DNA from: a virus
Taxonomy: Duplodnaviria; Caudoviricetes
Direction: 5' to 3' (one strand)
Length of the DNA stretch: 36,178 nucleotides
Virus record (IMG/VR): IMGVR_UViG_3300005805_000231
Location: 1-36,178 of that record
Position numbers and translations under genes: made by a program. Positions 1 to 36,178 of the stretch are shown here, in pieces (the first letter of the stretch is position 1; the number at the start of each line of letters is the position of its first letter). A model generated the notes under the pieces. That model saw only the letters and a program-made list of their open reading frames with translations, was not told the origin of the DNA and did no database searches.

Positions 1-15
1 CGGCTCGACGGGGGG
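1..15. repeat. Terminal direct repeat (assembly circularisation overlap), copy 1
   Basis: cggctcgacgggggg at 1-15 is identical to 36164-36178. Joining the ends places terS upstream of terL on the same strand. Confidence 0.85.
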
Positions 16-25
16 GGGGGGGGGT

Positions 26-74
26 CTAGGAGACGCCCCAGGATGCCCCTGAGACGCGCCAGAACGGCCCAGGA
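26..74. repeat. Helically phased short repeats next to a G15 tract, candidate packaging (pac) region
   Basis: ctagga (26), ccagga (38), cctgag (48), ccagaa (59), ccagga (69), spaced 10-12 bp, in the terS-terL intergenic region. Confidence 0.4.
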
Positions 75-112
75 GCGCCGATCGTGGTGCGGGTGGTGTC
101 CACCCACAGGGG

Positions 113-607
113 TCATCGTTCAGCGCCTCCTGCGGCCTCTGGTGCAGCCGGCGCCGCCGCGGTATCTGCGTCAGCTTGTGAAATCGGATCTTTAATCCGA
201 AGCACTCCGTCAGAATCTGCTTGCATTTCAAGCACTTGCGAGCGGTCGCCGCCAATTTGTGCCTGCGTTGCGCCGACGTTGCGACCGCCCAGCCAGCCTA
301 ATTCGATCTTGACCGTGCCGTCGACGTTTGCTTGCACCTGGAGCGGCAATGCTTTCATCACCATCGCCGCGAAGATCTGCCGGTCCTGAATGCCGCCGCG
401 GCTGCGCTCGAGCAACCAGCCGGCCAGGCCGCGCGGGTGGCACTCATGCGAGGCTTTCTCGACCGCTTCTCGGATCGAACGCGTCACGCGGTTCGGCGTG
501 CCCTTGGGGCGTCCGCTGGGCGTCGGCGTGCCGTTCAGCGGGCTAACGCCGCGGGGCGCTCGGTTTCGCGCCGGTTTTTCCTGGATTGCTTGTTGTGCCT
601 CACTCAT
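113..607 (-). CDS. terS: Terminase small subunit
   Basis: GRPKGTPNRVTRSIREAV motif typical of phage TerS. Lies upstream of terL across the circular junction. Start taken at ATG 607 (MSEAQQ). Confidence 0.75.
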   Translation of the reverse strand: MSEAQQAIQEKPARNRAPRGVSPLNGTPTPSGRPKGTPNRVTRSIREAVEKASHECHPRGLAGWLLERSRGGIQDRQIFAAMVMKALPLQVQANVDGTVKIELGWLGGRNVGATQAQIGGDRSQVLEMQADSDGVLRIKDPISQADADTAAAPAAPEAAGGAER

Positions 608-613
608 GCCCCC

Positions 614-642
614 ATTTTGCCACCCATTTTTGACAATGTCAC
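614..642 (-). promoter_or_regulatory. Sigma70-like promoter for terS/late operon, probably leaderless, overlapped by a palindrome
   Basis: Minus strand GTGACA-17 bp-(TGG)CAAAAT, then 6 nt to the terS ATG. Palindrome TTT.TGACA-A-TGTCA.AAA at 627-645. Confidence 0.5.
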
Positions 643-677
643 AAACGCGCCAGCAAACGCGCCCGCGCACCCAGCCC

Positions 678-830
678 GCGCAACCTTGCGCAACCTGCGC
701 GCGCTCTCCCCATACCCCTACTAAGTGCTAGCACGCGCAGGAGAAAACACCCCCTCCCTTAGGGGGGAGGGGTGTTATTTCTCCATCCTGCGCAACCTAT
801 GCGCGAGCATGCGCAACCTATAGCGCGCGC
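678..830. repeat. Iteron-like repeats flanking a large inverted repeat, candidate replication origin
   Basis: GCGCAACCT at 678, 688, 790 and 811. Imperfect inverted repeat at 740-784 (GGAGAAAACACCCCCTCCC...GGGAGGGGTGTTATTTCTCC). Confidence 0.6.
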
Positions 831-916
831 ACAGCTCGCGCAGCGCGCGCAAACAAAAACCCTATCAATCGTCGGGCCGCGATAGAAACAATTCATGGAT
901 GTGCCGCAATAATCCG

Positions 917-945
917 TTGACATCGCGATGCGATTCGCACATCAT
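917..945 (+). promoter_or_regulatory. Sigma70 promoter with 17-bp operator-like palindrome
   Basis: TTGACA (917-922)-17 bp-CATCAT (940-945). GATGCG-ATTCG-CACATC at 927-943. Confidence 0.65.
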
Positions 946-1002
946 GCGTTTACGGCCACGCGGTCGCAACGATGCAAACAAACAAACACAACGAGGTTAA
1001 CG

Positions 1003-1656
1003 ATGCTACGAATCAGCAAAACCAGCAAGCTTGACGGAATCCTGTCCTGGTCACTTCAGGCAATCGACACCTGCCCCGGCAGCAAGGGCCGCGACGGCCA
1101 GCTAGTTGAAGCGTGCCGCGGATGCTACGCGACGACCGGAAACTATCGTTTCGCTAACGTCAAAGCGCCACGCCTTGAGAATCGCGACGATTGGAAGCGC
1201 GACGGGTGGGTTGACGACATGGTGGCCGCGCTCGAGTCGCAACGGTATTTTCGCTGGTTTGATTCCGGCGATTGCTACGACTATAGGCTGGCAGAAAAGA
1301 TCCTCTCGGTCGTGCAATTGACCCCTTGGGTCAAGCATTGGATTCCGACGCGCATGCATAAATTCCCGAAAGTCGCGCGCGTACTCGAGCGCATTGCAGC
1401 GCAACCTAATGCGGTCGTGCGGTATTCGGCAGACGAGGTATATACGGCCAGCTATTCGGTGCCTAAGTCGGGCCATCATTCGGGAATCATTGCCGACGCT
1501 AGCGTGCGCACAGATGCGCGCGTTTGTGAAGCATATTCGCGCGACGGTAAATGCGGCGGTTGCCGCGCATGCTGGGATAAGTCGGTCGGCGCAATCGCCT
1601 ATCCGGCGCACGGCGCCAAAATGTCCAAGGTTATCAATCTTAAGCTTGCTGCTTAA
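1003..1656 (+). CDS. Gp88-family Cys-rich, radical-SAM-like Fe-S protein
   Basis: GAGG RBS then ATG 1003. Motifs TCPG...CRGCYA, FRWFDSGD, HWIPTR and C-terminal C-x7-CGGCRACW match the phage GP88 family as I recall it. Confidence 0.7.
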   Translation: MLRISKTSKLDGILSWSLQAIDTCPGSKGRDGQLVEACRGCYATTGNYRFANVKAPRLENRDDWKRDGWVDDMVAALESQRYFRWFDSGDCYDYRLAEKILSVVQLTPWVKHWIPTRMHKFPKVARVLERIAAQPNAVVRYSADEVYTASYSVPKSGHHSGIIADASVRTDARVCEAYSRDGKCGGCRACWDKSVGAIAYPAHGAKMSKVINLKLAA

Positions 1657-1671
1657 TCAAGGGGATAAATC

Positions 1672-1983
1672 ATGAATGCACGATTGATCGGAAAAGACGC
1701 GCGCGGGCGCAAGCTATACCGCGTGCCTGTGCGCGTTACTTTCAATAACTCAAGCGGTTCGATTGACGATTGGATCGCGCCGCCCTATGTCGAATTCGAC
1801 GTTATCGCGCACAGCGCAGCGGACGCGGCGAACTGGGCGGCGCGCGAGTATGAAACGCGGCCCGAGTCGGAAATCGTCGCATTCGGACCGCAAGGGGGGC
1901 GCACGCGGCGGTTTATTAGCTGGGAGCGCGCAGTCTACGCGGAGATGATGACGCGCGGTTTTAGCACCGCGACATTGATTTAA
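1672..1983 (+). CDS. Hypothetical protein, 103 aa
   Basis: AAGGGG RBS; tightly packed in the operon after Gp88. Confidence 0.7.
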   Translation: MNARLIGKDARGRKLYRVPVRVTFNNSSGSIDDWIAPPYVEFDVIAHSAADAANWAAREYETRPESEIVAFGPQGGRTRRFISWERAVYAEMMTRGFSTATLI

Positions 1984-1994
1984 GGGGCGAACCA

Positions 1995-2126
1995 ATGAAT
2001 CTTCGCATCGTCTACAACAAACTTCTCGGCGCCTGGTTCATCGTGCGCGGTCGGCATCAGGCGCCTATTGGCGGGCGGTTCGAGTCGCGGGCCGCTGCGC
2101 TCGCCTATCTACATTCAAGGGGATAA
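1995..2126 (+). CDS. Small hypothetical protein, 43 aa (MNLRIVYNKLLGAWFIVRGRHQAPIGGRFESRAAALAYLHSRG)
   Basis: Translated by hand (below ORF-track cutoff). TAAGGGG RBS; fills the gap in the operon. Confidence 0.65.
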   Translation: MNLRIVYNKLLGAWFIVRGRHQAPIGGRFESRAAALAYLHSRG

Positions 2127-2129
2127 ATC

Positions 2130-2213
2130 ATGACCCGCCAATCAATCCTAGACTGGGCAATCGCCCTTGCATTCGGCGTCGCGCTCGGCGCCGCGGTCGC
2201 ACTCAACATTTAA
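2130..2213 (+). CDS. 27-aa single-TM microprotein (MTRQSILDWAIALAFGVALGAAVALNI)
   Basis: Translated by hand. Has the same 19-bp initiation region as ORF 1672; hydrophobic helix. Confidence 0.6.
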   Translation: MTRQSILDWAIALAFGVALGAAVALNI

Positions 2214-2226
2214 GAGGAAAAATTGT

Positions 2227-4287
2227 TTACTGATAAGCAATCCGCATCCTGCCCGCGTCCGTAAGCTCAATCGTCTTTGCAACATGCCGCGACGGCCCCT
2301 GATAGTCACGCTCGACGATCAGGCCGTCGCGCTGCATCGCAAACAGCAGCGAGAAGAAATCCGACCGCGCGATCCGCGGGAATCCTGGCGCGCGCTGTAG
2401 CACTCGGAATGCGTTGTTGTTGCTGGTCGCACTCATGCTTAGGCGTTGCCCTGCTTTAACCGCATCCTCAATCAATCGAAGAATCACACCCTGGTTATGA
2501 TTTCGCACCACCGCCGCCGCGGCAGCAGCGCCAGGAATCGTTCCAAACTCCCTGAATATGTGCGAGCCAGCGTCATACTCGATTGATACCGCGGGCGATT
2601 TCGGCCCGACGTTGCACTTCTCATGCTTGAGCACAATCTCGCGGTCGTCAGCCAGCACCATCGCCCACCGCGACCGCGCCGTGTTATTCCAAGCAGTCGA
2701 ACCGCTAAAAGTCGAATCCGTATCGTTGCCGGCCCCCGAGCGCACCGACGCCTTATCGACGTGCGCCAATAGCAGAATCGCCGCGTCCGTGCCCGACGCA
2801 ATTGTCTTCAAGCACCGCAAGAACCCTCGCACCGTCGCGCGGTCATTCTCATTGTCCGCGTACACGTCAGACGCATTGTCTACGATCACCACAGACGGCC
2901 GCACGCGCGCCACAGCATCCGCAAACCATTGCATGCGCACGGTCGGCGCACCGTCGCGCCACAAGACCGAATCCTGCTCAGACAGATCAAACACGACCAA
3001 GTCGCGGTGCAGTGCCTGCAAGCTGACATCAGAAGCTCGGCAGATGTTCGACACGCGCGCATGCACCAAGTCCGTCCCATCCTCAGCCGAGACGACCATC
3101 ACCGACCCCTGCGCGACCGGCAACCCCAGCCACGGCGAACCCTGGCAGATCGAGACGGCCATCTGTAGCGCCGCGGTCGACTTACCGACGCCGCCATTGG
3201 CCGACAGCAGGGTCACATGCCCGCGCGGCAGCCAACCCTCAACAGCCCACTCAACTTGGCGCGGTTCACGGCCAGCAAGCGCCATCCAGTCGAGCGGGAC
3301 CGGATCACCCGGCGCGGCCTCGGCAGGCTTGCCTAAATTGACCGTCACAGAGACAGGCGCACGCTCAGCCGGCGCGAACTTTTCAGCACTCTTTACTGCT
3401 CGCGGAATCTCAGCCCGACGCGCCTGCCAGCGCAGGATCTCTGACTCCGGCCCGACAGGCTTTGACGCATCCATCAGCGAGTACAGATAGCTGACCGCCG
3501 CGCCTGGGAACATCCCGCCCGCGACCAATGACGCCGCCAACTTGATCAGGTTGTCGTGATACGCCCGATCCTCAAGCGGCCCCGTAATGCCGGACACGAA
3601 GTCACCCGCGTGCGACCCCTGCCCTGCCCCTGACCCAGTTGTCGAAGAGGTGGTCTTCACCACCTGCCGCAGCGCAGCAAGGTCAACGCCCAATGACGCA
3701 ACCGCATCATCCAGCGAATACCGGATCGACGGGTTCCACTGCTCAAGCTGGACCGTCCACGGCCCCGCATCGCGCGGCTTTGTGTTCATCCCCCGCGGCA
3801 ACCGCAACAGGCGCACCGCGTTGTTGCCCGACTTGTCATTCTTAATCAGCCCGCGACCGGACAGGTGCATCATCACCCGATCAACCAGGTCAAGGTTCGA
3901 GCAGTCAGGGTCATTCGGATCGAGCAGGATGCCGACCTGGAACTTGCCGGGCGAAGTCTGGATTGAGTAGCTGAACTGCCCAATGTCGTCAGGCTGCACG
4001 TCGTCCACGACGAGCGCCATCAACTGCACAAAGGCAGACTTGCGCCTGACCATCTCGCCATCGACAAGACCAAGCAAAGCCGGACAGAAGTAAGTGTTCT
4101 CACTTACTGCGCGATCAATCAGCCCAGCCTGCGCCGGACCCCCGTTGTAGGGTCTGCCCGACCATACATCGGGCGGCGCGTCTGAAGGGTCAGCGGCGAA
4201 GGTACAAACCCACCCGTACTCTCCCTTGGGTATTTGCCCGTAAAGCTCGGCCAAGAAGTCGGAGTTCGTCATCTCGAGGCCGATCAC
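2227..4287 (-). CDS. Primase-helicase: RepB'-like (AEP) primase fused to RepA/AAA_25-type helicase
   Basis: N-terminal YF..., LVVDDV, IQTSPGKFQ and RLLRLP.G.NTK motifs. C-terminal Walker A ANGGVGKST, AED, Walker B VVIVD, LLLAH, FSGSTAW. Start may be ATG 4272. Confidence 0.85.
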   Translation of the reverse strand: MIGLEMTNSDFLAELYGQIPKGEYGWVCTFAADPSDAPPDVWSGRPYNGGPAQAGLIDRAVSENTYFCPALLGLVDGEMVRRKSAFVQLMALVVDDVQPDDIGQFSYSIQTSPGKFQVGILLDPNDPDCSNLDLVDRVMMHLSGRGLIKNDKSGNNAVRLLRLPRGMNTKPRDAGPWTVQLEQWNPSIRYSLDDAVASLGVDLAALRQVVKTTSSTTGSGAGQGSHAGDFVSGITGPLEDRAYHDNLIKLAASLVAGGMFPGAAVSYLYSLMDASKPVGPESEILRWQARRAEIPRAVKSAEKFAPAERAPVSVTVNLGKPAEAAPGDPVPLDWMALAGREPRQVEWAVEGWLPRGHVTLLSANGGVGKSTAALQMAVSICQGSPWLGLPVAQGSVMVVSAEDGTDLVHARVSNICRASDVSLQALHRDLVVFDLSEQDSVLWRDGAPTVRMQWFADAVARVRPSVVIVDNASDVYADNENDRATVRGFLRCLKTIASGTDAAILLLAHVDKASVRSGAGNDTDSTFSGSTAWNNTARSRWAMVLADDREIVLKHEKCNVGPKSPAVSIEYDAGSHIFREFGTIPGAAAAAAVVRNHNQGVILRLIEDAVKAGQRLSMSATSNNNAFRVLQRAPGFPRIARSDFFSLLFAMQRDGLIVERDYQGPSRHVAKTIELTDAGRMRIAYQ

Positions 4288-4290
4288 TCT

Positions 4291-4530
4291 TTAACCCCGC
4301 ATGCCGGCCAGATCGGCCAGCTTGATTCTGATGTCGTACCGCCGCGCCATAGAAAGAAGTTTCGGCCAGTGCTGCTGCGGGATCATCCCGCCAGTGCCGC
4401 CGGGGCGCTCGGAACACCACCGCGACAGAGTCGAGCGGTCAAGCCCCAGATGGGCACTGACCGGCCCCTTTCCACCAAGACGCTCAAGCACCGAATACGC
4501 AGGTTCACACTTATGAACGGTCGGGATCAT
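4291..4530 (-). CDS. cro: Cro-like HTH protein, 79 aa
   Basis: GG..VSAHLGLDRSTLSRW...GGMIP HTH pattern; GGAG RBS; divergent from the repressor. It is the C-terminal part of track ORF 4291..5205. Confidence 0.75.
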   Translation of the reverse strand: MIPTVHKCEPAYSVLERLGGKGPVSAHLGLDRSTLSRWCSERPGGTGGMIPQQHWPKLLSMARRYDIRIKLADLAGMRG

Positions 4531-4547
4531 TACTTTTTCTCCAAGCA

Positions 4548-4599
4548 GATGGGATTGACTCAATGTGGATATTCTGACACGATCGCCCGCGCATCCGAA
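4548..4599. promoter_or_regulatory. Genetic switch: overlapping divergent promoters and operator
   Basis: Plus strand TTGACT (4555)-17-CACGAT (4578). Minus strand TTCGGA (4599-4594)-17-(TGT)CAGAAT (4576-4571). Operator-like GATGGG-ATTGA-CTCAAT at 4548-4564. Confidence 0.5.
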
Positions 4600-4608
4600 A
4601 TTTCGCCC

Positions 4609-5190
4609 ATGAACACCGACTGGTTCCGGCACCTGATGGCCGCGCGCAAGCTCTCGCAGCGCGGTCTGGCGAAGCTCCTTGACCTTGATCCTGCGGCAGT
4701 CTCGCTGATGATGCGCGGACAACGCCGCATGACCAACAACGAGGCCCACCAGATCAGCGTCATCCTCGGCGTGCCGATCACTGAAGTGCTGCGCCAGGCC
4801 GGCATCGAAGTGCGCGACGATGTGCGTCACGTCAAGGTCGCTGGCTTCATTGATGAGCATGCCGTTGTCACGTTGTTCCCCTCGCGCACACATGACAAGG
4901 TCATCGGCCCAGCCGACTGCCCCGAGGGCACCTACGCCCTTCAGAAGCGCACACCGAACGCGCCGCAAGACGGGTGGATGTACTTCATCTCGCCAGCCGA
5001 GGACGACCCCCGCGCGCACCTTGGCAAACTGTGCTGCCTCGCGCTTGAGAACGGCGAGCACCTGGTCACGTTCCTCCACCGCGGCTATCGGACCGGCACC
5101 TTCAACCTGATCCGCTGCACCGGCAACGCGCAACGCACAGACGCCAGCGTGACGTGGGCATCGCCGGTCTTGTGGGTCAAACCTCTGTAG
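4609..5190 (+). CDS. cI: CI-like XRE-family repressor with divergent S24-like C-terminal domain
   Basis: LSQRGLAKLLDLDPAAVSLMMRGQR HTH; divergent from cro; beta-rich C-terminal domain without a clear autocleavage dyad. Confidence 0.8.
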   Translation: MNTDWFRHLMAARKLSQRGLAKLLDLDPAAVSLMMRGQRRMTNNEAHQISVILGVPITEVLRQAGIEVRDDVRHVKVAGFIDEHAVVTLFPSRTHDKVIGPADCPEGTYALQKRTPNAPQDGWMYFISPAEDDPRAHLGKLCCLALENGEHLVTFLHRGYRTGTFNLIRCTGNAQRTDASVTWASPVLWVKPL

Positions 5191-5226
5191 TAAAAAACTA
5201 GGCATTTACTCTTTTTACCACGAACT

Positions 5227-5256
5227 GTTGCGCTTTACTCATCGGTGTGTTTTAAT
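5227..5256 (+). promoter_or_regulatory. Early operon promoter with 17-bp operator
   Basis: TTGCGC (5228)-17-TTTAAT (5251). GTTGCG-CTTTA-CTCATC at 5227-5243. AAGGAG RBS downstream. Confidence 0.6.
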
Positions 5257-5288
5257 CTCCTTGCGTTCTCAAAAACAAGGAGTGAACG

Positions 5289-5489
5289 ATGAACGATGCA
5301 ACAACAAGTACCAAGGCGGTTTATGTCACCGGGGCCGACGTGGCCTCAACCTGGCAGCGGCTTACTGGCTGGGTTCCTCCCAGCAAAGACCCGCGATACA
5401 TCAAGAAGTGGCTGGACTTCCAGCTTGATTTCATTGAAGCGCGACGCGAAGCAATCACGTCGCAGTTTCAAGTCAGGCAGGAGGGCTGA
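5289..5489 (+). CDS. Hypothetical protein, 66 aa
   Basis: AAGGAG RBS; first gene after the promoter. Confidence 0.7.
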   Translation: MNDATTSTKAVYVTGADVASTWQRLTGWVPPSKDPRYIKKWLDFQLDFIEARREAITSQFQVRQEG

Positions 5490-5491
5490 CC

Positions 5492-6160
5492 ATGATCACA
5501 CCGGAAGCGCGCGTGCTGTACGCGGTCGTCAATCAAGCAATCGTTGACGCCTGCGAGCGGCCCATCGTCAAGCACCGCGGGCGAACAGATTCGCTGGAAA
5601 ACTTTGAGTTGTCAATGCACGCTCGGTCGGCAATGAACTTTTTGTTTACTAACCTATCGGACGCCTATCTCAAGTGGCTGGACATTGATCCTGACTGGCT
5701 GCGGCGTGAATTGCTCGAGGTCATGTATGAGCGTCGCAAGCAACCTACCGCTGCCGAGCTGAGGGGCAGGGGCGGCGACGCCGGTGGCGCTGTCGAGCGC
5801 ATTGATGAGTACGCGCGGCGAGCATTCAGGATGAATTATCAACTGTGGAAGTTGTCACCAGAAGAACCAATCCCAATGCCTCGCGACAGCGAAGGCGATA
5901 TGCGCACCGTCAAGATTGTCAAAGTCAAAAACGAAGTGAAGAAAGGAACTGGTGATGCAACAGGAAATACAGGACTCAGCAGAAAAAACAAAACCCGCCA
6001 ACCCGCTGGATCTATGGCAATACGGGCCATTTCTTCTTTCGCAGCGAGCGGACGGATTGATAGCTCTACCGGGCGGTGGGTCAATCACGGCGATGGATCT
6101 GTATCGGTCGGGGTTTCAGAAAAAGTGGCGAGTCGCAAGACCAGGGGAGCGAAAGCATGA
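5492..6160 (+). CDS. Hypothetical protein (C-terminal third may be spurious)
   Basis: AGGAGG RBS; AVVNQAIVDA motif common in phage early proteins; overlaps the next candidate ORF. Confidence 0.6.
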   Translation: MITPEARVLYAVVNQAIVDACERPIVKHRGRTDSLENFELSMHARSAMNFLFTNLSDAYLKWLDIDPDWLRRELLEVMYERRKQPTAAELRGRGGDAGGAVERIDEYARRAFRMNYQLWKLSPEEPIPMPRDSEGDMRTVKIVKVKNEVKKGTGDATGNTGLSRKNKTRQPAGSMAIRAISSFAASGRIDSSTGRWVNHGDGSVSVGVSEKVASRKTRGAKA

Positions 6161-6242
6161 CGAGACGCCAGATGGAAGATGTCGTCATTGCGGTTGCACT
6201 TGGCACAGTCGCAGTGTTCTGCGCAGCCCTTTTGATATGTGA
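5955..6242 (+). CDS. Possible overlapping hypothetical protein
   Basis: AAGGA RBS before GTG/ATG at 5952/5955. Protein-like central part (LIALPGGG), but overlaps both neighbours. Confidence 0.35.
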   Translation: MQQEIQDSAEKTKPANPLDLWQYGPFLLSQRADGLIALPGGGSITAMDLYRSGFQKKWRVARPGERKHDETPDGRCRHCGCTWHSRSVLRSPFDM

Positions 6243-6267
6243 GTGGATTTTCGGAGTCCCGCAATGA
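6157..6267 (+). CDS. 36-aa membrane microprotein
   Basis: GGGGAG RBS; ATGA overlaps with both neighbours; one hydrophobic helix. Confidence 0.6.
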   Translation: MTRRQMEDVVIAVALGTVAVFCAALLICEWIFGVPQ

Positions 6268-6644
6268 CGCTTGACCAACTCTCCCAGCAGTGGCTCGAGT
6301 ACAAGGCGCAGGAGGACACGGCGCGCGACAACCGCGTCGCGATTGAGCAGCAGATCCTGGCCCTGCACGCGGCGCCCGAGGAAGGCAGCGAGTCATTCGC
6401 CACTGACAACGGCGCCCGCATCACCGTCACCGGCAAGCTCTCTTACAAGGTCGACATTGATCGACTGATTGGACTGACGGCAACCTGGCCTGAGTCCGCG
6501 CGGCCATTCATCAAGAAGGTCGTTGTTGACGAGACGAAGCTCAAGGCAATCCGGCGCGAGACGCCCAAGCTCTGGACGCTCATCGCGCCAGCAATTGAAA
6601 CGAAACCCGCCAAGACTGGCGTAACCATACGAACCAAGGATTAA
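6264..6644 (+). CDS. Conserved hypothetical protein typically found next to Sak4 genes
   Basis: GGAG RBS, ATGA overlap; W...K..E...R..IE and C-terminal TKPAK.GV motifs. Confidence 0.75.
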   Translation: MTLDQLSQQWLEYKAQEDTARDNRVAIEQQILALHAAPEEGSESFATDNGARITVTGKLSYKVDIDRLIGLTATWPESARPFIKKVVVDETKLKAIRRETPKLWTLIAPAIETKPAKTGVTIRTKD

Positions 6645-6646
6645 CG

Positions 6647-7375
6647 ATGGCATTCGACTTAAAGAGTATCCGCAAAAACACCTCAATCGCCGCACCGCGT
6701 GTGATGGTCTACGGAGTTGAGGGCATCGGCAAGAGCACCTTCGCGTCAGGCGCAAAGAACCCGATCTTCATCCTTACTGAAGATGGCCTGGGCAGTCTGG
6801 CCGTCGATCACTTCCCCGTTGCAAAGACCGCGGCTGATGTGCTCGACGCGATCGGCACACTGATCAAAGACGACCACGACTTCAATACCGTCGTCCTGGA
6901 TAGTGTGGACTGGCTTGACAACCTGATCTGGACCGACGTTGAGGCGACCCACGACGCCAAGGATCTCGCTTACGGCAAAGGCGCAATGATCGTCGCCGAG
7001 CGGTGGCGTGATGTGCTGGCAGGGCTGAATCATCTGCGCAATGAAAAGAGCATGTGCGTCATCCTGATCGCGCATACACAGATCAAGCGGTTTGATTCGC
7101 CCGAGGTCGAACCGTATGACAGATACCAGCCCAAACTGCAAGAACGGTCCAGTGCCCTGATTCGCGAGTGGTGCGACGCGGTGCTGTTCGCGAACTACAA
7201 GACAATCGTCAAGAAAGATGACCTCGGTTTCAACAAGACCAACAACCGAGGTGTCACAACGGGCGAGCGCCTGTTGTTCACCAGTGAGAAGCCGGCCTAC
7301 ATGGCAAAGAACCGTTACTCACTCCCAGAATCGCTGCCCATGTCCTGGGAAGCATTTACCCAAGCTATCAACTAA
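6647..7375 (+). CDS. Sak4-like AAA_24 ATPase (single-strand annealing recombinase)
   Basis: YGVEGIGKST Walker A, VVLDSVDWL Walker B, LIAH, EWCD, AKNRY. Confidence 0.85.
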   Translation: MAFDLKSIRKNTSIAAPRVMVYGVEGIGKSTFASGAKNPIFILTEDGLGSLAVDHFPVAKTAADVLDAIGTLIKDDHDFNTVVLDSVDWLDNLIWTDVEATHDAKDLAYGKGAMIVAERWRDVLAGLNHLRNEKSMCVILIAHTQIKRFDSPEVEPYDRYQPKLQERSSALIREWCDAVLFANYKTIVKKDDLGFNKTNNRGVTTGERLLFTSEKPAYMAKNRYSLPESLPMSWEAFTQAIN

Positions 7376-7385
7376 GGAAACCAAA

Positions 7386-7847
7386 ATGGCACTCTTCAAC
7401 TTTGACGCAACGACAGTCGAACCGCAGAAACCGCGCGCGTATGGCCCGCTCCCCGCTGGCGATTACGAGATGATCGTTGCCCGCTCCGACATCAAGCCAA
7501 CCAACGCCGGCACAGGCCACTACATCGAACTCGAGATGCACGTCGTCAGCGGCGAGCACTCAGGCCGGCGCCTGTGGGAGCGGCTGAACGTGGACAACCC
7601 CAACAAGACCGCTGAGGACATCGCCAAGCAGGCGCTGTCGGCGTTGCAGATCGCGGTCAATGTTCCGAACATGAGAGACACCGAGGAACTGCACGACAAG
7701 CCTTTCATCGCGTCGGTCGCGATCGACCGCAAAGACCCTGAGCGCAACCGGATCATGGGCTACACGTCCGCGAGCGGTGCCGTGACCGCAAAGCCGGCAC
7801 CCGTCAAGGCTGTCCCGGCAGCCAAGGCAGCAGGACGGCCCTGGTAA
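7386..7847 (+). CDS. DUF669-like single-stranded DNA-binding protein
   Basis: LPAGDY, GRRLWERLN and C-terminal aromatic tail (RPW); canonical position after Sak4. Confidence 0.8.
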   Translation: MALFNFDATTVEPQKPRAYGPLPAGDYEMIVARSDIKPTNAGTGHYIELEMHVVSGEHSGRRLWERLNVDNPNKTAEDIAKQALSALQIAVNVPNMRDTEELHDKPFIASVAIDRKDPERNRIMGYTSASGAVTAKPAPVKAVPAAKAAGRPW

Positions 7848-7860
7848 TTGTCTCCCCTTT

Positions 7861-7893
7861 CCCGTCGCGTTCAACCGGCGCGGCGGGTTTTTT
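7861..7893 (+). terminator. Intrinsic terminator
   Basis: CCCGTCGCG/CGCGGCGGG stem followed by TTTTT. Confidence 0.7.
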
Positions 7894-7906
7894 ATACGAG
7901 GCAACG

Positions 7907-9085
7907 ATGGCACAAATCCCAGAATCCAAGCACACCACCGCACACGCAATCGTTCAATGGTACGAACGCAAACCGCAGGAACACCGCCCGCACATGGGCG
8001 CGTCCATCATCGGCCACCCCTGCTCACGCAATGTCTGGCTGACCTGGCGCTGGGCCATGAAGCCCACGTTTGAGGGCCGCGTGCTGCGCCTCTTTGACAC
8101 CGGCAAACGCGAAGAGCCACGCATCCTCGAGGAGTTGCGCGGCATCGGCGCCGAGGTCTGGGACACTGATCCCGCGACCGGCAACCAGTGGACCGTCAGC
8201 GCACACAATGGTCACTTTGGCGGCTCGCTTGACGGCGTCGCCAAGGGACTGCCCGAGGCACCCAAGACTGCCGCGGTGCTCGAGTTCAAGACGCACTCAT
8301 CCAAGTCGTTTGCTGACCTAGTCAAGAACAAGGTCGAGGCCAGCAAGCCGCAGCACTATGCGCAGATGCAGGTCTATATGGGCCTGATGGAGTTGACCCG
8401 CGCCCTGTACATCGCAGTCAACAAGGACACAGACGATCTGTATACCGAGTGGGTCGAGTTCAACAAGGAGGCATTCGACTCGCTGATGGTGCGGGCCAGC
8501 ATGCTGCTTGAGTCGCCCGTGCCACCGCAGCGCATCAGCGATGACCCGTCGCACTGGCAATGCAAGTGGTGCTCATTCTGGGCGCACTGCCACAACAACC
8601 AGGCCGCGGAGGCGAACTGCCGCACCTGTTCTCATTCGACGCCTGTTGCGAATAGCGAATGGCGGTGCGAGTTTCACCAGGGCAACCCGCCGCTGGACGC
8701 CCAGCGCAAGGGCTGCGGCGATCACCTAATGATTCCGGCACTGGCGCCCTACGGCGAGCCTGTCGATGGCGGCGAGGGCTGGGTCGCGTACAGGCACAGA
8801 GAGACTGGTGCCCTCTTCACCAACGGCGCGGAGTCGGTCAAGGACTACGGGCCGGTGTTCAGTTCCAAGGAACTGGAGCACTGCCCCGGCTCACTGCTCG
8901 AGGGGGCGGCAGAACTCAAGGCTGAGTTCCCCGGCGCCAAAGTGATCAGCGGCACGTTTGCGTCGTCGTTCGATGACCTGGCAACCCACCCTGACGACAT
9001 CCCGATTAAGGCTGACGCACCTAAGAAGAAGGAGGCACGCAAGAAAGTCAGCGACGCTCTCAAGGCGCTGGAGGAGCAGCAATGA
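7907..9085 (+). CDS. Cas4-like / PD-(D/E)XK exonuclease with Fe-S and Zn-finger cysteines
   Basis: S.IGHPC.R, GSLDG, LEFKT, YAQMQVYM, CKWC..C, NCRTC. Confidence 0.8.
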   Translation: MAQIPESKHTTAHAIVQWYERKPQEHRPHMGASIIGHPCSRNVWLTWRWAMKPTFEGRVLRLFDTGKREEPRILEELRGIGAEVWDTDPATGNQWTVSAHNGHFGGSLDGVAKGLPEAPKTAAVLEFKTHSSKSFADLVKNKVEASKPQHYAQMQVYMGLMELTRALYIAVNKDTDDLYTEWVEFNKEAFDSLMVRASMLLESPVPPQRISDDPSHWQCKWCSFWAHCHNNQAAEANCRTCSHSTPVANSEWRCEFHQGNPPLDAQRKGCGDHLMIPALAPYGEPVDGGEGWVAYRHRETGALFTNGAESVKDYGPVFSSKELEHCPGSLLEGAAELKAEFPGAKVISGTFASSFDDLATHPDDIPIKADAPKKKEARKKVSDALKALEEQQ

Positions 9086-9207
9086 GGCGCGGCCATGTGA
9101 TGTCTTTCGGCGCGGTCTTGTTCTGGTGGGCCGCCAGGGCCATTGGACTTGGCGTCGCGCTCAAGGTGCTGTACCTGCTGGTGAATTTTGGCTGGGGGTT
9201 GTTATGA
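9082..9207 (+). CDS. 41-aa hydrophobic microprotein
   Basis: Translated by hand (MRRGHVMSFGAVLFWWAARAIGLGVALKVLYLLVNFGWGLL). GGAGG RBS; ATGA overlaps at both ends. Confidence 0.6.
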   Translation: MRRGHVMSFGAVLFWWAARAIGLGVALKVLYLLVNFGWGLL

Positions 9208-9680
9208 GTTTCATCATCGGAGTCGATCCCGGCGCGTCAGGCGCCGTGGCAATCCTCGAGCGCGACGGGCAACTGGTGCATGTTTTTGAGATGCCGTCCG
9301 TCGAGTTGATTGTCAACAACAAGGCCAAGCGCCGGATCTCGCCTGAGATGCTGGCCGCGGACCTGAGACTGTACGCAGTCAAGGCAACGATCGCCTACGT
9401 TGAGCAAGTCAATGCGATGCCAAACCAAGGCGTGACCAGCATGTTCGCATTCGGCCAAGCATTCGGGATTGTGCAAGGCGTACTGGCTGGGCTGGCGATA
9501 CCGGCGCAACTGGTGCCACCGGGGAAGTGGAAGAAGTGGCACAACCTGTCGCCCAGCAAGGACGCCTCACGCGCCAAGGCCGCGGCGATCTGGCCTGATA
9601 TGGCCGGCGAGTTCCGGCGCGTGAAGGATGACGGCAAAGCAGAAGCAGCACTCATCGCACACTGGGGGTTACATGCCTAG
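9204..9680 (+). CDS. RuvC-like Holliday junction resolvase
   Basis: IIGVDPG..GA, YVEQV, F.FG..FG, P..WKK, DDG.AEA.LIA. Confidence 0.85.
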   Translation: MSFIIGVDPGASGAVAILERDGQLVHVFEMPSVELIVNNKAKRRISPEMLAADLRLYAVKATIAYVEQVNAMPNQGVTSMFAFGQAFGIVQGVLAGLAIPAQLVPPGKWKKWHNLSPSKDASRAKAAAIWPDMAGEFRRVKDDGKAEAALIAHWGLHA

Positions 9681-9831
9681 AGACTTCAAAGACTGGCGCG
9701 ATGCGTATGAGCATCAGGAGCGCCTTGAGGAAGAGATCAACCGGGCCATCCGCGAGCGCCAAGCGCGTAAGCACCCTGACCCGCTTGACCCTGAATATGA
9801 CGAAGAGTTCTGGGAAGAGGATGAAGCGTGA
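9673..9831 (+). CDS. Small acidic hypothetical protein, 52 aa
   Basis: Packed in the operon; very acidic C-terminus (EYDEEFWEEDEA). Confidence 0.6.
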   Translation: MPRDFKDWRDAYEHQERLEEEINRAIRERQARKHPDPLDPEYDEEFWEEDEA

Positions 9832-10013
9832 CCAATACGCAGCGGCGAATTTTTCACCGCCTGTCGGAGCTTAAAACTCCGCAGTCGGTTGCGATGTTGG
9901 CCGGGTATTTCTTTCTGTCACGCAGCGCGGTCTACAACGCACTGATCGACCTTGAAGAACTTAACCTGGTCGAGCATCTTGGATATGGCAAGGGTTGGAG
10001 GGTTTTGAGGTAA
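9828..10013 (+). CDS. Small winged-helix DNA-binding protein
   Basis: GAGG RBS; SVAMLAGYFFLSRSAVYNALIDLEELNLVE wHTH pattern. Possible regulator or recombination directionality factor. Confidence 0.65.
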   Translation: MTNTQRRIFHRLSELKTPQSVAMLAGYFFLSRSAVYNALIDLEELNLVEHLGYGKGWRVLR

Positions 10014-10183
10014 TGGCAAGCACAATCAAAGAAGCAATGACAGGGGAAATCGCCGCCACCGGTAAACGCTGGTGCTCGGCGTGTCAGATGACAAAACCCG
10101 TTGAAGGCGGCGTCAAGACGCCAAGGATGTGGCGCTGCAAACGATGCGTGGAAGTCCGCAAACAGGCAATGAGGAACAGATGA
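10013..10183 (+). CDS. Small zinc-finger protein
   Basis: Two CxxC motifs (CSAC, CKRC); GAGG RBS; TAATG overlap. Confidence 0.65.
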   Translation: MASTIKEAMTGEIAATGKRWCSACQMTKPVEGGVKTPRMWRCKRCVEVRKQAMRNR

Positions 10184-10359
10184 GCGAATCAGACAAGACT
10201 GAGTGCTGCGGAAACTGCGCATGGTCAGGGCCTCCGGCAAAGATTTGGGACATCATCATCCGGCGCTGTGAACTGGACGGCACTGGCCGGCCTGAGAAGT
10301 ATCGCTGCGACGAATGGGAGATTAGCCCCGCCAAGCGTGTTGACGTTTCCTCACGATGA
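10180..10359 (+). CDS. Small Cys-rich protein
   Basis: CCGNC...C...C..W pattern; GAGG RBS; ATGA overlap. Confidence 0.6.
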   Translation: MSESDKTECCGNCAWSGPPAKIWDIIIRRCELDGTGRPEKYRCDEWEISPAKRVDVSSR

Positions 10360-10394
10360 TGAGATGATGTCACCACCATGAACGGAGCACAACG

Positions 10395-11351
10395 ATGACG
10401 ATCAAGAAACGCGGTGGCAGCTACTGGATTGACGTGTGTATCAACGGCGTCAGGCACCGGGAGTCGCTCAAGACCTCTGACCCCAAGGCGGCCAAGGAGC
10501 TGCACGACATCCGGCGGGCTGAACTGTGGCGGGCGCGGGTGCTCAAGGAGCGGCCCAAGAAGAAGTTCTCAGACGCCACCAAACGCTGGCTCATCGAGCG
10601 CGCCCACAAGCGCAGCATCCGCGACGACCGCGACAAGATCCGCGTCCTTGAGCCGATCCTGGGCGACAAGCTGCTGACCGACCTTGACCGCGACACGATC
10701 GAGGCGTGCCTGCCGACCGACGTGAAGCCGGCTACCAGGAACCGTTACCGGGCGCTGGTCAGGGCCATCCTGCGCGCTGCCGAGCGCGAGTGGGACTGGA
10801 TCGTCAAGGCGCCGGCCCTGCGGGTTGAGGCCGAGCCGCGCCGGCGCGTCGCATTCCTGACACGCGAACAGGCCGAGGCACTGATCGCCGCGTTACCGGA
10901 AAAGTACCGTTGTCCAGTCCGTTTTGCATTGCTCACCGGGTTGAGAAAGTCGAACGCGCTGGGCCTGCGGTGGGAAAATGTGAACTTGGACAAGGGCATG
11001 GTGATCGTCCACGCTGACGAAGCCAAGGCCGGCGAGCGCATCCTTGTGCCGCTCAACAGTCAGGCCAAGGAGATGCTGGCGGCACTGCCAGGCGAGCGCC
11101 AAGGCTTTGTTTTCAAATGCCCGACGCGGGTGTCGCCGTCAGTCTGGAAGAAGGCTTGCACGGTCGCTGGCGTGCCTTGGCTGCGGTTCCATGACCTGCG
11201 CCACACCTGGGCCAGTTGGCACGCGATGGCCGGCACGCCGCTGTCAGTGCTTCAGGAACTGGGCGGCTGGCACTCGGCGTCGATGGTGCAAAAATATGCC
11301 CACCTGTCGCCTGAGCACCTGGCCGCGGCGGCCGAAAAAGTCCTCATTTGA
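10395..11351 (+). CDS. int: Tyrosine integrase
   Basis: Catalytic R (TGLR), K (EAKAG), HDLRH, LGGW and Y (QKYAH); N-terminal arm-binding region; adjacent to attP. Confidence 0.95.
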   Translation: MTIKKRGGSYWIDVCINGVRHRESLKTSDPKAAKELHDIRRAELWRARVLKERPKKKFSDATKRWLIERAHKRSIRDDRDKIRVLEPILGDKLLTDLDRDTIEACLPTDVKPATRNRYRALVRAILRAAEREWDWIVKAPALRVEAEPRRRVAFLTREQAEALIAALPEKYRCPVRFALLTGLRKSNALGLRWENVNLDKGMVIVHADEAKAGERILVPLNSQAKEMLAALPGERQGFVFKCPTRVSPSVWKKACTVAGVPWLRFHDLRHTWASWHAMAGTPLSVLQELGGWHSASMVQKYAHLSPEHLAAAAEKVLI

Positions 11352-11357
11352 GCGGAG

Positions 11358-11540
11358 TTTTTGGCACGTTTTTGGCACAAAATAGAGGCAGGCGCGCGTA
11401 AGTGTGGAGGCGGGAAGGAGAATCGAACTCCTGTACACGGATTTGCAGTGCTACAGCAGCAAAAATGTCTCGGAAAATCAACGACCGTCACATTAAGATT
11501 TCCCCGCCAGGCACAGAAAACGGCACAAAACTGGCACAGG
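11358..11540. repeat. Integrase arm-type binding sites flanking the attP core
   Basis: Two tandem TTTTTGGCAC repeats (11358-11382) and three tandem GGCACA repeats (about 11510-11540). Confidence 0.7.
11405..11449 (-). other. attP: attP core: 3' half of tRNA-Cys(GCA), not a complete tRNA
   Basis: Minus strand A-CTGCAAA-TCCGTGTAC-AGGAG-TTCGATT-CTCCT-TCCCGCC-T-CCA: anticodon loop, T-arm, acceptor 3' strand, U73 discriminator and CCA. The 5' half is absent. Confidence 0.85.
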
Positions 11541-11544
11541 GAAT

Positions 11545-12048
11545 CTACACCATCAGCGCCGCCTCAGCCTGCCGGCGCCTGACTAGCCCCGGCAGCACGC
11601 GCCCGCCGGCCTTAGTCCACAGCATGAACGCGGCGGCTGCGCCTTCCCAGTCCTCGCGCTGGACCCTCATTCGGACGCTCGAGCGTTGGAAGTTTCCGAG
11701 GCCGACGTTGTAGCTGAAAGAGACGCAAGCGTCGAATGGGCCTTGATGACCATCAAGAGCGGGAGCAAGTCGAAGAACACCACGCTCAAACACACCGACA
11801 TCAGCCTCGAATAGCGCATCGATCTCATCCTTGCTGAATACGCGGTTGTCCTCTGGGCGCAGCGGGTATTCCTTGCGGATCATCGGCGGCTGGCGCTCTG
11901 GCGATCGCGTGACCGGCAACCGGATCTGCGGCTGGTACAGGACGTGCCCGTACCCGATTGTCCAGATGTGAGCCGGGCACAGATAGGGCCGCTGCCGGTA
12001 TCCCTCGAACTGGTGCATAACTGAGGCACCAGCGGGCGACAGCTTCAT
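11545..12048 (-). CDS. Endolysin, GH24 (T4-like) lysozyme
   Basis: FEG...YLCPA.IWTIGYG (E-x8-C-x5-T), FSYNVG, W.KAGG..LPGLVRRR.AE. Start at the ATGA overlap with the upstream gene. Confidence 0.92.
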   Translation of the reverse strand: MKLSPAGASVMHQFEGYRQRPYLCPAHIWTIGYGHVLYQPQIRLPVTRSPERQPPMIRKEYPLRPEDNRVFSKDEIDALFEADVGVFERGVLRLAPALDGHQGPFDACVSFSYNVGLGNFQRSSVRMRVQREDWEGAAAAFMLWTKAGGRVLPGLVRRRQAEAALMV

Positions 12049-12545
12049 TTCTTCCAATTCCTGGAGCCAAACCAGAACCCAATGATGCCTCCCAGCATCG
12101 CCATCTCATCGTCAGAAAAAATGACCGTGGTGATGCTGATCAAGTCCTCGATGCTGCTCACTAGGTCCGGGTGCGCAAAGACGTAATAAGTCAACGCGAC
12201 GTTGATTGCAATGAGTTCAATGATCAGCAGGTACGTCACTGTCGGCCTGACAGTGCCGACATAGTTGGCGACCCAGCGACTTGCTCTCTCAAGCACCTTC
12301 TTGTCGTGATCAAGCGCCGCGACCGTCATCTTTGCATCGGTCTGCATCGCGACCTGATCTGTGCGGATCTCTTCCATCCGCGCCTGGGCAGCGAAACCCT
12401 TAGCAGCAAGCTCAAGCTCGCGCTCAGTCTGAATGCGCGCCAGGTCAAGTTCATGCCGCTTGTCTTGCTTGTCCTGGAAGAAGTCGAGCAGCTTTGGCAG
12501 TCCAGAAACCAGCAGACCGCCAAGCGTTGAAATCAATGACAACAT
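12045..12545 (-). CDS. Putative holin (3-TM type)
   Basis: N-terminal hydrophobic segment, VRPTVTY TM helix, C-terminal IIGFWFGSR; directly upstream of the endolysin. Confidence 0.65.
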   Translation of the reverse strand: MLSLISTLGGLLVSGLPKLLDFFQDKQDKRHELDLARIQTERELELAAKGFAAQARMEEIRTDQVAMQTDAKMTVAALDHDKKVLERASRWVANYVGTVRPTVTYLLIIELIAINVALTYYVFAHPDLVSSIEDLISITTVIFSDDEMAMLGGIIGFWFGSRNWKK

Positions 12546-12997
12546 CAGACTCTCCCCAACAAACGGACGCTGATCCAGGTTATGACTGCCGCGATTGCCG
12601 TGACAAGGATCGAAATCAGCGTGTACTGCGCGAACGTCTGAATCACTTTGATTCGCTCAATCCTTGCCTGAATCTCAGCGCGTCGTTTTGCTTCCCGGTT
12701 CCGTGCAGCCTTAGCCTGAAACGCCAGCCAATCTTCCCACATACCGGGGCGACCCGCGTAGATCATCTCTTCACGAAGGTGTTCTTCCTGTTGACGCAAC
12801 TGCTCTAGCGCCATGAACTCTTCAAGCTCGCTGCGGTTTGCTTTGCTGGATTTCTTATTGGCCTTTTTCTGAATCGCGGCTTTGGCGTCAAAATACTCAA
12901 AGACTGCTTTCCCGGCGTTCATGATTTCACCGGAATTTTTGATCGAAGCTTTGATGACCTGAAACGCTGCGTTAGCCGCCGCCAATTCCGCAAGCAT
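12545..12997 (-). CDS. Hypothetical coiled-coil protein with C-terminal TM helix (lysis region)
   Basis: 150-aa ORF; C-terminal hydrophobic helix; translationally coupled. Confidence 0.7.
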   Translation of the reverse strand: MLAELAAANAAFQVIKASIKNSGEIMNAGKAVFEYFDAKAAIQKKANKKSSKANRSELEEFMALEQLRQQEEHLREEMIYAGRPGMWEDWLAFQAKAARNREAKRRAEIQARIERIKVIQTFAQYTLISILVTAIAAVITWISVRLLGRV

Positions 12998-12998
12998 T

Positions 12999-13157
12999 TC
13001 AGACCTTCAGAACAAGCCCCAGCAGCAACAGGATGCTTGCACCGGCGGTCCCAATCAGGATTTTCTCAAGCCGCTTCAGGCGAGCGTTGATCCCAGCGTA
13101 CCGCTCGGCACAAACAGCTTCATGCACAGACAATTTTGTTTCGACGCTATTCACCAC
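12999..13157 (-). CDS. 52-aa coiled-coil/TM protein (lysis region)
   Basis: Translated by hand: (M)VNSVETKLSVHEAVCAERYAGINARLKRLEKILIGTAGASILLLLGLVLKV; GAGG RBS. Confidence 0.7.
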   Translation of the reverse strand: MVNSVETKLSVHEAVCAERYAGINARLKRLEKILIGTAGASILLLLGLVLKV

Positions 13158-13166
13158 AATTCATCC

Positions 13167-13670
13167 TCAAGGCGCATCAGGCCACGTTACATTCCAGGGG
13201 AACCCACCCTGCGCGGTAATGTCCCGCAACGCCTGACGGTAAGTCATCCATACTTGAGGAAGCTGAATCCCTAGACCGTCGTTGCTGGCGTCAATTGCTT
13301 TTAATGTCACCCAGTCGCACTCAGCCAGCTTTCGGTCACGCTCTGCGCGGACACTCTTGGCTTGCTCGGCGTCTTTCTGAGCTTTGTACGCGGCTTCCTG
13401 CTGTGCCGCTGTAGCTTCATCGTTATCTGTGAAGATCGGCCCAAGGACGTACTTTGTGTACCATTTGCCGTTGATTTGCTCGATCCCGGCAGCTTGGCTG
13501 TACTGATACTGATCCCCGCCGCTTGCTTGCGGACCTTCAAAGATCACATCAATGCCAAGAGCTTCACAAATTGACTCATCCCAAACACGGGGCAGCGAGG
13601 TGTTTGGGTGCAGTTTCCTGATGTCGCCTTGAGTTTTGACTTCACCAGTTGATCGGATGCGATAGTTCAT
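13167..13670 (-). CDS. Tail fibre assembly chaperone
   Basis: VRAERDRKLAECDW...W.TYRQALRDIT.Q.GFP..V.WP..P signature. Confidence 0.85.
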   Translation of the reverse strand: MNYRIRSTGEVKTQGDIRKLHPNTSLPRVWDESICEALGIDVIFEGPQASGGDQYQYSQAAGIEQINGKWYTKYVLGPIFTDNDEATAAQQEAAYKAQKDAEQAKSVRAERDRKLAECDWVTLKAIDASNDGLGIQLPQVWMTYRQALRDITAQGGFPWNVTWPDAP

Positions 13671-13679
13671 GTTGTTTCC

Positions 13680-14348
13680 TTACGCGATTGCCAAGTTGTT
13701 ACCGTAGCTAAAGCCAAACTTGTTGTGCCTTGCTCTCCACTCAATTGTGGGCTGTTTTATGCCCGTTGCTTCAGCAGCAGCTTTGGCAGTTACAAAATAT
13801 CCTTGCGGCGTTGTAACACCCATTGCCTTGTAGTGATTTGCACCGCCAATAGCCGCGCTTATCTTGGCCTTAACTTCCGGCCTGTGCATGGGATTTTTTT
13901 CGCCACGCGACCATTCATGCGGCTTTCCCATATGCGCTTTGGAAATTTTGTCGCGCACTTCTTGAGTCATTTCTTTTCCAAGATTTCCAGCCCTTACGTT
14001 TTCACGGCCAGTGCCAATAAACACGTTGCCGACTTCATAGGGACCAATATCACCGTTTCGGCACATACAAAATTTGTCTGCACCACGGCCACGCTGGTCC
14101 AGCTTGCCGGATTCAGTCCAAATGGATAACCATTGCTCAAATGAAAGCAAAAATGGTATGCCACGGGCCAAAGCATTTTGTTCTTGCATTTTGTATTTGT
14201 TTGTCAATGTTGTCCGGCGTTTCCCCGCAGCAGCGTTTCTTGCTGGCCTTTGGCATTCACGGCAAACCCGTCGATACAGTCCATTGTCCTTTCTAAATTC
14301 AAATGCCGATAGTTCTTTTTCTATTCCGCATGTTTTGCAAGTTTGCAT
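13680..14348 (-). CDS. Free-standing homing endonuclease (His-Me finger-like core, NUMOD3 repeats)
   Basis: N-terminal CxxC..CxxC; A..RGI.F.LSFEQW...M.R.GD.GPY...NV.I.T..EN; EVRDKISKAHMGK and GEKNPM..EVKAKIS motifs. Lower GC than neighbours. Confidence 0.7.
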   Translation of the reverse strand: MQTCKTCGIEKELSAFEFRKDNGLYRRVCRECQRPARNAAAGKRRTTLTNKYKMQEQNALARGIPFLLSFEQWLSIWTESGKLDQRGRGADKFCMCRNGDIGPYEVGNVFIGTGRENVRAGNLGKEMTQEVRDKISKAHMGKPHEWSRGEKNPMHRPEVKAKISAAIGGANHYKAMGVTTPQGYFVTAKAAAEATGIKQPTIEWRARHNKFGFSYGNNLAIA

Positions 14349-14374
14349 GGCAACTCCTTGTTAAGTTATTGCCA

Positions 14375-14383
14375 AGTATACCA
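14375..14383 (-). promoter_or_regulatory. Extended -10 promoter for the endonuclease gene
   Basis: Minus strand TG-G-TATACT upstream of an AAGGAG RBS. Confidence 0.5.
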
Positions 14384-14387
14384 TACT

Positions 14388-16322
14388 CTACGCCACGGCA
14401 AAAAAGATAAATGTCCCGCCAGACGCATTGATCGCTGCCGGGGCGGTGCTGCTGATTTCAAACCCAGCAGAGTAGGTGTCAACGTAGTCGGTGTTAGTTA
14501 CTTCAGCCGCTGTGCTGTTCAAGAGCAGGTACGGGTCGTTACCAGCCACGATGCCACGGGCGCTGTCCCACACATACCAGTCACCAGTGCTGTCGGTGCG
14601 TTTGATCAAAACGAACCTTGCGCCACCTGTGAAGCCGCAGTTGATCTGTTGGGTTGTGCCAGTGCCTGTGTAGCTACCAACCTTGCTCACGCCGGGGACG
14701 GTGGCGAAGAGGTAGGCGACGTATGTTCCGCCGTTTGTATTTAGTGATGTGCCGTAAACTTGGAATGAGGAACTAGTAGGAGTTGCGTTGTTAAAAACGC
14801 CACCAGCTGTACTGGCATCAGTTGCGTTAAGCACCAAATAATTTGTTGCCCCAATCCCAGCGCTATATACAAGCCAACTTCCAGTGTTGTTGCGCCGCTT
14901 TACAATCATTAGTTCTGGGACTGCTGCAAGATTATGCGTAATTGTTTTTGGGTTTGATCCATCCCCCGTATAGCAAACCTCATCAAAGAAGCCGGGGGCG
15001 CGGCGAAACTGGTATGAAACGTAAGATTTGCTAGAAGCGTTGTAACGAGAAGAATACGGTGTAACAAGAATTCCAGAATTTGATTGGAACTCATTTTCCA
15101 TATCTGGGTTGGTCCACCCCGTGTCAGCGCCCTCTGCACCAGTGGAGTTTGTTACTAAACTTCTCCCGCCGCCACGCAATCTATCTTGAACGTAATTTTG
15201 GCGATAGGCTTCCGTGCCGTCGTTGCGATCTCTAATGTATGCAAAATCCGTTGCAAAACCAGAACTGATAAGGCGGCTTGTAGCGTTATCGCCAGTGTAT
15301 GTATCTGGATCAAACACACTCGTCCCAGTCGTCGGCGTCTTCATCGGGCCACGGCGGATGGCTATGTAGATGTAGGTTCCTGCTGAAAGACCGCTATTTA
15401 AACTTAATCCAGTCGCAGTAATGTTTCCACGAAGATTAGTTGTTTCTGCAAAACTTGCGCTTGGGTATAGATATGTAAATATGCCAGTTGCACTTGCGCT
15501 TCTCATGGTGTCAGTGAGTTCCCATTCTGCGGCGGCATCTGTGCGTTTTATAATAAACCACTGTGGCTCATATCCAAGATTTACGGTTGTGCTTGTTCCG
15601 TTGTGCGTAAACGACCCACAGCTAATCACATTGTCCGAACCAGACGCGCCAAAGCCTCCTGCGTCGTGGGCGAATAGGTAGGCGACGTAGGTTTTGCCAT
15701 TACCATTGGTTACATTTCCATTGGCAACAGTAAAAACAGTGCTAGTCGGCGCTGTTGAATTAAATGATGCGGCAAAACTACCGGTGGTAAAAGCATCGGT
15801 AGCCTGTAAGTATCCGGCAGTTGTAGACGCCCCTCTATTCCATACAGACCATTGGCCTGCATCACTTGTACATTTGACAATTACGCAACCGGGAGTCGAT
15901 CCCAGATTATGTGGAATTTGTCTCCCTGCAACATCATTCCCAGTCCACGTCACCACATCAAAGAACTTCTCAGCCTTGCGGAAGGTCCATGAGGCGAAAG
16001 TACTGTTGTTAGCGTTTGTGTCACCACCCAAACCTAAAGAAAAGCCGTTGTTATTAAATGATGTAAGCGTAAAATTGCTAAATTCATTTGCGTTAGTTGT
16101 GTTGCTATTAAGTCTGTTCCCCACGCCCCGTGCGGTGTCAAATAAAAGATGGTTTTGGGTTGTTGCCCTTCTCTTTGTCCAAACCATCCCGCCCTCACCC
16201 GCCAGATCAATCCCGTTGGTGATGGTCTGGGTAGATCCGTTGCCTGTGTAAAGGTACGTCGAGAAAACGTCCTCGATGTAGTTGACGTCGTTACTTACCT
16301 GAGAAGTGTTTGAGCTAAACAT
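14388..16322 (-). CDS. Tail-fibre-associated, putative receptor-binding beta protein (DUF7483-like repeats)
   Basis: Repeated Y/WTG.G, FFD.V..TG, IVK.R and YVAYLFA motifs; between the tail fibre and its chaperone. GAGGGG RBS before ATG 16322. Confidence 0.7.
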   Translation of the reverse strand: MFSSNTSQVSNDVNYIEDVFSTYLYTGNGSTQTITNGIDLAGEGGMVWTKRRATTQNHLLFDTARGVGNRLNSNTTNANEFSNFTLTSFNNNGFSLGLGGDTNANNSTFASWTFRKAEKFFDVVTWTGNDVAGRQIPHNLGSTPGCVIVKCTSDAGQWSVWNRGASTTAGYLQATDAFTTGSFAASFNSTAPTSTVFTVANGNVTNGNGKTYVAYLFAHDAGGFGASGSDNVISCGSFTHNGTSTTVNLGYEPQWFIIKRTDAAAEWELTDTMRSASATGIFTYLYPSASFAETTNLRGNITATGLSLNSGLSAGTYIYIAIRRGPMKTPTTGTSVFDPDTYTGDNATSRLISSGFATDFAYIRDRNDGTEAYRQNYVQDRLRGGGRSLVTNSTGAEGADTGWTNPDMENEFQSNSGILVTPYSSRYNASSKSYVSYQFRRAPGFFDEVCYTGDGSNPKTITHNLAAVPELMIVKRRNNTGSWLVYSAGIGATNYLVLNATDASTAGGVFNNATPTSSSFQVYGTSLNTNGGTYVAYLFATVPGVSKVGSYTGTGTTQQINCGFTGGARFVLIKRTDSTGDWYVWDSARGIVAGNDPYLLLNSTAAEVTNTDYVDTYSAGFEISSTAPAAINASGGTFIFFAVA

Positions 16323-16332
16323 CGAACGCCCC

Positions 16333-18621
16333 TCAGACTGTGTAGTTCTGGCCAGCGTTGGAGCCGTACCAGTTTGTGCCGTCGCTGGTAAAGACATACT
16401 TGTCCAGCTTCGACGCAGTTGAAGTGATCGTTGGAGCCGTGCCTCCGGGCCACTTCACAGCCGCAGGCCATGTCACCGTGCGAGAGCCGGTGCCGTCTTG
16501 CTTGAGCAGCAGAATGAAACTCTTGCCTGCCGTAGCAGTCGGGAACGTGAACGTGCAGTTGCCAGTCAGCGTCAGAATCTGCACAGAGCCGTTCGCCAAG
16601 TCGATGGTGTAGGCTGTGCTGGTGTTGGCTGTAGCAACTTCTTCGGTGTAGCCGTTGGTGAACGTGCCAGCCTCGATGGTCTTGTTGGTCAGGGTCTGTG
16701 TGTCGGTCGTGCCGACCACATCACCAGTCGGGGCAGTCTTTCCGCTCCATGTCGTCAGGTTCGCGCTGTACGCTTGGACACTCGACCCAATGTCGCCAGT
16801 AACCAGCGTGCCAGGAAACGTCTGACCACCAACAAAGGTGATCGCGCCAGTCATCGTCCCACCGCTCAGGGCCAGATACCCTGCCGCCGGCAAGTACGCA
16901 GCAACCCACGCAGACCCGTTGTAGACGCGCATCTCATTGACGGTGCTGTTCCAATACAGGGCACCGGTCAGCAACGGGTTCCCGTCATTGTCCACAGTCG
17001 GGTCAGCCGACTTCGAGCCGAGGTACCGGTCATCAAAGCTGTCGTAAGACGCAGCAGCATCAGCCGCGGAAGACGCCGCAGATGACGCGCTGCTCGAGGC
17101 GGCCGAGGCCGAGGCAGCCGCATTCGATGCCGAGGTCGCAGCTGCAGCAGCAGACGCGGCGGCTGATGTTGTTGAACCAAAGATGGTGTCGATGTAGTTT
17201 TTTGTCGCGGCGTCCTGGGCATTCGTCGGATCACCCATCCCGGTGATCTTGTTGGTGCCCATCGCAATCGCGCCAGACATCGTGCCGCCAGCCAGGTTCA
17301 GCTTGCCATTCAGGAACGTGTCAGTCTGACTTTGGGTGTACGCATCCGAGATCCCGAAACCGGACAACGTCGTCGGGTTCGTTCCTGCCGTGATCCTGCC
17401 CCACTGATCGACGGTAACCGACTTGTAGGTCGATGCCGTGACGCCGGTCGTTGCCAGGTCAATCTCGTCTGCACCGACGACGATGCGCGAGCTTGACGCG
17501 GTGTTCACGTTCAGCGTGTTACCCGTCTTGCTCATGCCGGTGCCGGCAGTGATCTGACCAGCACCGGAGAACTGCGCCCAAGTCACCGCAGTCACGCCCA
17601 GCGTGCCGCCGGCAGACACCGTGCAGATGAATCCGTTGTTGCCGTTCGTTGTGCCCTGCTCGATAAACGTGAACGCGGCAACAAGCTCATTCCAGGTGTC
17701 GGCGTCAGTCGAGCGTGTCCAGGTGCTGGCTGAACAGACGTAGATGCCGTTCTGCGTCGCATCGGACTGGTTCTTGACCAGAACACGCTGGCCGGCAGTG
17801 ACCGAAACGCCGTCAATCGTCTGCGTGTTCGACAGGCTGATGTTGGCGGTCGTTGCGACCAAGCACGACGCCTTGGCGTCAATGCCCTGCGCGACGTTGT
17901 CGACGTAACTCTTGGTCGCCGCATCGCCGTCCGCGGTCGGCGTCCCCAGCCCAGTGATCTTGTTGGTGGACATCGCCAACGCGCCGGTCAGCGTGCCGCC
18001 CGTCAGTGCCAGCCTGAGTGCGTCCTGAGCGTCAACGTATGCCTTGTTCGCCGCGTCGCCGCTGTTGGTCGGGTTGGGCAAGTTGGTGATGGTGCCGGCA
18101 CTACCGGCATTCATGTCCAGATCACCGTTGATCGTGACGTTGTTGAACGTCGAGGTGCCAGACGCGGCGGTAATGTTGCCAAGAACTCCACCCGTTGCTG
18201 TAAGCGCACCCGTCAGGGCAAGCGTTGAGCTAAAGGTGACAGCACCCGTTACAGCAAACGTGCCGCCGACTGAGGCGTTGCCTTGCGCGGTAAACGCCTT
18301 TCCTGCCGGGACAGTAAGTCCAACTGTGGAGAACTGCGCGACGTTGACGCCGAGCACCGACATCCACGCCGAGCCTGAGCCACTGCGATACAGGCCCGTA
18401 TTCGTCTCGTTCAGGTAGGACAAGCCTGGCGCGGAGACGTTGCCGTCCGCGATCCTGAACGGGGCCAGCATGCCTCCGGCGCCCGTGCGGGACAGCGAGT
18501 TCGTTAGTTCGTTGGCAACGTCCTCGAGCGTGTCGTTTGCCCAAGTCGACTCAATTGTTGTGCCTGGCACCACCGGGTTGCCGGCGGGCAGTGTATAAAC
18601 TCCAGAACCGTTGCGTGGCAT
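16333..18621 (-). CDS. Tail fibre protein
   Basis: N-terminal MPRNGSG.Y.LP.GNP anchor; three IT...PT...DAA.K.Y.D repeats; L.L.GGT..GA repeats; RVLVKNQ....NGIY domain; Ala/Ser stalk. Confidence 0.85.
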   Translation of the reverse strand: MPRNGSGVYTLPAGNPVVPGTTIESTWANDTLEDVANELTNSLSRTGAGGMLAPFRIADGNVSAPGLSYLNETNTGLYRSGSGSAWMSVLGVNVAQFSTVGLTVPAGKAFTAQGNASVGGTFAVTGAVTFSSTLALTGALTATGGVLGNITAASGTSTFNNVTINGDLDMNAGSAGTITNLPNPTNSGDAANKAYVDAQDALRLALTGGTLTGALAMSTNKITGLGTPTADGDAATKSYVDNVAQGIDAKASCLVATTANISLSNTQTIDGVSVTAGQRVLVKNQSDATQNGIYVCSASTWTRSTDADTWNELVAAFTFIEQGTTNGNNGFICTVSAGGTLGVTAVTWAQFSGAGQITAGTGMSKTGNTLNVNTASSSRIVVGADEIDLATTGVTASTYKSVTVDQWGRITAGTNPTTLSGFGISDAYTQSQTDTFLNGKLNLAGGTMSGAIAMGTNKITGMGDPTNAQDAATKNYIDTIFGSTTSAAASAAAAATSASNAAASASAASSSASSAASSAADAAASYDSFDDRYLGSKSADPTVDNDGNPLLTGALYWNSTVNEMRVYNGSAWVAAYLPAAGYLALSGGTMTGAITFVGGQTFPGTLVTGDIGSSVQAYSANLTTWSGKTAPTGDVVGTTDTQTLTNKTIEAGTFTNGYTEEVATANTSTAYTIDLANGSVQILTLTGNCTFTFPTATAGKSFILLLKQDGTGSRTVTWPAAVKWPGGTAPTITSTASKLDKYVFTSDGTNWYGSNAGQNYTV

Positions 18622-18632
18622 GTCAAAACTCC

Positions 18633-20231
18633 CTAATCATTCATCATTGCAGCGCCGGTTGCGCCGCCAAGGCTTGCACGACGACGAAGCGCCTCTTGCA
18701 ACGCATCCTGATACTTGTACCCGCCAAGCAGCGCCCTTTGTGCTGTTCTTGAATAAAGCGGGCCGCCAAAAGTCATTGCGGCGCCTGCGCCTAATGCGGT
18801 TTTTACTGGACTTTTTATTGCTGAACTAATTAAGCCAAATTCAGCAAGCCTGTCAGCAGTGCCGCTATTTGGCGTGCGTGATTTCAAGATTGCTGCGGGA
18901 TCAGTCAAGTCCTGCATGAACGCGGTGCCGCGACCATAATCATCGCCCTTTGACATTGCCTTGACCGCTCTTGTCAACTGCGATGGCGTGACCTCACCCG
19001 AGTCGCTGTACTTGCTTGCCCTTGCAATGCGCTTATAGGCCGCATAAGCCTTGTCTGTATCCTCAAGCTGCTGAGCCAAAGCAGGAGGAATTTGTCTGTT
19101 TCTGTACTGAGTCAGACTGTCTTCAATAGCAGTCAGGATTCGGCGTTCAGCCAGCGCCTCTGTACCCTGCATGCCAGCAAGATCACGAATGCGGCGGCTG
19201 ATTTCAGAATCAAACGACTTATACGCATCACCGGGGATGAACGCGCCAATTTGATTTGGGCCTTGCTGGAATTTCTTGAAGAAGTTGTTGTCAACAAACT
19301 CAAGAATTCCGTCAACAGTTTCTCTGCTTGCCCTGTAGTTTGGATTGAGCGCGGCAGACAGAATTTCCTGCTCAAACTTCTGATCAGGTTTGAACACCAT
19401 CATGTCAAGAGGCGCGTAAGCCTTCTTGAACTGCTTGCCTAGTTCATCAACGCCTTCGCGAGAAACTGTCTGTGTGACACCGCCAGGAGCAACCGCTCGA
19501 TCAAATGCTTTTTGAACAAGTTCACCCTGCGGCCTTTGCCGAGCAGAGGTAATGATTTCACCGAGAACAGGAGAACTTTGCAGCGCCTCTTCTGCTTTGG
19601 CAATACGACCACCAATAAACGACCCGCGATCAACGCCTTGCCCGATTGTTGGCTGAACGCCCTCGCGCATTAACGTCTTTGCTTGTTCAGAAGGATTAAT
19701 AGGGCCACCCAAAAGTTTCCCAGCGCCGCGGACAACGCCTTGGCCGATAAGACTTCCAATCGCGCCCTCTTTGGCAGCCTTCGCGCGATCTTCAGTTGCA
19801 AACGCGGCGGACAAGGCGGCATCAGAAGCGACGTTAGCTCCAACACCGGTCAATGTTTGAAGTGCTTTTGGAAGCATGGGGAGAACTTTGCTACCAACTT
19901 TGGCAGCGGCAGTTCCCGGCACCAAAAACATACTTGTTTCTGCGCCTATCTCGCCAACCTTCCCGGCTGTCCCAAGTTTTTCTTTTTCCTTCTTCCACCA
20001 ATTAAGTTCTTCTTGCTCATCAGGCGTCAATTCACCGCCTGGGAACATGGATCGAACACCAAGATAGGCTTGACGAGCGGCCCCGCCAGCGCCGACTAGG
20101 CCACGCTCTAATGCGCTCATCTCATCGGCCGGGCTTAACTGCGTCGGCTGCGGCTCGGCACTTGCTTGAGCCGCCCGCGCACGCGCACGCGCCATTGCAA
20201 GAGCGCGCTGTTGCTCTACGGTCATTTCCAT
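18633..20231 (-). CDS. Putative internal virion/ejection protein (large)
   Basis: Ala/Gly-rich helical protein with PNSGTA motif, in the position of podovirus DNA-ejection genes. Start 20231 or 20225. Confidence 0.65.
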   Translation of the reverse strand: MEMTVEQQRALAMARARARAAQASAEPQPTQLSPADEMSALERGLVGAGGAARQAYLGVRSMFPGGELTPDEQEELNWWKKEKEKLGTAGKVGEIGAETSMFLVPGTAAAKVGSKVLPMLPKALQTLTGVGANVASDAALSAAFATEDRAKAAKEGAIGSLIGQGVVRGAGKLLGGPINPSEQAKTLMREGVQPTIGQGVDRGSFIGGRIAKAEEALQSSPVLGEIITSARQRPQGELVQKAFDRAVAPGGVTQTVSREGVDELGKQFKKAYAPLDMMVFKPDQKFEQEILSAALNPNYRASRETVDGILEFVDNNFFKKFQQGPNQIGAFIPGDAYKSFDSEISRRIRDLAGMQGTEALAERRILTAIEDSLTQYRNRQIPPALAQQLEDTDKAYAAYKRIARASKYSDSGEVTPSQLTRAVKAMSKGDDYGRGTAFMQDLTDPAAILKSRTPNSGTADRLAEFGLISSAIKSPVKTALGAGAAMTFGGPLYSRTAQRALLGGYKYQDALQEALRRRASLGGATGAAMMND

Positions 20232-21397
20232 AACGCCCGCTCCTCCGGAGTCATATGTCTCCAAAGTTGAGGATCAACGCCGGGGGGCGGCATGTCGGAA
20301 GTAGACGTTTGATTGCCTTCGCCTCCGGCAACAATGTCTTGATTTAAGTGCTTGTACTTTTCTTGCAAAGAACGTAGCGCCTGAAGTGCGGCCATTCTTT
20401 CATTTACAGGGACTGTTCGATCACCAACTTTGGCAGCCATTTCCTTGTAGTTTTGCACGTCATAGTTTGACTGCGGACCTTCCATGCGAGGCACATTGGA
20501 AACTAACCATCCAGAAATGGTTTCAAGTTCAGCGGCTTTTGTTGCGCTTTCAGAGCTATACCCAACAACCCGCCCAAGAGCATCAACAGCAGAACCAACT
20601 CCACTTCCTGTCGGTCCTTGTTTTAATATGCCTTCCGCTTGATTGATTACGCTAAACAACTGATTGCTGCGGTTAATAGCGCCCTTTGCTTCTGCCTCGG
20701 ACTTGGCTCCCAACCCGCCGCGAGCCTTTGCTTCTGCAATACTGCCTTGCAACGCAGGGTCAGACGCTGATCCAACAACAGGCTTTCCATCTACCAAAAT
20801 TGGTGTAAGTACATTGGTTCGCGTATTAAATCCGTAAACGCCTTGCCCTGTTTGCACCGGCATGAAATAAGGCGAAGCACCAGACCCTCTAAGTTGAGCA
20901 AGTTCTCGACGCAAATCTGCTTGTTGATTAGCAAGGGTTTTCTTTTGCTCAAGTTCGCGCTGCTGCTGCGCTTGAGAAAACTCTTGCCGATCCGCAATCT
21001 CAGCCTCTCGAGACAACCTTGCGATCTGTGCTTTTGCACGATTCTCAGGCGACATCGCCATTGCGCGCTTTAAGAAGTGAGCCTGCACAGGAGCGTATTG
21101 CTCTCCTGCGTACCCAGCAGCAAGCGCATTCAACAGCGACATTCCACTATCTTCACCAGCGCCCTGACCTTCAAGCTCTGCAATCTGCTGACGCAAACGA
21201 AGCGAACGCGGCATTGTTGCCTGCATCGAATCCATCGCCAACGGCAACGCTCGCTGCGGTGCTGATTGCGGAGCAGGTTGAGGCGCTGCGGCAGGCATTT
21301 GCTGCGGCGTCATGTAAAGGCGCAGCCTTTCCTCTTCTTCAGGCGTCAGCGGACGCCCCTGAATCTGAGGATTCGGAACCGGGTACACGGTTGCCAT
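20222..21397 (-). CDS. Putative DNA transfer/ejection protein
   Basis: Coiled-coil; VPRMEGPQS..D motif; position in the ejection module. Confidence 0.65.
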   Translation of the reverse strand: MATVYPVPNPQIQGRPLTPEEEERLRLYMTPQQMPAAAPQPAPQSAPQRALPLAMDSMQATMPRSLRLRQQIAELEGQGAGEDSGMSLLNALAAGYAGEQYAPVQAHFLKRAMAMSPENRAKAQIARLSREAEIADRQEFSQAQQQRELEQKKTLANQQADLRRELAQLRGSGASPYFMPVQTGQGVYGFNTRTNVLTPILVDGKPVVGSASDPALQGSIAEAKARGGLGAKSEAEAKGAINRSNQLFSVINQAEGILKQGPTGSGVGSAVDALGRVVGYSSESATKAAELETISGWLVSNVPRMEGPQSNYDVQNYKEMAAKVGDRTVPVNERMAALQALRSLQEKYKHLNQDIVAGGEGNQTSTSDMPPPGVDPQLWRHMTPEERALWK

Positions 21398-21744
21398 CAG
21401 TATTCTCCAAAGTCCATCGCAGGCTCGTATGCAGTGCCGTAACCGGGCTGCCTACGACGACGCAGATCCTCAAGCATCTGACGTTGACGCTCATTCATGC
21501 CTTGCATTCTTTGGTCAACGCCAGCCTGCCCCTGCTTGGCGAAGTAAGCCTGACCGAGTTGCCCCAACGCCCCGGCAATACCAGGCCCGACGTAATGCTT
21601 GCCGATCATCTGGCCTTGCTGCGAGGTCATTGCATTTTGACGAAGCGCATCGACCATAGCCTGCTTGCGCTTCAGTTCGTCCTGCTCAGGGCGCATCGCG
21701 CCCATCTGCAACAGGTAGTCGTAGAGCATTGCATCGTTGTTCAT
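21397..21744 (-). CDS. Putative small ejection protein
   Basis: Gln/Gly-rich, 115 aa, coupled to neighbours. Confidence 0.65.
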   Translation of the reverse strand: MNNDAMLYDYLLQMGAMRPEQDELKRKQAMVDALRQNAMTSQQGQMIGKHYVGPGIAGALGQLGQAYFAKQGQAGVDQRMQGMNERQRQMLEDLRRRRQPGYGTAYEPAMDFGEY

Positions 21745-21745
21745 C

Positions 21746-23038
21746 TCACAACTCCGAATAGTTGACCATCAGGTAGCCATTGGCGTGACGCTTGACTAGA
21801 TCAGGTCGCACCTTCTGCACCTCTTGCGCCATCACGCCAACCTGGCGCTGGCCGAACATCGTGTACTCATACACACCAACGCCAATCGGGTGACCACCCA
21901 CTTTGACGATGTTGGACTTCAGACGACGGTCAGAGAACATGAACGCGGCGCTGCCCAACTGCGCCGCACTACCGAGCAGGTTGTTAAAGCCTGCCTGCTG
22001 GGCGTTGTACGCGCCGAGCTGCGCGTCATAGCCCATCTGCGTTGCGCCAAGGATGTTTGGCGTCTCAGCCCGACCAGCTTGCACAAACGAAGGCATCTGC
22101 GGCATCTGAACCTGCTGGCCGCTCAATAGCGCATTCATCTCGTTAAGCGACATGCCGCGACGCTGCGCCTCTTCAGCAATCGCCTGCTGACGCAGTTGAT
22201 TCTGATAGTTGGCGTATTGCTGGTTGAGAGACTGCTGCTGCGCAAGGGCCGCATTCTGAGCGGCAAGGTTGGCTTGATCCAACGACGCAGCCTGACCCAG
22301 TGCCTGATTCTGAAACTGCGCCGCGCCGAGGTTTTGCTGGTAGCCAGCCTGCGCGGTCCCCATCTGCATGTTGTACAGACGCTGCGCCTCGGCACCTGAC
22401 GCATCCAGCGCGTTGAAACGCTCGGCGGCTTGACGCTGGCCCAACTCGGTCAGAGCGCGGTTGTATGCTTCAGACCCTTGAACAAACCCCTGATTGGCAA
22501 GTTTTGTCTCAAGTTGCCGCTGCTGATAGTCATGCACCGGCTGCATCTTTTGCATCAGTTGCGTTGCCACCGTGTCTCGGTAGCTCGAGTCAAACTGAGG
22601 CAATGAAGACCCAAAATTGAACTCTGTTGCAAGACCAGGCGTGTAGTCAGTCAACCCAGTGCCCAACTGCGCCGGCGCATTCAACTCTGCCATCTGAGGC
22701 AAGCCTGCGTAATCAAACGGCTGGCCATACTCGTTTGTCACACGATCCATAAAGCCGCTCGCCAATTGGCTGCGGCCTAATTGCGTAGACAATTGCGCAT
22801 CAAGTGCGGATTGCAAGCCCGGCGCAAGGGTTGTGTTTTGCGTCCACTGCGTGACTTTGTCACCAGTTGACGGGTCAGTAATCCCTTGCGTGCCCCACGT
22901 CTGTGAACCAAACGGTGTATTGATTACCGGCCGATTGGCATAGTTCTGCATATTGAGAGCTTCTTTTGAAAGCTCTCCTTGCAGTTGTGCTGCGCCGACG
23001 TAATCAGGCGTGGCTGGTGCGCTTCCCTTGCCGCCCAT
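21746..23038 (-). CDS. Gln/Ala-rich virion protein with C-terminal intramolecular chaperone/auto-processing (peptidase S74) domain
   Basis: MGGKG...P.PDY start with AAGGAG RBS; FSDRRLK...VYEY...GVMAQEV..V.PDLV...GYLMVNY. Confidence 0.8.
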   Translation of the reverse strand: MGGKGSAPATPDYVGAAQLQGELSKEALNMQNYANRPVINTPFGSQTWGTQGITDPSTGDKVTQWTQNTTLAPGLQSALDAQLSTQLGRSQLASGFMDRVTNEYGQPFDYAGLPQMAELNAPAQLGTGLTDYTPGLATEFNFGSSLPQFDSSYRDTVATQLMQKMQPVHDYQQRQLETKLANQGFVQGSEAYNRALTELGQRQAAERFNALDASGAEAQRLYNMQMGTAQAGYQQNLGAAQFQNQALGQAASLDQANLAAQNAALAQQQSLNQQYANYQNQLRQQAIAEEAQRRGMSLNEMNALLSGQQVQMPQMPSFVQAGRAETPNILGATQMGYDAQLGAYNAQQAGFNNLLGSAAQLGSAAFMFSDRRLKSNIVKVGGHPIGVGVYEYTMFGQRQVGVMAQEVQKVRPDLVKRHANGYLMVNYSEL

Positions 23039-23444
23039 GAGCGTTCTCCTTGAGCCAGCGGCACTCGTCCGCCCGCATTTCAAACATGTAGCAATCCACC
23101 GTCTCAGCGATTCGACGGAAACCTAATTTCTCGTTCATGTTTAGTGCGTCAGGCAAATCCTTGGGCGTCAGTCCGTAGACTGCCTCAACGCCAACCGTCA
23201 CGAACGGGTACTCAAACGCGGCGCGCCACAACTGCCGCGTCAGCGAATGCGGACTATCAAACGCAACGTGCATCCAGCAACTTGAGTGCGTCCAAGCATT
23301 AAACCCAACCGCGCAGGCAATCGACCCGTCATCGCGCATCGAGGCAATCGTGCGCAAGTCAGTGCTCCACGGCAGGCGCGTGTGTTTGTTCATCCAGCGC
23401 CAGATGACCGGGTACTGCTCAGACTGATCGGTCACAAGTTTCAT
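23004..23444 (-). CDS. GNAT (RimJ/L-like) acetyltransferase in the virion module
   Basis: F.YPF...GV..V.G...AL.MNEKLGF motif; position equivalent to P22 gp14 / T7 gp13. Confidence 0.75.
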   Translation of the reverse strand: MKLVTDQSEQYPVIWRWMNKHTRLPWSTDLRTIASMRDDGSIACAVGFNAWTHSSCWMHVAFDSPHSLTRQLWRAAFEYPFVTVGVEAVYGLTPKDLPDALNMNEKLGFRRIAETVDCYMFEMRADECRWLKENAHGRQGKRTSHA

Positions 23445-24658
23445 GCAAACTCACCACCGATCAAGCCGCTTGGCTCATTTTGCACTTGTACCGTTCCGTC
23501 TTTTGAGACAAAAACCTGGTAGGCATCGTCATTGCTGCCAACATTGATCAGGTACCCATTGTCGTACTCGGCCGCAATCGACGTGGCATTCGGAATACTG
23601 GCAAGAGTCTCCTCGGCCGCCTGCGAATAGCCTGACGGACCAGTCGGACTCGGGCTTGGTGCTGGTTCTTGGTTTGCAGTCTGTCCAGCCAACTGCACCA
23701 AATAAGCCCAATCAGCGTCTGTCTGCGGGCCGTAATCCTGCGACGCAGCCCATCGAATTTGCTCATCGGTGTAGCCGGCGTCCAGCATGTCCTGATATGC
23801 GGCAGCCTTATCGTCCGCAGTCTTCAAGTCATTAGGCAACGCATTTAGAGCGGTCAAATACGACCAGTCGTCATTTGTCTGTTGACCAAACTGCTGATTT
23901 GCGGCGGCGCGAATTTCAGCATCGGTGTAGCCAGAGTCAATAAGGCCGCCGTAATAATCAGCCTTCTGAACTGGAGTCTGATTACCGCTAGGCATCTGAT
24001 TGCCTGCTTGGTCAAAGTAGTACATATTCGACGCCAGCATCGTGTTCTTATTGCCAGGACTCAATGCAGGCGGTCTGTACGACAACGTCTCTGGCGTGGA
24101 AAGACCGCCACTCCCAACTGACGTGAAATCAATCGGAGCACTGTTTGCTTTGTTGGCGCGCAATGTCACGCCTGGCGCTTGAGTCGCCTCTGGACTTGCT
24201 TCCCGCAGCGACTTAATTAGGCTTGACTGATAAACCCCGTCAGGCGTTCCAACGCGCCAGTTGCCTGCCCCAGTATCAACTGGGACACTTTGAAGGCCAG
24301 ACGCCAAACCAGTCAAATAGCTCCAGTCGGCATCAGTCTGCTGACCAAATTCCTGATTGGCAGCATCGCGAATCTGCTGATCTGTATAACCAGAACCAAT
24401 CAGACTGTTGTAGCTGTTCGCCTTGTCTTGCGCCGTGCTGCCACCAGTCAACCCACCAAAGTCAATCGGCCGCGAGTAGTACGTCGAATCCGCAGGGCCA
24501 GCAGAAATTCCTGTGGACTGCTCATCAGCAGTCAACGTCGGTGACGGGTTGAAGTAGTTGTCCCAGAACGCAGCATCTGACGTGTCTGGATAAATCCAGC
24601 CAACCGCGCCATGCAACTGATTTGCTTGGGCCTGCTGATCAGCAGTCAGTTCAGCCAT
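23441..24658 (-). CDS. Hypothetical acidic protein with three ~47-aa repeats
   Basis: T..(D/Q)KA..Y..(L/M)...GYTD..IR.AA.Q.(F/Y)G.QT..DW.YL..L occurs three times; coupled to both neighbours. Confidence 0.75.
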   Translation of the reverse strand: MAELTADQQAQANQLHGAVGWIYPDTSDAAFWDNYFNPSPTLTADEQSTGISAGPADSTYYSRPIDFGGLTGGSTAQDKANSYNSLIGSGYTDQQIRDAANQEFGQQTDADWSYLTGLASGLQSVPVDTGAGNWRVGTPDGVYQSSLIKSLREASPEATQAPGVTLRANKANSAPIDFTSVGSGGLSTPETLSYRPPALSPGNKNTMLASNMYYFDQAGNQMPSGNQTPVQKADYYGGLIDSGYTDAEIRAAANQQFGQQTNDDWSYLTALNALPNDLKTADDKAAAYQDMLDAGYTDEQIRWAASQDYGPQTDADWAYLVQLAGQTANQEPAPSPSPTGPSGYSQAAEETLASIPNATSIAAEYDNGYLINVGSNDDAYQVFVSKDGTVQVQNEPSGLIGGEFA

Positions 24659-26289
24659 TACATCACCCCACCCGTTTCAGTCAGCATGTGTGCCGACGTA
24701 AAGACTGTTGCCGGCAACCCGCGCACCTTCATCCGCAGAGAACCGTAATAACCCAACCCGGTCGTGCCATACCAACCCTGATAGGTGTTCTGGCCGACCC
24801 AAGTCGATGTATTCCAAATCCCTGCGTCCCAGATGCCGTTATCTTCATCGAAGAAGAACGGCGATCCTCCGACAGTATTAAATTGATACTGCGTATTGAC
24901 GACCAACTTGACCGCAGGCGCGGCAGTCGCAATAAATATCGGACGCGCCATGCCGAACTTCTTGAGTTGCGCGGGCGTGCCGTAGTTCTGAAATGAGGTC
25001 TGGATTTCGCCCTCAACGTAGGTGCCGCCAGCACCGACAGAGTCAACGCCGTCCAGGTTGCCAAACAACCCTTTGGAGACAAGACCGTCGCTGGTGCCAA
25101 AGTACAGTTGGCCGCCAATGACAGACGCGCTGCGCATCGGCATTCCCAAGAACTGGCACCAGGCTCCCGTCGTCACGTTCATTGCGAACTGACGATAAGT
25201 TCCGCCATCAGCAGGCAACTTTACAACCAGCACGTCGGAGGTCGGCACCACAAAACACGCAAAGAACTTCTCATCGCGTAGGCGTCGAACCAGTGGAGCA
25301 AAGACCGACTGAATCTTGGACGCAGGTCCGCCAGACTGCACATCCTGCGAGTATTGACCCGTGATGAGTTTGGACATAGGTACCAAACCCAACTCGCTGA
25401 CAATCATCACGTCACCGCCGAACGGCGTGAAGTAGGTGCCATGTTTAGGCACTGGGCCAACGTACCAGACACCTTTCAACCCAAACGTCGATGCGCTAGT
25501 TGGGTCTGTGCCTTCCCAAACGCCGACATCGCCCTCGGTGCCGACAGCGACTAGGTAATCATCAATTCCGAACCCGGCATCGACCGTCCAGTTAATCAGC
25601 GCAGAGACATAGCCACCGTTGCGCAGCGTCGATCCCATTGGGAAAAAATTCGCGCCGCCAGTGATCGCGTTGACCGTGTCCAGATACAGAACCTGCGAGT
25701 CTTCTTCAAACGTGAACCAGACACGCTGCTTCCACACGGCAACCGTGCGCACGTTTGTCGGCATGGAAGAACTTCCGCCAGGCGGATGCACTGCATGCGT
25801 TTGATCAACCCACCCGGTCGTCGTGCTGTACGTCCAATACCCAGCGCCAGGTGACACGGCCAAAAGAAACGTATCTGCCGGCGTGGAGAACTGCGTCGTC
25901 CACCACTCGTCCGCGTCGCTGCCAGTACCAGTAACGGCCACCACTGGCGTGCCGCCAGAAGTCACGTCATAAATGTTGCCGGCAGTCGCCATGAACACTT
26001 TGTCGTCAGCCGGATTCGGTGCTCGATATCCAAACACAGACTCAACCGACTGCGCAACGCCGCCAACCGTCACAGCATCTGAATACGCCTGGTATCCGCG
26101 ACGCAGTTCAACGCCCTGTTGCTTGGGGATAAAGTTGGTCAGCACCAGCGCATCGGCTGGTGACATTGCGCTGATCGGATCACGCCAGTTCAGGCCGCCC
26201 GTTGGCGCAGGAACGACATAAGGCTGCGCAACGCTAGAGGCGGCCGCCCTTCGCGGGGTCTTGAAGGGAGCAAGCTGAACCAATGGCAT
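24658..26289 (-). CDS. Tail nozzle / packaged-DNA stabilisation protein (P22 gp10 / T7 gp12-like)
   Basis: APTGGLN.RD start; beta-propeller-like composition (KQRVWF, EG.V.V..G.DP, TGAWC.F); follows the adaptor gene. Confidence 0.75.
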   Translation of the reverse strand: MPLVQLAPFKTPRRAAASSVAQPYVVPAPTGGLNWRDPISAMSPADALVLTNFIPKQQGVELRRGYQAYSDAVTVGGVAQSVESVFGYRAPNPADDKVFMATAGNIYDVTSGGTPVVAVTGTGSDADEWWTTQFSTPADTFLLAVSPGAGYWTYSTTTGWVDQTHAVHPPGGSSSMPTNVRTVAVWKQRVWFTFEEDSQVLYLDTVNAITGGANFFPMGSTLRNGGYVSALINWTVDAGFGIDDYLVAVGTEGDVGVWEGTDPTSASTFGLKGVWYVGPVPKHGTYFTPFGGDVMIVSELGLVPMSKLITGQYSQDVQSGGPASKIQSVFAPLVRRLRDEKFFACFVVPTSDVLVVKLPADGGTYRQFAMNVTTGAWCQFLGMPMRSASVIGGQLYFGTSDGLVSKGLFGNLDGVDSVGAGGTYVEGEIQTSFQNYGTPAQLKKFGMARPIFIATAAPAVKLVVNTQYQFNTVGGSPFFFDEDNGIWDAGIWNTSTWVGQNTYQGWYGTTGLGYYGSLRMKVRGLPATVFTSAHMLTETGGVM

Positions 26290-26291
26290 GG

Positions 26292-26750
26292 TCAGACCCA
26301 GGCACGGTTGAATTTGATGTGCCCGATCATTCCTTCGGTAACACCAAACGTTCTACCAAGATCGGCGCGGGTGGCGCCTTCTGCTAACAAACTTTTAATT
26401 CTCCGAACTTGTTCGACGCTTAATTTTGCGCTAGGGTTTTTTTCGCCGTGATTGTTATATCGGCCCTTCCTGGCGCGGTCTGCCATATTTTCTGCATGCG
26501 TACCAAGAAACAAATGGTCAACATTGATGCAAGCTGGGTTGTCACAAGAATGGCAAACGCACATCATTGGCGGGATATCGCCGTGATGTTTTTTCCAAAC
26601 TTCTCTATGTACGCGAGGGTATTTGTTATCCTTGCCAATTCGCCCGTAGCCACATCTATCAAGCGTTCCTGTAAAAATATGGCACCCGTTTGATTGAACA
26701 TAGGTGTGAAACGCAACACGATCCCAATACGGAGCTTTTCTGGAAATCAA
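26292..26750 (-). CDS. HNH homing endonuclease
   Basis: GYG.I...VHR..W...G.IP....VCHSCDNPACIN.DHL.LGT..EN..D...KGR, GEKNPSAKL and C-terminal HTH. Lower GC than neighbours. Confidence 0.9.
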   Translation of the reverse strand: MISRKAPYWDRVAFHTYVQSNGCHIFTGTLDRCGYGRIGKDNKYPRVHREVWKKHHGDIPPMMCVCHSCDNPACINVDHLFLGTHAENMADRARKGRYNNHGEKNPSAKLSVEQVRRIKSLLAEGATRADLGRTFGVTEGMIGHIKFNRAWV

Positions 26751-27502
26751 AATACACCCCCCATTCCGGTGTCAGGAGTGTTTACCAGCGGCTGGATGTA
26801 CGGGAAGCGGAAGTCCCGCACCATCGACAGCACCGGAGCGCCCTTCTCGGCGCCCTTGCGATTGTCGAACGCGATCTGGAAGTCGCGCATCGCAGCCGCG
26901 CTATCAAGACCCTTCATCTCCAACCACTTCACGCGGGTGTACAGCGTGATCAGCGTGGCATCCAGCAACGCGATGTCGCCGTTCTTGGTGATGCGGTTTT
27001 TGTACAGCGTCGGGTCATCCTGATCCTTGACCCACGCCTGCGACAGATAAAAGAAGTTCATCGTCTGCGGCGCATCAGGGGGCGCCAAGACGTACAACTG
27101 GTTATCGCGTACCTGCCAGTAAAACGACAGCGTCGGCAGCGTCGTGCGGATCAGCAGTTGCTGCCACATCTGCGGCGACACCGGACCCAGTGACGGGAAC
27201 TGCGTCGTCGCATTCCAGTTCGTCTGATCAATCCAGTCGAAGAAGTCTTCCGGCAGCGCGTAGCCTTTTTCAAGCTGACCGCTTGTGTCAGCCTGAATCG
27301 CGACCTGGTAGTTCTTGATCAGTTCCTGCCAGTCATACATCGACAGCAGTTCGATGCCGGCCATGTTGGCCGCTTGCACCATCTGCTGAACGGCAGGGTC
27401 TTCAGAACCGGCGGGATCGGACGGTACGGGGAAGGCCACCATCGAGGCCACGTTTTGAACGATGGCCGATAGCGTGGACTCGTTGACAATCTGAAAGGCC
27501 AT
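26747..27502 (-). CDS. Head-to-tail adaptor (tail tubular A-like)
   Basis: DWQ.L, Y.LP.DF, GP.SPQ.WQ motifs; position after the capsid genes. Confidence 0.7.
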   Translation of the reverse strand: MAFQIVNESTLSAIVQNVASMVAFPVPSDPAGSEDPAVQQMVQAANMAGIELLSMYDWQELIKNYQVAIQADTSGQLEKGYALPEDFFDWIDQTNWNATTQFPSLGPVSPQMWQQLLIRTTLPTLSFYWQVRDNQLYVLAPPDAPQTMNFFYLSQAWVKDQDDPTLYKNRITKNGDIALLDATLITLYTRVKWLEMKGLDSAAAMRDFQIAFDNRKGAEKGAPVLSMVRDFRFPYIQPLVNTPDTGMGGVF

Positions 27503-27516
27503 CCCCGCAACTCCAA

Positions 27517-28122
27517 TCAGTCAGCGTCTGCCGTCGCTGCTTTCTTGCCCATCTTGCCGAGTTGCACTTGCATCGCGTCAATCCGACTGGTCAACTGCTC
27601 AATCGTCGCATCACGCTCTTGCAGTGCAGCGTTCATCTTCTCAATCGGCGCATTGTTTGCCGCCACTTCCATGAACGCCTTGGCACGCGCCTTGTCACCT
27701 TGGAAGCCCATGAACTTCTGGCCCAGGTTGTCTGCCGCCTCGGCCAGTTGCTCAATGGTCGTGATCTTGAAGAAGCGATACTCTTCGACCTTGCCAGGCG
27801 TCATGCCAGGCATCGCCGTCAACGGCGTGCCGCTGACTGCTTCTTCCTGACCCGCCTTCCACTTGTTGTAGCGTTCAGCAAACCGCTCTGCATCCATCGC
27901 GGTCACAGGACGCTCAATTACGCTGGACTTGTCGCCCGGCGTGTGGATGCGGATGTAATCAATCTCGTCATAGATCGCGCGGCCAGCGTCTCGAGACTTG
28001 GCATCGTGCTGCATCGGCTTGCGATAGAACTCAACGTAAAGCCGATTGTCATACGCATACCGCGACTCATCAGGTCGCGGTACCGGGATCTCAGGAAATA
28101 CAGTGGGTGTCGTGGGTTGCAT
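27517..28122 (-). CDS. Conserved hypothetical protein (head region)
   Basis: GR.I.DE.DYIRI..PGD, GTPL, I.T.EQLA motifs; C-terminal coiled-coil; AAGGA RBS. Confidence 0.75.
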   Translation of the reverse strand: MQPTTPTVFPEIPVPRPDESRYAYDNRLYVEFYRKPMQHDAKSRDAGRAIYDEIDYIRIHTPGDKSSVIERPVTAMDAERFAERYNKWKAGQEEAVSGTPLTAMPGMTPGKVEEYRFFKITTIEQLAEAADNLGQKFMGFQGDKARAKAFMEVAANNAPIEKMNAALQERDATIEQLTSRIDAMQVQLGKMGKKAATADAD

Positions 28123-28141
28123 GAAATTATCCTTTTATGAA

Positions 28142-28339
28142 TTAAACGCCGACGCCGTCGCCGTACTCGACTTGCAGGTCTGTGCCTGGTGAGCCGCCGA
28201 TACGACTGCCGCTGATGCTTGCGCCATCCGCGCCGGTAAGGCCGATACCCTCGCAGACTGCGCCAGTTGCCTGACTCGCTGCGGTGTCAACAATCGCGGG
28301 CGCACTCGCGCTAACCGCGGCACCGTAAGTGATTGCCAT
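28142..28339 (-). CDS. 65-aa Gly/Ala-rich protein, possible capsid decoration
   Basis: AAGGAG RBS; immediately after the capsid gene. Confidence 0.6.
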   Translation of the reverse strand: MAITYGAAVSASAPAIVDTAASQATGAVCEGIGLTGADGASISGSRIGGSPGTDLQVEYGDGVGV

Positions 28340-28353
28340 GTCAAAACTCCTTC

Positions 28354-28390
28354 AAAAAACCCGAGGGAGTGGGCCAGCCCAACCCTCGGG
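28354..28390 (-). terminator. Intrinsic terminator after the major capsid gene
   Basis: CCCGAGGG...CCCTCGGG stem (inner TGGG/CCCA extension) followed by TTTTTT. Confidence 0.75.
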
Positions 28391-28419
28391 AAAGGCTGAC
28401 CCACGACGGTCCACCAAAA

Positions 28420-29394
28420 TCAGTTTTGCATGCGGCCTTGGAACTGAGCGCCGGACGCGCAAAGATTTCCAGCCCATGCCAGGATTTGGACTTCCGCGTC
28501 CTGGTTGATGGCATACCGACGATTCGGCGACAGCGGGACCATGTTGCGGTCCTTGTGCGGGCGCCATTTCAGGTACTTGGTATTCAGGAAGAAGCCGGTA
28601 TTGGCCGGGCAATAGCCACCAATGCCGCCATCCAGAACCACGTCAGCGTCCATAAACTTAATGGACGGGAAGCCGAGGTTGCCGGTGTCGGGGCTGGTGA
28701 AACGCTGCTGCGCCTGGAGCGAGGCCAGATACAGCGACCAGTAGTTGGTGTCCATGACGATCAGATCGACACGGTCAGAACCACGGGTGGTCTGCGCCCA
28801 CAGGTTGTTCATGCCAGCCTGGATGTTGCCAGAGGTCGCATTGCCGCCGGTTGCGGTGCTGAAGTCATACAACTTCGAGCGCCAGAAGGTCCAGGTCGCA
28901 CGGTCGATGCCACCATAGGTGCCGGTGGTCGGGTCGCTCGGTACCGCAGCGTTCAGACCAGTCACCTCTTTGCCGCCCGAGCCGGTGCCGTCCGAATAGA
29001 TCGAGGCAGACAGGTTGTTTGCCATCGTCGACTCAGCAACATTCAGCCGAGCCTCAAGCAGGTCGATGAACTGCTCTTTGCCGCTGTTCTGGAGCATCTC
29101 CAGGCCGCTCATAACGACCGGGACAGCGTACTGCTTGATCTGGAACTCGGCGGCCGAGATCACGTCTTGTGCAGCGACCGGCAGGAGGTCATACCCGCTG
29201 TAGAAACCGCCGTTTGCGTTTTCAGCAAACGAAAGCTCTTCCAGGATGGTGTTACCGCCAGAGATCGTGCGGACATTGCCGCGCTGGTTCAGTTTCGCCA
29301 GGATGGCGTTGTTTTTGGTGACGTTGTCCGCGATCTGACGCGAACGATTCTGGATCGTCGTTGCGACGATGTCCGAGACATTAGGAAATGCCAT
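28420..29394 (-). CDS. Major capsid protein
   Basis: 324 aa; TT.......ADNV..NN.LL, SG.E.LQN.G......L, Y.DG.G..GK...GL, TYGGIDR..W.FW, F.LNT.Y pattern; GGAG RBS; follows the scaffold. Confidence 0.9.
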   Translation of the reverse strand: MAFPNVSDIVATTIQNRSRQIADNVTKNNAILAKLNQRGNVRTISGGNTILEELSFAENANGGFYSGYDLLPVAAQDVISAAEFQIKQYAVPVVMSGLEMLQNSGKEQFIDLLEARLNVAESTMANNLSASIYSDGTGSGGKEVTGLNAAVPSDPTTGTYGGIDRATWTFWRSKLYDFSTATGGNATSGNIQAGMNNLWAQTTRGSDRVDLIVMDTNYWSLYLASLQAQQRFTSPDTGNLGFPSIKFMDADVVLDGGIGGYCPANTGFFLNTKYLKWRPHKDRNMVPLSPNRRYAINQDAEVQILAWAGNLCASGAQFQGRMQN

Positions 29395-29575
29395 GATGAA
29401 AACTCCATCTGAGTGTTGGCTACGGGCTTGCGCCCACCTAGTTCAGATGCGCCTACAGACCTATGACAGTCCGGTCTTGTCGTAGGTGGGACGCCCTTGC
29501 GGCGTCTCCTGCGAGCTTTCGGTGGCTGGCTGGTGCTACGGCACACCACAGGCGGATTTCTCCGCCAGTAGTGTC
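29395..29575 (-). ncRNA. Candidate structured cis-regulatory leader of the capsid gene
   Basis: About 190-nt intergenic region with three GNRA-capped hairpins and several competing stems; TATAAT at 29581-29576. Confidence 0.5.
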
Positions 29576-29587
29576 ATTATAACCACA

Positions 29588-30703
29588 TTATCTTGCGGTT
29601 TGGACAATCGCCGCTTCAATTGCCGCGCGAACATTTGTCGGGTCTTGTTTCAGGCCGCCAACCGGCGCCCCGCCCGACACACTGACCGCTGCCGATCGCG
29701 CCCGCTGCGCAGCCTGTGTCTGCTGCTGCGCGCCCTGGTTCTTGGCCCGCTGCGAGATCACAGTGCGCACGTTGTCGTTCAGCATGCACGCCTTCTTGTA
29801 AGCGTCGAGTAAGGAAATGTTCTGCCCGCGCCGGCTTGCCGACTCAATGATGTCGGCCATCTCTTCGCGCACGTCATTGCCAAACTCGGCGCGCTCCAGG
29901 AACGTATTGACCTCGTTCTGAGCCTGCTGCGTGACCCGCTGCTCCTGAGCCTGCTGGGCCTGCTGGAACTGATTGAACATCTGCTGCATAGGCGCCAGGC
30001 GCTGATTGAGCACCTGATCAAGCGCGGCCTGCTGCGGGTCCAATGCCGGAACCTGGCCCACTAGGGCGCTGTCCAGCATTTCGATAAAGCCCTTACCAAA
30101 CCGACCAACGCCAAACTGGTTTATGATGCCGGACACCAGTTGCGCAAGCTCCGGCGCCGTGCCGGTGCGCAAACGCGCCGCCGTACTCATCAGGTTGTCG
30201 ATCGCCTGCAAGGCGTTGCTGTTCTCGGCGCGGATAAAACCCTCGTACGGGGCGATCGTCTTCATCACCGCGTCGTAGCCCTTGCGCGCCTCGGCAGACT
30301 CCTGCAAGACCCGGTTGCGCTCGACCTCAAGGCGCTGCACCTCAGCCCTGACAGGCTCAGGCAGTTGCGCCCAATGCTCGCGCACGTCAGGCCGCCAGGA
30401 TGCCGGCGCCCTCTCGCTGTTCTGCTTTGGCCCAGCTTTCGGACCCGGCTGAATGCCTTCTTGCTCCTTCGCCTTAAACCGGCCCTGTTCATCGCGATCG
30501 CGACTTGGTTCCTCTTTGGCGCCTTCAGCCAGCGCGTTCAGGTCTTGCTGCGGTTCTGCTGGCGCGCTTTCTGCTGCTGGTTCCGAGACTGCCGCTGGTT
30601 CCGGCGCTGGTTCCGGCGCGCTGACTGGCTCGTTGACGACTTCCGGTTCTGAAGAGTCAAACGCGGCCTCGATCTGGTCGCGCATTGTCGTGGGTTCACT
30701 CAT
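29588..30703 (-). CDS. Capsid scaffolding protein
   Basis: Pro/Glu-rich N-terminus, RDEQGRF, AP.SW....E.W..LP, coiled coils; directly upstream of the capsid gene. Confidence 0.75.
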   Translation of the reverse strand: MSEPTTMRDQIEAAFDSSEPEVVNEPVSAPEPAPEPAAVSEPAAESAPAEPQQDLNALAEGAKEEPSRDRDEQGRFKAKEQEGIQPGPKAGPKQNSERAPASWRPDVREHWAQLPEPVRAEVQRLEVERNRVLQESAEARKGYDAVMKTIAPYEGFIRAENSNALQAIDNLMSTAARLRTGTAPELAQLVSGIINQFGVGRFGKGFIEMLDSALVGQVPALDPQQAALDQVLNQRLAPMQQMFNQFQQAQQAQEQRVTQQAQNEVNTFLERAEFGNDVREEMADIIESASRRGQNISLLDAYKKACMLNDNVRTVISQRAKNQGAQQQTQAAQRARSAAVSVSGGAPVGGLKQDPTNVRAAIEAAIVQTAR

Positions 30704-30705
30704 GC

Positions 30706-31023
30706 TTATCGCCTTTGTAGTTGTGAAATCGCGCGCTCAATGTCACGCCGACTGAACGTGCCGCCACTCTGCCGGTAACGGTCACGCTGCTCTTGCGCCT
30801 TGGACCACGTCTCTTTGAAGTCGTCCACGGTCGCCAGATTGTTCAACTTCATGTATTCGCGGTGCTTGGCCCGCGTACTGATGTCGGTGCCGTCAGTCGC
30901 GCGCAGCCCGTCATAGCTGCGATCGCCCCACAACGCGCCCGAGTCGTTGTGATGCTGTGGCTGGTAGTCGTCAGTGATCTCGACCAGTTCGCCATTGATC
31001 TGGACGTAGCGGCGGCGTGTCAT
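30706..31023 (-). CDS. Conserved hypothetical protein, 105 aa
   Basis: GAGG RBS; DGT.I.TR.KHREYMK.NNL motif seen between portal and scaffold in related phages. Confidence 0.75.
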   Translation of the reverse strand: MTRRRYVQINGELVEITDDYQPQHHNDSGALWGDRSYDGLRATDGTDISTRAKHREYMKLNNLATVDDFKETWSKAQEQRDRYRQSGGTFSRRDIERAISQLQRR

Positions 31024-31040
31024 GTTGTGGTATCCTCAAC
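31024..31040 (+). promoter_or_regulatory. Extended -10 promoter inside a 17-bp operator-like palindrome
   Basis: GTTGTG-GTATC-CTCAAC contains TG-G-TATCCT; AAGGAG RBS at 31045-31050 follows. Confidence 0.5.
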
Positions 31041-31056
31041 ATCAAAGGAGAATGAC

Positions 31057-31260
31057 ATGCACGAAGTCATTGTGATCGTTGACAACCGCGTCGTCCGCGC
31101 GCCGCGCAAGGTCTGGTCGGCCATGCTTGAGGCGGCATCTTTAATGATCGACACAGGCGACATGTATCCCCACTTAGAGAGCAAACTTGGCGTCAAGACA
31201 CTTGACGCCGTGAAGCAACTCAAAATCGACCTGGACGATCAAAACTGCTCTTCCTCTTGA
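31057..31260 (+). CDS. 67-aa protein antisense to the late operon; candidate immunity/antitoxin
   Basis: AAGGAG RBS 6 nt before ATG 31057; fills the gap between two late genes; converges on and overlaps the 3' end of 31239..32618. Confidence 0.6.
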   Translation: MHEVIVIVDNRVVRAPRKVWSAMLEAASLMIDTGDMYPHLESKLGVKTLDAVKQLKIDLDDQNCSSS

Positions 31261-32618
31261 CCGCGTAGCGCAGATACAAGGGCAGCGGTTCCGATCCCAG
31301 CGGCGCCAATCCCGTAAAGCGGGTGCGTGCCGCGTACCAGGCTGTCGCGCACAACGTCTTCTGGTTTCTTGCCAGTCACTCGAGCGGTGCGCTCAATAGC
31401 CTCATTGACGTGCTGAATCATCGGCTTGCCAGGCACGCCTTTAAGTCCCTTCCACGTCACGTCTTGAAAGTTGGCCGGCATGACGCCCTCGGCCTTAGCC
31501 AAGTCGTGGATAACCTTTTCAAACACACCGTAAGAGTCACCAGGCGGGACAAGCAAGCCCGGCTTAAACCCGCCGCTCATCTGCTCATCAATCGTTGCGC
31601 GATCGCGGTGGCCTAAGAAGTTCCCCGAAAAATCAAATCGTTTCGGTGTCTTCGTTGCTTGAAGTCCGGCGCCTTTGTTGATGACTTTGTCGTACATCGC
31701 CATATTGCCGGACGCGAAGCGGCCACCAATCGGGTACGGGAACTCATACGCCGCGGTCGGTTGTGCGACGCCTTTTTGCCGCAAAAAATTTCCGTATGCG
31801 GACATCAGCAGATTGGCCGTTGGATCGGCGCCGCCAGTCGTCGCGGCCATCGCATCAGCGAACCGCTCCTTGAACATCTCGCGGCCTTTCTTCTCGCCAA
31901 ACTCCTTGACGAACTCGGCCTCAAGTTGCCCCATCGCGTACCAGTCTTTGGCAAGAGGATCTTTGCTGCCTTCTCTGAACGCTTGGGTCAGTCGCGCGCG
32001 AGCTTCTGGCGTATCGAACTCAGTGACGTACTTATCAATGGTGGCTTGTTTTTTTGGCAGCGCATCAGTAACCGTCCGTCCTTCCAGCGGGTACTTTGAG
32101 GCGTCTGCGTAGAACCGATCCTCAACTTTAAAAAAAGGCGTGTAGTTCCCGGCGTCAATGTCTTTCTGCGCGGCCTTTCTCGCCTTCTCGACTGCCTGCG
32201 CCTCTTCAGAGTTCTGCTTTTGCAAAAACTCTTTCCCGGTTTTCTTATCTTTGGCAAGAACTGGGGGCGCGGTGTCTGGGTAATTTTCCGCAACCTTTTC
32301 CATGTCATAGCCGACATCGGACGGTTTTTTGCGTAACGCCTTTGCTGTCACATCCGACTTGCGCAGCTTATTGATCCCGCGCGTGACACCGCCCACGATC
32401 GGAATCGCCCCCAGGCCAGATAAGCCCATTCCCAGGATGTCTCCCTCGCGCCTGGCACGCTCGAAGTCGCGGCCGGCTTGCGCCGTGCCAACGACAGGCA
32501 AAAACCCGGCACCAATATCCAGCGCGATGTCCGCAAGATCCTGATCCTGCGGTGTGTCTAGCGCCACCATGTTGCTGCCGCGGCGGCGCAACTCGTTGAT
32601 GATTGCTTGCGCGTCCAT
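31239..32618 (-). CDS. Portal-adjacent modular protein: pre-toxin-TG-like N-terminus plus HhH-GPD/DNA-glycosylase-like domain (putative effector)
   Basis: DIGAGFLPVVGTAQAGRDF...G.GL..LGAIPIVG. C-terminal WY, AATT, PK...N..G...TID, Y..E....A...G..PA..Q...W. AAGGA RBS. ORF is solid; function is inferred. Confidence 0.55.
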   Translation of the reverse strand: MDAQAIINELRRRGSNMVALDTPQDQDLADIALDIGAGFLPVVGTAQAGRDFERARREGDILGMGLSGLGAIPIVGGVTRGINKLRKSDVTAKALRKKPSDVGYDMEKVAENYPDTAPPVLAKDKKTGKEFLQKQNSEEAQAVEKARKAAQKDIDAGNYTPFFKVEDRFYADASKYPLEGRTVTDALPKKQATIDKYVTEFDTPEARARLTQAFREGSKDPLAKDWYAMGQLEAEFVKEFGEKKGREMFKERFADAMAATTGGADPTANLLMSAYGNFLRQKGVAQPTAAYEFPYPIGGRFASGNMAMYDKVINKGAGLQATKTPKRFDFSGNFLGHRDRATIDEQMSGGFKPGLLVPPGDSYGVFEKVIHDLAKAEGVMPANFQDVTWKGLKGVPGKPMIQHVNEAIERTARVTGKKPEDVVRDSLVRGTHPLYGIGAAGIGTAALVSALRGQEEEQF

Positions 32619-32627
32619 GACTGTCCT

Positions 32628-34595
32628 TTACTGAACTGGTGGCTGCATTGGCCCCTGCGGCATCGGGCCTTGGGGCATTGCCGGCGGCAGGTTTGGCTGC
32701 GGCTGGTTGATGCCCAGCATGCGCCGAGCAACTGCCAAGTCCATCGCCTGACCCTCGGCCTCAAGGTTCGTTTTCTTGGCCTTTGCCATTCTCTCGGCGG
32801 CGCCGGCCTTTTTCTCTTCAACCTGCGCGATCTGCATTGGGTTGGGCTGCGGCGACTGAATGCCCTGCTGCTTCAGACCCGTGATCGCCTGGTCAAGCAC
32901 TGACTCAATCTGCGTGCTCACGCGGAACTTGCTGACCGCCCACTGCAACATCGACAGCAATACGGGCGCAGCACCTGGCACCTGTTGCGCCATCGGCGCC
33001 ACCTGGGACACGAACGCGCCGAGTCCCTGCATAAACTGCACGGCGCTATCCCTCTCAGCCGCCCAGTCCAGTGCCGCCATCGAGTCCGCTTCGATGTTGA
33101 TCCGGTACTCGGACATCTCTTCATCTTTGAGCAACTGGATCGCCTGCATCGCCAGCGGCGCATCCGGCGTGCGCTCGATGTTGCTGCGCTTGATGATCGT
33201 CTCCGGTTGCCAGTGCTTGCAGATAATCTCGGCCTTGATCCGCAACGCCTGCGAGATCCAGTCAGCGATATAGAACTGCATCAGTTGCACGCGCGTCGAG
33301 CCGAACTGCGCCTTGATCTGCTGCGCCGTTGCAGTCTCGCTGGCCTTGGAGCTACCGCGCATCACGTCCGAGATGCCTAGCACCTCATAGATCTGCATGA
33401 CCTTGTCTTGCCGGTACTGGCGCAACTGGTTGATCGCGTTAACGACCTGCTCGATCGGTGCCCAGTCAACCTGACCCTTGATGCCGCCCTTTTCTGCAAA
33501 GAGTGCCCAGTTATCGACCGGAATCAACTGATTCTCCGCGCCCTGCGAGAACATGCGCTGGATACCGTCAGCACTCTTGTCATACACGCCGACGACCTTG
33601 GCCGCGCGCGTCAGCCAGGTGATGCGGGTATTGATTTCGTCCAACTCATTGAACTGGTCCTGCGCAAAGATGTAGTCTGCGCGGGGCATGAAGTTGGAAC
33701 TGGTGACGTTGGCCGCGACAGGCTTGGGACACGGGAAAAAGTTGTCCAACCCCAGTGGGTCATCCACAACGTCAAGGATCACGTCAGCACCGCGTGCGTA
33801 CCAGTACACCTTGCGGTGGTCTTTGCACCAGATCTCAAAGACTTCAGCCTTGCTCCACGGGTCATGCTTGACGGTCTGGTCATTGACGCTGTCGCTTTGC
33901 TTGCGGTTGCCCAGCGGGACAATCCGCGCAATCTCTTCACCGAACCGCGCCTCGAGTTGGTCCTTGGTCATAAAGACGCGGCGCGCGACCCACCGCACTT
34001 CCGGCCACACCCGCGCCGGCGACCAGTAGAAGTCTTCCCAGTAGACGTAGTCGCAGCAGGCGTCTTCGTCCGTAATCCGCTCGGCCTCCTGCGCTGGGAC
34101 CAGTTCCTCACCCGTCATCGGGTCCAAGACGGCCTCGATCATGTACGGTTCAGTCTCGACCTCATACCGCAGCCAGATCTGACCCAGCCCCACAATCAGC
34201 CAGTCCTCAATCCCCTGCCGGACTGCCGCGTCCCACTCCGAGACATCGTCATCAAAGCCGCGGTTCAGGATGCGCTGCAACATCGTCCCCGCAACCCGCG
34301 CCACGTCATCCTCATAGTCCTGAAACGTGCGGCTCACGTCAGCCTTGGGTGGCCGCGCGTAGAGCATCGAGAGCAGCACCTTCATCGTCGACCAGAACAG
34401 GTTGACTTTTGACTCGTCATGTCCGTACGCGTCACGCTTGTCCAGGTATCGCTGCGTGATCCGGTTCGCGTCCTGGTGAAATTTCAGCAACTCCTGACGC
34501 GACGCCTCAATCTCGGTGCCCCACCGCTGCGCCAGCCCAGCCGGCGAGTTGTCAAAGTCGCTCTCGCTGACTAATTTGCTTTGCGTGTCCATCAT
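32628..34595 (-). CDS. Portal protein
   Basis: 655 aa after terL; N.FWS, W.DF...AR.W.EV.WVAR, EV.EIW.K, FFPCP.P, GISD.MRG...ETATAQ.IK; Pro/Gln tail. Confidence 0.88.
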   Translation of the reverse strand: MMDTQSKLVSESDFDNSPAGLAQRWGTEIEASRQELLKFHQDANRITQRYLDKRDAYGHDESKVNLFWSTMKVLLSMLYARPPKADVSRTFQDYEDDVARVAGTMLQRILNRGFDDDVSEWDAAVRQGIEDWLIVGLGQIWLRYEVETEPYMIEAVLDPMTGEELVPAQEAERITDEDACCDYVYWEDFYWSPARVWPEVRWVARRVFMTKDQLEARFGEEIARIVPLGNRKQSDSVNDQTVKHDPWSKAEVFEIWCKDHRKVYWYARGADVILDVVDDPLGLDNFFPCPKPVAANVTSSNFMPRADYIFAQDQFNELDEINTRITWLTRAAKVVGVYDKSADGIQRMFSQGAENQLIPVDNWALFAEKGGIKGQVDWAPIEQVVNAINQLRQYRQDKVMQIYEVLGISDVMRGSSKASETATAQQIKAQFGSTRVQLMQFYIADWISQALRIKAEIICKHWQPETIIKRSNIERTPDAPLAMQAIQLLKDEEMSEYRINIEADSMAALDWAAERDSAVQFMQGLGAFVSQVAPMAQQVPGAAPVLLSMLQWAVSKFRVSTQIESVLDQAITGLKQQGIQSPQPNPMQIAQVEEKKAGAAERMAKAKKTNLEAEGQAMDLAVARRMLGINQPQPNLPPAMPQGPMPQGPMQPPVQ

Positions 34596-35923
34596 CCAAT
34601 CCTTTGTGACGCCTGTGGCCCGCAGTCCCAGATGTCATTAAGCGAAAACTGGTAACTGGCGCTGGTAATTGGTGCGATTGTAGTATTTGGTTGTGCTTTT
34701 CGCGACACTGGGCGCGCAGCAAGCGCCAGGTACCTGAATGCGTCACTCGCGTGCGAGTGCTGGTCATGCTTGGGCTTTGAGCGAAACGACTGCGTGCGCT
34801 CGTCCCACTCCCTCATGTACGCGCGCAAGTGCTCAAGGCCGTCATACGTTCGCGTCTCGTCAAACCAGCACTTGGGCAAAACAAGTCTTGCCGCCTCAAT
34901 GCCGTCCTGTAACGACATCTCAGGGACCAGGCTCGGTCGAATCCCATTAGCCAGGAACTGTTCAATAATTGACTTGCCCGTCTGCAAGCTCTTGGCCTTG
35001 GCGTCATGGGGCAGGTACACGGTTCCAACGCGATAGGGGCGGCTCTTGACCCAGTCGATGTAGTGCTGGATCGGCTGGTTGTCATCCTCGTAAAACTCGA
35101 CGATCTTGTAGCCGTCTGGCGCCTCTTGCCAGCCCCACCAACTGCATGAGTCCGTGTAGCCCAAGTCCGCCACCAAATTGACCGGAAACGCCGGGTCAAT
35201 CAGCAACTCCTTGACGCGCCCCTCGTCATACGCGGCCCCGACCAGCTTGGCGTAGTAGGCGCCCGGCACCGCCGCATCAAATGAGCACTCATACTCAATC
35301 GCATACGCGTCCTCGGTCATCTGCGCCTTCGCGTCGCGCAACTCGTCCGGATGAATCAGGTTCGTTTTTGATACTGGCAGTTCTAATAAGAGGTGGGTCT
35401 TTGGATTTATCCTGGCCTCTTCCCTGAGATTCCAGAACATATTCTTACCAGCCGGCGTTCCCGCAAATATCGCCCAACCGCGGCGGTCTGATAATGCCGG
35501 CCTTAATACCGAATACCACGCACTCGGGCGAATTTGCCCGACTTCGTCTAAAACCACACCATCAAAATACATACCCCGCAGCGCGTCATAATTATCCGCG
35601 CCGGCAACATATATCGTTGAGGTGTCTTTGTGACCATTATTGATGGTCAGCTTTAATTCGGACTCATTTGGCGGCTTTGCCCAAAAATCGCGCGTTAATT
35701 CCTTCAGATAATTCCACGCGACCCGTTTCGCCTGGTCCCGCTGCGGGGCCAGGTACGCAAACTGCGGCTTTGGCAGCGCCGTCTCCAACGCCCCGATCAC
35801 CAGGTCCGCGCACATCGCCACCGTCTTGCCCGCACGCCGGTGCGCCACGACCGTCACCCACCGCTTGCTGCGGTTGTGCAACGGGTGAAAGACCTCGCGA
35901 GGCTGGTATTCGGAGAGCTTCAA
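34592..35923 (-). CDS. terL: Terminase large subunit
   Basis: HRRAGKT Walker A, LRG..FDGVVLDE Walker B, GTP.G, DLG..D and HASDAFRY nuclease motifs. TTG start coupled to the upstream stop. Confidence 0.95.
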   Translation of the reverse strand: MKLSEYQPREVFHPLHNRSKRWVTVVAHRRAGKTVAMCADLVIGALETALPKPQFAYLAPQRDQAKRVAWNYLKELTRDFWAKPPNESELKLTINNGHKDTSTIYVAGADNYDALRGMYFDGVVLDEVGQIRPSAWYSVLRPALSDRRGWAIFAGTPAGKNMFWNLREEARINPKTHLLLELPVSKTNLIHPDELRDAKAQMTEDAYAIEYECSFDAAVPGAYYAKLVGAAYDEGRVKELLIDPAFPVNLVADLGYTDSCSWWGWQEAPDGYKIVEFYEDDNQPIQHYIDWVKSRPYRVGTVYLPHDAKAKSLQTGKSIIEQFLANGIRPSLVPEMSLQDGIEAARLVLPKCWFDETRTYDGLEHLRAYMREWDERTQSFRSKPKHDQHSHASDAFRYLALAARPVSRKAQPNTTIAPITSASYQFSLNDIWDCGPQASQRIG

Positions 35924-36084
35924 TGCACACTCCTGTACCAGTCATCCTGCGCCCTGATCGCGGCCTCGAACGCGCCCTGCTCCGTCTCAGAGACCCCAAC
36001 AAACGCGACCCCGTCAGGCGACTCCCACAACCACGAAATTGATCCGTCTGGATTGTCCAAGACCTGGATGTCAATCGTGTCCAT
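35920..36084 (-). CDS. 54-aa hypothetical protein between terS and terL
   Basis: Translated by hand (MDTIDIQVLDNPDGSISWLWESPDGVAFVGVSETEQGAFEAAIRAQDDWYRSVH); its TGA overlaps the terL TTG. Confidence 0.5.
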   Translation of the reverse strand: MDTIDIQVLDNPDGSISWLWESPDGVAFVGVSETEQGAFEAAIRAQDDWYRSVH

Positions 36085-36163
36085 GCTGCGGGATTCTCAA
36101 TATGGCTGGTGGAGGTTACTGAAATAGGGGGGAGGGACCCGGCTCAGGCATGGCCCCCGCCCC

Positions 36164-36178
36164 CGGCTCGACGGGGGG
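36164..36178. repeat. Terminal direct repeat (assembly circularisation overlap), copy 2
   Basis: Identical to 1-15. Confidence 0.85.

Follow-up and report, generated by a model that had tools for sequence, protein, structure and literature searches.

The stretch of DNA analysed here, hereinafter the window, is a whole virus record of 36,178 nt (IMGVR_UViG_3300005805_000231; completeness estimate 100 %), in which Pfam and PHROG searches identify a tyrosine integrase, terminase, portal, major head protein, and podovirus-type tail and ejection genes. Next to the portal gene lies a cassette of two convergent genes that the original prediction had read as a candidate toxin–immunity module. All the coordinates on which that reading was built are confirmed in the sequence, including the 22-nt overlap between the ends of a 67-aa plus-strand gene and a 459-aa minus-strand gene. 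The features of the locus are as follows.

32628..34595, minus strand: portal gene, the upstream flank (phrog_12082, E 2e-167)
31024..32640, no strand assigned: exchangeable cassette between the portal gene and the 105-aa gene, delimited by breaks in DNA identity with locus L119
31239..32618, minus strand: 459-aa tagged cargo gene, an ORF directly after the portal gene
32349..32618, minus strand: N-terminal tag (about aa 1-90), common to unrelated cargos of 11 clusters; low pLDDT
32010..32318, minus strand: conserved folded N-terminal extension of the domain (aa 101-203); pLDDT >90, conservation
31419..32009, minus strand: predicted Ogg2-like HhH-GPD core (aa 204-400); structural search and Foldseek
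31641..31643, minus strand: K326, predicted Schiff-base lysine, invariant in 79/79 sequences
31587..31589, minus strand: D344, predicted catalytic aspartate, invariant in 79/79 sequences
31452..31466, minus strand: Q385-x3-W389, predicted base-binding helix, both residues invariant
31242..31310, minus strand: Gly/Ala-rich hydrophobic tail with an acidic end (aa 437-459); similar tails on several unrelated cargos
31057..31260, plus strand: 67-aa convergent small gene; ORF, selection, linkage to the cargo
31022..31050, plus strand: promoter region of the small gene; extended -10, RBS, inverted repeat, conservation
31028-31036, plus strand: extended -10 element TGGTATCCT (TG-G-TATCCT)
31044-31050, plus strand: RBS of the small gene, AAAGGAG
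31022-31042, plus strand: inverted repeat ATGTTG-N9-CAACAT
30706..31023, minus strand: conserved 105-aa gene, the downstream flank (conserved synteny), followed by a 371-aa scaffold-like gene

The limits of the cassette, 31024-32640, follow from comparison with L119, the portal and 105-aa proteins of which are 99 % identical to those of the window: DNA identity between the two ends at 31023 and is back from 32641, and the intervening position in L119 is occupied by an unrelated 147-aa gene. The placement of the 459-aa gene between portal and scaffold genes holds on the portal side but not on the other, where the conserved 105-aa gene (no convincing family match in Pfam or PHROG) intervenes before the 371-aa gene, itself called scaffold-like from its position only. 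The small gene had also been singled out as the only plus-strand gene of the late operon; this is true of the six intergenic gaps checked, in which it is the sole ATG-started ORF with a clear RBS. Neither the 459-aa nor the 67-aa protein belongs to a family in Pfam, PHROG, NCBIfam or PADLOC, and none of 50,697 records of deposited phages produced a match or yielded a cultured relative. The best-matching sequencing runs are lake and aquatic metagenomes, with no RNA data set listed among them.

A predicted glycosylase-like domain between a tag and a tail

The 459-aa protein, for which we found 685 homologues, consists of an N-terminal tag of ~90 aa, a folded domain, and a short tail; its structure model has high confidence from aa 101 to 435 and low confidence in the tag and the tail. 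What had been described as a Lys-rich linker is not one, because the stretch 101-200 is conserved and the model makes it an integral part of the domain, with pLDDT >90; within this extension P114, K134, E139, P161, F163 and R168 are invariant in a 79-sequence alignment. The predicted model matches the all-helical two-lobe fold of the HhH-GPD glycosylase superfamily. In the VIA structural search, 177 residues align to TmOgg (3n0u) with an rmsd of 3.5 and a Z score of 10.0, which is moderate for a helical protein; nothing but DNA glycosylases and the queuine-salvage enzyme DUF2419 appears in ranks 1-21. The best Foldseek match is again 3n0u (Thermotoga Ogg; prob 1.00, with an E value of 8.9e-3, above 0.001). 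The core, aa 204-400 in the VIA alignment, thus resembles the Ogg2 glycosylases, in agreement with the HhH-GPD fold originally proposed for the effector domain; sequence-profile searches of solved structures with the domain alignments returned nothing. The HhH-like domain is also present in one Pseudomonadota MAG contig.

The lysine and aspartate that had attracted attention for being 18 residues apart are K326 (codon 31643-31641) and D344 (codon 31589-31587), both of which, together with Q346, Q385 and W389, are invariant in the 79 aligned sequences. Their spacing equals that of K122/D140 in AfOgg1, an enzyme for which the available part of PMC13490550 also describes H142, W189, and reading of 8-oxoG by the C-terminal carboxylate (the general lysine chemistry is treated in PMC9638937, likewise available in part). 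The Q385/W389 pattern resembles hOGG1 Q315/F319, AfOgg1 W189 and Dag1 D184/W188, an equivalence based on spacing and not on residue-level superposition. By its fold and Lys/Asp dyad, the domain is predicted to be a DNA glycosylase/AP-lyase, and the spacing of Q385 and W389 points to a guanine-type substrate.

The closest solved folds being 8-oxoG glycosylases, the protein might be thought to be a repair enzyme for 8-oxoguanine in the incoming phage DNA and the small protein its cofactor or regulator, and the lake and aquatic origin of the best-matching runs would suit such a role. However, it is the extreme C-terminal carboxylate that distinguishes 8-oxoG from G in Ogg2 enzymes (PMC13490550, available part), and no such reader is present at the aligned position of the 459-aa protein: the Ogg2 alignment stops at aa 400 and the chain continues for 59 residues further. 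Because, in addition, the residue at Asp+2 is Gln, canonical reading of 8-oxoG by the domain is unlikely. Furthermore, ART and GNAT cargos take turns in the slot, which in close relatives may also be without a tagged gene, an alternation that argues for conflict rather than housekeeping. We therefore regard repair as very improbable.

The identity of the N-terminus as a pre-toxin TG segment had to be abandoned: none of 18 N-terminal segments matches PT-TG (PF14449) at E<=10, nor does any protein of the record. The first part of PMC3482391 contains no mention of PT-TG. Profile search with the tag yielded only weak DUF4112 matches below the cut-off. MuF identity was rejected as well, given that the record contains no PF04233 domain and no MuF-type match in Pfam, PHROG or NCBIfam, and the description of the protein as a non-MuF effector stands. 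The tag is likely to be a packaging or ejection signal.

The 459-aa protein is devoid of cysteine. Among 120 homologues of the domain, 119 are cysteine-free (1 Cys in 55,080 aa), as are all 100 homologues of the tag (0 in 57,017 aa), compared with 1.7 % Cys in eight early proteins and 5/655 in the portal protein. Cysteine absence in the injected vRNAP has been tied to passage through the tail or periplasm (PMC3715699, available part), and no passage on cysteine was found in the available parts of PMC13434306 and PMC8954989. Because several other late proteins of the same phage, including those of 105, 201 and 251 aa, also lack cysteine, this feature is supportive only. The domain is fused to SLT in L028 and L080 and matches a SleB-annotated viral protein, and ART-PolyVal and GNAT domains are carried by the same tag. 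Together with the position in the operon, these features suggest that the 459-aa protein is likely packaged via its tag and injected with the phage genome.

Exchange of cargos in the portal-adjacent slot

Searches with the first 85 residues of the protein and with the 105-aa gene detected 99 complete tagged ORFs, 50 of them distinct, that fall into 11 cargo clusters. As expected, different cargos share one N-terminus in the slot next to the portal gene, but the cargo is not C-terminal as in the proposed arrangement of a variable toxin behind a constant N-terminus, the layout being tag–cargo–tail. The tag accepts unrelated cargos of about 200 to 700 residues, including ART-PolyVal, GNAT plus ART-PolyVal, a DUF7178 protein (L114) and an SLT fusion. 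In P0162, a different cargo of 735 aa lies under a tag 96 % identical to that of the window, and P0159 and P0161 each contain two tag–cargo units. The domain, in turn, also sits behind other N-termini, for instance in 855- and 911-aa proteins with an SLT fusion. Relatives that have the tag or the domain are multidomain, and the protein of the window has one cargo.

After removal of the tag and tail, hhalign connected this cargo with cluster 5 (prob 73, E 3e-5) and gave a weak link with L114 (E 9e-4, with a shared last motif); the remaining 7 of the 9 cargo comparisons were not significant, and the HhH-like look of clusters 1, 2 and 3 is a matter of motifs read by eye only. Cluster members of a sister cargo come from MAGs assigned to Betaproteobacteria and Caulobacteraceae.

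Cargo types are scattered almost at random over the head-gene tree: on the flanking-gene tree (39 rows), cargo type needs 19 changes versus 20.3 with shuffled labels. The glycosylase-like cargo alone accounts for 11 changes, at least 7 of which are forced.

The convergent small gene and its linkage to the cargo

Purifying selection acts on the 67-aa gene: of 14 pairs compared over 56 codons around the conserved motif, 13 give dN/dS values of 0.035-0.24 and one is saturated. Its product is modelled as a beta-hairpin plus three helices and contains an invariant D-x-G-D motif; there is no informative fold match (best Z 5.4, to generic helical proteins) and no atlas match. A profile of the small protein found 25 representatives, two of which are long repetitive proteins; one homologue, P0145, is fused to an HTH_3 domain, and its genomic locus was not found. 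Complex prediction for the domain (99-437) and the small protein gave an uninformative score of 0.01, the controls not having folded.

The RBS and extended -10 element attributed to the small gene are both in the sequence, and the -10 recurs in relatives, with a perfect TGcTATAAT in L066, L073, L077 and L078; no match was seen upstream of the small gene in L030, L035, L059 and L064, and a two-hexamer sigma-70 scan found no promoter at the small gene. On the opposite strand, the promoter region overlaps the RBS of the 105-aa gene. The operator-like palindrome fares less well: GTTG-N9-CAAC occurs 2 times in the window versus 0.87 expected, a count that lends no support to an operator and makes the palindrome weak evidence, and its 4-bp arms, retained in many but not all slot relatives, overlap the same RBS.

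Among 80 loci with the domain, the small gene is present at 47 (43 by tblastn and four by ORF reading) and absent at 32, and one locus is cut. Conversely, at 64 of the 65 loci found with the small-gene profile (records partly redundant), the small gene faces the domain; in the exception the record is cut 61 nt downstream. Tagged proteins with this cargo are accompanied by the small gene in 19 of 20 cases, the remaining one being cut 14 nt after the stop, as opposed to 0/30 tagged proteins with other cargos. The small gene also goes with the domain where the latter lies elsewhere than next to the portal gene or is joined to a different N-terminus. The proposed covariation of small gene and cargo is supported; at 32/80 loci the domain also occurs, its active site intact, with no small gene. 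Distances between domains and between small proteins are correlated (Mantel r 0.78, p 0.0005, 22 rows; partial correlation of 0.38 given the 105-aa gene, 12 rows). The two trees are not fully congruent: in L012, the domain groups with that of the window and the small protein is only 51 % identical. We consider the 67-aa product a likely cognate inhibitor of the domain that it faces.

A quite different view, which we find improbable, is that the 459-aa protein merely binds DNA or acts as a pilot, with no toxicity, while the small gene would be a hitch-hiking moron or an antisense source that silences leaky cargo expression in the lysogen. In its favour are the convergent orientation with a 22-nt overlap, the ability of ejection proteins to bind DNA (PMC8954989, available part), and the lack of a known fold for the small protein. 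Against it, K326, D344, Q385 and W389 are invariant, selection on the small gene acts at the protein level, and the small gene was not seen beside other cargos, three of which have different small proteins.

The convergent genes of these three cargos are unrelated, and two of them lie behind the same type of -10 element. The 730-746-aa cargo is faced by a 56-64-aa ORF in 7/7 slot proteins, with about half of these ORFs overlapping the end of the cargo. A further scan, from which three cut loci were left out, covered 25 complete loci: 12, none below 69 % identity, showed the ORF; the rest comprise one locus with another frame listed, one close relative without the ORF, and 11 distant loci with none displayed. 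The 432-437-aa cargo has a different, 62-aa ORF in five of seven loci (not displayed in one and absent in one), the ATG of which is 6-7 nt after the -10 in three loci. In L139 and L174 this distance is 7 nt, which predicts a leaderless message. The third ORF, of 58 aa, was seen at one locus only, L114, with no matching -10. No convergent gene was seen for cargo clusters 2, 3, 4, 5, 7, 8 and 10; this applies to the homologous cluster-5 cargo and to the cluster-2, -3 and -4 cargos, including the integrase-positive G031.

Presence of the small gene also goes with lifestyle in 30 domain-bearing records, which were chosen for length and represent few lineages. A tyrosine integrase is encoded in 9/16 records with the small gene versus 0/14 without it, and PolA in 0/16 versus 12/14; in records at least 90 % complete, the integrase counts are 8/10 and 0/4. 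G008 and G012 (both 100 % complete) have the small gene and no integrase was found in them; G018 and G022 are without small gene, integrase or PolA. The active-site K, D, Q and W are kept in 21/21 sampled homologues without the small gene, and 23 domain-bearing records without an adjacent small gene (most of them incomplete) contain no copy elsewhere in the record, so the domain is not obligatorily self-toxic. Three large fusion proteins that lack the small gene nest among gene-bearing domains, which suggests that it was lost on the move to a lytic-type genome.

Possible mode of action and relation to known systems

In the reading that we favour, by a modest measure, the virion would inject a glycosylase/lyase that attacks a guanine-type base in DNA on the host side, and lysogens would have a cognate inhibitor of it. 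A tag-packaged Ogg2-type glycosylase/AP-lyase would enter the cell with the phage genome, and K326 would attack C1' of a flipped guanine-type nucleotide, with D344 assisting and W389 stacking on the base, to leave abasic sites and nicks. The target would be DNA already in the cell (the chromosome of the host or a resident element) and not that of the phage itself; resident DNA is the most likely target because integrase-less PolA phages have an intact domain and no inhibitor. Since a temperate phage must spare the cell it lysogenises, a host-type promoter would drive synthesis of the inhibitor both at entry and in the prophage state, without any need for late transcription.

A more far-reaching version, possible although we are inclined to doubt it, would make the cassette part of a novel polymorphic toxin system that phages deliver on a dedicated carrier (tag plus tail), with DNA glycosylases as its commonest weapons. 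The virion would inject an enzyme that damages the host chromosome, and a cell would be spared only if the phage genome survives in it and expresses the antidote from a host-type promoter. If this were true, a cell that degrades the entering phage DNA would be killed, and the immunity of lysogens would extend only to phages with the same cargo, forming cargo-defined immunity groups that cassette exchange would reshuffle.

Alternatively, the domain could be a Dag1-like weapon against 7-deazaguanine-modified DNA of competitor phages, or a counter-defence tool, in either case harmless to the host. The small protein would then serve lysogens in kin exclusion, disarming the incoming cargo of superinfecting relatives, or would damp low off-target activity. 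Dag1, an HhH glycosylase/lyase, cleaves phage DNA that contains modified guanine (K118, D184, W188), the domain stays intact without the small gene in all 21 sampled homologues, and the cargo-specific pairing fits equally well. No 7-deazaguanine pathway was found in the 39 carrier records (0/39 each for QueC and FolE), so that their own DNA would be spared, but such absence is common among phages and hence little informative. Moreover, a host-harmless enzyme would need no partner kept across at least 7 forced cargo swaps, and a few injected copies would give short protection. On these grounds we judge this alternative unlikely. It nevertheless fits the same pairing as the injected glycosylase that we favour, and the hitch-hiking and repair readings fit worse than either.

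The comparison with Dag1/Dag2 (bioRxiv 10.1101/2025.10.29.685425, available part) is drawn from descriptions and not from sequence or structure comparison: common to both are an HhH glycosylase deployed in conflict, a Lys nucleophile, and an x-x3-Trp base-binding pair. Unlike the Dag enzymes, which are encoded in bacterial integron cassettes and expressed in the cell, the protein described here is phage-encoded, tagged, and paired with a small gene. PADLOC 2023, which gave no match to the 459-aa protein, is older than Dag1/Dag2. With the Ogg2 enzymes (TmOgg, 3n0u; AfOgg1, PMC13490550, available part), the protein shares the predicted fold of aa 204-400, the Lys/Asp distance of 18 and the last-helix aromatic; unlike them (12-18 % identity), it has a folded N-terminal extension of ~100 aa, is encoded in a phage head operon, has Gln in place of His at Asp+2, and passes the position of the discriminating C-terminus. 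The best language-model look-alike is DUF7178 (PF23802; score 0.92), a family found on 22-52 % of cluster members. L114, which has the same tag, passes the Pfam cut-off for this family and shares the last motif with the domain, as noted in the hhalign comparison; the 459-aa protein of the window has no Pfam match to PF23802, a distant likeness only, and a literature search found no paper naming the family.

No description of a virion-borne HhH glycosylase with a partner gene was found among titles and abstract openings (supplements and most subscription papers aside). What appears new is the carrier, together with a predicted glycosylase cargo that has a likely cognate partner, and the exchange, along with the cargo, of partner genes that are convergent and have promoter-like elements to themselves. 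If the favoured interpretation is correct, HhH DNA glycosylases would join the phage-injected weapons, mirroring the bacterial defence glycosylases, and the small gene would supply a protein inhibitor of an HhH glycosylase. The tag is a candidate packaging signal that tolerates unrelated cargos, and four matched cargo/small-gene pairs in one slot, those of the window, L087, L139 and L114, make the action of MuF-type or polyvalent cargos on entry testable by cross-rescue.

Like the polyvalent proteins (Iyer et al. 2017; PMC5512222, available part), the tagged proteins are predicted to be virion-injected and to bear enzymatic cargos, and the two groups are further linked by ART-PolyVal and GNAT on the same tag, SLT fusions, and the paired tag–cargo units of P0159 and P0161; unlike them, the protein of the window has a single cargo. 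The main text of PMC5512222, supplements aside, contains 0 occurrences of "glycosylase", and no cargo-specific convergent partner genes were seen in the available part. Like the MuF toxins (Jamet et al. 2017; PMC5576092, available part), the system resides in a temperate phage, occupies the slot immediately downstream of the portal, and combines a constant N-terminal carrier and variable cargo with a small adjacent ORF, which was reported for 89.4 % of 191 muf toxin genes. The main text of that paper contains neither "opposite" nor "promoter", and orientation and promoters of the partner genes are not discussed there. The present proteins differ from the MuF toxins in having no MuF domain and in placing the cargo, here with a predicted HhH glycosylase fold, between a tag and, in most cases, a tail; the partner gene runs towards the cargo gene and has a -10 element to itself. 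By domain, then, the system is not MuF, but it would work like the MuF toxins and the polyvalent proteins.

Variation in the portal-adjacent slot and its cargos

The slot between the portal gene and the gene for the 105-aa protein is not always filled by a cargo behind the shared N-terminal tag: in close relatives (L123, positions 3071-3433; L131; L133), a DUF5856 gene occupies it and replaces the tagged cargo. The order is reversed in the loci L116, L117 and L161, where the 105-aa gene comes first and is followed by the tagged gene. Two of the related proteins, P0159 and P0161, are tandem arrangements with two tag-cargo units each; in P0161, GNAT is present, along with a weak RelA_SpoT-like match (E 0.15). 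A cargo type that spans two related clusters, seen in L139 (3510-4980), L174 and the P0193 group, is paired with its own convergent gene of 62 aa, which is apparently leaderless in L139, L174 and L263.

The cargo gene of L121 (3989-4952) lacks approximately aa 237-406 and contains a frameshift, and yet the small convergent gene is intact; P0182 and P0198 carry in-frame internal deletions in a different cargo. Such shortened versions may be genuine or may stem from misassembly.

Other genes of the window

Around the DNA-ejection-like gene (21746-23083), three more late proteins without cysteine (23441-24658, 20222-21397 and 18633-20264) are candidate ejection proteins. The late operon is broken in two places, by a gene for an HNH endonuclease (26292-26750) and by one resembling NUMOD3 homing endonucleases (13680-14348), and the early region includes a gene of the GP88/DUF7227 family (928-1656).

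A fused homolog of the small protein

In P0145, an HTH_3 domain (E 6e-10) precedes a homolog of the 67-aa protein, the product of the gene facing the window's cargo gene, in one fused chain. The architecture of the fusion is antitoxin-like. A search for a viral contig carrying it found none, and P0145 has no locus.
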